64,000 bases of DNA from positions 11,098,001 through 11,162,000 of the forward strand of contig OX597816.1 of assembly GCA_951406725.2 (NCBI GenBank), written 5' to 3'. The translations under genes were made by a program, and so were the position numbers. This stretch comes from Octopus vulgaris (lineage: Eukaryota). Position 1 is the first letter of the stretch. Each line of letters opens with the position of its first letter. The notes beneath the pieces are model-generated. The model had not been told where the DNA came from. It made no database searches and saw only the letters and a program-made list of their open reading frames with translations. Positions 1 to 64,000 of this stretch are shown piece by piece.

Positions 1-185
1 TGGTGTCTGTAGCAACACATTATGCACAAGTTCTTCTTTACTTCTCCAAGAGTGGCCAGCAAACCTCAACCTCCTCTCTTGGATGGTTGATGAGAGAGTT
101 GGTACATTCCCATATAAACGTTGTTTTGTTGGTTGCTTCCTCCAAGAGATGTTGAGCACTGCACGTAACATCCTGGTGTAAGTAA
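1..185 (-). mobile_element. RTE-clade LINE ORF2 C-terminal fragment
   Basis: Reverse strand translates TYTRMLRAVLNISWRKQPTKQRLYGNVPTLSSTIQERRLRFAGHSWRSKEE, the typical post-RT RTE motif (RRLRFAGH). Confidence 0.8.
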
Positions 186-568
186 CCAGAATGTTACCTC
201 TTTCTAAACATAGTAATATCTCCCCAGGGCCTGACATGTTTCCATCTACCAAATCCACTCACAATGCTTTGGTTAGGTCAAGGCACCTTCAACACATGTC
301 AAAGGGGTCACATGGTGAGTGGAACTGAACCTGAAATTAAATGGTTGGAAGTGAACTTCTTAATCACACAGCCATGGCCGTGCTTACCATTAAATACATG
401 CATACATATTTGTGTATGTGTGTGTGAAGAATATGAGAGGTTTAGTTCACCTGTGATCTAAATGAATAGGTACGCTGAGTAAGTGCTATAATTGGCCTAC
501 TGTTAGGTTCCAAATCCCAGCTAAGGTTGGATCTAGGGATCTGTATTAGGGTTCTGTTATAGCAGGTA

Positions 569-728
569 TATATTATATTGGAGGAAAAACAAAACCAAGG
601 TAGATTGAGTATCTCAAGTCATTTAATTAGGGTAACGTGAATTTGAAGTCTTACCCTAATTGAATAATTCTAAATGGCTTGAGATACTCATTCTTCCTTG
701 GTTTTGATTTTTTCTCTAATATAATATA
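569..728. repeat. Imperfect long inverted repeat (arms about 569-635 and 651-728)
   Basis: tatattatattggagg...aaaaccaagg...tgagtatctcaagtcattta..attagggtaa pairs with ttaccctaat...taaatggcttgagatactca...ccttggtttt...ctctaatataatata. Confidence 0.85.
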
Positions 729-761
729 TTTTATTTTCTCACCCTGTTTATTTCTGTGTTC

Positions 762-797
762 CTTTCTATCGAAGGGCACAGGCTTAAAATGTAAAAG
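762..797 (+). ncRNA. Degenerate Penelope-type minimal hammerhead motif
   Basis: cttt-ctatcga-a-gggc-acag-gctt-aaaa-tgta-aaag. Same family and 3' flank as the better-preserved copy at 23956-23991; core is mutated. Confidence 0.45.
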
Positions 798-929
798 ACG
801 TTCTCACTTCCTGAGTGCTAAACTAATACATCTCTTCTAACAGAAAATATAGATTACGCTTCCCCTATATTGCCTAATAAATGTGAGGGGAGATCGATTC
901 TCTGAATTACGCCCCCATTTGCTTTAAAA

Positions 930-1000
930 CAGTGCTTTGCAAACTTTATGAGGCTGCTGCTCCCTTGACACCCAGGCCTCAATCCTAGCACCCCCACCCC
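930..1000 (+). mobile_element. Possible hAT (Charlie-like) terminal remnant
   Basis: cagtgctttgcaaacttt resembles Charlie TIRs (CAGTGNTTCTCAAACTTT); no partner end found. Confidence 0.3.
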
Positions 1001-1204
1001 AACCAATTATCACAAACATAGACCCCTTTCTGAAGCAAATTCAAAGCAACTGTATTTCACAAATATAACTTAACCTAATATGATGGGCTTCTTTCAGTTT
1101 CCAACTACCAAATCCACTTTGGTCGGCATGATTGCCCAAAGTGACACACAGTGGGACTGAACCCAAAGCCATGTGGTTGGGAAGCAAGCACTTCTGACCA
1201 CACA

Positions 1205-1255
<51 letters not shown>

Positions 1256-1407
1256 GCACACACACACACACACTTACACATGTATGTATGCATACACAAA
1301 CATCAAATTAACTAATTAAGTTCAAATATTCGATTCCGTATTCTTCCAGAGATGAATTTCATTTATTTTACACAAGAGGGAAAAGAGTATCTTTCAGAAG
1401 AGCAACT

Positions 1408-1790
1408 GTGATGATGATGGTGATGATGGTTGTGGTGATGGAGCTGGTGACTGTGCTGATGGTGGTGATGGTGGTAATGATGGTAATGGCGGTAGTGGTG
1501 GTGGTGGCGATGAAAGTGTATGGTGGTGGTGGTGGTGGCATCGTTGATGGTGATGTTGGTATTGTTGTTGTTAGTGGTGTGGTAGTGATGGTAGTGACGG
1601 AGGTAGTGGTAGTGGTGGTGACATCATCGATGGTGTTGTTGCTGTTGTTGGTGTTGTTGGTGGTGGAGCTGGTAGTGGTCATGCCAACGTCAAAGTGAAA
1701 AAGTAGGCGTGGTGAAGGAAGAAGTGGAGTAGGAGGAGTAGGAGGAGGAAGAGGCAGAGGAAGAGAGGAGGAGGAGGATGACTATGACAC
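1408..1790. repeat. Degenerate (GTG/GAT)n then (GAG)n low-complexity tract
   Basis: Trinucleotide-derived sequence producing poly-V and poly-T pseudo-ORFs. Confidence 0.85.
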
Positions 1791-2209
1791 TAGTGACATT
1801 GGGTGGCACCCAAAGGGGCGCTGATAAATGCGATGTTCATGTCTGTGGTGTGGTTTGTCTATTGCTATCATTGTTATTGCATTACATAGATTACATTTTT
1901 TTTCTTTTTGCAATTAAAAACACAGTAATTACTTTCCTTCATAATATTATTAATTAAAATAGATAATTTATTTACCATATGTAATATACTGTGTATCTAT
2001 ATCTATGTCTATCTGTTTATATGTATATGTGTGTATATTTATATATACATATATACAAGAATTACTAATAAAGAATTACCAATCTGGGCAAAATTCTTCA
2101 CAAGCCCATCGTTAATACAAATACACAAGGCTAACAAAAGGTTTTCAATTTGGTGTAGAATTCCTGGAAATCCCAAGGCAAGATCCGAAGTTGAAGCCCA
2201 TCCCCTGTC

Positions 2210-2635
2210 ATCATCATCATTTAATATCTGCTTTCCATGCTGGCATCGGTTAGACAGCCAGACTGGAACTAGTAAACTGAACAGCTGCACCAGGTTCCAG
2301 TCTGATTTGGCATGGTTTCTATGGCTGGATGACCTTCTTATTGCCAATCACTCCAAGGGTGTAATGGGTGCTTTTTAAGTGCCACCAGCATAGATGAAAT
2401 TTACATGGCACCAGCAATGGTCACGACTGCGATTCCATGGGTGCCATTTAAATGAGACTGGCAACAGCCATAACTATGGTTTCACTTGGCTTGATGAATC
2501 TTTCCAAGCACAGCATACAACCAAAAGTCTCACTCACTTGTCATTGCCTCTGTGAAGCCCAACATTTAAAGAGCATGCTTCACCAACTCATACCTCACCT
2601 CCGTGTGGCCCAACATTTGAAGATCATGCTATCAG
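2210..2635 (-). mobile_element. RTE LINE 3' end (ORF tail plus 3'UTR, (GAT)n tail)
   Basis: catcatcatttaa...ttccatgctggcat...gctgcaccagg...gctggatg..cttc.taa.gccaa motif shared by more than 12 copies in the window. Confidence 0.7.
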
Positions 2636-2671
2636 CAACAGCCACAAATACATTCTTGTAAGTCGATCGTA

Positions 2672-3069
2672 GGCGTAGGAGTGACTGTGTGGTAAGAATC
2701 TTGCTTCCCAACCACATGGTTCTGGGGTTCAGTCCCACTGCGTGGCACCTTGGGCAAGTGTCTTCTACTATAGCCTCGGGCCGACCAAAGCCTTGTGAGT
2801 GGATTTAGTAAACGGAAACTGAAAGAAGCCCGTCGTATATATGTATATATATGTGTGTGTGTTTGTCCCCCCAACATAGCTTGACAACTGATTCTGGTGT
2901 GTTTATGTCACCAAAACTTAGCGGTTTGGCAAAAGAGAAATCATAGGAATAAGTACTAGGCTTATAACGAATTGGTCCTGGTGTTGATTTGCTCAACTAA
3001 AGGCAGTGCTTCAGCATGGCCACAGTCAAATGACTGAAACAAGTAAAAGAGTAAAGAGTAAAGAGAGAG
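2672..3069 (+). mobile_element. tRNA-headed SINE family A, full length, with internal TA/TG microsatellite
   Basis: ggcgtaggagtgactgtgtggtaag (A-box-like), ggttcagtccc (B-box-like), cttgggcaagtg, tail aaagagtaaagag; more than 20 full or partial copies. Confidence 0.85.
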
Positions 3070-3171
3070 TATAAATCCATGGTTGCATTCCCCAGTTAGT
3101 CTGGTCCCTTTCACAGAGTTATGAGCAAGAAATGGCAAAAATTATGGGCTGTGCATGTTTCTTTATTTTCT

Positions 3172-3560
3172 TTTATCCGTTTCAGTCATTTTTGACTGCG
3201 GCCATGCTGGAGTACCACCATTTGTCGAACAAATCGACCCCAGGACTGATTCTTTGTAAGCCTAGTACTTATTCTATCGGTCTCCTTTTGCTGAACCGCT
3301 AAGTTAAGGGGACGTAAACACACCAGCATCGGTTGTCAAGCAGTGGTGGGGGTACAAACACAGTCACAAACACATACACCACATACACACGTATATATAT
3401 AACTACATATACAATGGGCTTCTTTTCAGTTTCTGTCTAGAAAATCCACTTACAAGGTTTTGGTTGGCCCGAGGCTATAGTAGAAGACACTTGCCTAAGG
3501 TGTCACACAGTGGGACTGAACCTGGAACCATGTGGTTGGGAAGCAAGCTACTTACCATAC
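3172..3560 (-). mobile_element. SINE family A
   Basis: Reverse complement of 2672-3069. Confidence 0.85.
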
Positions 3561-3625
3561 ATGCATTTTTGACTAACAGCTGTTTCTGTTATATTTTATG
3601 GGGGCATTAATTTTTCTTTCTGTTT

Positions 3626-4020
3626 TTTACTTGTTTCAGTCATTTGACTGCGGCCATGCTGGAGCACCACCTTGTAGTGAAACAAATTGACCCCCAGAAC
3701 TTATTCGTTGTAAGCCTAGTACTTATTCTATTGGTCTCTTCCGCCAAACCGCTTGTTAAGGGGACATAAACACACCAACATCGGTTGTCAAGCAATGATG
3801 GGGTGACAAACACACACACCATCACACACACACACCATCACACACACACACATATGTGACTGGCTTTTTTCAGTTTCCACCTACCAAATTCACTCACAAG
3901 GATTTGGTCAGCCAAAGGCAATAGTAGAAGACACTTGTCCAAGGTGCCACGCAGTGGGATTGAACCCCAGAACCATGTGGTTGGGAAGCAAGCTTCTTAC
4001 CAGACAGCCACTTATGCCTA
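3626..4020 (-). mobile_element. SINE family A
   Basis: Reverse complement of 2672-3069. Confidence 0.85.
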
Positions 4021-4759
4021 TGGTTAAGTTTACTGAATCACTGTATTGATTGACTGAAAAGTACTGAACAACCTTAACTCATATTTGCCCATAAAAAATT
4101 TCACTGTATTTAGATTGTAGGTGCAGTTATCTCCCTTGACAACAGGCTTAAACAAGCTCGCATTAGATGGCGCTTGAGCAGTGATTTTCTTGACAGGAGG
4201 CCTTGAGAATTCTTTTGGCATCTAGACATCAGAGAGCAAAGGCATGATCTAGTTGGCTCTCTTACAACTTCTGCCAGAAAGCAGACCTGAGGTAGCACAC
4301 AAAAGATAAACATGGCCTCGATTCTGTTCTTTATTATTCAGTTGTATATGTTGGAGACCTCGAGTAAAGGTATTTAAAGTTACAGCCTTGTTCTATATAT
4401 TTCTTTGTACCGTGTTCCTATCAAATGATATTACAGCCTTCTGAAGGCATCAACCTTTAAATGACTCCACAACCCTGATATGAACACTATCTAAAAGATT
4501 AAACATTATGGTAAGCTTTCACAATCTAGAAGGGAAGGACAGTATGCAACTGTTAGCTACAGGTGTTGACTACCTTCTGAACATTTAATATGTTCATTCA
4601 GGTGCTTCCCAACGAGTTCAAATCCAAACAAGTAGAAGCAGGTTTTGGTTTGCAAAAAAGCAACCAGGGGTATACATGGGTTAGCAAATGCTCTCCTTGT
4701 TTGAGCCCATCTGGTTGCTCAATTTATCTTAGTTGATCAATAGACCAGTTGAGTAAACA

Positions 4760-4980
4760 GAACAATGGTTTCAAGTTTTGGCACAAAGACAGTAATTTTG
4801 GAGATGAGAGTAAGGTGATTACATCGACCTCAGTTATTAACTGGTACTTATTTTATCGATCCCAAAAGGATAAAAGGCAAGGTTGACCTTTGCAGAATTT
4901 GAACTCAGAACATAAATAGCGACAAAATGCTACTAATAATTTTATCTGGTGTTCTACCGATTTTACCAGCTTGCTGCCTT
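4760..4980 (-). mobile_element. SINE family B, diverged
   Basis: actggtacttattttatcgatcccaaaaggataaaaggcaaggttgac core. Confidence 0.75.
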
Positions 4981-5436
4981 ACAGACTATTATATATTAAA
5001 ATGAAATCACAATAAAGCGACAACATTGAAAGAAAAGAAGGGGTGAACAGTGGAAATAACAAATTAAAACCTGCACCTAAAACAGAAAATTGGATTAAAT
5101 TTTGCCCATTTTAATTTCGAATAATGTAATGGAATAAATGATGAGTTCCTCTCCAATGAATAAAAGCATGAATAAAATATAAAATCTTCATATTTTTGGT
5201 GCAATTATTGTCTGACAATTCAAACTACAAGCATTCACGAAAAAAGCATTATAAATTATATACACTGACTATATACACACGTGTATTATATACACACACA
5301 TATATATATATATATATATACACCTACTGATAGACAGGTATTTATATAAAGACAGTTTAAGTGCTCCGGTATATTAATATTTTCTCTAGTAAATTTTTAT
5401 AAATTTTGAGTTGTGTTAACTAATATATTCAAAGCT

Positions 5437-6150
<714 letters not shown>

Positions 6151-6367
6151 GTATATTGAATAAATGTGTTAAGGTAAATTGTCTGGCAGGCTAAAGAATT
6201 TATATAAATTGGAGTTAGTTTAGATATAGTTTCCTGATTCATCTTAACCACTTAAGAAAATAATGTTTCCTTCCAAATAAAATTACTTCTGCTTAGTGAT
6301 AAATTGCTTGCTAAATAAGTTATTGCAGGCTGATTGCGATTGTTTATAGAGGAGAATACAAATATAT

Positions 6368-6381
6368 TACTACTACTACTA

Positions 6382-6449
<68 letters not shown>

Positions 6450-6468
6450 GCTGCTACTACTACTGCTA
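6368..6468. repeat. (CTA)n microsatellite
   Basis: About 30 CTA units. Confidence 0.9.
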
Positions 6469-6747
6469 GCAATAATAATGTTAATTTACAGTGCCTCTGG
6501 TATTTAGTAAATTACAGGGTATGATAAATATCTCTGGAGATTCACCACACGTGGAGAAAGTTAAAACAGAAAATGCATTAATTCATGCCACATTAATGGC
6601 TGAGACATAAATGACAAGTGCTTAAATGCATAAAGATGCCATTATAATCTGCTTCGTTTTTACTTGCACTTCATGGATGACCGTGTATAATATGGGACAA
6701 CCATGTATAATATGGGACAACCATGTATAATATGGGATGTTTTTTTT

Positions 6748-7201
6748 TATTTCTTTACTGCCCACGAGAGGCTAAACATAGAAGAGACAAACAAGGACAG
6801 ACAAATGGATTAAGTCGATTATATCGACCCCAGTGCGTAACTGGTACTTATTTAATCGACCCAGAAAGAATGAAAGGCAAAGTTGACATCGGTGGAATTT
6901 GAACTCTGAACGTGAAGACAGATGAAATACCACTAAGCATCTCGCCCGACATGCTAATGTTTCTTATTTTTTATTTCTTTATTGCCCACGAGAGACTAAA
7001 CATAGATGGGACAAAGAAGGACAGACAAAGGGATTAAGTCAATTACATCGATGCCAGTGCATAACTGGTACTTATTTAATCAAGCCCGAAAGGATGAAAG
7101 GCAAAGTCGACCTCAGCGGAATTTGAACTCAGAACGTAACGGCAGATGAAATACCGCTATACATTTCGCCCGGCATGCTAATATTTCTGCCAGCTAGCCA
7201 C
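6748..7201 (-). mobile_element. Two tandem or nested SINE family B copies (tRNA head, Nin/Deu-like core)
   Basis: Reverse strand ggcgagctggcagaa..gttagc...gagttcaaattcc...gactttgcctttcatcctttcggggtcgat...aagtaccagtt; flanked by duplicated ccatgtataat(a/g)tggga(t/c)gttttt (TSD). Confidence 0.85.
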
Positions 7202-7519
7202 TACCATGTATAATGTGGGACGTTTTTCTGTCTCAATCTTTGATGTTGCTTAGCCTGGTGGTTAGGGTGTTGTGCTCATGGTCATGCGATTGAGGTTTCA
7301 ACTCTTGAACCAGGTGATGCATTATGCTCTTAGATAAAGCATTTTGTCTCATGTTGCTCTGTGATCATTTCGGATGTGTGAGATGCTTTACACCTGTTTC
7401 TGGTACTGTTGATTTGATGGAGGAAGGGAGCTAATGTTCAGCCAAAACATATATATACATCCATATATTGCTGAGAAGGCAGTGTGTTATGAACTTTTAC
7501 TCTATACTCTTTAACTTGT

Positions 7520-7910
7520 TTACTTGTTTCAGTCATTTTGACTGTGGCCATGCTGGAGCACCGCCTTTAGTCAAACAAGTCAACCCCAGGACTTATTGTT
7601 TGTAAGCCTAGTACTTATTCTATCAGTCTGTTTTGTCAAACTACTAGGTTATGGGGAAATAAACACACCAGTATCTGTGTCAAGTGATGTTAGGGAACAA
7701 ATACAGACACACAAATGCACACGTGCACACACATACACACACACACACACAAATATGATGGGCTTCTTTCAGTTTCCGTCTACCAAATCCACACACAAGG
7801 CTTTGGTTGGCCCGAGTCTATAGTGGAAGACACTTGCCCAAAGAGCGATGCAGTGGGACTGAACCTGGAACCATGTGGTTGTGAAGCAAGCCTCTTACCA
7901 CACAGTCATG
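7520..7910 (-). mobile_element. SINE family A
   Basis: Matches family A consensus. Confidence 0.8.
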
Positions 7911-7959
7911 CTGGAATTCTAAACAGTTTTTACAGGTATGGCTGTGTAGGCTCGGTCAT

Positions 7960-8295
7960 GGCTATGTGGTAAGAAGCTTGCTTCCCAACCTCATGGTTCC
8001 AGGTTCAGTCCCACTGCATGGCAAATGTGGTCTGCTATAGTCTTGGGCCAACCAAAGCTTTGTTAATGGAAGCTGAAAGAAGCCTGTTGTATATATATAT
8101 GTATATGTTTGTGTCTCTTTTTCTCCCCACCATCGCTTGACAACTGATGTTGCTGGGTTTGTTAGCCCATAACTTAGCAGTTCAGTAAAAGAGACCGATA
8201 GAATAAATACTAGGCTTACAAAGAATAAGTCCTGAGATTGTTTTATTTGATGAACAGCAGTGCTCCAGCATGGCTGCAGACAAATGACTGAAAGA
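7960..8295 (+). mobile_element. SINE family A, internally deleted
   Basis: Matches family A consensus. Confidence 0.75.
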
Positions 8296-9508
8296 ATGAT
8301 AGATTGAAAGAATACCAAGTTTATTCCCATGGCACAGGTTGGCCTAATTCTATAGTAGAAAACACATGCTCAAGGTGCTGTGCAGTGGGACTGAACCTGA
8401 GACCATGTGGTTGCAAAGCGAGCTTCTTAACCACACTACCACGCTTGCAGAGGTAATAAAAATTCTTGAAATTATTTTATTGAAATTAATTACATTAAAG
8501 GAACCTCTGTTGAAATGATGTGATGAGCATGTTAGAATATTGTTTATTTATTTCACCATCACCCCAAAAAAATAATTAAATTCTAAATCCTCTTAATTAT
8601 ATTTAAAGAAAAAAACACACAAGAAAGCCTAATAGATCCTCTAATCTTCTCAATATAAATCCAAATTTTTATGTTTGAACATTGCCTTTTAATGTAGAAA
8701 AAGTGTTGCCTGCCATAGGAATTTTATCTTTGAGGTGAGCCTTGAGTTGGTAATAATATTCTAGGAAAAAGCAATACCAAAATTTAAAGAATGCTATTAC
8801 CATCTTTTTAATGCAGTTTTCCTTTTTTCTCAAAAAAAAAAAAAAAAAAAAGGTTTGAATTCTTGATGAAACATGCATTAAAATAGTTTTATTTCAGAAC
8901 TGATAACAGTATAGTTGCATTATTTTATTTCTACAAGGTTGGAAGCCATTAGAATGGTTTGTGCATGGGACAAAGCTTTCAGTGGAATTTCTTCTGGCGT
9001 TCTCCATTCTCAGTTCGAATTTCACAGATGAAGATTTTGCATTTCATTCTTCCAGGGTTGATAATATAAGTATGTGTCATGCACTTGGGTCAAAGTAGTC
9101 AACTCCTGTAGGTGCAGGAGTGACTGTGTGGTAAGAAGCTTGCTTCCCAGCAACGTGGTTCCAGGTTTAGTCCCACTCTATTTTATGACCAAAGTGCGTT
9201 CTTTTCTTAGGTGGCATGGCGGTAGTGATGGACTATGTTTAAATTGCGAGTTTTAAAAAAGGGGAAAAACGGAACACAGAAAAACAAATTTGGTATGATG
9301 TATAAAAAGTAAACCTACTAAAAAGGTGGACGCAGGGACAGTTAACTATGTGAACACAAAGACATGGAATACAATATTTTTTTAACAACACATAAGCTAA
9401 AAACTGGTAGGTGGCAACAGTATGAAGGAGATAACTTAATTGAGTATGAGGACAATGAAGAATTTCAACAGGAAGTATGAAGTTCGAGCAATAATGTACG
9501 TCAAATGG

Positions 9509-9975
9509 TCATCATCATCATTGTTCGACCGTGGTCAAGACAATGGAATTTACCATGCTACGCCAGACTTCACAGTCCCTCATGGCATTACGGAGGTCCT
9601 GTTGCTGGATGCCTGTATCCCTGGAGATTACATCAGGGTAGGAGAGTGTGCGCCCTCTGGTATCGCGAGCAGATGGCTTCCAGAGGAGAAGAGTAGAAAT
9701 TACCTCTTTTTCAGCTCTACAACAATTTCCAGCAAACTGGACTCTCTTACCTTTCACAAGAGATGACACAGGTGGTAGTTTCCCATATATTTGCACTTTG
9801 GTTGGATGGCGCTTCCACGAGAGATTTTGAGCTCTCATAAGGAGGCGAGTGTAGGTTCCAACCGCCTCTCAAGCTTCTTTGATAACGTCCAGGTTTCTGA
9901 GCCATATAGTAGAATTGGTTCGACTGTGGCTTTGAAGATTTCAAGTTTGAAATCTACTTAGATTTGATGACCAGA
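9509..9975 (-). mobile_element. 5'-truncated RTE-clade LINE (frameshifted ORF2 C-terminus, (TGA)n tail)
   Basis: FYYMAQKPG (shifted YGSETW region), then MRAQNLSWKRHPTKVQIYGKLPPVSSLVKGKRVQFAGNCCRAEKE...DCEVWRSMV; tail directly after the stop. Confidence 0.85.
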
Positions 9976-10129
9976 TCTTATGCATGTCAAATGGTAGGCC
10001 TAACCTTTAAGCCGAAGCACGTATCAGATATGCTCAAAAGTGCATCAATAATTATGATTTGACCCTGGCATGATCAGGTGAACAGTGTTCCACCAATGAA
10101 ATTCAGTTAAAGAGTTAATTGGACGGATT

Positions 10130-11295
10130 CATTACAGTGGACAATCAATAGTGATCACATGCATAGGTCAAAGGTCATGTTCACTGCTCATCCCTAATTG
10201 GTAGACCATAGACATAAAGTCATTAAGGAAAATGGTGGTGAAAACAGGGCCTTATAATCGTCAGAAATAATGAGGGAGGAGGGGAAGTGAGTAAACACTG
10301 AGGAGGTGGTAAAAGCAAATAAGAGGCTGAAGAGGCAGGGCATCATGGCCATAGGCAATAATGGGGGAGTGGGGTTTAAGCAAACACTAATGTACACAGA
10401 TCAAAAAAGTGGGGGGGGTGCATTAATAGTGTTCACCCCCATATGTCAAAGGTCATGCTCGCAGTTCACCTCATGTCATCACACCATGAGCAGAGGGTAA
10501 TTAAAGAGAATATGTGCTGAAGTGGGGGGCATCACGACTGTAGGCGATAATGGAGGGGGAGTTAGTTGAGTAAAACTAATGTACATAGATCAAATAAGCA
10601 AGGTAAAACTGCCCCACAACCCTTGACGTGTAAGTAAATGGTAGATGTTGTAAGCAAAAATCTAAATTTAATCCAGTGAATGGCAAATTTAATGCGAATA
10701 AACTTGACAAAATATTGGTTTAAAACAATCAATTAAGCATGAGTAATATTCTTGCCAAATCTGGAGCAAATTGGTTTTGGAACTGTGGAAGTTACTGGCA
10801 AAAAAAAAAAAATAAACGAATTTTATGTAGTTATTCACAGGCACTTCCCATTCAATGTGAACTGACTTGACAAAAACAAATTTAAAACAATTCTTGAAGC
10901 ATGAGTAATGTTTGTGCCAAATTTGGAGGGAATTAATTGGAAAATGCGGAAGTTATTGGCAAAAAACTTACTTTTACGCAGTTATTCATGGATTTTTTTA
11001 CAATTAATGAAGAGGACCTTGACAAAAATTGTAAGCAAAAACAATTCTTGTGTCATCAGTAATGTTCGTGTCAAATTTGGAGGAAATTGCTCGAAAAACC
11101 AGGGAGTTATGGGCAAAAAACTAGTTTCCTGAACAGTTATTCACAGTCTTTGGTTATAAGGGGTTGGGGGTGGGGTCTGGAGAATATAAAGTAGGTCATG
11201 ACTGCCCTTGGAGCATAAGCTGTCAGTGTGTCAAGTTTGAGCAAAATCGGTTGAAAAATGTGGAAATGCATAACATGCATACACACACAAAGACA
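10130..11295 (+). mobile_element. Putative Helentron/HINE-like non-autonomous element with internal tandem repeats
   Basis: Two related blocks about 190 bp apart (10339, 10528). Three units of about 155 bp start at cttgacaaaa (about 10702, 10866, 11018). Ends with caagtttgagcaaaatcggttg...acacacacaaagac. Confidence 0.5.
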
Positions 11296-11514
11296 TTCTT
11301 TCATTTGTTTCAGTCATTTGACTGCAGCCATGCTGGAGCACCACCTTTAGTCAAGCAAATCGACCCCAAGACTTATTCTTTGTAAGCCTAGTACTTATTC
11401 TATCAGTCTTTCTTGCTGAACTGCTAGTAACAGGGACGCAAACACACCAGTGTTTACAGTGGTTGTGAAGCGATGGTAGTGGTGGTTGGAGCAAATACAG
11501 ACACACACACACAC

Positions 11515-11560
<46 letters not shown>

Positions 11561-11595
11561 GATGAGCTTCTTTCAATTTCTACTCACAAAGCTTT

Positions 11596-11726
11596 GGTTC
11601 TCATTCCTAAGGTATTATTTTTCTGTTATTATTATCATTATTATTATTCAGGTCACTGCCTGAAATCGAACTTGGAATCTTGAGGGTTAATAGCCTGCAC
11701 TCTTAACCACTACTTGTGCATATGCC
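11596..11726 (-). mobile_element. tRNA-like head plus (AAT)n of an HHR-bearing short element
   Basis: Reverse strand ggcatatgcacaagtagtggttaagagtgcaggc...gttcgatttcaggcagtgacctgaataataa...aaaata..ccttaggaatgagaacc; overlaps in sequence with 12788-12946. Confidence 0.65.
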
Positions 11727-12384
11727 TGTCAAATGTAAATAATGTGTTCTTTTTGCTTGTTTGTTTGTGCACATGTGTGAGTGTCAGTGTGCATGTGTTT
11801 ACACATCTGTATGTATTTATGTATGTATGTATACATGGATGTATTTATGTGTGTGTGTGTGTATATGCATGTATGTGCATGCACATATATATATATGTAT
11901 CCATGTGCATACATTTGTACATTTGGGTAATTTTATTGTCATTGTCAAATTATTCCAAAGAATATAAATTTTATATTTGTACTCTTGCTGTGAACTACCC
12001 TCTTTTTAATTTTTAATTCGCATTTAAATGTTTATAAATACATACATATGTACCATTATTATTATCACAGGGCTAGTGCCACATAAAAAGCACCCAGTAC
12101 ACTCTACAAAAGTGGTTGGCATTAGGAAGAGCATCCAGTTCTAGAAAAGAATTAATATAGACAGCCATGTGAAATGTGCTTCCAAAAAGGAAAACTATAA
12201 TTCTCACAAAATGTGACCAAGGGTGTTAGAATACCTACGTTGATAGAAATGAGAGCTAAAATGCTGACTAATCAGTATAAATAATTCTTGACAGGTGATT
12301 TTGGGCAATTACAGCCCCTGTCAGTATATATTCTTTTATTTGTTTCAGTCATTTGACTGTGGCCATGCTGGAGTATCGCCTTTT

Positions 12385-12775
12385 ACCCTTTTACTTGTTT
12401 CAGTCATTTGACTGTGGCCATGCTGGAGCACCACCTTTAGTCGAGCAAATCAACCCCAGGACTTATTCTTTGTAAGCCTAGTACTTATTCTATCAGTCTC
12501 TTTTGCTGAACTGCTAAGTTACGGGGACGTAAACATTGGTTGTCAAGCGATGTTGGGGGGACAAACACAGACACACAAACATACACACACACATATATAT
12601 ATATACATATATACGACGGGCTTCTTTCAGTTTTCGCCTACCAAATCCACTCACAAGGCTTTGGTCAGCCTGAGGCTATAGTAGAAGACACTTGCCAAAG
12701 GTGCCACGCAGTGGGACTGAACCCGGAACCATGTTGTTGGTAAGCAAGCTACTTACCACACAGCCACTCCTACGT
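12385..12775 (-). mobile_element. SINE family A, full length
   Basis: Matches family A consensus; an extra 3' fragment lies just upstream at about 12335-12383. Confidence 0.85.
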
Positions 12776-12853
12776 CTTATTATTAGTAATAATAACATCG
12801 AAAAATACCAAAAATACCTTAGGAATGTGAACTCAGGTTTGAAATTTCCCTAA

Positions 12854-12899
12854 GACACCTGATGAAGCCTGGAGGGTATATCAACCAAAACGTTATGTT
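12854..12899 (+). ncRNA. Degenerate type I hammerhead motif within short element 12788-12946
   Basis: gacac-CTGATGA-a-gcctg-gagggtatat-caacc-aaaa-cgtt-atgtt; palindromic AACGTT helix III; GAAA mutated to AAAA. Confidence 0.6.
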
Positions 12900-13701
12900 A
12901 ACAACAAACAAGATGAGGACAAATATCCGTCAAATGTAAATAATGTATATATGTGTGAAACAAAAAATGGTGTGTTTGGTAAAAAGGAAAATTTCCAGCA
13001 GTAGCAGAAGCAGGGGGAAGAAAATTGATAAAGAAGAAAGAAAAGCTAACATCACACGTTCATTAAGGAATTGTAAAATCGTTCCTATGAAATCTTTATC
13101 TCTAATTCTTGTATGCATTCTTCAGCTGCAATTCCTAACCTATGATATTGATTTTCCTAAATATTTGGGAACCTTTACAATGAACTCATTCAATTTACTT
13201 CTCTTTCCAATAATGGTAACCTGGTAATTTGAAAGATGCTAATCAAGTAATTATTCGTCAATCAAACCCAAATCTTCGTGTTCTAAGTTCCTGCTTCAAA
13301 TACTACTGCGTGTGTCACGTGGCAGCAGAGACAAATGATGATTACAGCTCAAGAATTGTCTGCGATAATAAGAAATAGCAAGCTTTTATATGCTGAGCGC
13401 ATTGCATCTATTTAATGTAATGTAGACGCAAGTGCAGTGTGAATGTAGAAAGCTAAATTTCTTATCAGTAATTATAAAATGAATACAACACGAATCATTT
13501 GCGGAGTTTCATTTGACCACTTCTACATGCAGTCACTTGACCGGCAAATATTTCATCCGAATCTTGCTCTCTCTACCTCTTTTTTTTTCTTTTTTTTTTC
13601 TCCTTTATTTGTTTCTGTCACTGGACTGTGGCCATATTGGGGAACTGCATTAAAGAGTTTTAATCCAACAAATCCACTTCATCATCATCATCATCATTTA
13701 A

Positions 13702-13921
13702 CCCTTTCATTACCAGCCCGGTTGAAACCGGCTCTGGCTTTAAGTAGAAAAGTCTTGTTTTCATAAGTTTTGAACCAAAACCTTCCACCAAACTTTAGTC
13801 ACAATTTATGTTCCTAACACTGACTTAATGATAACGAAGTTAATTTACTAAATTCTTTGTTATATTTAAAGTAATTGAAAGAAACACAGAGCATCTCAAA
13901 ATAGATACAGTAACGAAAGGG
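13702..13921. mobile_element. piggyBac-type MITE
   Basis: TTAA|ccctttcattac ... gtaacgaaaggg|TTAA; inserted into the TTAA of an RTE 3' tail. Confidence 0.85.
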
Positions 13922-14427
13922 TTAACATCTGCTTTCCATGCTGGCATGGGTTGGACAGGTTAACAGGAGCCAGCAAAGCAGGAGCCTGCACTAGACTTCT
14001 CTCATACTTATTCTATTGGCCCCTTTGGCTGACCTACTAAATTATCTGGACATAAACAAACCAGCACCAGTCGTCAAGCAATTGTGGGACAAAGACACAC
14101 ACACACAAACACATGTGTATATATGTTAAGTGACACAAGTATGGAATGCTTATATTCAGGTGCAAAAACAAATTAATAAAAAAATGTTGGTTTTTACCTG
14201 ATGTCCACTCCCTCGTTAAGCATGCTACAGGTATGCACCAAATTTGTGAAAATTAGTGAAGTGCAACATTCATTGAATTGTTGAACAGAAACTCAGGGTC
14301 TTGGATGTAAGTCTTACACACCTGAGTCATTTAATAAATTTAGTCATCTATTTTCAATGATGCTGAGGTCTAGTTCTTTTGTTTTTTACATGGGGTTTGT
14401 CTATGTGTGTGTGTATGTGTGTTTTCC

Positions 14428-14690
14428 ATCATCACTTTTTAACATCCACCTTCCATGCTGGCATGGGCTGGATGGTTTGACTGAGGACTGGCAACCCAGG
14501 AGGCTGCACCAGGCTCCAATCTGTTCAGGCAAGGTTCCTACTGCAGGATGCCCTTCCTAATGCCAACCACTCGAGAGCGTAGTGGGTGCTTTTTATGTGC
14601 CAGTCAAGTGGCACTGGCAATGAACATGCTTGAATGGTGCTTTTTACGTGCAGCCAGCATTCAGTCAGGCGGCACTGGCATCGGCCACAA
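14428..14690 (-). mobile_element. RTE LINE 3'UTR fragment
   Basis: Shared RTE 3' motif. Confidence 0.7.
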
Positions 14691-15154
14691 ATACTGAACA
14701 GTGAGAATGGGTGCTCAACACCACATTGGTGGATAAATATTCTTTATCAATCGGTTAACAAAGCTACCAAGTGTTTCACATAGGCACAATCTCTTAACAA
14801 TTATCAAGCCTGCAACATGAGAATATTGGTACTTGTCTCCATTTTGGACAAGAGAGAATTTATATACATGTATGTATGTATATGTGTGTGTATACACACA
14901 CAAGCTTCCAATCATTTCCCTCAACCATATTCATGCACATGCACAAATACACATATGCATACACACATGTTATATGCACACACAATGGGCTTCTTTCAGT
15001 TTCTACTTACCAAATCTACAACAAGATTTTGATCAACTCAGGGCTATAAGTAGAAGATACTTGCCCAAGGTACCATGCAGTAGGACTGAACCCTAAACCT
15101 CATGTTTGGGAATCAAGCTTCTAAACTGCACAGTCATACCTGCCTGCAGCTTAG

Positions 15155-15375
15155 CCCTTTTGTAACCAACCCAGCTGAAACCACCTCTGGCCCTGTAGTA
15201 CAAATGTCTTGTTTCCATTCGTTCTGAATCAAAATCTTCCACCAAACCTTAGTCACAATTTATGTTCCTAACACTAGTTTAATGATAACTAAGTTATTTT
15301 ACTAAATTCTTTGTTATATTTAAAATAATTGAAAGAAACACGGAGCATCTCAACAGAAATATAGTATCGAAAGGG
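15155..15375. mobile_element. piggyBac-type MITE, second copy
   Basis: ttag|cccttttgtaac ... gtatcgaaaggg|ttaa; colinear with 13702-13921. Confidence 0.8.
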
Positions 15376-16218
15376 TTAAATTATACTTAAATGCATAATT
15401 TATAACCAGTAATTAAAATCTATTCTTTCATAATGTCTTTGAAGTATCATTTAATAAAGAAGATGGGAAATGAAAGTGATGCTTTTAGATCAAAGCCTGT
15501 TTATTCTCAAACTTCTCATCTTGTGTTCTTTATCTGTCTTTTGTTTGTCCAGTATTTGATGTAAAATGCAATATCTTCCATGGTGACAGCTGTACACAAA
15601 AAAAAAGAAATCTATGTTGAAAATCATTGAGCCATATTATGATAGATTAAGGTATTTGTCCCAAAGTCTAGATTCTTTACATTTAAAGACTCAGTTTCCA
15701 ATATAATCTGCAAATCGAAATTTCAACATTAAAATAGGAATTTGACAGTTTGAATTTTCGACACCCACCCTCTGTTTTATAAATGAATCATTGTTCTGTA
15801 TGAAAACTGGTTAACAATTGAGAAAAAATTGATTGAACGGAAATATATTTGTAACTAAAAAGAAATTATGAAGCTTCTAAGGTTTTATTAAGAATGTTGA
15901 TAAATGTTTCCAAGAGGAGAGTTTCTTTAGAAATGAAATGAAGATATATAAATGTATGAGGTTGAGTCAAAAGTTGGATTTTCACCAATGATATTTGGTA
16001 ACTTGTCTCTTCAACTTATATCCTTAGTTTGACAAAACAAGTTCAGGAATTGTTTATTCCTTATTTTCATATACTGGATAAACCACCTACACCTGGATAC
16101 ATCTCAACCAACAACAACTCCCTGCTTGAGTGGTCCATGGTGTCCCAAAATAATTAACTTAAATAATTTTTTTCCAGATGGTGCTAATGAGTTAGTTATG
16201 GCCGAGACTGATAATTGT

Positions 16219-16586
16219 TTCTTTATTGCCCACAAGGGGCTAAACATAGAGGGGACAAACAAGGATAGACAAACGGATGAAGTTGATTACATCAGCCCCA
16301 GTGCGTAACTGGTACTTAATTTATCGACCCCGAAAGAATGAAAGGCAAAGTCGACCTCGGCGAAATTTGAACTCAGAACATAATGGTAGACGAAATACAG
16401 CTACGCATTTCGCCCGGTGTGCTAACGATTCTGCCAGCTTGATACCTTTTCATTTTTGCCAGCTGAGTGGACTGGAGCAACGTGAAATGAAGTGTTTTGC
16501 TCAAGAACACAACACGCCACCCGTACCAGGAATCGAAACCACAATCTTACAATCATGATGCTGACACCCTTAACACTAAGCCACGC
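16219..16586 (-). mobile_element. SINE B (16219-16440) abutting a SINE D head (about 16450-16586)
   Basis: Family B consensus, then reverse strand gcgtggcttagtgttaaggg...ggtttcgattcctgg...ttgagcaaaacacttc. Confidence 0.75.
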
Positions 16587-16668
16587 TGATAATGGCTGGA
16601 ACCAATCTAAGTTATCTGTTATAATATATAAACCTTAATTGTTCATTCTATATTTTACAGCTTTGATA

Positions 16669-16858
16669 ATGGATAGTGAAAAAATTGCAATTGAACCCAT
16701 TTCCGGCTATGAATGAAAGAAAAGACTGCATTTAAGGGCAGTGGCAAAAGAAATTTATGGTGTTGAAGCCCCAGAAACTGTCAATGAATGTGTGGTACAA
16801 ACCTAGTTTAGAACTTTGAAGGAAGGTGACGTCAGTTTTGAAAACAGACCAAGGTCAC
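16669..16858 (+). pseudogene. mariner transposase N-terminal HTH remnant
   Basis: MDSEKIAIEPISGYE*KKRLHLRAVAKEIYGVEAPETVNECVVQT*FRTLKEGDVSFENRPRS (compare WF.RF..GD.SLED.PRSG). Confidence 0.7.
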
Positions 16859-17149
16859 ACTTCAATTGTTCACAGCATTGGTTGATGGTACTGCAGTGAC
16901 AGTAACTTAACCCCACTCAGCTAGTTTGTATGGAGTTACCCTCTCTTAGAAGAACAACTAAAACTTTGAAGGGTTTCATTTTCCCAGAATCTGTCACAGC
17001 ATTTATGAGTGACCTTTCAGAAGCAATTCCCTGATATGCTAATTAAGTCATAGCTGGGATCCTGACAGGCACTATTACTCTGGGTCAGTGTAGATCTGGA
17101 AACAACAGTGGCTAAGAAATGGTTAAAAAAATAAATGCACCCTTTTTTT

Positions 17150-17387
17150 TAAAGCCTAGCCAGGCTCATGGGCCAGGTTTCCCGGTTTCTATGGTGTATG
17201 TGTTCCCCAGCAGAACGGGATGCCAGTCTATTGCAGCGTTACTCATTTTTGCCAGCTGAGTGAACTGGAGCAACATGAAATGAAGTGTTTTGCTCAAGAA
17301 CACAATGTGTCACCCGGTCCAGGAATCAAAACCACAGTCTTACGATCATGATGCTGACACCCTAACCACTAAGCCACATGCCTCCAC
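17150..17387 (-). mobile_element. tRNA-headed SINE family D
   Basis: Reverse strand tggaggcatgtggcttagtggttagggtg...ggttttgattcctgg; 3' module gactggcatcccg...gaaaccgggaaacc. Confidence 0.75.
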
Positions 17388-17699
17388 TAAGAAGTGGAAA
17401 CTCTGGAACTCCTGAATTGAGGCCCAAAACTTGATCCAGTTTAAATTTATACCCAGGAAAATACACACACACCCACACATACATACATTAAGCGCATTCC
17501 AGAAGGCCTGAAACTTTTTTAAGAGAGGCAGTTAAAACTGTGCTAGATTATTGTAATTTTAGTATATCATTACCATAAATCTAATAAGCTGACCTGCCAT
17601 TCTTTGTTATTCCAGATTGAAGAAGATAGCAGCAATGGCCCTTTGAACACCCTACTAAACACTGCTTATCAAAGCTGAATGCATGGCAGAATGCAGTGA

Positions 17700-18300
17700 G
17701 GATGGGAAAACAATTTAGAAACCTGCTACGTAATAAAATTTTGTATTAAATTAGGTTAAAATGCCATAGAGACTTATGAAATGCTCCAGACTGGTCGTGG
17801 ATGAACTTGTATGAGCTGAGCATCTGGTTTCTGTTGGTACAGGAGTCCAGGAAAAGTAAGTCTACCAAGAAGCTCATGATGATCCCCTTTTTCGACAAGG
17901 GCATTATCAATATCTGCTGGTTTCCCTCTGACCAAACGGTTGATAAAGAATACTTTGTGGAGGTTTTGGGGGAATTCTGGAAGAGATTTCATTGCAAAAG
18001 GCCAAAACACATGCATCAGGACAATGGACCAGTCCACAATTCCATCCTGGTAACCGATTACCTGACAGGAGATGGGCACCAAAACTCACCCTCATCGCCC
18101 CTACACTTCAGACCTTGCTCCCTATGACTTTAGGTTGTTCCCAAAGCTGAAGAAGATGAAGCAGGCTGTGAAAAAGGGTCCTGGACACCTTCACTTCAGA
18201 GGGCTTCCACGAGGCCTTCACAAAGTGGCCGGAGTGCGACAACAAGACGATTGAAGTCAGAGGATCCAACATTGAAGAAGATTAGAGTTTTGTACTTCTT
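17700..18300 (+). pseudogene. Decayed, internally deleted mariner transposase
   Basis: IKFCIKLG*NAIETYEML; KLMMIPFFDKGI..QTVDKEYF; HQDNGPVH; HRPYTSDLAPYDFRLFPKLK (YSPDLAP.D motif). Confidence 0.85.
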
Positions 18301-18496
18301 TGAAATAAAAAAATGCCTTTCCTGCCAATATTTACCTATTTTGTCTTTTTAAAAATTTCAATTATGTTTGTGGCATCAGTATTTCGAAATTAAGAATTAT
18401 TCTGGTTCTTCATTGATTTTAATTTTTCATTGTTCCATAGATTCTGTTAATGTTTCGCATTATAATTTCAATGATGACATATTTCATTTATTCATC

Positions 18497-18548
<52 letters not shown>

Positions 18549-18936
18549 TTCAGTAAAAGAATAATACTCATACACAAGATGCCACTCCAACTGTGAAAGA
18601 GGAGAGAATATATATATAATTTTTTTTTTTAGCATTTGGGACTCAAATGGAGTTACGTATCATCTTCTTTAGTATCACACAGCACAATGGATGTCAAAAA
18701 ATATTTCTTCAAAACTTATAATCATGCTGTGATTTGGAATTTTCAATACAGCCAAAAAGAATTCTTTGGTACTTTGAGACAGTCTTATTATCGAATGTAA
18801 GTATTGTTGTCTAGATTGAGTAATTTTAGAATTCTTTCACACTATATATTTCCTTAGCTTTTTTTTATTTAATCACATTGAAATATTTCTCATTAAATAG
18901 TATATATTATAGATCTGTATGGGAGTTATATATTCC

Positions 18937-19994
18937 CTCTACTGTAGGCACAAGGCCTGAAATTTTGGGGGTAGGGGGAGCCAGTTGATTAGATTGACCC
19001 CAGTATGCAACTGGTAGTTAAGTTATTGATCCTGAAAAGATAAAAGGCAAAGTCGATCTCGGCGGAATTTGAACTCAGAACGTAGCAGCAGATGAAATAC
19101 TGCTAAGCATTTCGCCCAGTATGCTAACAATTCTGCCAGCTCACTACTTTTGATGATAATCCTTTCTACTGGAAGCACAAGGTCTTGAATTTGGGGTAAG
19201 GGATTAAATTGATTACATTGACCCCAGTGCATAACTGGTATTTATTTAGTAGACCTCGAAAGGATGAAAGGCAAAGTCGACCCTGGCAGCATTTGAAATC
19301 AGAACGTAAAGATGAACAAAATACTGCTAAGCATTTTCGCCATCATGCTAATGATTCTTTTCTACTCTAGGTACAAGGACTGAAATTTTGGGGGAGTGGG
19401 CCAGTCAATTAGATTGCCTCCAGTATGTAACTGGTACTTAATTTATCAACCCCAAAAAGATGAAAAAGAAAGTCAACCTCAGCAGAATTTGAACTCAGAA
19501 TGTAGCGGTAGATGAAATACTGCTAAGCATTTTGCCCGGAGTGCTAATGTTTCTTATTTCTTTATTGTCCACAAAGGGCTAAACACAGAGAGGACAAACA
19601 AGGACAGACAAAGGGATTAAGTCGATTATATCAACCCCAGTGCGTAACTGGTACTTAATTTATTGACCCTGAAAGGATGAAAGGCAAAGTCGACCTCGGC
19701 GGAATTTGAACTCAGAATGTAAGGGCAGACGAAATACGGCTTAGCACTTTGCCCGGTGTGCTTCACCGCTTTAGACTAGTCATTTATACTCTAGGTACAA
19801 GACCCAAAAATTTTTGGAGAGGGGGCCAGTCAATTAGATCGACCCCAGTATGCAACTGGTACTTAATTTATCAACCCTGAAAAGATGAAAGGCAAAGTCA
19901 ACCTCAGTGGAATTCGAACTCAGAACATAGTGGCAGACGAAATACTGCTAAGTATTTCGCCCAGCATGCTAACGATTCTGCCAACTCACCACCT
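18937..19994 (-). mobile_element. Cluster of five head-to-tail SINE B copies
   Basis: Core aactggtacttaatttat..accc.gaaag.atgaaaggcaaagtcgacctc recurs at about 19010, 19235, 19430, 19650 and 19855. Confidence 0.85.
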
Positions 19995-20477
19995 TATTGG
20001 AGTTGTATATTGTTCTTTTCTAAAATTGGTGAATGAATACAGGTTCTGCTAGTGCCAATGTGTCTTTAGTTAGATGGTAGACCGAAAAGAATCAGTTTTT
20101 TTTTCTTTTTCTTTTTATACCAAATAGTGTTTTTGTTAGATTTTTTGTTAAAAATATGGTAAGAATTTGTGGTTTGTGTAGTAGTGTAGTTGTTGTTATT
20201 CAGCTCCAAGTGGACCTTGATTAAGCAGATCTGTGGCCAAAGCCATTCCAGATGTGACCAACAGCCTCATTCTTTTAAAGGCATCTATGATTATGTTATC
20301 TAATGTTTCCATCTTTTTTTAAGGTGTAAAATGGGATTTAAGAAAAATTTGGCTGCTATTTTTAGGAAGTTCAGTAACCTCCTAAATGCTTTCTCTTTCT
20401 CTTTTGCTTTCTCTCAAACACACACACACTCTCTCTCTCTCTTGTTATTGTTATACTGCCAACAAGCTACCCTTAAT

Positions 20478-21197
20478 CAGGAATAGAGACCGAGACCTAT
20501 GGAAGTATGCTGTGCGTGAGAAGACCCGGCAAGACTAGTGAGGCCATAACCCGTGGCCCCTACCTGGGACGTAGTCAGTCCACCTGTGCATACCTTCCTT
20601 CTTGTGACACTTGTGAAGACCTGTTGAGGCAAGTGAAAATCAAACTAAATCAAAATAGATGAACATCAATGGAATTTGTATCTTTGTGGTACCAGTGCTG
20701 GTGGCGCATAAGAAAACCATCCGAACGTGGCTGTAGCCAGTACCGCATCGACTGGCCTCCGTGCTGTGGGCACGTAACAAACACCATCCGATCGTGGCCG
20801 TTCGCCAGCCTCGTCTGGCACCTGTGTCGGTGGCACATAAAAAACACCATCCAAGCGTGGCCATTCGCCAGCCTCGTCTGGCACCTGTGTTGGTGGCACA
20901 TAAAAAACACCATCCGAGCGTGGCCGTCTGCCAGCCTTGTCTGGCACCTGTGTCGGTGGCACATAAAAAACACCATCCGAGCGTGGCCGTTCGCCAGCCA
21001 CGTCTGGCACCTGTGTCGGTGGCACATAAAATCACCCACTACACTCTCGGAGTGGTTGGCGTTAGGAAGGGCATCCAGCTGTAGAAACACTGCCAGATCT
21101 GACTGGCCTGGTGCAGCCTTCGGGCTCCCCAGACCCCAGTTGAACCGTCCAACCCATGCTAGCATGGAAAGCGGACGTTAAACGATGATGATGATGT
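20478..21197 (+). mobile_element. RTE LINE 3' end with 63-bp tandem repeats in the 3'UTR
   Basis: ORF tail DRDLWKYAVREKTRQD*. About 4-5 units of gcacataaaaaacaccatccgagcgtggccgttcgccagcctcgtctggcacctgtgtcggtg (20700-21030). (GAT)n tail. Confidence 0.8.
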
Positions 21198-21562
21198 TGA
21201 TCTCTGATTAAGGGTGTTCCATTCCAGCCTTGGCAATTCCATCTTATATTTCCAGACAATGGAATACGTTACTCAGTGTGTCCTTCCATTTTTGAAGATG
21301 GGAGAATAAGACTTGAAAGATATTTGGTTGATAGTTTTAGCAAATTGAGTACTGAAATGATATATCATCTCCTGAAATATCATTTAATATATTTGTGTCA
21401 CAATGCAATGCAAGTATAAAAATGTGAGCATTGAGATCACTAACAAGGGGGTGGGGTGTGGGGAAGATTTTATATTTTCAGATCAAGATTATTTAGGTGT
21501 ATTTGTGAAACAATAGGTGAAAATTGTTATGGCATATAAGAATGTTAATGTACCTGCATAAA

Positions 21563-22810
21563 CAGGGAGGGGCAAAAGTAGGTATACAGATAAGTTCTTT
21601 CCATTTCTCCAGTTATTTTTTAGGTTAAGAATTCTATCATTTTATGTTTTCCTGGGGGCAAAAATTCTATTATATTATGTTTGCCTGGGGGCTAAAATTC
21701 TATCATTTTATGTTTTCCTGGGAGCTAAAATTCTATCATTTCATATTTTCCTGGGGGCTAAAATTCTATCATTTCATGTTTTCCTGGGGGTTAAAATTCT
21801 ATCATTTCATGTTTTCCTGGGGGTTAAAATTCTATCATTTCATGTTTTCCTGGGAGCTAAAATTCTATCATTTCATATTTTCCTGGGGGCTAAAATTCTA
21901 TCATTTCATGTTTTCCTGGGGGTTAAAATTCTATCATTTCATGTTTGCCTGGGGGCTAAAATTCTATCATTTTATGTTTTCCTGGGACCTAAAATTCTAT
22001 CATTTCATATTTTCCTGGGGGCTAAAATTCTATCATTTCATGTTTTCCTGGGGGCTAAAATTCTATTATTTTATGTTTTCCTGGGAGCTAAAATTCTATC
22101 ATTTTATGTTTTCCTGGGAGCTAAAATTCTATCATTTCATATTTTCCTGGGGGCTAAAATTCTATCATTTCATGTTTTCCTGGGGGTTAAAATTCTATTA
22201 TTTTATGTTTGCTTGGGGGGCTAAAAAGTAATAACATTGTCCTGCGTTAGACCGCCACATTATGTTGGCAAATAAATTTTACTGTAAAAAAAACTTTACT
22301 GTACAGTACTGTTACTACTCAGAAATTTAAAACCAGCTTTTTTACATTCTTTTTGACTAATTCTTTCCATGATAAAATAATTGTCCCTAATTTCAGATAT
22401 TTAATATATATGGCTGGAAATTTGACCAATGGTGAGTGAAAGTGGACCATCAAGCAGTACTGGAAAACAGAGAATGCAGAATTGGTTAGACAGAAATGGA
22501 CGGAAGAACTTCAAAGACCAGGTCCAGCAAGATTAACGGTTTATGGAATATGTGACAAATTCGAGAAGACTATGTCCATCTGCAATGCAAAGAAAAGTGG
22601 TCGACCTGTCAGTTTTACCACTGAAGAAAATGAAATGCTTATGGCTCAAGCATTCACTCAAAGTCAGTAGAAATCAAAAAAGAGGGCTTCCAATGAACTA
22701 GGCATCTCCCACAGATTCCTTCGTTGACTTACGAATTGCTTACAAATAGAGAAATGAAAAGAACTTTTCACTCATATAAAGGATTTGTTTACCTACTTTT
22801 GCCCTCACCC
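21563..22810 (+). mobile_element. Tc1/mariner deletion derivative with TIRs, internal 33-bp satellite and N-terminal transposase remnant
   Basis: Left cagggaggggcaaaagtaggtataca versus right tgtttacctacttttgccctcaccc. 22410-22730 encodes MAGNLTNGE*KWTIKQYWKT..VRQKW..PARLTVYGICDKFEKT..KKSGRP (DUF4817-like HTH). Confidence 0.75.
21625..22227. repeat. 33-bp minisatellite, about 18 units, with 4-unit higher-order periodicity
   Basis: Unit ctaaaattctatcatttcatgttttcctggggg. Confidence 0.95.
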
Positions 22811-23573
22811 ATGTGTGTGTGTGTGTGTGTGCGTGTGTGCATACGTGTGTGTGTGCGTATGTGTGTGTGTGTGTGTGTGTGCGTGTGTGTGTGAATCTGA
22901 ATTAATATTGCTAGACTTAGGCATGTCATGAGCCTGAGGACTAAAAGGCTCAGGGCTACCCCGGTTTCCATGACATATAAGAGATCAAAAAATTACAAGA
23001 CTCTACCCTAAATGGAAAGATAATCGGTTGCAGAATTAACTTCTCAGCTGTGGCTGTAACCCATTTATATCTTGCTCTACCGATGTATGTATAATTAGGT
23101 ATATATACACATGTGTACCTGTGTATATGAGTTCCTATGCATATATATATATATATATGTATATATATACGTCCATACATGTACGTAGGCACATGTATCT
23201 AGTAGTATGTATATGCTCATATACTTGGATGTGTGTGTGTGATTGCATATATATATATATATATGTGTGCATGTATGTATGTATGTATGTATATCTCTGT
23301 ATATACGTATGTGTCTAAGCACGAACACAAAAAAATCTTCATCTAAGTATTATCTTCCATTCAACTTCTTTCCTTTTCTTTCTCTTAACAGTTACAACAG
23401 CAAAAGCTGATTACGTCATTTTATCTAAACTGGAATGCCTATTTTCCTCGTTCATATTTGAATTTTTGCATTTAGATAACTTTTCTTTGATTTTACTCAT
23501 TCTTGAATCTGATGGACATATAGCGGTACGTAAGCTGACTCAAGAAATCTCTAGTGAGACTTTTTTATTCATG

Positions 23574-23736
23574 TACCCAAAGAGACCCAGATTGATAGGT
23601 CGAAACATGTGTTGTGGTAAATAAAATCTATTACACAACCCATCTCCTATCTTAGTAATACTGTAACCCCAACCACCACTATGAAGTTCCTGTGGTAAAT
23701 CTATGAATAACAACAGGTAATCGAAACTCTGCCAGT
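23574..23736 (+). ncRNA. Two degenerate hammerhead-like motifs in tandem
   Basis: ccaaaga-gacc..ggtc-GAAA-catgtgtt and cact-atgaagt-tcctgt..acaggtaatc-GAAA-ctctgcc-agt; first core strands mutated. Confidence 0.4.
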
Positions 23737-23780
23737 ACTTTACTCATCATCCATTTATACATTATGTACAATTTCTCCAT

Positions 23781-23812
<32 letters not shown>

Positions 23813-23833
23813 TAGCATCAAACTATAAATTTC

Positions 23834-23869
<36 letters not shown>

Positions 23870-23955
23870 GAAATTTACAGAAAAGAAAAAAGACAAAGAC
23901 AGGTGTATAAACAATAAACAGGTGTATTAGTTTGATGCTGGGAAGTTGAGAAAGT

Positions 23956-23991
23956 CTTTTACATTTCAAGCCTATGCTCTTCAGCAGAAAC
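23956..23991 (-). ncRNA. Penelope-type minimal hammerhead motif, near consensus
   Basis: Reverse strand gttt-CTGCTGA-a-gagc-atag-gctt-GAAA-tgta-aaag; embedded between TA microsatellites. Confidence 0.6.
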
Positions 23992-24086
23992 GAACATGAG
24001 GAAATAAACAGAGGGAAAATATAAAAAGCTTTAGTGGCTAGCAGTCGATCATGGCAATAGGTGTATATATTGACACACACACACAC

Positions 24087-24133
<47 letters not shown>

Positions 24134-24136
<3 letters not shown>

Positions 24137-24362
24137 CTTTACTATCCACAAGGGGCTAAACACAGAGGGGACAAACAAGGACAGACAAAGGGATTAAGTC
24201 GATTACATCGACCACAGTGTGTAACTGGTACTTAATTTATCGACCCCGAAAGGATGAAAGGCAAAGTGGACCTCGGTGGAATTTGAACTCAGAACGTAAC
24301 GGCAGACGAAATATCGCTAAGCATTTCGCCCAGCGTACTAAAGTTTCTGCCAGCTCGCCGCC
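24134..24362 (-). mobile_element. SINE family B, full length
   Basis: Matches family B consensus. Confidence 0.85.
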
Positions 24363-25204
24363 TACTATATATATATGTACAAACACACACACACACACAT
24401 ACATATAAGGCTTCTTTCAGTTTCCATCTACCTAATCCACTTACAAACTGATCAGCCTGAGGCTATAGCAGGAGACACTTATCCAAGGTGCAGCACAGTG
24501 GTAGAGGAGCAATCTTCTTACCACACAGCCATGCCTGTGCCTAGAGCAGAAGTCTCTCATTCATCCAAGGAACCAAACAGTGAAACCGAACCCACGAACA
24601 TTATACTTGGGAAACCAAACTTCTAAGCAACATAACCACACCTGATTCCATTCCCCAGGCTTACTCATGAACGCAGTCGGCAATGTGTGGAGGTAGAATT
24701 TATCTGTTAGATTGTTAAACTGTGGCTGTTTAGCAACTTCCTTACCGATTCAGGAAATAATAATGTATTGTTTGGTTTGGCACCGCTGCATAGTTTGATA
24801 TGTTTACTGAAATAATGGCTGCTGTGTCACATAGTTTGCTGTGGCTTAATGGTCATAATTAGTCATGTGTAACTCTGATAGGAAACAGAATTTTAGACGC
24901 CTTTGTGTTAATTAGTTTTTCTGAGATAGGAAATAGATTTGACAGTTCATTTGGCAACGGTGTGACCTTTGCTTCTATTTGAAAACTTTAGTGCAATAAT
25001 ACACACACCCACCCACACACACACACACATGAGTGTGTGTTCGTGGGTGTCTGTGTGGGTGTGCGTATATAATACATATTTTATATATATATATATATGT
25101 GTGTGTATGTATGCAGGCATGTATATAGAGTTACATATATATATCTATATCTATCTATTTATTGATCTTATCTATCTACCTACCTACCCATCACTCTCTC
25201 TCTC

Positions 25205-25246
<42 letters not shown>

Positions 25247-25381
25247 TATATATGTACATGTATCTATCTATCTATCAATCTATCTATATGTATGTATGTT
25301 TGTTTCTAACTTTCTGTCTATGTATATCTCTGTATATATCTATATACATATATACATATGTGCATACATGCACGCACGCAG

Positions 25382-25436
<55 letters not shown>

Positions 25437-25845
25437 CACATTTATATCCATTCTTTGCCAGACTGTTTCCAATCTAATATAACAAAAGACAATGGAAAAG
25501 CGTATGGAAAAGAATGATAACATTTTTATGTTAATTTTGACACCCACAAATGATGTAACTTAATATAAAGCAAACACATTGAACAAATTCAAAATAATTC
25601 AATGTTAGAGATAAATTATGATAGAACAGAGAGTTGCAAACATAGCTGATGTCTTAATTACATATATATATATTCTTTTTATGTTTTTTTTTGTTCATTT
25701 ATTTGTTTCAGTCATTTGACTGAGGCCATGCTGGAGCACCATCTTTAGTCAAGCAAAATTCTTTGTATGCCTAGTACTTATTCTATTGGTCTCTATTGTC
25801 TACCAAACCCACTCACAAAGCTTAGGTTGAGCTTAGTCGTTGCCA

Positions 25846-26280
25846 GTTGAAGACCCATGAAGATGTGGGACAAATTGGTGAGGACAGATCTACAGATGTT
25901 GGGACTCATGAAGAGGATGATAAGGGACCAAGACTCCTGGCTGTTTGCTGTGCTTGAGAAGACATCAAGCTAAGTAAGAGCGTGGTTGCCCTTGCATATA
26001 GGCGTCTACCCTGCATCCCTCTCAGCTGACCATTTTTAATCCTGTGAGCTTGTAGGTACTGGTGCTACATAAACCCATCTGTGCCAGTGCTGTGTAAACG
26101 CACCCAGTACACTCTGTGAAGTTGTTGGCATTAGGAAGGGAATCCTGCCATAGAAACCATGCCAAAATAGACAGTTGGAGCCTGGGAAGCCCTTCAGCTG
26201 GTCAGCTGCTATCAAACCGTCCAACCCATGCCAGCATGGAAAACAGATGTTAAATGGTGATGATAATAATGATGATGATT
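25846..26280 (+). mobile_element. RTE LINE 3' end
   Basis: RPMKMWDKLVRTDLQMLGL..DQDSWLFAVLEKTSS*, then shared 3'UTR and (GAT)n tail. Confidence 0.75.
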
Positions 26281-26705
26281 TATAAAATAATCTATTTACA
26301 TAGTCGACCGGTTTCACACACATATATGTGAACATGTCTGAAACTTTATATATCTTTATATACTCTATATAAATGAATTGAAAATATGCCTGAAGTTATA
26401 TAAATGAAGTGTTTTAATGTTCACAGCTTTTCTTTCAGTCAGATTAGCAACAATATTAGAGAAACAAAATATATACCAATATTTTTTGAGACAATGCCAT
26501 TGTTTAGACTCACTGGAATAATAACTATGCAATACTTTTCTTAATTTTTTCTGACACATATCCTTATCATATATATATCATCATCATCGTTTAACGTCCG
26601 CTTTCCATGCTAGCATGGGTTGGACGGTTCAACTGGGCTCTGGGAAGCCAGAAGGCTGCACGAGGCCCAGTCTGATCTGGCAGTGTTTCTATATATATGT
26701 ATATA

Positions 26706-26832
26706 CAGGGTGTCTACAAAGTCTGGGTACATGGAGTAAATAAAATCATAACATAAAGAATTAAATATAAGAAATAATAATTTCTTAAAGTATGTGTTAA
26801 TCCCCATGCACACAGACTTTGTGGACACCCTG
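26706..26832. mobile_element. 127-bp Tc1/mariner MITE
   Basis: TA|cagggtgtctacaaagtctgggtacatgg ... ccatgcacacagactttgtggacaccctg|TA. Confidence 0.85.
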
Positions 26833-26890
26833 TACATACAGACGTACATAAATACATATGTGTTTGTATGTTTAGGTGTGTGTGTGTGTG

Positions 26891-26923
<33 letters not shown>

Positions 26924-27405
26924 ATTTGTGTGTGATGCGATCACCTGATCATCCAAACTATTGGATGTTGTTATACATCACTGGTCACAATGTGCTTTGT
27001 ATTTTATCAACCTTCTGAAAGATGCCATCCTGATGGCCAGTCGAGCAGGCCTGTCATTTCTTCTGTTTGGAAGGTTTAGTCCATCACAGCTCAGTAGACT
27101 GGAATTACATGACAGGAATTATCCTGCTCAAGATCATAATGTGCAGCCAGTCTAGGAATTGAAACCACAATCTCCTGATAGAGAGTGCACCATGCCTCAC
27201 TACGTAGCCATATCCCTTCACACACACACACACACACATGTAAATGTATGTATATTTATGTTCACTTATTAACTGTTCGCTTCCTGTGCATTATTCTGTG
27301 AACTGTTCATACAGTTTTTGGGTATTATTTTTCTGCGGAGCTGTAGAGAACCTGAGCACTGTGTACAATTACTGCATTATTAATTTTTATGTATGACAGG
27401 AAATA

Positions 27406-27446
<41 letters not shown>

Positions 27447-27612
27447 CACTCCACCAGTTATGATGACGTGGGTTTCAGTTGATCCGATCACCAGAACAGT
27501 CTCCTTGTGAAATTAATAGGCAAAAGGCTGAGCATTCCACAAACACACATTCCCTTAATATAGTTCTGAGAGAGATTCAGCATGACACAGAGTGTGACAA
27601 GGCTGACCTTGT

Positions 27613-27658
<46 letters not shown>

Positions 27659-27757
27659 GTATTTATCATAAGGGTACACGAGGCATTTACCTGTTAGAAA
27701 GTGTGGTTAAAATCCTCAGCTAAACCACCAATAATACTGAAAAATTCAACAGATATA

Positions 27758-28143
27758 GGCGCAGGAGTGGCTGTGTGGTAAGTAGCTTGCCTACCAACCA
27801 CATGGTTCTGGGTTCAGGCCCACTGCATGGCATCTTGGGCAAGTGTCTTCTGCTATAGCCTCGGGCCGACCAATGCCTTGTGAGTGGATTTGGTAGACGG
27901 AAACTGAAAGAAGCCTGTCGTATATATGTATATATATGTATGTATGTATATGTTTGTGTGTCTGTGTTTGTCCCTCTAGCATTGCTTGACAACCGATGCT
28001 GGTGTGTTTACGTCCCCGTCACTTAGCGGTTCGGCACAAGAGACCGATAGAATAAGTACTGGGCTTACAAAGAATAAGATTTGCTCGACTAAAGGCGGTG
28101 CTCCAGCATGGCTGCAGTCAAATGACTGAAACAAGTAAAAGAG
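27758..28143 (+). mobile_element. SINE family A, full length
   Basis: Matches family A consensus. Confidence 0.85.
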
Positions 28144-28692
28144 ATAACAACAGTAGTCGGGCTGAACAGATAAAGAATTTAAACATACCATCGCAGCTGA
28201 GTGCTATATACTTTGGCATTTGGATACAGGTGTATCATGATTTTGAGTTTTAGTGAAAACACCTTAAGTCTCTTCAGGAAGTTTTACCAAGTGAAAAAAT
28301 TCAACTCATGACACTGAAGTCTACTGGTGTTCTGAATTGCTTTGCACCAAATTCAGAACAGCTTCAGTATAAATAGATTAATAAGGAGAAAATACTGAAA
28401 AGCGAATATTTACAAGGATATTATTATTGTTATTATCTGCAGTAAATATGCTTAATTGATAACGATAACAATAATATAGGTGGTTGCAGACATTAAATTG
28501 CATTGGATAGCTATAGAATTAGAATTTATATTTATCATAAGGGCATGCGAGGCGCCTACTAGCTAGAAAGTGGAATTGATATATATATATATGTAATTGA
28601 TAAAAAAAGGAAGAACACAAAAAAACAACAACAATGTGAAGACGTGGTACATGCAAAGTATTAGCAGAGGCTCAGGGAAGGAAAGAAAGGTG

Positions 28693-28727
28693 GTTTAATG
28701 TTTCAAGCAAAGCTCTTCATAAGAAAC
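28693..28727 (-). ncRNA. Penelope-type minimal hammerhead motif, degenerate
   Basis: Reverse strand gttt-CTTATGA-a-gagc-ttt-gctt-GAAA-catt-aaac; stem I gttt/aaac and stem II gagc/gctt preserved. Confidence 0.55.
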
Positions 28728-28790
28728 AGGAGAGAGAGGAAAATTCAAGACAAAAGGAAGATGGAGGTAAAAAATCACCAACAATCCACA

Positions 28791-28852
<62 letters not shown>

Positions 28853-29105
28853 TATATGTGAAAAATACAAAATGGGACAAGAACACAAAACATCCGGACA
28901 GTTAGGTGATACAAAAATGAGACAACAAAACATCCAAATAGACGATACAAAGAAACCAAGGACAGGTCATTCAAAGTTTTCTTTCCTTAGTCGAGTACCA
29001 GATTATCTTCACAATTTTGGCTAATTATATATATATATATGTCTATATATACATGTATATATCTATCTGTCTATCTATCTATCTATCAATATATCTTGTG
29101 TTTAG

Positions 29106-30198
29106 ATGTATGACCACAATTCTTCACCCTATGAGATGACATCTGGTGTACCACAGGGATCTATTCTTGGCCCCCTTTTATTTGTTGCATATGTTAATTA
29201 CATAGATGCCAACTTAAAGAATGCCACAGTGCTGAAATATGTAGATGACATCAAGCTGTACCTCGAAATAAAGAGGTCAGATCCTGTACACTATAGATCT
29301 CTATTGCAAGCAGACCTGGACACAATGCAGCAGTGGATCATGGACTGGCAACTCAAGCTGGCTGTGGACAAATGTACCACCATGCATTTTGGGAAGAGAA
29401 ACCCAGCGTCCACTTACTCCCTCCACAACACTAATCTCAAAAAGTCTTTATGTGAACGTGACCTGGGAGTTATTGTCAACAGTGATTTGCGTTGGACAAA
29501 ACACATCGCTAAAATTGTCAAGAAGGCTGAGGGTGTCTTGGCATCACTCACCAAATCCTTTGTGGGCCGCTCTCCGACTATCTATCTGCGGCTTTATATA
29601 GCTATGGTAAGACCTCACCTGGAATTTGCATCACCGGTCTGGAACCCCTATCTTGCCCAGGATATCAATCATCTGGAAGCCATTCAGCGACGTGCAACCA
29701 AAAGAATACCCTCCATCAGGCATTTGCCATATTCTGAACGCCTTACTTCCATGGGCATGGACACATTGAAACTCCGACGTCTGGCAGCTGACTTGGCAGA
29801 CACCCATAAAATTATCAACCATCTTACAAACAATAACTCTGAGCACCTTTTCAAACTCTACCTGTCTAACACCCGTGGACATATTTACAAAGTTAGAAAA
29901 CAGCACAGCTCCCATGACTTTAGGAAACATTTTTTCATGCTGAGAGTTGCTGAAGCATGGAACAAACTGCCGGCATCAGTTGTTAGTTGTCGGAGCGTTG
30001 CATCCTTCAAAACTTCCATGCTTCCTGAGATTCCCCAACACTACACCTGATTTTCTCCCCTCCATACACACACAAGCATATATCTGACTCATACATTGTT
30101 CACTTTCCAGACATTTGTACATTACTGCATGTACTCTATACGCACTTTCTGACAAGTTGTGGTGCACCTGAGCACTGTATACAATAATTTCATTATTA
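29106..30198 (+). mobile_element. 5'-truncated CR1-clade LINE: open RT C-terminal half (29106-30050) plus 3'UTR
   Basis: SGVPQGSILGPLLF, YVDD, ERDLGV, YIAMVRPHLEFASPVWNPY, QRRATK, TRGH..K, WNKLP; ends cctgagcactgtatacaat..cattattat. Confidence 0.92.
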
Positions 30199-30718
30199 TA
30201 ATTTTAATTGTATGAGTTAGAATTCTGTATAGATTATTACTCTTCAGTCAGATTCCAAAAGAATGGTTAGTATAACACTGTACTTAGCAATGTTACTAGT
30301 TACGATATACAGAGCATGTGTAGCAGAAATTTAAACAAACACCAGCATATATTATTAGTTGCTAAATATGTTTCTTCATTGTAGTTATTTGGAAGTCAGT
30401 ATTGGTTGTTGCATATACATTCACATGCCTGACCACAATAGACCTTGAGAGGAAGAATTTATTGCATTCTCTGTTTCAGAGATGCATTGTAGTTAAGAAT
30501 CCAAATGTTCTTGCAACATCCAATATTCATTTCCAAATAACGGCAGCAGGGGAACTGATATAGCAACTAATAATCTATACTTGTGTTTATCTTAATTTTT
30601 GCCCTATATTATTATACACCCTGCCGCTTTCTATAGATGTGCACACGCACTCATACACACACACATACATATAATATATACACACACATATCTATATATG
30701 CATGCATATATATATCCA

Positions 30719-30765
<47 letters not shown>

Positions 30766-30873
30766 ATATATATATTTATATATATATTTAGAGAGAGGGA
30801 GACGTGTGTGTATTTGTGTAATAATACATATATGTACATATGTATATATATATTTGTGTGCGCGTGTTCCTGC

Positions 30874-30910
<37 letters not shown>

Positions 30911-31794
30911 TACATACATACATTTATGTATATCTACATGCCTACACACACACACATGTGCACATATATATATATACATATATATAATCACACATTCATA
31001 CACAAGCACATATAGCTAGCAATAATGATAGAAATATTTTTTGTCTTTTCCATTGTCTAAGATTATACACTTTGTATCTTTTAAATCCATATTACTTATA
31101 TATATATATGTGTGTGTGTGTGTGTATATATAAATGTATACATATATGAATGTATGTGCATATATATATATGTGTGTGTGTGTGTATTTAACTTTTATAT
31201 CCCCTGTGTATTGTATATGCATTTCTGAGGGATATCTCTTTTGATCTTTAAGTTTTGTTAGTAACAGCTCTTTTGAATAAGAATCTGTTTCTTTTCATCT
31301 ATCTGTGTTGCCTTGGAAACACAAAATGACTGAGACCCCACTCCACACACACACACACACACACGACACACATACGTATGCACACCTATGCAGGCACATG
31401 CATACACATACACACTTATCCCCTATTTTCTTAGCTAGATCAAATATGCCAACTGCTAAGAAGTAAAGAAATAAGTTCATAAGAAACAAAATCTCTGATC
31501 GGAGTTTTATTTTCTGCTGTGACCTTATTCAACTTTATACAGTTAGGAAAAAAATGTTCTAAGTAAATGCCATGAATGTCACAACACCTCATTTTCCCCT
31601 CCCTTCAATGAATTATTTCCAATTTCATTTCAACAAGCAGCTACAGGGTGAGGCAGGAAAAGCCTACACTCTGGTTGTTTTGATGCATATTATCAAATAA
31701 ATTTAGGTAGGTGATGGTGGTGTCTTAATGCAGATGAGGTTTTATCATTTGTTTTCTAGTTACCATTAAGGTTTGAACCAGTGCACTCTGTGTA

Positions 31795-32255
31795 ACAGGT
31801 GCAATTTGCATTTAAAGATAAATATTTTCTGCTTACTTTGTATGGAAAGGTAATCTTTTGTGCACTTTGCATGGAAAGATAAATACCTTGAATATTTTCA
31901 TGGAAAGATAAAATTTTTGTGCCTTTTGCATGCAAAGATAAAATTTGTTGCACACTTTGCATGCAAAGATAAAAATTTTTGCGCACTTTGCATGGGGAGA
32001 TAAAAATTTTTTGTGCACTTTGCATGGAAAGATAAAAAATAGCTTGAATTTTTTTTATGGCAAGATCAAAATTCTTTATGCATTTTGCATGCAACGATAA
32101 AACTTTTTGCATACATTGCATGGAAAGATAAAGTTTGCATGTGCAATTTGCATGGAAAGATAAACATTTCTTGTACACATTGCATGAAAAGATAGAAATT
32201 GTCAGTGCATCATCTTGCACGAAAAGATTAAAATTACTGGTGCACTTTGCAATGC
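31795..32255. repeat. Degenerate minisatellite of about 30 bp (about 14 units)
   Basis: Unit approximately gtgcactttgcatggaaagataaaaattttt. Confidence 0.85.
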
Positions 32256-32494
32256 GAGTTAACAATTACTGCTGCCCTTACCAAATGTAAATGCATCCAA
32301 TGAATAAACAACTCCGTCAATTTACTGCTACAGTTTGTACTGTCCATCCCTTATTTTGTACTACCCATTCTTTGGATTTTAATGTCCATCCCCTATTTAC
32401 TATTACAGCTCCCTATTTATTAATTTTGGAAGGATGAGAAGCAAAGTTGACTTTACCGGGAATTGAACCTAGAATGCAAGAAATCAGAATCATC

Positions 32495-32900
32495 AATCAT
32501 CATCATCATCATCGTTTAATGTCCGTTTTCCGTGCTAGCATGGGTTGGACAGTTCGACCAGGGTCTGCGAAGCCAGGAAGCTGCACCAGGCTCCAGTCTG
32601 ATCTGGCAGTGTTTCTACAGCTGGATGCCCTTCGTAACACCAACCACTCCATGAGTGTAGTGGGTGGTTTTTACGTGCCACCGGCAGAGGGGCCAGGGGA
32701 GGCTGGCAAATTGCCACGATCGGTTGGTGCGTTTACATGTCACCGGCACGGGTATCTTAACTACAATTTTCATTTGATTTTCATTTTGATGTTGGTGTTA
32801 ATGTACTTGACTCAATAGGTCTCCTCAAGAACAGCGGGTCACTCTATGATCCATGGTTAGCACAGCAGGCCGTCCTGCGAGCCATGGACTCACTTCATTT
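32495..32900 (-). mobile_element. RTE LINE 3'UTR
   Basis: catcatcgtttaatgtccg...gctggatgcccttc motif. Confidence 0.8.
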
Positions 32901-33065
32901 GGCGGGTCATTATAATGTGTTGTGGCCAACTCTAACACTTCCTCCACTTCTCTGTATCCAATTTAAGCATAGGAGAGTGAAATGTACTCCTGTACATGTG
33001 TGATAATTGTAATGGATAATATCTTGATAAACTTTTATAACATGCCATCAAAAATGTGAAACATT

Positions 33066-33490
33066 CATCATCATCATCATCATCGTTTAATGTCCGTTCT
33101 CCATGCTAGCATGGGTTGGACGGTTCGACCGGGGATCTGGGAAGCCAGAAGGCTGCACCAGGCTCCAGTCTTAACTGGGAATGTTTCTACAGCTGGATGC
33201 CCTTCCTAACGCCAACCACTCCGTGAGTGTAGTGGGTGCTTTTTACGTGCCACCTGCACAGGTGCCAGGCGAGGCTGGCAATGGCCACGGTCGGATTGGT
33301 GTATATGTCTTCGCAAGCAAAGGGGGTTGGCATGGGTGCCTGTTGTATGATCGGATTGGTGTATTTTACGTGCCACCGGCACGGAAGCCAGTGGAGGCGG
33401 CGCTGGCATCGGCCACGAGTCGGATAGTGCTTTTTACGTACCACCAGACCAGGGATCCTGGCTGGTTCAATTCGATTTCGATTTCGCTTG
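33066..33490 (-). mobile_element. RTE LINE 3'UTR with internal repeats
   Basis: Same family as 20478-21197. Confidence 0.8.
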
Positions 33491-34705
33491 CCCCAACATG
33501 TCTTAAATTTCATGTAAAGTTGATGAAGGTGGGCGATGAAAGATGAAAGGCAAGATTGACTTTACTGGGAATTGAACCCAGAATAAATTCCATTTGCTCT
33601 ACTCAATTTACGATTAATTTATTATTAATTACCTTCCCCTGAATGTTTTTTATATTTGGTCATTTCTCAACTTACATATACATAGTATAATTACAGTATA
33701 CTTTTACTTACCTCTTAGTAAGCAAAACAATAACTTTTATTATTCCCATATATACCCCCCTCTCTCTCTCTCACTCTCTCTCTTTAAAAGCATGTCTATC
33801 TCATGTGTATAATAATTTTCAAGTTTTTTTTATCTATTCACATGAATGTTTACATTCACAGGTTCATAATTTGTATAAGTCCCTAATTTGTATAAGTCCC
33901 TAATTTAGTTGCTCCTAGTTTTTACGTAAGCTTTTCTCCTCTAAATTGAATTAATTGTACTAGATGAACCCTAAATCACTGTAAATAACAATCATTTACT
34001 TCTACCTCTTTTCACTTTGGTATGTCCCTAAATTAAATTATTCCCAGATTTTACTTCGCCATTCACCTCTATATGAATACCTGCTTCTGGTTTTGAGAGC
34101 TTTATATTTAACTATTTAATTTTTATTAATAAATTTTAACTTGTTGAATTGACCCATATTCAACCCCTTATTATCATTTATATTAGCATATTTTTATTCC
34201 CTTTAATTCTTATTTTTGTATTCATTCATTTATGTTAAATACCATATCTCCATACCTTAGCAACTTAACATATTTACTTCCGGTATTTCACTATATGAAT
34301 GCTTTAAATTAAATTTTGTCCAATAGCTCTTTATCTTTATTAGTCTAGCTCAATAATAATTTTTTTAAAGGATGTAAGGTAATAACTTATAATTCATTAT
34401 TAATTTTTAAAAAATTTGGATCTCCCTCTAGTTTCACTCTTTACTCTATCTATTTTGATTTATTTATTTTAATTCATTTTTATTTATAATTTTTATGTAC
34501 CCTAACATTGAGTAAATGTTCTCGTAGGTCTTTTAACTATTTCGATACTTTTAATAAGTAATATATTGCCTGAGTATCTTCCACCTTAATTGTATATTAG
34601 TATCTATACACACTTGAATTAAACTCTACATACTAAGTTTATATTGATTTAATAAGAATAAACATAACAGCACAATATGACATTTTTACCAATTATATCT
34701 ATTTG

Positions 34706-35003
34706 TTTCTTCACGAGCCATGCCTGGCTCATTAGGGCCAGTTTCCTGGTTTCCTTGGCATATAGGTTCCCCACCTGGATGGGATGCCAGTCTGTCGCAG
34801 GTGAGCTGCAAGATGCAGGAGGAAAGATTGAGAGAAAGTTGTGGCGAAAGAGTCAGCAGAAGTTCGCTATTACCTTCTGCTGGAGCCGTGCGGAGCTTAG
34901 GTGTTTCACTCATAAACACACACATCGCCCAGTCTGAGATTCAAACCCACGATCCCTTGACCGCGAGTCTGCTGCTCTAACCACTAGACCATGTGCCTCC
35001 ACT
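34706..35003 (-). mobile_element. tRNA-headed SINE family C with 17-bp TSD
   Basis: Reverse strand tggaggcacatggtctagtggttagagc...ggtttgaatctc; TSD ccaattatatcta(t/c)ttg at 34689 and 35004. Confidence 0.85.
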
Positions 35004-35211
35004 CCAATTATATCTACTTGAGGTTTCTTATACTGAACACTCCAGATGAATATATTGTTTTACAACTCCATTATACACAACCTTACTCTCCTTCTATGGT
35101 CTCTCCATTTTTATTTTTATACCTTGTTCAGTATGTATAAATTTTATCAGTTAACAGTTTGCAGTCAACTACTTAACATAAGGAAATTGAACACCTATTT
35201 TGTATAGCTTT

Positions 35212-35301
35212 ATCTACCTCTGAAGAGATTTGACTGACAAATAATTTTTAATTTAATTAATTAATTTTCTCAGGATCTGAATTGAAACAGCTGTAAGGGA
35301 T
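35212..35301 (+). ncRNA. Type I hammerhead ribozyme candidate with intact core
   Basis: atc(ta)cct-CTGAAGA-long AT-rich stem II-GAAA-CAGCTG-TA-agggat; palindromic ACAGCTGT helix III, GUA cleavage triplet. Confidence 0.7.
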
Positions 35302-35366
35302 GTTTGTCAATTTTTTAATTCATAAATAATAATTTATTAATTGCCTCTCTATTCTCTCATCTCATC

Positions 35367-35397
<31 letters not shown>

Positions 35398-35681
35398 TTA
35401 TCATCATCATCATCATCAACATCCTCATTTAACGTCTGTTTTGGCATGGTTTCTATGGCCGGATGCTCTGCGTAACGCCAACCACTCAAACAGGTCTACT
35501 GGGTGGTTTTACACAGTACCTGTACTTATGAGCCCAAAAGATTAGGGATGCTCAGCTGGAGAGGGTTGCAAAGGATGAGCCTATATGCAAGGGAAAGCAC
35601 ACTTTTATTTAGAAGCACAGCAAACCACCAGAAGTCTTGGTCCCTTGTCACCCTCCCCACCTGTGACTCACAACATTTATA

Positions 35682-36233
35682 CTAGGGTGAGTCAAAAAGT
35701 AATGTCATTTTGTTTAGGACAGGTATAATTACCAACACAGGAACATGTATTATACATCAAAATGAAGCTGGTCCTCTGTGGATCACATCCCTACTTCTCA
35801 ATATAGTCACCATTTCTCTCAATAGCAATATTCCACCTTTGAATGAAAGCTTGTATCTCTGCCCTGTAAAATTCTGTTGACTGTTCTTTGAGCCACTTCT
35901 TCACTAGTTTTCACTTCCTCATCAATGGAATAATGTTTGCCTCTCAAACCCTCTTTCGTGGCGCCAAAGAGATGATAGTCTGAAGGTGCTAAATCTGGTG
36001 AGTGTGTAGATAGTGAAGAGATGGCTCAAAGAAGTCAACAAAACTTTATGGGGCAGAGATACAAGCTCTCATTCAAAGGTGGAACATTGCTATTGAGAGA
36101 AACAGTGACTATGTTGAGAAATAGGGATGTGAGCCACTGAGGACCAGCTTCCTTTTGATGTATGATACATGTTCCTATATTATTAATTATACCTGTCCTA
36201 AACAAAATAGCATTACTTTTTGACTCATCCTCG
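35682..36233. mobile_element. Fold-back mariner MITE with arms of about 225 bp built from two transposon 3' ends
   Basis: TA|ctagggtgagtcaaaaagtaatg ... cattactttttgactcatcctcg|TA; arms carry the mariner C-terminus (VKRWLKE..IQALIQRWNIAIERNSDYVEK*). Confidence 0.85.
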
Positions 36234-36245
36234 TACATATATGTA

Positions 36246-36811
36246 TTGGGTTGTCCAGAAAGATTGTGCCGATTTATAGTAGCTTATCATTTGACTTATT
36301 TTAGAACATGGTTGAGTCCATAAAATAGTATTTGACTACACCTCCATTTAGAGCACAGTTTAAGCTATCTTTCCGTGGAAGAAGGTTTATGTTCCTATAA
36401 CCTGTGTTAATTCTGTAACCCTTTAAAATGGAAGATAAGAAAGTTCATTTTCGGCACTTGATGCTTTGGGAACCAGACAAAACTTGCTGCAGCTCAGCTG
36501 GGATGTGTTACCCGACCCTCCATATTCACCAGATATTGTTCCTTCGGATTTCCACTTATTCAGGTCTCTGCAAAATAGTCTTAATGGTAAAAGTTTCAAT
36601 TCCTTGGATGACGTAAAAAGATACCTTGATGAATTGTTTGCCATGAAACCACCTCACTTCTGGGAAGAGGGTATTTTCAAATTAAAGGAAAGATGGAGAC
36701 GCATTGTGCAACAGAATGGTTCATATTTGGTTGATTAAAAATGTAATGTCAAGTATTTATTGACCTTTTTCTTTCCTTTAAAAATTGGCATGAACTTTCC
36801 AGACCACCCAA
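36246..36811 (+). mobile_element. mariner internal-deletion derivative with both TIRs
   Basis: TA|ttgggttgtccagaaag ... ctttccagaccacccaa|TA; MEDKKVHFRHLML start fused to WDVLPDPPYSPDIVPSDFHLFRSLQNSL..ERWRRIVQQNGSY. Confidence 0.9.
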
Positions 36812-37003
36812 TATATAAACATAGAAGCATGTGGCTTAGTGGTTAGAGTGTTTTTCTCACAATAATAAGATTACAAAATGATCCTTATAGCCTTAATACC
36901 TAACTGGACTCACATCTCTTTTTTTCTCATAAGGGTAAATATGAATCCCCTAGATCCTATTCTTCTATGTTCTTTCTCAAGTTCTTTGTAAAAATTTTGT
37001 TTA

Positions 37004-37108
37004 TTGAAGAGTACACTGATATATAATCAATTTAATTAATTTAACCATTTCTATTCAACCATGATTTTGCATGATTTTTATTTCGCTCTACGAAACAATT
37101 GTCTGCAT
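37004..37108 (+). ncRNA. Degenerate hammerhead-like motif with long stem II
   Basis: ttgaaga-gtacactgatata...tatttcgctctac-GAAA-CAATTG-TC; palindromic helix III and GUC triplet, stem I poorly preserved. Confidence 0.45.
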
Positions 37109-37559
37109 GAATTAAAATTCTCTTCTATATTTTACCATCTTCTCTTCTCCATTTTTAACAAAATTGTTGAGTTTTATGAGATTCCTTTCCATAAATTCAC
37201 AACACACCATAAACAAGTTATTATTTTCATATTCACAAGCTTACGCCAGTAAGCTACCAGCAAAACATGAAGAATCTATATTAGGAATTTTTTTGGGCGG
37301 GGGGGAACCTCCAAATTAAAGGTCGAATCAAATTCAATCTTTTTTACACACACACACACACACGCATATATATATGATGAAGGTATGTTGCTTAGTGTTA
37401 GGGCATTCGGCTCACGATTGTAAGGTCGTGAGTTCAATTCCTGGTGACGCATTATGTCCTTGAGCGAGACATTTTATTTCTCGTTGCTCCAGTCCACTCA
37501 CTGGCAAAAACGATTAGTACTTGTATTTCAAAAGGTCAGCCTTGTCACACTCTGTGTCA

Positions 37560-39100
37560 CTCCCACCATTGCCATTGCTGCCAATGCTGAAACCACCACT
37601 AATACCACCACCACCATCACCACCATAATCACATTTACTATTGCCAAAGCCCCCAACACCACCACCAATACCACTTTCAAAGCCATCACCACAACCACTA
37701 CCAACATTATTTCCACCACCAACACCACCAAAACCACATCTACCATTGCCAAAGCCACCACCACCACCACCACCAACACCACTGTCAAAACCATCACCAC
37801 AACTACTACCAACACTATCTCCACAACCAGCACCAAGCAACACAACCACTAAAACAATGACGAAGATGATGACAACCACCACCACCACCACCGACACCAC
37901 CATCACCACCAACACTGCCAACATCACCACCACCACTGTTGCCGCCAACACTAAAACCACCACTATTACTACCATCACGACCACCACTGCCGCTACTACT
38001 ACCACCACCACTGCTACCATCACCATTATCATCCAAGCCAATGTCTTTCTCCTCCTCCTCCTCTTCCATCTTCCTCCTTCATGTTGATAGAGACTCCTCA
38101 AAATTTATTCCTCCTGGCATTGGCCTCATTTTTACCTGTCTTCAATTGTTGTTGCTGTCATCGTTATTCTATTACGCTCACCTCCACCTCCCCGTCCTCC
38201 TCCTCCTCTTCTTTCTTTTCATCACCATCATAATAATAACGATGATGATGCTGACGATGCTGATGATGATAGTCATCATAAACGGCTGTAGTGAAAACGA
38301 ATCCATGGTGATGATCGTCATCATCATCATCAGCAGCAGCATCGTAATATTCAATATCTTCATCGCCACTACTATCATCATGATCAACATCGGCGTCATC
38401 ATTGCAGCCACCACTACCTATCACCGCTGTCATCATCATGACCTCAACCACTACAATCATCATCATCATCACCACCATCACTACTATAACCACCGTCATC
38501 ATCATCATTGTTGCCATCACCATCGCATCTCCATCCCAACAGTTCGTCGTCAGTGTCATCACCATCATCATTATCATCATCATCATCATCCTTGTATTCT
38601 CCTCACCCTCATCATCGTTAACCTCCTTCCCCTCATCATTCAACCTTATACTCTTCCTCCCCTTCCTCTTCCTTGTCATCATCCTTATCTTCTTCCTCAT
38701 CATCATCATTATCCTCCTCCTCCTCCTTTACCACATCATCATTATCATCATCATTATCATCCTTGTATTCTCCTCACCCTCATCATTGTTAACCTCCTTC
38801 CCTTCATCATTCAACCTTATACTCCTCCTCCCCTTCCTTATCACTTATCATCATCCTTATCTTCTTCCTCATCAGCATCATCATTATCCTCTTCCTCCTC
38901 CTTTCCCACATCATTATCATCAGCATCATCCTTGCATTCCCCTCAACCTCAACATCATTAATATCCTCCCCCTAATCATTCATCTTTATCCTCCTCCTCC
39001 CCTCCTCCTCCTTCCCATCATCATCATCATCATCATCATCATCAGTGTTACCATCATGATTATAGGCATTTCTTGTCTTCTTCTCTAACTATAATCAGCA
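37560..39100. repeat. (ACC)n/(CAT)n/(CCT)n low-complexity block with three internal repeats of about 170 bp
   Basis: catccttg(t/c)att(c)..cctca..ctca..atc..tt aa recurs at about 38587, 38758 and 38927. Confidence 0.85.
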
Positions 39101-39897
39101 TCAGTATTGCTGCCATCAAAAATTATCATTTCTATCTTTTCTCTTCTTCACGATATTCTTCATTCCAACATTCTACATGGAATTCCACACCAAATTCCAT
39201 TGATTCCCAGCAATTTACCCCCCTCCCCCCACCCGCCCCTGACGATTCCACATTAAAATAAACAACAAACAAAAAAGTCAGAAATAAGAAAAGAAAAAAC
39301 AAAATTTTCCCAGCATCGCACCATCATTATCATTTTGCTTTTGGTTGGCGCGAATAATGGTAGCAGAATCTCTAGAAAAATTTATCGATTCTTTAACAAC
39401 CAAATGAACGAAAACACAAAAAAAAATCCCACAAAAAATATATAAATATATAGATATACAAAAATGTAAAGAAATTGCAGATATACAAAAATACAAAATT
39501 ACAAAAATTAGAAAAAAAAACACCAGCTTAAAACGTTGCCTCATCTATTTCCCTGTCTTGGAATCACCTCAAACGTTTTCACTATTTTCTTAATTAATAC
39601 CTGCCTTCCCTGATACATTTATCCATTCATCTATCTATCTATCCACCTACAAATGAAAGAATCAAATAAAAGGAAGATAAAATTTTTTAAATTATGATGT
39701 AATTCCCATAAAGGATCAATTCATTGTTTATATTGATCGACTTAATCGTTTTAGAGTTATTGGATTTTGTTGTTTTTTTTTGTTTTGCTTCATTTTTTTT
39801 TATTGGTTTCAATCATTAGACTGTGGCCTTGCTGGGGCACTGCCTTGAAGAACTTCTTATCAAATGAATCAGTACATGTTTATATTATATATATATA

Positions 39898-40251
39898 TGT
39901 GACTGTGTGATAAGTAGCTTGCTTACCAACCACATAGTCCTGGGTTCATTCCCACTGCATGGCACCTTGGGCAAGTGTCTTCTACTATAGCCTCAGGCCG
40001 CCCAAAGTCTTGTGAGTGGATTTGGTAGACGGAAACTGAAAGAAGCCTGTCGTATATATGTGTGTGTGTGTTTGTCACCCCACCATCGCTTAACAACCGA
40101 TGTTGGTGTGTTTATGTCCCCTTAACTAGCGGTTCGCTAGAAGAGACCGATAGAATAAGTACTAGGCTTCCAAAGAATAAGTTCTGGGGTCGATTTGCTT
40201 GACTAGAAGCGGTGCTCCAGCATGGCCACAGTCAAATGACTGAAACAAGTA
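39898..40251 (+). mobile_element. SINE family A
   Basis: Matches family A consensus. Confidence 0.85.
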
Positions 40252-40311
40252 CATGAATAAAGAGAGTAAAGTGTGTGTATATATATATATATTAACGACT
40301 AAAACTTTTAG

Positions 40312-40810
40312 CGATATGCTGTGCTTTAGAAGATCCATCGAGCAAGTGAAATTGTAGTCATGTCTAATGCTGGTTTCAAGCACCTTTTGAGCATTGAGCC
40401 TCATGAAGGCAAAGTGGCTGAGTTCCTTTCAAGTGTTGGGTCTCACAGAGGCAAGTTCCTTTTGAGCGCTGGGCCTCATAGAGGCAAGTTCCTTTTGAGC
40501 ATTGGGCTTCACAGAGGCAATGACCAAGACCTTTGGCATTATGTTGTGTTTGAGAAGAAGACCCATCAAGCTGAGCAAAATTGCGATCATAGCAGATACC
40601 AGTGTCACACAAATGGCACTCATGCCGGCTGGCACGTCAAAGCTCCCATTACACTCTTGAAATGGTTGGTGTTACGAAGGGCATCCAGCCATAGAAAACC
40701 ATGCCAAACCAGACTGGAGTCTGGTGCAGCCTTCCAGCATGCCAGCACAGTCAAACCGTCCAACCCATGCCAGCATGGACAATGGACAGCAAATAATGAT
40801 GATGATGATG
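40312..40810 (+). mobile_element. RTE LINE 3' end with 33-bp tandem duplications of the ORF tail
   Basis: ccttttgagc..tggg..tca.agaggcaagtt three to four times, then gaccaagacctttggcattatgttgtgtttgagaagaagacc; (GAT)n tail. Confidence 0.75.
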
Positions 40811-40901
40811 AATATATATACATACATATATATATATTGATAGAAATGGTAAGACAACAAAAGAAAGAAAGAGACCTCGATATTATGTAAATAGAGGAAT
40901 T

Positions 40902-40961
40902 TATCTGTAAATGTAATATGTGACATGGCGACCGAATAATTGTCACATATTACATTTGCAG

Positions 40962-40964
<3 letters not shown>
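40902..40964. repeat. Inverted repeat with 24-bp arms
   Basis: tatctgtaaatgtaatatgtgaca / tgtcacatattacatttgcagata, one mismatch, 15-nt spacer. Confidence 0.9.
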
Positions 40965-41001
<37 letters not shown>

Positions 41002-41652
41002 GTGTGTGTGTGTATACTATGGGTTTCTTTCCGTTTCCGTCTATCAAATCCACTCACAAGGCTTAGGTTGACCTGAGGCTGTAGAAGAAGACACTTGCCC
41101 AAGGTGCCTTGCAGTGGGACTGAACCTGGAACCATGTGGTTGGGAAGCAGACGTCTAACAACACAGGCCTGCCTGTGCCTGTCAAATTCTAACCCTAACC
41201 CTTTTTTGACAATGCAATATGCAGAAGCATAACTTAGAAATATCTTCCATTTTGTCGGGTATTTTGTTTTGTTTTGTTTATTTTCATATCAAAGAACACA
41301 TGAAATAGGGGACAGGTATGGGTTTGAGGATTTTTCAGGTGAGAAAAGTAATATGAAAATGAGTGAGTTACAGGGAGAGAGAGAGACAGAGAGATGAGGG
41401 ATAGTGGGAGGAGAGAGAGGGGGAGGGAACGGGGGGGGAAGAGAAGTGACAGGTAGAGGAGGGTTGGGTGATAAAAATGAGTCATGTGGGTTTTGAGGGG
41501 GGGGGGGGGGAGGGGGGAAGAGGAGGGGCAGGTGGGGGGGCAAAATCATGACTTTCAACCTGAAGAATGTAGAGAATTAACCTGAAAAGAAAAAACATAT
41601 TGATTTATTCATTATCTACCTATCTACCTATCAATTTATGCCACTCTTGTTA

Positions 41653-41691
<39 letters not shown>

Positions 41692-42161
41692 ATGCGTAAA
41701 GATATATGTATGTATTTGCATCTCTATGTATATCTATCTATCTCTCTCTCTATCTGTCTGTCTGTCTGTCTATTTCTCCCATTCTCGCTATATGTGTGTG
41801 TGTGTGTCTATGAATAGAGACATATGTATATATGTGTGTATTATATCTATCTGTCTATCTATTTATCTATCTATCTATTTCTCCCACTCTCTCTCTATAT
41901 ATGTGTGTGTATATTTATACAATATATATATGTGTTTATAAACACACTTACACACAGGCACACAAAAGCATGCATATATATACATATTCTGCATATCAAA
42001 TGACATTCATACCCATAAAAGACACATAAAAATGCACACACACACACACACATGTATAGCATCATCATTGTCATCACCAATATACATATATATGCATACA
42101 TACATTCATGCATACATACACACAGAGAACCATACATAGTTTTATATATATATATATATAT

Positions 42162-42438
42162 ATACTAAGCAATAAAGGGTTTAGCAACGAATTGCCTTAC
42201 CACATACAGAATTTAGAAATAGCAGTCAAAGGGTTATAGCTATTTCTTCTACTAAAAAGGAGATCTCAGTAAAAACAGCAATTGGGAGGCAGACACAAAC
42301 AGGTGTCTGCCTCCCAATTGCTGTTTTTACTGAGATCTCCCTGTTTAGTAGAAGAAATAGCTATAACCCTTTGACTGCTATTTCTAAATTCGGTATGTGG
42401 TAAGGCAATTCGTTGCTAAACCCTTTATTGCTTAGTAT
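42162..42438. repeat. Near-perfect palindrome with arms of about 135 bp and a 6-nt loop
   Basis: atactaagcaataaagggtttagc...gggaggcagacac-aaacag-gtgtctgcctccc...gctaaaccctttattgcttagtat; about 3 differences. Confidence 0.97.
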
Positions 42439-43376
42439 TACTTAAATTTTCCTCGAATGAGGCTTTTACATGCCGAAGACTACTTGGTGTAATTGATAAT
42501 TATTCCAAATTAATTAATTTCACCCTTCATTATTACGGATATATATATATATATAGATATATAAGTTGTGCACACACACACACACATATACATATAGCAT
42601 CATCATTATTATCACCAATATACACATATTTGCATGCATACACATACATACACACACAGAATCATATATAGTTATATATATATATATATATATGCACACC
42701 CATGCACATACACACACACATGTATACATATAGCATCATCATTGTCATCACCAATATACACATATATGCATACATACACACACACACACACAGAGTTATA
42801 TATATATATATATATATGTTCTCACACACATACATATAACATCGTCATTGTCATCACTATTATACACATATTTACATACATATACATATGTACACATACA
42901 CACAGAGAATCATACATAGTTTTATATATATATATATACACACACACACATATGCCTTCACACAACCCTTTATAACACATTTATCAGTCATTCTTCTGCG
43001 AGTGCTTCTCTTCTTGTTTATGTCTCTCAATGCCTTCTCTTTCCTTATTGTTCCATAAAGACCTCATCTTCATTGATTTCTTTGAGATAGGTTTCCTTCT
43101 CTTCTGCTCACCTCCCCCCACACCCTGCCCCATTCCATCTCCTCCTCCTCCTCCTCTCCACACCATTTTTGTAAATCTTCATTTTTTTTTGTATTTATTT
43201 TTCTTTGTTTTGTGTGCTTTCATTTGCGTCTTTTCTTCCCTCTTTTAAGCGATTCTTCTCCTTTCCACTCTCTCTGGGAATTTTCATTGTCTATTCAAGA
43301 CAAAATATATGTCCAGACAACATATTCAACCTACATAGACACTGGCTGATATAAACACACATGTATGTGTGCATGC

Positions 43377-43433
<57 letters not shown>

Positions 43434-43682
43434 AAACAGTTTAGCTAGGTGTAAAATACATGTAAGTGATATATATATATATATATATAAATATATATAC
43501 ATGCATGCACATATACATGCACATATATATATATATTTATATATCACATCATTTATATATATATATATGTGTGTGTGTATGTATGCATACATTATATATC
43601 ATGTATTAATACATATTATATTTTATATATGTGTGTGAATGTGTGTATACATAATAATAACAAATAATAATAATAATAAAAG

Positions 43683-43730
<48 letters not shown>

Positions 43731-43737
43731 TAATAAT

Positions 43738-44055
43738 GTGAGTAAAGAAATTGTAAAAATCGCCAAGTACTTCAAATTGAAAGGGGAAATGGCAAGACTG
43801 TATGGAATGCAAGATGGTAATGTAAAAGTGATTCCAGTGGTGATTGGAGTGTTGGGCTCAGTCCTATTGACACTCCAAGACTTCTTAAGGCAACAGGAAA
43901 TCCCATGCAAGATTGATGTCTTGCAAAAAGCAACCTTATTGGGCACAGCACACATCTTAAGGAGAGTATTATCTGTCTGAAGTACTTGTTGTGACTTGAC
44001 ACATGACTAAGGACTCCAGTGCATATTTACCTTCACTGTATTACAAAGGAACAAT
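43738..44055 (+). mobile_element. R4/Dong-type non-LTR retrotransposon 3' fragment in (TAA)n
   Basis: KEIVKIAKYFKLKGEMARLYGM..VKVIPVVIGVLG..LQKATLLGTAHILRRVL* (RLE C-terminus). Confidence 0.8.
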
Positions 44056-44059
44056 AATG

Positions 44060-44130
<71 letters not shown>

Positions 44131-44351
44131 TCTTTCTACTCTAGATGCAAGGTCTTGGAATTTTGGAGGAAGGGTGGGGGTCTAGTCGATTACATCAATC
44201 CCAGTGCATAACTGGTACTTATTTCAGTTACTCCAAAAGGATAAAAGGCAAAGCTGACCTGGGCAGAATTTGAACTCAGATCATACCAATGTGTGAAATA
44301 GCACTAAGCATATCATCCTGCATGCTAACAATTCTGCCAGCTCAGCGCCTT
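44131..44351 (-). mobile_element. SINE family B in (AAT)n
   Basis: Matches family B core. Confidence 0.75.
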
Positions 44352-44372
44352 AATAATAATAATAATAATAAT

Positions 44373-44408
<36 letters not shown>

Positions 44409-44530
44409 TTTAAAAAGAATGAACAAACTATTGAGTTTGGTTTAATGGCCTACCAATGAGTTTCTTTGCCCTAGGAGTCGGGAAGACACTCGGCAAGAAA
44501 TGGAAGCAAATTTGAAAGAAGAAAAAAAAA

Positions 44531-44567
<37 letters not shown>

Positions 44568-44665
44568 TAATAATAATAATGATAATGATAATGATGATAA
44601 TAATGATGATAATAATGATAGTAATAATGTTAATACTAATAATAATACTAATACTAATAATAATA

Positions 44666-46032
44666 ATACCGTGTGGGGAGGTTATGAAGCAGATAGAAGA
44701 TACGAGCTTTAAGTACTTGGGGATTTTGGAAATGGATAAATTAATGGAGAAAGAAATGACAGAAAAATTTAAGGTGGAGGACTTGTGCAGACTGAGACTG
44801 ATCCTTAAGTCGAAATTAAATGGATGGAATAAGATCAAAGCTATCAACACCTGGGCAGTTTCACTCCAAAGATATGGAGCAGGGGTAATCACATGGACAG
44901 TAGGCAAACTAAATAGCTTAGACAGAAAGACAAGGAAGTTACTAATTAGATATGGGTCACTCCACACAAAATGTGACACAGACAGAGTGTATGTACCAAG
45001 AAAAGAGTGGGAAGAGGACTTATTGAATGTGAACACAGCATTAGAGCAGAACAAAACAACATAGCATGGTAAGTAAAAAATACCATAGAACTTCTGTTAC
45101 TAGAAGTAAGAAGGCCAGGCTTGTGTAGGATGAAAAATTGCAAAGATAAAGCACTATACAAGAAATTGAAAACAAATGAAACTGAAAATAGGTGGATAAA
45201 GAAAAGAATGAGTGGACAATTTCATAGAGATGTTGAAGATAAGACAGAGAGAGAAAAAGATGGCTGTGGATGACTAAAAGTGATTTAAAACTGGAAACAG
45301 AGGCTCTAATCTGTGCTGCCCAAGAGCAAGCACTAAGAACAAACTTCATAAAATACAGAATAGACAGCACATCAGAAAGTGATAAGTGCAGAATCTATGG
45401 ACAAAACGGTGAAACCGTATGGCACATTACCAGCCAATGTACGCCAGTAGCCCAGAAGGAATTTAAGAGACACCACGACAATATAGCCAGGCTTGTCCAT
45501 TGGAGACTTTGCAACAAGTATGGACTTGATAGAACAAAAATTAGCAGGACCACAAACCTGAAGGCATTGTCGAAAATAGAAATACAAAGATCCTATGGGA
45601 TTTTATGATTCAATGCGACCATAAGATTGAGAATAGGAAGCCAGACATAGTCTTAATTGAGAAAGAAAGCAAATGATGCTGGATCATAGACATAGCATGC
45701 CCAGGAAACAACAAGGTATGCGATAAGGAAGAAAGAAGAGTCGAGAGATATGACAGGTTAGCTTGGGAAGTTAAGCAGTTGTGGTCGATGAAAAAGGTAG
45801 CAGTATTACCAATAATTGTCAGAGTCCTAGGAACAGTGAGCAAAAATCTCAAGAAGTATGTGGAACAAATAGGAGCTGCAATAAGGGTGGAGCAATTGCA
45901 GAAAACAGCACTGCTTAGAACCGCTCGAATACTCCAGAATGTGTTTGAAAAATAAGAGGTGTTACCTTAGTTCACTGGAAGTGAACAGCTGACACAAAAG
46001 TACATCTCCAGCGTTAGAAGCTGTGCAAAGGC
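44666..46032 (+). mobile_element. 5'-truncated R4/Dong-type retrotransposon (RT thumb, zinc knuckle, restriction-like endonuclease), decayed
   Basis: FKYLGI, NKIKAINTWAV, LDRKTRKLL, ETEALICAAQEQAL, KCRIYGQNGETVWHITSQC, RHDNIA-like motif, NRKPDIVLIEK..IIDIACP, LQKTALLRTARIL; flanked by (TAA)n on both sides. Confidence 0.9.
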
Positions 46033-46063
<31 letters not shown>

Positions 46064-46209
46064 TCATCATCATAAATAATAACTGGGTCTGGGAAGCCGA
46101 AGGCTGCACCAAGCCAGTCAGATCTGCAATAATGCCCTTCCTAACAATGTTAATAATAATAATAATAATAATTATAAAAATATTAATAATAATAAAAATA
46201 ATAATAATG

Positions 46210-46751
46210 AATGCCAGGCAGTGGCTCTCATGGCTTCTAATCTTAAGTGATTGGAAGTGTTATCATGTATATTGTTTTGTCTTGGTATAAAAGACCAGCT
46301 ACAGCAAAAATTCTGCTCAATATCAAAGATTTTGCTTGTCAGTTTGACCTTAACCAGTTGAGCATGTCCCTTGGTGACTGATGATATGTGCATCTCAAAT
46401 CACAAGCAAGAGTAGAGGGGGAACATCATAGCCATGTGCTGAGAGGAATTATTTGGGGTTTGAATAATTCCCCTCTTGAAACAGGGGTGTTTCTTTCAAC
46501 ATCTTTTAACAACCCTTATTCAGGGACCTTTTGAATGGGATGGGCTCCTCAACCTGCAGAAAATTCTAACTGGGCTCCACCTGCAAGGTCATGTGTTGTT
46601 AATCTTGATATGAGATCACCATGTCGCGCACATATGGCTGTGATGCATGTGCCTGGCGTACCCTTATCAGATGGGTAGTCATGATGGATATATTGGGCTT
46701 TGTATATTTGTACCTCAGTGTCACTTTGATGAGATGCTCTGCTCTCCACTC

Positions 46752-46752
<1 letters not shown>
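46210..46752 (+). mobile_element. (AAT)n-tailed interspersed repeat, probably the 3'UTR or non-autonomous partner of a TAA-targeting LINE
   Basis: Ends ctctgctctccactc-aataataat; reverse-strand copies at 63317-63830 and 63919-64000, all in TAA tracts. Confidence 0.65.
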
Positions 46753-46785
<33 letters not shown>

Positions 46786-46786
<1 letters not shown>

Positions 46787-47150
46787 CAATAGCAAGAGTA
46801 CTCAGAAGGAGTAAACCTCCCTCAAGGCAACACCAACATCCTCTCAATGATTAGCTGGAGATGATTTTTGAAATGCTAATATCTGAAATAAACTTAACTG
46901 CTCTCACAAATGAGAATACTAAAACTGAACCAAATCACTTTCAAACATTAATGAAAAAACAGGAAGAATCTTTGTCTAGTACTCAATCGATCCCAAAATC
47001 TAATCCGTTTGTGTCAGTCACAAGGCCAAACATCTCTGAAAGTTTCATCCGAATACATCTAACAGTTCTTGAGATATCTTGTCCACGAACAAACAAGAAA
47101 CAGATGTGACTGAAAACAATACCTCCGCCTTCACTAAGGCAGAGGTAATA
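46786..47150 (+). mobile_element. Helentron-associated (HINE-like) non-autonomous element
   Basis: 5' caagagtactcaga..aaacctccctcaaggc; 3' hairpin acctccgcctt-cact-aaggcagaggt; partial second copy at 57489-57705. Confidence 0.6.
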
Positions 47151-48105
47151 ATAAGAAGGAGAAGAAGAATATTAATGATGGTAATGATAATCAATTTATC
47201 TGAGGGTACCCAATGACGATAGGTGGGATAAAACCATCATCCAAAGACCCAGTATACAAAGAGTTGGAACAGAATCTACACAGCATTTCTTCTGACACTA
47301 GGAGTTCTACTAAGCTACGACCTAAGACTGGTATTCAATTTTATCAACCTTGGCACTACCACCACCAGCATCTGAAGGTTGAAAGACATAATTAACCTTG
47401 GCAGAAAAAGGGGAACGGGTGAGAGAGAAAGAGAGGGCAAATGAGGGAGGAGATAAGTAGAGAGAGAGAGAAAGAAAGGGAGAGGTAGTTATGTAGGTAG
47501 ACAGACAGACAGACAGGTTGATAGATAGAGAGGAAGATGGTAAGGTGTATGTGTGAATACTATTTGTTGTGGTTACTTTTGGTAATGTTAAGAATAATGA
47601 GATTGGCTTCGGTTTTTAAGGTTAATTGGGGAATAAAATTGGCACCTTATTTTCTGGTTGTTAGGGGCTTGAACTTCACACCATTAAGGGTTCAATAGGC
47701 AGTTTCATTATGCTGCTTTATATCAACATCATCATCATCATCATCATCATCAACAGCAGCAGCAACAAAAATTGTTTTTTCAATAATCAATCATTGACCA
47801 ATCATTGGTATCATCATCATCATCATGACCACTAGCATTACATTACTACGATCATCACCATCATTACCATCAAAATCATCATCACCATTACCACTATCAT
47901 CACCACCACCAACACCACTATCATCACCACCACCATTACCTTTGCAATCATTGTCATCATCACCATCACAGTCATCACCATCAGAAGTAGCAGTGGCACC
48001 AGTAACAAGAATCCGCTTTATAATAATCAATCATTGGCCAATCCTCAGTATCATCACCATTGCAATCATCACCATCATTATCATCATCATCATCATCACC
48101 ATCAC

Positions 48106-48137
<32 letters not shown>

Positions 48138-48215
48138 CCATCAGCATTATAATTATTATTATCATTTTCCTCCTTATCATCTACTGATTCCTGTTACTGT
48201 CCCTTTCTTATCATT

Positions 48216-48250
<35 letters not shown>

Positions 48251-48672
48251 TACTATCACTATCAGTATGACCATTGTCATCAGAACCACCATCAATGCCA
48301 CTTCCTCCCCTACTGCATACCAGTAAAGGAATACATATGCATTTGCTTCACCTGTCAGAAATAGCAGCTAAATATGCCTCACAACACATTTACTGTACTA
48401 TTTAAAAGAAAAAAGCACAAGATTGTATAAATATTTTGCATTGCAGATATATCTGAATAAAAGAGAAGACTACAAGTTTTCTTATAGAGGCGGAAGGGAG
48501 CTGTAAGCAGTGATAAGTAAAATTGTAATGTTATGATGATTCTGAATATGCTTGAGGCCCGTTTGAACCAGCGACCAAGCTATTCACTGCGTTTTGTCAT
48601 GGAGAATGTATCTCGTTTGTTGACAAATGTCATGTATACACCTAGATCAGCTCACAGCGTTCCCTACACAGA

Positions 48673-48720
48673 CTGTGACATGTAAGCATTTCAGAGTAGT
48701 TGTCTCCTCTTCAGTGACAG
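48673..48720 (-). ncRNA. Type I hammerhead motif, monomer 1
   Basis: Reverse strand ctgtca-CTGAAGA-ggag-acaacta-ctct-GAAA-tgcttacatg-tcacag. Confidence 0.7.
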
Positions 48721-48984
48721 ACACCAGGCAGGCAACACTATGAACTGATTGAAGAGATTGGCTCTCTTAGGCTTTTCTAGTTGCCATATGACAACAGTGA
48801 CTAGAGAGGGAGCATTAAGCAGAGATAAGTAAAATTGTAATGCTATCTTCAGTCTGAATATGCATGAGGCATGTTTGAACCAGCAAACAAGCTATTCACT
48901 GCATTTTGTCATGGAGAATATATCTCATTTGTTGACAAATGTCATGTATACACCTAGATCAGCTTAGAGCACCACCTGCCCAGA

Positions 48985-49032
48985 CTGTGAGATGTAAGCA
49001 TTTTGGAGTAGTTATCTCCTCTTCAGTCACAG
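48985..49032 (-). ncRNA. Type I hammerhead motif, monomer 2
   Basis: Reverse strand ctgtga-CTGAAGA-ggag-ataacta-ctcc-aAAA-tgcttacaTC-tcacag; stems I and II perfect, G12 mutated. Confidence 0.7.
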
Positions 49033-49199
49033 ACACCAGGCAGGTGGTGCTACAAACTGATTGAAGAGACTGGCTCTCTTACGCTTTTCCAGTAGCCATA
49101 TAGCAACTGGCAGTGCTGTGTGGTGACTCACCGTAAATAAATTACAGAAGGGGAACACTAAGCTGTAATAAGTAAAATTGTAATGTTGACATCCATGTC

Positions 49200-49451
49200 A
49201 GTGATATATAAAAGCACCAACTGATAGTGGTCGTTTGCAAGCCTCCTCTGGCCCCTGTGCCGGTGGCACATAAAAAGCACCCACTACACTTACGGAGTGG
49301 TTGGCGTTAGGAAGGTCATACAGCTGTAGAAATACTGCCAAATCAGACTGGAGCTTGGTGCAGACTCTTGGCTTCCCGACCCCGGTCGAACCGTCCAACC
49401 CATGCTAGCATGGCAAACGGACGTTAAACGATGATGATGATGATGATGATG
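49200..49451 (+). mobile_element. RTE 3' end inserted in monomer 3
   Basis: Shared RTE 3'UTR and (GAT)n tail. Confidence 0.8.
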
Positions 49452-49660
49452 AGTCTGAATATGTTTGAGGCCCATTTGAGCCAGTGAACAAGCTATTCAC
49501 TGCATTTTGTCACAGAAAATATATCCCCTTTGCTGACAAATGATGTGTATACACCTACATCTGACTGGTGTCCATGGTCAAAGAGGAGATAACTACTCTA
49601 AAATGCTTGCAACACATGGTCTGGGTAGGTGGTGCTGTGAGCTGATATCAGTGTATACAC

Positions 49661-49920
49661 ATCATCATCATCATCATCATTTAACGTCCGCTTTCCATGC
49701 TAGCATGGGTTGGACGATTTGACTGAGGACTGGTGAATCAGATGGCTGCACCAGGCTCCAATTTGATCTGGCAGAGTTTCTACAGTTGGATGCCCTTCCT
49801 AACACCAACCACTCCGAGAGTGTAGTGGGTGCTTTTACGTGCCACCAGCACGAGGGCCAGTCTGGGGGTACTGGTAACGGCCACAGTCGAAATGGTGTTT
49901 TTTACGTGCCACCTGCACGG
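49661..49920 (-). mobile_element. RTE 3' end inserted in inverted monomer 4
   Basis: Shared RTE 3'UTR and (CAT)n. Confidence 0.8.
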
Positions 49921-50299
49921 GATATATTTTCCATAACAAAATGCAGTGAATAGCTTGTTCACTGGTTCGAGCGTGCCTCAAGTATATTCGGGCTGATAAT
50001 AACATTACAAGATAGGTTTTCTGTATCATGATTGCCCTGAGATTAAACAGCAACATTGTCCTCAGCATCGGCCTGGATCTCTGTCGGTTACAACAACAAA
50101 GGTCCCAGTTAATCCAATCGATGGAACAGCCTGTTTGTGAAATTCCCGTGCATGTGGCTGTGTACTCCTCAGACATGCATACCCTGAATGTAGTTCTCAG
50201 GGAGATCCAGCCTGACACTGAATGTGACAAGGCTGGCCCCTTTGAATTACAAGTACGACTCAATTTTGTCAGTTGAGAGGGTTGGAGCAATGTGAAATG

Positions 50300-51225
50300 A
50301 CAGTGGTGGTGGTGATGGTAGAGGTGGTTACAGCAATGTGATGGTGGAGTGGTACTGATCTGGTATGATCATGAGTCAAGTATCCTTACCACTAAGCTGT
50401 GTGCCTTCATTGTTTTCATCATCATCATCATCAACACCATTGCTGATGCTACCCCCACCGCCACCTTCTGCCGCCACCACCTTCTGCCGCCACCACCACC
50501 ACCACCACCATCACAGCCACCCCATCACCACCACCACCACCACCACTCCTACCGTCCTTATTGTTTTGCCATACTCTGTTTCCAATCGTTGGTCAAGTTG
50601 GCTGTGTCTGCCATGCAACCTCGCCTTCCTTGCTTTGAGCCTTCCCCTCCATGCCCATCACTCCTTCATTCCCAAGTCTGAGACAATTCCATTCCTATCA
50701 ACCAGTCGTACTCAAGATAATGAGAAAGCTTTTATCTGATTGCTTGACCCCATTCTCAGATGATTGTTGTTGCTGCTCCTGTTGCTGCTGCTGGTGAGCA
50801 TGATGGAAACGATTATGATGATGATGATAATGATGGTGATGATGATGCTGATGACCGTTGATGATGGTGATAGTGACAACAATCATGTTGGTAACAATGG
50901 CAGTGGTGGTGGTGGTGGTAGTTGTGGTGGCAGCGGTGGTAGAGGTGGTTGTGGCAGTGATGGTGGTAGTGGTGATGGTGGTGGTGGTAGTGGTGGGCGT
51001 GGTGCTGGTAGTGGTGGCTGGGGTGGTGGCAGTGGTAGTGGTGATGGTGGTAGTGGTGGTGATGGTAGAGGTGGTCATGGCAGTGATGGTGGTAGGTGGT
51101 GGTGGTGGGTGGTGACAGTGGTGGTGGTGATGGTAGAGGTGGTCGTAGCAGTGGCAGCAGTGGTGGTCATTGTAGCAGCAGTAGTAGTGATTGTGGTGGT
51201 AGCGGCGGCAGTGATAGCGGTATAC
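50300..51225. repeat. (CAC)n and (GTG/GAT)n low-complexity tracts
   Basis: Trinucleotide-derived. Confidence 0.85.
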
Positions 51226-51373
51226 AGCTGGTATTAGGAAGGGCATCCGGCTGTAGAAACCTTGCCAGATCAGACTGGAGCCTGGTGCAGCCATCTGGTT
51301 GCCAGCCCTCAGTCAAAACCGTCCAACTTATGCCAGCATGGAAAACGGACATTAAACGATGATGATGATGAGG

Positions 51374-51404
<31 letters not shown>

Positions 51405-51527
51405 TATACAGGTATGTGCGTGTGTGTGTGTGTGTTTGTTTCCCACTACTGCTTAACAACTTGTGTTTGTGTGTTACCACTGTAACTTAGCAGTTAGATC
51501 AAACTGTTTGGGCTAAATTTGACAATA

Positions 51528-51698
51528 GTCGCAGGAGTGGCTGTGTGGTAAGTAGCTTGCTGACCAACAACATGGTTCCGAGTTCAGTCCCACTGCATGG
51601 CACCTTGGGTGAGTGTTTTCTACTATAGCATCGGGCCGACCAAAGCCTTGTGAGTGGATTTGGTAGACAGAAACTGAAAGAAGCCTGTCGTATATCTG

Positions 51699-51755
<57 letters not shown>

Positions 51756-51952
51756 TTGTGTGTCCGTGTTTGCCCCCCACCCAACATCACTTGACAACTA
51801 ATGGTGGTGTGTCTACGTCCCCGTAACTTAGCGGTTTGGCAATAAAAAAACGATAGAATAAGTACTAGGCTTCCAAAGAATAAGTCCTGGGGTCGATTTG
51901 CTCGACTAAAGGCGGTGCTCCAGCACTTACTGACTAAAACAAGTAAAAGAGT
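51528..51952 (+). mobile_element. SINE family A
   Basis: Matches family A consensus. Confidence 0.85.
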
Positions 51953-52189
51953 AATGTTTTGTGTCTCCTTTATTTGAGGAACAGCTTGATGTATTTGTGG
52001 ACATTCAAGGTGTTGGAAAGCATAGAGATTAACGTTGTAGTTGCCAAGAAGTTAGCTGACCTGAAGGACTGGAAGGACACACAAAGCTTTGGTCAGCTGA
52101 AGGCTATAGATGAAGACACTTGCTCAAGGTGTCACACAGTGGGACTGAACCCTGCTTCAATTGTTTACAAGCAAAAATAAAATTATCTG

Positions 52190-52345
52190 AAGGAGTGGGT
52201 GTGTGGTAAGTAGCTTGTTTACCAACCACATGGCTCTGGGTTCAGTCCCACTGTGTGGCACCTTGAGTAAGTGTCTTCTACTATAGCCTCGGGCCGCCCA
52301 AAGCCTTGTGAGTGGATTTGGTAGACGGAAACTGAAAGAAGCCCA

Positions 52346-52378
<33 letters not shown>

Positions 52379-52599
52379 GTATATGTGTTTGTGTGTCTGT
52401 GTTTGTTCCCCTAGCATTGCTTGACAACCGATGTTGGTGTGTTTATGTCCCTGTTACTTAGTGGTTCGGCAAAAGAGACCGATTGAATAAGTACTGGGCT
52501 TACAAAAGAATAAGTTCCGGGGTCGAGTTGTTCGATTAAAGGCGGTGCTCCAGCATGGCCGCGGTCAGAATGACTGAAACAAGTAAAAGAGTAAAGAGT
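52190..52599 (+). mobile_element. SINE family A
   Basis: Matches family A consensus. Confidence 0.85.
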
Positions 52600-52902
52600 A
52601 TCTCCTTATTTTCTGATTAAACCAAGCTGAGATGGTGAATGAAGTGGTATGTAAATTTACTTGGAATTAATTCAAGTAGATCCTTGGGTTATTTAACGAG
52701 ATAAACCCGGCTTTAATATTTCTTGTTTTCATTAACAATATAATTAATTGGAATTAATAATGATTTCATATCTTGGAAAAGTAATTTAATTTGCAAAAGA
52801 AAATTATCCATTCAAAAATCTTGCTCTTGGGTTCTGTATTGAGATACAATTAACTATGAATCCATTGTATTTGCATTCTTTTTGCTTTTCTTTTTTGTGT
52901 CT

Positions 52903-53110
52903 TCATCATCATCATTGTTCGACCGTGGTCGAGACAATGGAATTTACTATGCTACGCCAGACTTCACGGTCCATCATGGCATTACGGAGATCCTGTTGCT
53001 GGATGCCTGTATCCCTGGAGATTACATCAGGGTAGGAGAGTGTGCGCCCTCTGGTATTGTGAGCAGATGGCTTCCAGAGGAGAAGAGTAGAAATTACCTC
53101 TTTTTCAGCT
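52903..53110 (-). mobile_element. Short RTE 3' fragment, same young family as 9509-9975
   Basis: Nearly identical to 9510-9716. Confidence 0.85.
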
Positions 53111-53307
53111 TTTGTGTCTTAGGCATGGATGTGTCTGTGTTGTTCAGATGCTTGTTTTCCAGCCACATGGTTTTAGGTTCAGTTCCACCGCATGGCACCT
53201 TGGGCAAGAGTTTTCTTTACTCTTACCCTGAGCTGACCAAAGCCTTGTAAATGGGTGTGGTTGACACAAGGTAAAGAAAAAAATCAGTTGTGTGTGTGAT
53301 GGTAGTG

Positions 53308-53538
53308 GTGGCGAGCTGGCAGAAACGTTAGCACGCTGGGCGAGATGCTTTGCGGTATTTCGTCTGCGGCTACGTTCTGAGTTCAAATTCCGCCGAGGTC
53401 GACTTTGCCTTTCATCCTTTCGGGGTCGATTAAATAAGAACCAGTTACGCACTGGGGTCGATGTAATCGACTCAATCCGTGTGTCTGGCCTTGTTTGTCC
53501 CCTCTGTGTTCATCCCCCTGTGGGTAGTAAAGAAATAG
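53308..53538 (+). mobile_element. SINE family B, full length
   Basis: ggcgagctggcagaaacgttagc...gagttcaaattcc...aaagaaata. Confidence 0.85.
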
Positions 53539-53586
53539 GTGGTGGTGGTGGTGGTGTATGTATTTGTGTATTTATGTGTGTGTATG

Positions 53587-53953
53587 TGGAGGCGCAATGG
53601 CCCAGTGGTTAGGGCAGCGGAGTCGCGGTTTCGATTCCCAGACCGGGCGTTGTGAGTGTTTATTGAGCGAAAACACCTAAAAGCTCCACGAGGCTCCGGC
53701 AGGGGATGGTGGTGATCCCTGCTGTACTCTTTCACCACAACTTTCTCTCACTCTTACTTCCTATTTCTGTTGTACCTGTATTTCAAAGGGCCGGCCTTGT
53801 CACTCTCTGTGTCACGCTGAATATCCCCGAGAACTATGTTAAGGGTGCACGTGTCTGTGGAGTGCTCAGCCACTTACACGTTAATTTCACGAGCAGGCTG
53901 TTCCGTTGATTCGGATCAACCGGAACCCTCGTTGTCGTAACCGACGGAGTGCT
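53587..53953 (+). mobile_element. tRNA-headed SINE family C
   Basis: ggaggcgcaatggcccagtggttaggg...ggtttcgattccc; 3' module ccttgtcactctctgtgtcacgctgaat...ccgacggagtgc. Confidence 0.85.
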
Positions 53954-54169
53954 TCCATGTGTGTGTATGTGTGTGTGCATGTGTGTGTCTTCATCTTATT
54001 TAGTCTTGGCATCATATGACAGTAGTAAGCAAGCTGCTCTGTCTTACAAATGGCATTGCTCATTTCCAATCTTCCCTGAAAAACATCTGACCTGATCTTG
54101 GGGGGAAGAATATCTTGCTTAGAAACAAATAAAGGTTGGTAACAGGAAAGGTACCAGGATGTACAACAT

Positions 54170-54470
54170 ATGATGATGATGATGATGTTAGTGGTGCTGA
54201 AAATGATGATGATGATGATGATGGTAGTGGTACTGAAAATGATGATGATGGTAGTGGTGCTGATAATGATGATGATGATGATGATGTTAGTGGTGCTGAA
54301 AATGATGATGATGATGATGGTAGTGGTGCTGAAAATGATGATGATGATGATGATGATGATGGTAGTGGTGTTGAAAATGATGATGACGGTAGAGATACTA
54401 AAAATGATGATAATGAAGTTGATGATTATGATAGTTATGATGATGATGATGATGATGATAATGATGATGC
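54170..54470. repeat. (GAT)n punctuated by g(g/t)tagtggtgctgaaaat minisatellite
   Basis: About six composite units. Confidence 0.85.
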
Positions 54471-55658
54471 CCACCCCCACTACGAAACTAACACACTTTA
54501 ACCCATTTCAATGACACATACTACATTGACTCTGTAAAGTGGAATAAATGTAAGAAGCAAATATAAGAAGCAAAGAGGAAAACAAACCCTCCCTCCCTGC
54601 TTCATATCCTACCCTCTCTCTCCTAATTCATCTGATCACTAGCTTTGACATCTTTTACAATCACCAACCCACTTGATACATTGACTTCTTTTCCCTCTCA
54701 CAGCAAGGCCCAATTTCCCTCCGAAATCCCATGAAACACACTGGACATCAGCCGATTAATTTGCTGATTGATTGATCTTCAACAGAAGGAACCGATTTTC
54801 GAATAAACTGTAGAAACGAGAGAAATGTCAACGAGACTAAGGAAGCCACATAATACCTGTCCATAGTTGATCTCTGATCATTTCTGCTGGATATTACTTA
54901 TAAAGAAGCTGAACAACAACTTTCCTTAAATTGTCTTTCCGAATAGTAAATTTGCAATATGATAAATTCTCAGAATGGTAACGCTAGCTGGAAGGAAGAA
55001 ACCAGCAAAGTTACAGTTAACCTCAGGTCAAATATACCATTAACATCAACTACGTTGATTCGTTTCTTTATTCTCGGGATGCTCTAGGCAAGAAATTCCC
55101 CTGAATGGCATCGACCGCATCTTTCAATTATTAACTTTTTAAAGGTCAGATTTTCTTTACTTAATTAGTTGATCTTCCTGTCGTTTGATTTAACCTCAAA
55201 AGATACCAAAAATTCCCTTATACAGATTGGAGCTTATTGAAACTATTCCTTCCATCAATACATCAATATTAGAAGATGCAGTTTTTACCTCAGAATAGGG
55301 AGGAGAATATTGATATAAACAGGAGTTCTATACTTTCGGTCATCTAATCTCTGCTGCCATTAGTGAATAGAGAAATTCTTGTGAAGCAATATTTTCATTT
55401 CAAGGAATTATTAGTTTGGGGAAATCACATAGATATAGGAACAGCGGAACGTATATAAAGGAGTGAATTAGCAACATATTGCTTATTCATTATTCAGAGA
55501 TTGGAGTTTGTCACAGATGAATTTCCTTCCTTCCTTCCTTCCTTCCTTCTTTCCTTTCTTTCTTTCCTCTTTTTTTTTTTTTCCTTTTTCACTGCACAAC
55601 TTAATGATCAAGGATATATTAAAGAACAGCTGCTAGTGGTCAAGACACTAGTGGTCAA

Positions 55659-55889
55659 GGCGGCGAGCTGGCAGAAATGCTAGCACGCCGGGCGAAATGC
55701 GTAGCCGTGTTTCGTCTGCCGGTACGTTCTGAGTTCAAATTCCGCCGAGGTCGACTTTGCCTTTCATCCTTTCGGGGTCAATTAAATAAGTACCAGTTAC
55801 GCACTGGGGTCGATATAATCAACTTAATCCGTTTGTCTGTCCTTGTTTGTCCCTTCTGTGTTTAGCCCCTTGTGGGTAGTAAAGAAATA
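55659..55889 (+). mobile_element. SINE family B, full length
   Basis: Consensus match; ggtcaag duplicated at the flanks. Confidence 0.85.
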
Positions 55890-56125
55890 GGTCAAGACAC
55901 AACATTATACTTTCAGCAGTTTTTAATTTAACCCTTCTGCTACCAAACCAAACCAAAGCATGCCAAACAATTTGGGTTCACCCCTGGGTTTATAATAGAA
56001 ACGTCCTGTTTCAAGGTTCCGGGTTCAGTCCCACTGCATGGTACCTTGGGCAAGCATTCTTTACTATAACCCCAGGCTGACCAAAGCCTTGTGACTGGAT
56101 TTGGTGGACAGAAACTGAAAGAAGC

Positions 56126-56712
56126 CTTGTCACTGCTCAGTGCTACCCCGTAATAATTTACTTATACTGAACCACTGTATAGCACTGCCAGTCATTGTAG
56201 GGTGACTGGAAAAGCATAAGGTGGCGAGCTGGCAGAAATGTTAACACGCCGGGCAAAATGCGTAGACGTATTTCGTCTGCTGTTACATTCTGAGTTCAAA
56301 TTCCGCCGAGGTCGACTTTGCCTTTTATCCTTTCGGGGTCGATAAATTAAGTACTAATTATGCACTGTGGTCGATATAATCGACTTAATCCATTTGTCTG
56401 TCCTTGTTTGTCCTCTCTGTGTTTAGTCCTTTGTGGACAGTAAAGAAATAGAAATAGGAAAAGCTTAAGAGAGGTAATCTCTTAATCCAGCTCGTAATGT
56501 CTGCTTAGTATCTGTGACCAATGAGGAGATGCCTACTATGAAATGCTAGCATCTCACAGTCTCAGTAGATGGCGCTGCAAACTGATCCAGGTGTATATAC
56601 ACACCATTTGTCCACAAGCGAGTTATATTCTTTGTGACATAATGCAGCGAGCAATTTGTGCTCCAGTTCGAACGTGCATCAAGCATATTCGGACTGATAA
56701 TAACGTTGCAAT
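56126..56712 (+). mobile_element. Dispersed monomer of the 48.5-50 kb hammerhead repeat, split by a SINE B (56220-56455)
   Basis: Colinear with the reverse complement of monomer 2; SINE TSD ggaaaagc(a/t)taag. Confidence 0.8.
56512..56559 (+). ncRNA. Type I hammerhead motif, dispersed monomer
   Basis: ctgtga-ccaATGA-ggag-atgccta-ctat-GAAA-TGCTAGCA-TC-tcacag; perfect stem I, palindromic ATGCTAGCAT helix III, AUC triplet. Confidence 0.7.
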
Positions 56713-56854
56713 GGAAGAAGCCTGTCATATGTGCATGTGTACTCTTATGCTTGTTTGTTGAGCGAAGCGGTCTTCGTGGGAGAAGTCTGAAACGTGGTCC
56801 TTTGCTATTCGTAAGACCTGCAGAAAAGAAAGCAGGTCACCCTCTGCCCCGACA

Positions 56855-57117
56855 CTGAGAGCATCAATGAATGGATGAATGCGCATCCAGGCTCAGCGGT
56901 TGCATAGGAAGTCGGGGACAAGAAACAGGCAAAAAGAGTGAGAGAAAGTTGGAGCGAAAGAGTACAACAGGGGTCGCCACCACCCCCTGCCGGAGCCTCG
57001 TGGAGCTTTAGGTGTTTTCGCTCAATAAACACACACACAACGCCCGGTCTGGGAATCGAAACCGCGATCCTCCGACCGCGATTCTGCTGCCCTAACCACT
57101 TGGCCATTGCACCTCCA
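56855..57117 (-). mobile_element. SINE family C head with an alternative 3' module
   Basis: Head matches 53587; tail differs. Confidence 0.8.
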
Positions 57118-57244
57118 CTGTGTTTGCTGCTCTCCACTGTTTGATAACTGGTGTTGGTATGTTTACATCCCTGTAACTTAGCAGTTCAGCAAAGGAGACT
57201 GCCAAGCATATACTTCACCACATTTATCAAAGAAGGGATGAAAG

Positions 57245-57485
57245 CAGTGCTGGATTAACCATTAAACAAAATAATCACGTGCTTAGGGCATCAAAGGAAG
57301 GAGGGGGCACCACAGAAATGGTAAATGGTGTACAGCACAAAAGAAATCTCTTTAAACTTGCTCAAATAATATTTGAGATGCCTTTATCTCTACTGAGTAT
57401 AGAAGCAGATGTTTTACCTAAGATTAATTTTGAGGATCTGATCAAAGATGTTGCAATTCAAAAAAGTAGGAGGAAACTTTTCAAA
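57245..57485 (+). mobile_element. hAT transposon deletion remnant (left end plus C-terminal dimerisation motif)
   Basis: cagtgctggattaacc...cacgtgcttagggc terminus; LSLLSIEADVLPKINFEDLIKDVAIQKSRRKLF. Confidence 0.7.
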
Positions 57486-57707
57486 TATAAACAGGAACAC
57501 TCCGAGAGCACAAACCTCCACCAAGTTAATACCAACATCCTTTCAACGATTAGCCAGGGATTATTTTTAAAATGAAAATACCTGAAATAAACTCAACTGC
57601 CCTCATAAACGAGAATACAAAACAATGACCTCAACTGCTCTCAAAAATTAAGTAAAAAGACAGGAAAATAATCCAGAATCCTTTTCTGGTACCAGTTTGG
57701 ACCCAAT

Positions 57708-58002
57708 AGATGGAGGGAATGACCAAGACCTTTGGCAATATGTCGTGTTTGAGAAGAAGACCCATCACGCCGAGCAAAATCACAGTCATGGCAGATACCG
57801 GTGTCACACAAATGGCACCCATGCCAGTGGAATGTAAAAGTACCCATTACATTCTCAGAGTGGTTGGCATTAGGAAGGGCATCAAGCCATAGAAAACCAT
57901 ACCAAATCAGACTGGAGTCTGGTACAGCCTTTCAGCATGCCAACCCAGTCAAACCATCCAATCCATGACAGCATGGACAATGGACGTTAAATGCTGATGA
58001 TG
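57708..58002 (+). mobile_element. RTE LINE 3' end
   Basis: gaccaagacctttggcaatatg..gagaagaagacc plus shared 3'UTR. Confidence 0.75.
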
Positions 58003-58325
58003 AGATAGATAGACAGATAGCTAGCTAGATAGATAGATTACAGATTCTTTCCCCACCGACTTTGGATGATCAGAAAAATGGACACTTTTTAATGAAATTT
58101 TCTACGAATGTGTTATATCATGTAGATTCCGAATATACAAAACTTTTAGAGAGAGTAAGTGAGGAATTTCGGAAAATTCACCAGCGTCCACTTCAATTCG
58201 TCTTAACTTTCAAGAAAATAGATATTTTTAAATGAAATTTCCTGTAAGTATATCTTCAACTATGTAGATTCTGAGAACATGGGAATTTGGAGGGAAAACA
58301 ACTGGGGGTTATTTATGAGGACCGT

Positions 58326-58712
58326 TCACCACTCAAGGGTGTTTCGGAACAAGCCGTCCGTATCTGTTTCATTTTCTTCCTGTCCAAATTTTCTCCTGGG
58401 GTACCTCTTCGGACACATAAACTCCATTAAATATGTGGGGAACAACTTGGAAGAAAGAGGTACCATAAATTGGTCGGTGTTTGTGTTTAGCATGCACCCA
58501 CATGGCTTCCATGTGATTTGTGTGGACACCTGTGGCTTCATCAACAAATTATATAGAATGGTTCACCATCAAATGTTGGAAACCTGGATTTTGCAAATTA
58601 GGGTACGCCGCCCATTCGCCGGTGAAAATTATGTGGACATGTTGCTGGATAATGGTTTCCAAAGTATCCATGGACTGGCTATTATCCAGGCATACTTAAA
58701 GGAAGCAGTTGT
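58326..58712 (-). pseudogene. Merlin (ISXO2/IS1595-like) transposase C-terminal remnant
   Basis: Homologous to 61095-61430; [19 protein letters not shown] and HTNHME motifs. Confidence 0.75.
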
Positions 58713-59080
58713 TCAAATTTTTGGTCAGTATAAAGATCCTCACCCGAGAACCAAATAAAAATAATAATAATAGTAATAATAATAATAATAATAACCAGCC
58801 TGGGGTGTGTTAACAAGTATTTGGAAAAGGAATATAAAAAAACAAAAATGTGCGCAGATGACACTTTTTGGTTATGGAGGATCTGATTCTGAAAAGAAGA
58901 ATTTTCAAAAAATTGCATTTTCAAAATTTCAATTAGACCCCCTTCCCTACTCCTCATTTTTCACTTTTCCTGGAATTTTTATCTTCATTTTTTGCGAAAT
59001 GCATTGAAAAATACAAAGATTACGATTCTAAAAAATAACAGGTTTCTAAAATTTCAATTTTTCAAGAAAAAGAATATATA

Positions 59081-59251
59081 GGCGCAGGAGTGGCTGTGTG
59101 GTAAGTCGCTTGTTTGCCAACCACATGGTTCCGGGTTCAGTCCCACTGCGTGGCACTTTGGGCAAGTGTCTTCTACTATAACCTCGGGCTGACCAAAGCC
59201 TTGTGAGTGGATTTGGTAAATGGAAACTGAAAGAAGCCTGTCGCATATATG

Positions 59252-59282
<31 letters not shown>

Positions 59283-59495
59283 AAATGTTTGTGTGTCTGT
59301 GTTTGTCCCCTAGCATTGCTTGACAACCAATGCTGGTGTGTTTATGTCCCCGTTACTTAGCGGTTCGGCAAAAGAGACCAATAGAATAAGTACTAGGCTT
59401 ACAAAGAATAAGTCCCTGGGTCGAGTTGCTCGATTAAAGGTGGTGCTCCAGCATGGCCACAGTCAAATGACTGAAACAAGTAAAAGAGTAAAAGA
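59081..59495 (+). mobile_element. SINE family A with 13-bp TSD
   Basis: aaaagaatatata on both sides. Confidence 0.9.
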
Positions 59496-61094
59496 ATATA
59501 TATGTATTAAATGTACGATAAATAAGACCCCAAAGTACGATATGTAGATTGTGAAGGGTAGCACCTGATTGATTTGGAAATTTGTTTTCCCAAATTATAT
59601 ATATATATGCACCCTCAGGTCTTCAAGCAGGCTATCCACATGCTAGAAATGACAGCCAAATCTTATAAAACTGCGATAATATAATGTACATTCCGACATA
59701 GGAATTTGGAGGGGAAACTTTTGGGGGTTATTCATGAGGATCGTTCCCCAACTCAAGGGTGTTTCGGAACAAGTCGTCCGTATTTGTTTCATTTTCTCCT
59801 TGTTGTGCGTTTGTGCATCCGTAGATTTCTACTGAAGCAGCAGACAATGGAGCTGTCACTAGAAAACTCGTTATGCTAAAAACACCAGCCAAATGCCTAA
59901 ACGTTTCTAACAGAAAGTCATTGAATGGAATAATTCCTCGTTTGAACTTTTTTAATTACATATATGTGTGTGTTTGTGAAGACACCGAGAATAAACATGC
60001 CAACCGCTTTGTGTTTTTTTTTATCACTCTCCGTTTTGACAGGGATTTTTCTGATTTTATTTTTCATTCAGGCCTTCCAGGTGATGTGGTGGTCGTGGGG
60101 GACATTTTATGAAAAATGTTTTTTGAAAATTTATGAATTTTTATCTCACCTCAGCCCCACACACTTAAAAACCATGAGGGAAACTTTTTCGGTACTTCTT
60201 TATATCACAAACCTTTTTATGTGAAGATATAATTTTTCCTTCTTTCTTTAACCGTAAAGGCTTCTCCCATCGTTTTTAAGTGCTTACTGTGGGAATAAAA
60301 CTAAAGAAATGGTCGAAATGGGTCCTGTTGGGGATAAAGAGGAGAATGGAGGGAGGTGAGAAAAAAGTTTGACCGTGGTGGAAAAGAAATTCGAAAAATC
60401 AGTCAAAAAGAGGAGATTTCTGACCCAAAACTCTGGCAGTACTGAAATTAGTTATTACTCATTTTGCCCCAATTTAGACATAATTTTCTGAAAATGGAAA
60501 ATTATCAATTTAGACATTAGTGTGGCAAAAAATTGACATGGAAGGCAACAGAGAAAAAGAATAGTAATTGTTAAACACCAAAAATTATCCAGATATTTGG
60601 TTTGCAACTTCAATTACAATCGAGTCGAAAGTTGAGGAAAAAAAATGTCTTGAAAGAAAAGTACATTCCTTTTTATAATTTCAAATGTTTGACGGATCGG
60701 AATGGTACAAAATGACGAAGAATATAAGACAGAAGAAAGAAAGGAAAATGTTTCGATTTAATAAAAAAGCATTTGAAGATTTCTGCATTTATGACAAAAG
60801 ATAAATTCAAAATTTCCATTGAAGAACATTTCTTACTTACTTGTTCTTTCGTTCGTTGGTAAAGACCAGTTTTCGTTGCCTCAGAGAAATAATGAAGTTC
60901 CCAAGGGCCAATATATATGCAGGGTCTTTGGCCATTCCTGCATTGTAGAAACAAAATTGAGCTTCTTTCTCTTAAACCATTTCTACAAGATACGAAATGG
61001 AAACTAAAAAGGTTTTCCAAAAAACAAGAATCTAGTGTATGTTTTGTATGATTTTTTTAAAATGTTCATTGTTCTGCAATTTGAAGGAGATTGT

Positions 61095-61860
61095 TCCAGT
61101 TTTCTCCTGGGGTACCTTTTCGGCCACAGAAACTCCATTAAATATGTGGGGAACAACTTGGAAGAAAGAGGTGCCACAAGTTGGTCGGTGTTTGTGCTTA
61201 GCCTGCGCCCACATTGCCTTCCATGTGGTTTGTGTGGACACCTGTGGCTTCATCAACAAATTATATAGAATGGTTCACCGTTAAATGTTGGAAACCTGGA
61301 TTTTGCAAATTACGGTACGCTGCCCATTCGTCGATGAAAATTATGCTACCTGGGTGGACATGTTGCTGGATAATGGCTTCCAAGATAACCATGGACTGGC
61401 TATTATCCGGGCATACTAAAAGGAAGCAGTTCGTGGGATTGTCCGATTCGATTCCACCCAACATCCAAGTGCCATCGTAGTGTGAACCCCGCCGGTTTTT
61501 CCGGTGCATCAATTTCGATTCGTCAATGGCGACCACGACTTCAGGGCCGCCAATCATAACCGGATTGTTAACGTTTTCTGCTAAAACGTCTCGGCAGAAA
61601 TTAGTCCAATCCACCACAGTGGACAAACTTGCAATATTAAGTTCACGCATCATTTCTTTTTTAGTGATTCGTCCATGGACCTATACAGAAACTGCAGTAT
61701 TATACCTAAGGACAGGTGGCTATTAGAGAAAAAACGATCCTTCCCTAATGGAGAAGCGTTTTCGACATCGCCAAGCAGTGCGCTTCCAAGTGTATCCATT
61801 TCGGTGCTGCGATGATTTAACAATTGCGGCCACACTCACAGACATGAGCTTGAGGTAAAA
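61095..61860 (-). pseudogene. Near-complete but frameshifted Merlin DDE transposase
   Basis: CECG...WRCRKRFSIREGSFF / SHLSLGIILQFLY; [21 protein letters not shown]; WMLGGIE; [16 protein letters not shown]; HLTVNHS; HTNHMEG. Confidence 0.88.
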
Positions 61861-61924
61861 GTCCATATCTTTTTAACCAGTCAATTGGCCCGTCATGGTC
61901 AGTGCATATTCGAAACACGTCTCA

Positions 61925-62235
61925 TAGCCGGTCCATGGACACATTAGAAGCCATTATCCAGCAACATGTCCACCCAGACAGCATAATTTTCACAGACGAA
62001 TGGGCGGCGTACCGTAATTTGCAAAATCCAGGTTTCCAACATTTAACGGTGAATCATTCTATATCCTTTGTTGATGAAGCCAGAGGTGTCCACATAAATC
62101 ATGTGGAAGGCATCTAGGCGCATGCTAAGCACAAATCATCGACCAATTTATGGTACCCCTTTCTTCCAAGTTGTTCCCCACATATCTAATGGAGTTTATG
62201 TGGCCGAAGAGGTACCCCGGGAGAAAGTTTGGTCT
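61925..62235 (+). pseudogene. Merlin transposase C-terminal remnant, inverted copy
   Basis: [57 protein letters not shown]. Confidence 0.85.
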
Positions 62236-63237
62236 ATATAAAGATCCTCAGCGAGAACACAAAAAAAATTAATCAGCCTGGGATGTGTTAACAAGTATGT
62301 GGAAAACGAATGTGAAAAAAAAATGCGTGCAGACAACACTGGGGAGTGGGGAGTGGACTGTCGGAAAATTCAGAAGATCCGATTTTTCCGTCATAATTTC
62401 GGTAAAATGGATATATATTGATTTTTTTTACGGAATCCTACCTTTTTGGTTATGGAGGATCCGATTCTGAAAAAAAAAAAAAAGAAAAAAATTTCAAATT
62501 AAAATTCGAATTTGTGTTTATTTTTTCCATATTCTTAATCTCCATATTTTCCCACGTAGATTGATGGGAAAAAAATTCGGATCAAATTTTTAAAAAAAAG
62601 TTTAAAAAAGAAAGTTTGAGAAAAAAACCACTTTAATTTCACATGAATTACTTTGTCACTCTGAAAGAAATCTTTGCTGAAAGGTGAGTAGATTGATTAC
62701 ATTATGTTATCGCAGTTTTGTGAGATTTGGCTGTTATTTCTAGCATGTGGATAGCCTGCTTGAAGATTAAAGGCCTGAGGGTATATATATGCATATATAT
62801 ATAATTATATAATTTCTGATATTTTCTTGAAAGATTCAAATTTGACAAAACAATTTCTTTCAGAATTGTAAACTTCATATTTTTCTACGTATTTCGTAAA
62901 AAAAAAAAAAAAAAAAAAAATCCGGGAAAAGTGAATAATAAGGAGAGGAGGGGGTGTATTTGAAATTTTGAAAATGCAATTTTTGGAAAATCGTTTTTTT
63001 TTTTTGTTTCAGAATCGGATCCTCCATAGCTAAAAACATAGCATTCCGTTAAAAAGAAATGAATATATATCCATTTTACTGGAAATTACGACGGAGAAAT
63101 CGGATCTTGTGGATTTTCCGAAAGTCCCCTCCCCACTCCCCAGGGTCGTCTGCTCGCAGTTTTCTTTCTTTATATTCCTTTTCCAAATATTTGTTAACAC
63201 ACCCCAGGCTGGTTTATTATTATTATTATCATTATTA

Positions 63238-63313
<76 letters not shown>

Positions 63314-63316
63314 CAT

Positions 63317-63875
63317 TGAGTGAGAGAGCAGTTCATGTCATCAAAGTGACACTGGGGTAAAATATACGAAGCCCAATATACCCATCATGACTACCCGTCT
63401 GATAAAGGTACACCAGGCACATGCATCACAACCATATGTGCGCGACATCGTGATCTCATATCAAGATAAACAGCACATAACCTTGCAGGTGGGGCCCAGT
63501 TAGAATTTTCTTCAGGTTGAGTAGCCCATCCCGCTCAAACGGTCCCTGAATAAGGGTTGTTTAAGGATGTTGAAAGAACCACCCATGTTTCCAGAGGTGA
63601 ACTATTCAAACCCCAAAGAATCCCTCTCAACACATGGCTATGATGCTCCCCCACTACTTCTGCTCATGATCAGAGATGCACATATCGTCAGCCACAAATG
63701 GACATGCCTAAATGTTTAATGTCAAGCAACTGACAAGCAAATCTGTGGTATTGAGCAGAATATTTGCTGTAGCCCATCTTTTATACCAAGACAAAACAAT
63801 GTACATGATAACACTTCCAATCAGTTAAGATTATTATTATTATTATTGTTGTTATTATTATTATTATTATTATTA

Positions 63876-63919
<44 letters not shown>

Positions 63920-64000
63920 GAGTGAGCGAGCAGAGCATGCCATCAAAGTGACACTGGGGTAAAATATACGAAGCCCAGTATACCCATCATGACTACCCGT
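63317..64000 (-). mobile_element. Two copies of the (AAT)n-tailed repeat separated by (TTA)n
   Basis: Reverse complement of 46235-46752; second copy begins at 63919 and runs off the window. Confidence 0.75.

What the first reader, a model, noticed from the sequence alone, without database searches (positions are those of the whole stretch)
48495..50012. Retrozyme-like tandem and fold-back array of about 310-345 bp monomers carrying a type I hammerhead
Seen: three direct units (landmark periods 312 and 343 bp; the third is truncated before its HHR) and a fourth inverted unit. Comparing copies gives the consensus ctgtga-CTGA(A/T)GA-ggag-N7-ctcc-GAAA-tgc-t(a/t)-gca-TC-tcacag. This has a 6-bp stem I, 4-bp stem II, tiny near-palindromic helix III and AUC cleavage site, on the minus strand of units 1-2. 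No ORF, TIR or tRNA head is visible. Each individual copy has a different core lesion, while the consensus is complete. Established: metazoan non-LTR retrozymes are tandem repeats of a few hundred bp with one type I HHR per monomer, processed into circular RNAs and thought to be mobilised by Penelope-like RTs. Inference: a family of circular-RNA-forming, self-cleaving retroelements in this genome, possibly undescribed.
Basis: partly seen in the sequence, partly recalled or inferred. Interest (0 to 1): 0.88.

Follow-up and report, generated by a model that had tools for sequence, protein, structure and literature searches.

The report
Fossil hammerhead repeat with Penelope footprints
This is one old, decayed insertion of a dispersed 343-base repeat that carries a hammerhead-ribozyme motif, and its ends look like those left by Penelope-like retrotransposons, which likely copied it around the genome.

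Summary
The units and the type I hammerhead motif are real. 48483-50010 is one insertion: 2.4 tandem units on the minus strand, joined head-to-head to an inverted partial unit, inside a worn 11-bp target duplication and split by two SINE-like repeats. The 343-nt monomer is a dispersed family (1081 first-look candidates). Across 68 loci it shows the published Penelope-like element (PLE) footprint: head-to-head inversion (41 of 68, none tail-to-tail), two fixed 3' ends about 36 nt apart, one of each in 20 of 21 double-ended loci, and target duplications in 14 of 20. That supports PLE mobilisation of a non-LTR-retrozyme-type repeat. All three hammerheads in this insertion are damaged and sampled copies are old (about 11% non-CpG divergence). 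Cleavage, circles and expression are untested; no autonomous partner was found. The scan noted similar PLE footprints on other repeats in two other genomes, nothing on this sequence. A new variant of a known kind.

The parts
48472..48482 (.). Left copy of a worn 11-bp target-site duplication
   Evidence: 9 of 11 bases match 50012-50022
48483..48522 (-). 'Tail': about 40 nt between end site A and end site B; the left end of the insertion stops at site B
   Evidence: Read by eye; family tail 35-45 nt, mode 36
48483..48806 (-). Unit 1, about 31 nt shorter than a full monomer
   Evidence: 86% identical to unit 2
48673..48720 (-). Hammerhead of unit 1 (C3 at 48714; position 17 at 48679 is G, so the NUH site is lost)
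48807..49150 (-). Unit 2, full 343-nt monomer, 42% GC
48985..49032 (-). Hammerhead of unit 2 (C3 at 49026, AUC site at 48991; G12A; helix III mismatch). Stem I extends on both sides past a small internal loop
   Evidence: (z -4.85 for the 87-nt stretch)
49151..49187 (-). Unit 3, 3' piece
49188..49448 (+). SINE-like repeat ending in (GAT)n, inserted into unit 3; ends approximate; family identity not tested
   Evidence: Many copies in the window; a 376-nt contig of run X5 joins 49186 to 49465 with 20 letters between
49446..49561 (-). Unit 3, resumed; 5'-truncated at monomer column 191, so it lacks the hammerhead
49558..49561 (.). Head-to-head inversion junction, 4-nt overlap
   Evidence: spanned by contigs of all 4 DNA runs laid
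49558..49659 (+). Unit 4 (inverted arm), 5' piece
49572..49619 (+). Hammerhead of unit 4 (C3U, G5A, G12A, U16.1A)
49660..49916 (-). Second SINE-like repeat, interrupting unit 4; ends approximate
   Evidence: (I2, I8)
49917..50010 (+). Unit 4, 3' piece; stops at end site A (no tail)
   Evidence: (I3)
50012..50022 (.). Right copy of the target-site duplication

Best explanation
This is one old, decayed insertion of a dispersed, non-coding 343-nt repeat with a type I hammerhead motif, likely copied into place by a Penelope-like element's reverse transcriptase and endonuclease. Shown in the DNA: tandem units, a head-to-head inverted arm, two fixed 3' ends (A, and B about 36 nt further on), one of each per double-ended insertion, and 7-18-nt duplications of AT-rich target. 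Inferred steps: (1) tandem copies were transcribed; (2) the hammerhead likely cut the multimer and a host ligase closed 343-nt circles (about 55:45 over an uncut multimer as template); (3) a PLE protein, probably a dimer, nicked both target strands about 10-14 nt apart; (4) one target end primed copying at site A and the other at site B, both on the same RNA or its close kin, and both ran through the cleavage site and unit borders; (5) the two cDNAs were joined, often over a few shared bases, and repair made the duplication. CpG decay damaged the ribozymes afterwards, and at least the first SINE-like repeat landed later. The subfamily spread with a U4C core, which probably cuts slowly.
For: Dispersed family: 68 matches from 40 scored of 1081 candidates. 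Orientation in 68 loci: 40 head-to-head, 1 double head-to-head, 27 single orientation, 0 simple tail-to-tail. Of 112 3'-region copies, 41 end at B, 39 at A, 25 run on into the next unit, 7 unclassified; tail 36 nt in 16 of 38 measured. A+B in 20 of 21 double-ended loci (binomial p 2e-5 against 0.5); the longer arm carries B in 12 and A in 8 of 20. Target duplications above the 95th percentile of mismatched flank pairs in 14 of 20 (p 1.4e-11). This is the PLE footprint described in PMC3846280 and PMC8557442; PMC11167929 ties the tail to two internal RT start sites and shows cutting and extension of both strands at AT-rich DNA. Copies inside one insertion are closer than between loci: non-CpG distance 0.143 (32 tandem pairs) and 0.146 (52 opposite-arm pairs) against 0.187 (8843 pairs); rare variants shared 15-16% against 4.5%. 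92 of 109 arms cross the cleavage site; 0 of 46 junction 5' ends lie at it; 32 of 109 arms exceed one monomer. Hammerhead fold on 60 natural copies: 82.8% of cells paired against 31.6-47.3% when partners are slid; 57 two-sided changes against 37.8 in shuffles. U4C: positions 4-5 read CG 37, TG 23, CA 29 of 98, like other CpG sites; CG 26, CA 16, TG 15 of 60 in 50 loci not picked by a hammerhead pattern; C at position 4 in 35 of 48 copies with loop AUAACUA against 1 of 24 with loop AUAACCA (hand count; p 2e-8). RT plus GIY-YIG elements with long open frames are abundant in the genome.
Against: No autonomous PLE with a related terminal repeat was found: best E 0.91 in 30 GIY-YIG loci and only an adjacent monomer copy in 16 loci of a second family. 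No cleavage or circle was tested. At this locus the inverted arm shares 0 rare variants with units 1-3 and lies 0.13-0.19 from them, against 0.10 between units 1 and 2, so a single template is not supported here, and later local duplication or conversion may have shaped units 1-2. Pairwise distances are not independent, so their p-values are optimistic. The count of pairs with a two-sided change is not above shuffles (16 against 14.2; 124 of 500 shuffles as high); CpG decay can mimic compensation; 21 of the 60 rows came from loci picked by a core-plus-stem II pattern. The hammerhead columns are hardly better kept than the rest (0.911 against 0.892). The hammerhead three-way junction was the minimum-energy fold in 0 of 7 stretches. 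Rfam does not match it. 6 of 20 double-ended loci show no duplication above background. The end classifier mis-scored the window's own locus, which I read by eye.
Confidence: 0.8

Rival explanations
1. Same PLE mobilisation, but the template was an uncut linear multimer and the hammerhead is a passenger; tandems are rebuilt by template jumps, with no circle.
For: Arms read through the cleavage site. The subfamily spread with U4C, which PMC3088659 says considerably lowers activity in vitro. For the anole PLE, hammerhead mutants did not affect insertion in vitro and unprocessed RNA was the main substrate (PMC11167929). The longest single alignment is 796 nt and only 2 of 109 arms exceed 700 nt.
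Against: The hammerhead keeps a full-size fold with compensated changes between subfamilies (A-U to G-C in stem I in 5 rows; C-G to U-A in helix III in 6 rows). Related animal repeats do form circles (PMC7229834). Tandem copies are as alike as opposite arms, as a circle predicts.
Confidence: 0.35
2. These are only the 5'-truncated terminal repeats (pLTRs) of an autonomous PLE, not a separate non-autonomous family.
For: Same ends, tail and inversion as PLEs; 5' truncation of PLEs is common.
Against: Units join unit-to-unit with no coding sequence between (25 internal junctions). Three PLE proteins from this genome hit 3 of 120 monomer loci (one at E 0.049); the two clear hits lie 0.7-1 kb beyond a 3' end and belong to another family; 0 of 18 tail loci.
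Confidence: 0.1
3. A SINE-like element moved by a LINE, with the inversion made by twin priming.
For: Inverted 5' arms joined over a few shared bases and variable-length duplications also mark LINE insertion (established knowledge, recalled); 14 of 42 junctions overlap by 1-25 nt.
Against: No poly(A) or simple-repeat tail at the ends and no tRNA gene. In twin priming the two arms abut on the template; here both start at fixed sites A and B and overlap in sequence.
Confidence: 0.04
4. A fold-back DNA transposon or MITE whose inverted arms are terminal inverted repeats.
For: Outward-facing inverted arms inside a target duplication.
Against: The two ends differ by the tail, the inner junction falls at many places, the duplication length varies from 7 to 18 nt, and 27 of 68 loci have one orientation only.
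Confidence: 0.03
5. A local satellite or assembly artefact with a chance hammerhead-like string.
For: No window copy is intact; no Rfam match.
Against: 82 genome-wide matches to core, stem II and helix III against 0 for the control; both outer junctions and the inversion junction appear in contigs of independent DNA runs.
Confidence: 0.01

Closest known systems
Animal non-LTR retrozymes (Cervera and de la Pena 2020, PMC7229834; Li et al. preprint 10.64898/2026.07.22.740005)
   Same: Tandem units of 150-450 bp, under 50% GC, one type I hammerhead per unit, no ORF, target duplications longer than 4 bp, PLEs in the same genome.
   Different: Arrays are short (at most about 2.4 units in 68 loci) and old; the window's subfamily has a U4C core; no circle or cleavage shown; no homology to a local PLE terminal repeat found. 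'Inverted' occurs 0 times in the main text of PMC7229834, and the preprint parts I read do not describe tails or inverted arms.
Endonuclease-bearing Penelope-like elements (PMC3846280, PMC8557442, PMC11167929)
   Same: Partial tandems, head-to-head inverted 5'-truncated copy, 30-40-bp tail at one end, 8-10-bp duplications, AT-rich targets, hammerhead in the repeat.
   Different: No RT or GIY-YIG frame; the hammerhead is full-size (6-bp stem I plus extension, 4-bp stem II, 4-bp helix III) rather than the minimal PLE form of PMC4209133.
Non-autonomous Chlamys PLEs such as MRC1 (PMC8557442, passage)
   Same: Non-coding, head-to-tail multicopy insertions driven by a PLE.
   Different: Those generally resemble their autonomous partner at the 3' end, and most Chlamys lack a canonical hammerhead; here a hammerhead is present and no partner was found.
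U4C hammerhead variant of a viroid (cited in PMC3088659)
   Same: Same core change.
   Different: There a viroid variant; here the founder state of a genomic subfamily, and also seen in two autonomous PLE families of this genome.

Membership tests
Non-LTR retrozyme | Tandem repeats of 150-450 bp, GC under 50% | tested here: met
   343 nt, GC 0.42-0.44; 32 of 109 arms longer than one unit
Non-LTR retrozyme | One type I hammerhead per unit | tested here: met
   by motif and pairing, not by Rfam
Non-LTR retrozyme | No ORF, LTR or tRNA head | tested here: met
   primer binding site and polypurine tract not searched
Non-LTR retrozyme | Dispersed copies with target duplications longer than 4 bp | tested here: met
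   14 of 20 double-ended loci, 7-18 nt
Non-LTR retrozyme | Two consecutive units with complete hammerheads ('active' in Li et al.) | tested here: not met
   All three hammerheads in this insertion are damaged; tested for this locus only
Non-LTR retrozyme | Self-cleavage in vitro | not testable with these tools
   needs a bench assay
Non-LTR retrozyme | Expressed as linear and circular monomer RNA | tested here: inconclusive
   No RNA holder listed; contigs of two runs only guessed to be RNA cannot show it
Canonical type I hammerhead | CUGANGA core | tested here: not met
   Window's subfamily founder is CCGA(A/U)GA; met in the sister subfamily (19 of 24 TG) and in 56 of 82 otherwise intact copies
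Canonical type I hammerhead | GAAA, NUH site, helices I-III | tested here: met
   Family level:
Canonical type I hammerhead | Rfam hammerhead model score | tested here: not met
   No hammerhead row; the 6 RF00163 hits (73 scored) are other families
PLE-mobilised insertion | Head-to-head inverted 5'-truncated copy | tested here: met
   41 of 68 loci
PLE-mobilised insertion | 30-40-bp tail at one end (two RT start sites) | tested here: met
   Mode 36 nt; A+B in 20 of 21
PLE-mobilised insertion | Sequence likeness to the terminal repeat of an autonomous PLE in the genome | tested here: inconclusive
   None in 30 plus 16 PLE loci sampled from thousands of candidates
Autonomous PLE | RT plus GIY-YIG reading frame | tested here: not met

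The most novel reading that the evidence does not exclude
Each double-ended insertion was made by one PLE dimer working on one retrozyme RNA circle, its two active sites fixed to two different start sites 36 nt apart, one per target strand; and a lineage with a slowed U4C hammerhead spread this way because slow cutting keeps the template closed. The strict one-A-one-B rule would be a mechanistic constraint not seen in the in vitro PLE study, where start sites did not appear to differ between strands.
Probability: 0.3. Interest if true: 0.7.

Novelty: new variant of a known kind. Interest (0 to 1): 0.47.

Why it matters
Which enzyme moves animal retrozymes is still argued from co-occurrence and from likeness to PLE terminal repeats (PMC7229834; preprint 10.64898/2026.07.22.740005). 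Here the insertion scars themselves point to PLE machinery, and they name two exact start sites that can be tested in the existing in vitro PLE assay. The one-A-one-B rule and the kinship of the two arms limit how the inverted ends are made. U4C cores in this subfamily and in two autonomous PLE families suggest that CUGANGA-based searches undercount genomic hammerheads. The family looks extinct in the loci sampled, so host function is unlikely.

Tried and rejected
Rfam scans of the region, of six loci and of one intact copy gave only chance microRNA-type matches. RF00163 over the genome found six other hammerheads, none of this family. No RNA holder was listed; two runs only guessed to be RNA held 35 and 54 contigs, none at 99% or more, which says nothing on expression. 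Search for an autonomous partner through GIY-YIG hits, a second PLE family, hammerhead patterns and the tail pattern found none. Shared flanks next to the monomer were SINE-like repeats or further monomer sequence of other subfamilies; seven flank frames gave only zf-RVT in two. Minimum-energy folding recovers stems I and II in some copies but not the three-way junction. A pile-up of 5' ends at the cleavage site, expected for a cut linear template, is absent (0 of 46; about 1.6 expected by chance, so a weak test). No empty-site allele appeared among the joints shown. The paper on dimeric PLE hammerhead variants (Lunse et al., recalled) is not held. Earlier notes by sequence and by place: none.

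Full report
Observation. I call the hammerhead-bearing strand S; it is the minus strand for units 1-3 and the plus strand for unit 4. Self-comparison shows more than was reported: a SINE-like repeat ending in (GAT)n sits inside unit 3 (about 49188-49448), unit 3 resumes to 49561, unit 4 begins at 49558 on the other strand, a second SINE-like repeat interrupts it (about 49660-49916), and it ends at 50010. An 11-bp duplication, 9 bases matching, flanks the whole at 48472-48482 and 50012-50022. So this is one insertion. Contigs from all four DNA runs laid (coded organisms A, C, C, E) span the inversion junction with 8-15 differences, all four span the right end and three span the left end; one 376-nt contig joins unit 3 across the first SINE-like repeat with only 20 letters between (its first part differs at 27 of 213 letters, so its units may not match the window's one for one). 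The locus is therefore no assembly artefact, and the first SINE-like repeat came later.

The family. The window lies in a 2.8-Gb genome of 227 contigs; no call named the organism. The monomer gave 1081 first-look candidates, of which 40 were scored, giving 68 matches at 75-91% apart from itself. Patterns for the hammerhead core matched 69, 72 and 82 times against 0 for reversed controls. In 144 unit pieces from 68 loci, divergence from each column's commonest letter is 11.4% at non-CpG columns (range 2.6-23.1%), and CpG sites are heavily decayed. A 27-nt tail motif had 18 matches at one mismatch and none exact. No young copy was seen. The 68 loci are L001-L030 less two duplicates (L002, L006) plus L091-L130, of which 32 were picked by a hammerhead pattern.

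The hammerhead. On 60 of 73 natural stretches (13 left out for truncation, indels or missing stem I), the type I fold pairs in 82.8% of cells against 31.6-47.3% with slid partners; cells changed on both sides number 57 against 37.8 in shuffles, but the number of such pairs (16 against 14.2) is not above shuffles. Relatedness and CpG decay can inflate these measures; the clearest non-CpG compensations are A-U to G-C in stem I (5 rows) and C-G to U-A in helix III (6 rows). Stem I extends beyond a small internal loop, opposite a 7-nt loop II, the layout of full-size animal hammerheads (tertiary contact inferred, not tested). Helix III is 4 bp with a 2-nt loop and is palindromic in many copies, which would allow dimer cleavage (PMC4209133, parts 1-2 of 4 read). 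Rfam did not match it, and the three-way junction was never the minimum-energy fold in 7 stretches. All three copies in this insertion carry core lesions.

U4C. In the family, positions 4-5 read CG 37, TG 23, CA 29 of 98, the same split as other CpG sites, and CG 26, CA 16, TG 15 of 60 in 50 loci not chosen by a hammerhead pattern. With positions 4-5 left free, copies with loop AUAACUA (the window's type) have C at position 4 in 35 of 48, those with loop AUAACCA in 1 of 24 (my hand count; Fisher p 2e-8). So the window's subfamily was founded by a CCGA(A/U)GA element, and CTGA in units 1-2 is most simply CpG decay. Of 82 copies with core, stem II and helix III intact, 56 are U4, 24 are C4 and 2 other (hand count). 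PMC3088659 (passages) says U4C considerably lowers activity in vitro yet permits viroid infectivity; it was the only paper holding the word with 'hammerhead' and 'ribozyme'. Two autonomous PLE families here also carry CCGA cores.

Insertion footprint. Lining up 3' regions shows two stop points, A and B. In 68 loci, 112 3'-region copies split into 41 B, 39 A, 25 running on, 7 unclassified; the A-to-B tail is 35-45 nt, 36 in 16 of 38. Forty loci are head-to-head with both 3' ends outward, one is doubly so, 27 have one orientation, none is simply tail-to-tail. Of 21 loci with one end on each side, 20 pair A with B (p 2e-5); the longer arm carries B in 12 and A in 8 of 20. In 14 of 20, flanks hold a 7-18-nt AT-rich duplication above the 95th percentile of mismatched pairs. 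The window's locus is not among the 21: the classifier mis-scored it, and I read it by eye as B left, A right. The sister subfamily shows similar ends by eye. PMC3846280 (passages) and PMC8557442 (passages) describe this for PLEs: inverted 5'-truncated copy, 30-40-bp tail often at one end, 8-10-bp duplications. PMC11167929 (parts 1-2 of 4) shows a PLE protein cutting and extending both strands at AT-rich DNA and starting at two internal sites that bound the tail, with no apparent difference between strands.

Template. Copies within an insertion are closer to each other than to other loci, equally for tandem and opposite arms (0.143 and 0.146 against 0.187; shared rare variants 15-16% against 4.5%). 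This points to one RNA or one source locus per event, though conversion between neighbours could add to it, and the window's own inverted arm shares no rare variant with units 1-3. 92 of 109 arms cross the cleavage site and 0 of 46 junction ends lie at it, so the template was closed or uncut. A circle and an uncut multimer both fit; I put it at about 55:45, leaning on circles shown in coral and mussel (PMC7229834: abstract, passages, sections 13, 14, 17).

Partner. The genome holds many RT plus GIY-YIG elements with long open frames (148 matches of 150 scored from 6136 candidates; Pfam on two of them; a second family). None of 30 plus 16 such loci has a terminal repeat like the monomer, and PLE proteins are not 5'-linked to it in 120 plus 18 monomer loci. 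The sample is small and the partner may be extinct.

Comparison and novelty. It works like, and meets the DNA-level features of, an animal non-LTR retrozyme; the RNA-level features are untested, and this locus fails the 'active' rule of Li et al. (preprint, parts 1-3 of 5 read; supplements closed). Six literature searches showed no description of this family, of PLE tails and inverted arms on a retrozyme, or of a U4C retrozyme; subscription papers and supplements, including those of PMC7229834, were not seen and could list it. PMC6962438 (passages) reports 235 Rfam hammerhead hits in a squid without analysis. Two earlier notes of this scan report similar PLE footprints on other non-coding repeats in other genomes; I did not check them and my reading was set before. 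Verdict: real, a new variant of a known kind, probably a fossil; interest 0.47.

Noticed in passing
window 56126-56712: A second, separate and more degraded copy of the monomer on the opposite strand, with a damaged hammerhead at 56518.
   Followed up: no
L183, L185, L186 (3' UTR, about 2.9 kb after the RT-GIY-YIG frame): A young PLE family with many equal-scoring copies and 884-1008-aa frames carries a minimal hammerhead with a CCGACGA (U4C) core.
   Followed up: partly
L086, L089, L064: A second PLE family has a CCGAAGA-core hammerhead in its 3' UTR; L064 shows the CTGAAGA form.
   Followed up: partly
L081-L085, L087, L090: PLE family with a 781-aa RT-GIY-YIG frame, an upstream 330-480-aa frame and a repeat-rich 3' UTR; L079 and L090 show a hammerhead-like motif with a U3/A8-type core.
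   Followed up: partly
L188, L189, L192: Another hammerhead family with a long stem II insert, lying in inverted repeats, unrelated to this monomer; L187, L190, L191 hold further single hammerheads.
   Followed up: no
window 49188-49448, 49660-49916 and at least ten other places: Very abundant SINE-like repeat with a (GAT)n end; ARAGORN finds no tRNA in it; it also interrupts monomers in L010 and L023.
   Followed up: no
L106:1369-1758 and L148:399-1097: Sub-monomer tandem repeats: three or four partial copies in a row, suggesting local satellite-like amplification of part of the unit.
   Followed up: no
window 21630-22226, 20769-21031, 31799-32251: Minisatellites of period 33, 63 and 32.
   Followed up: no
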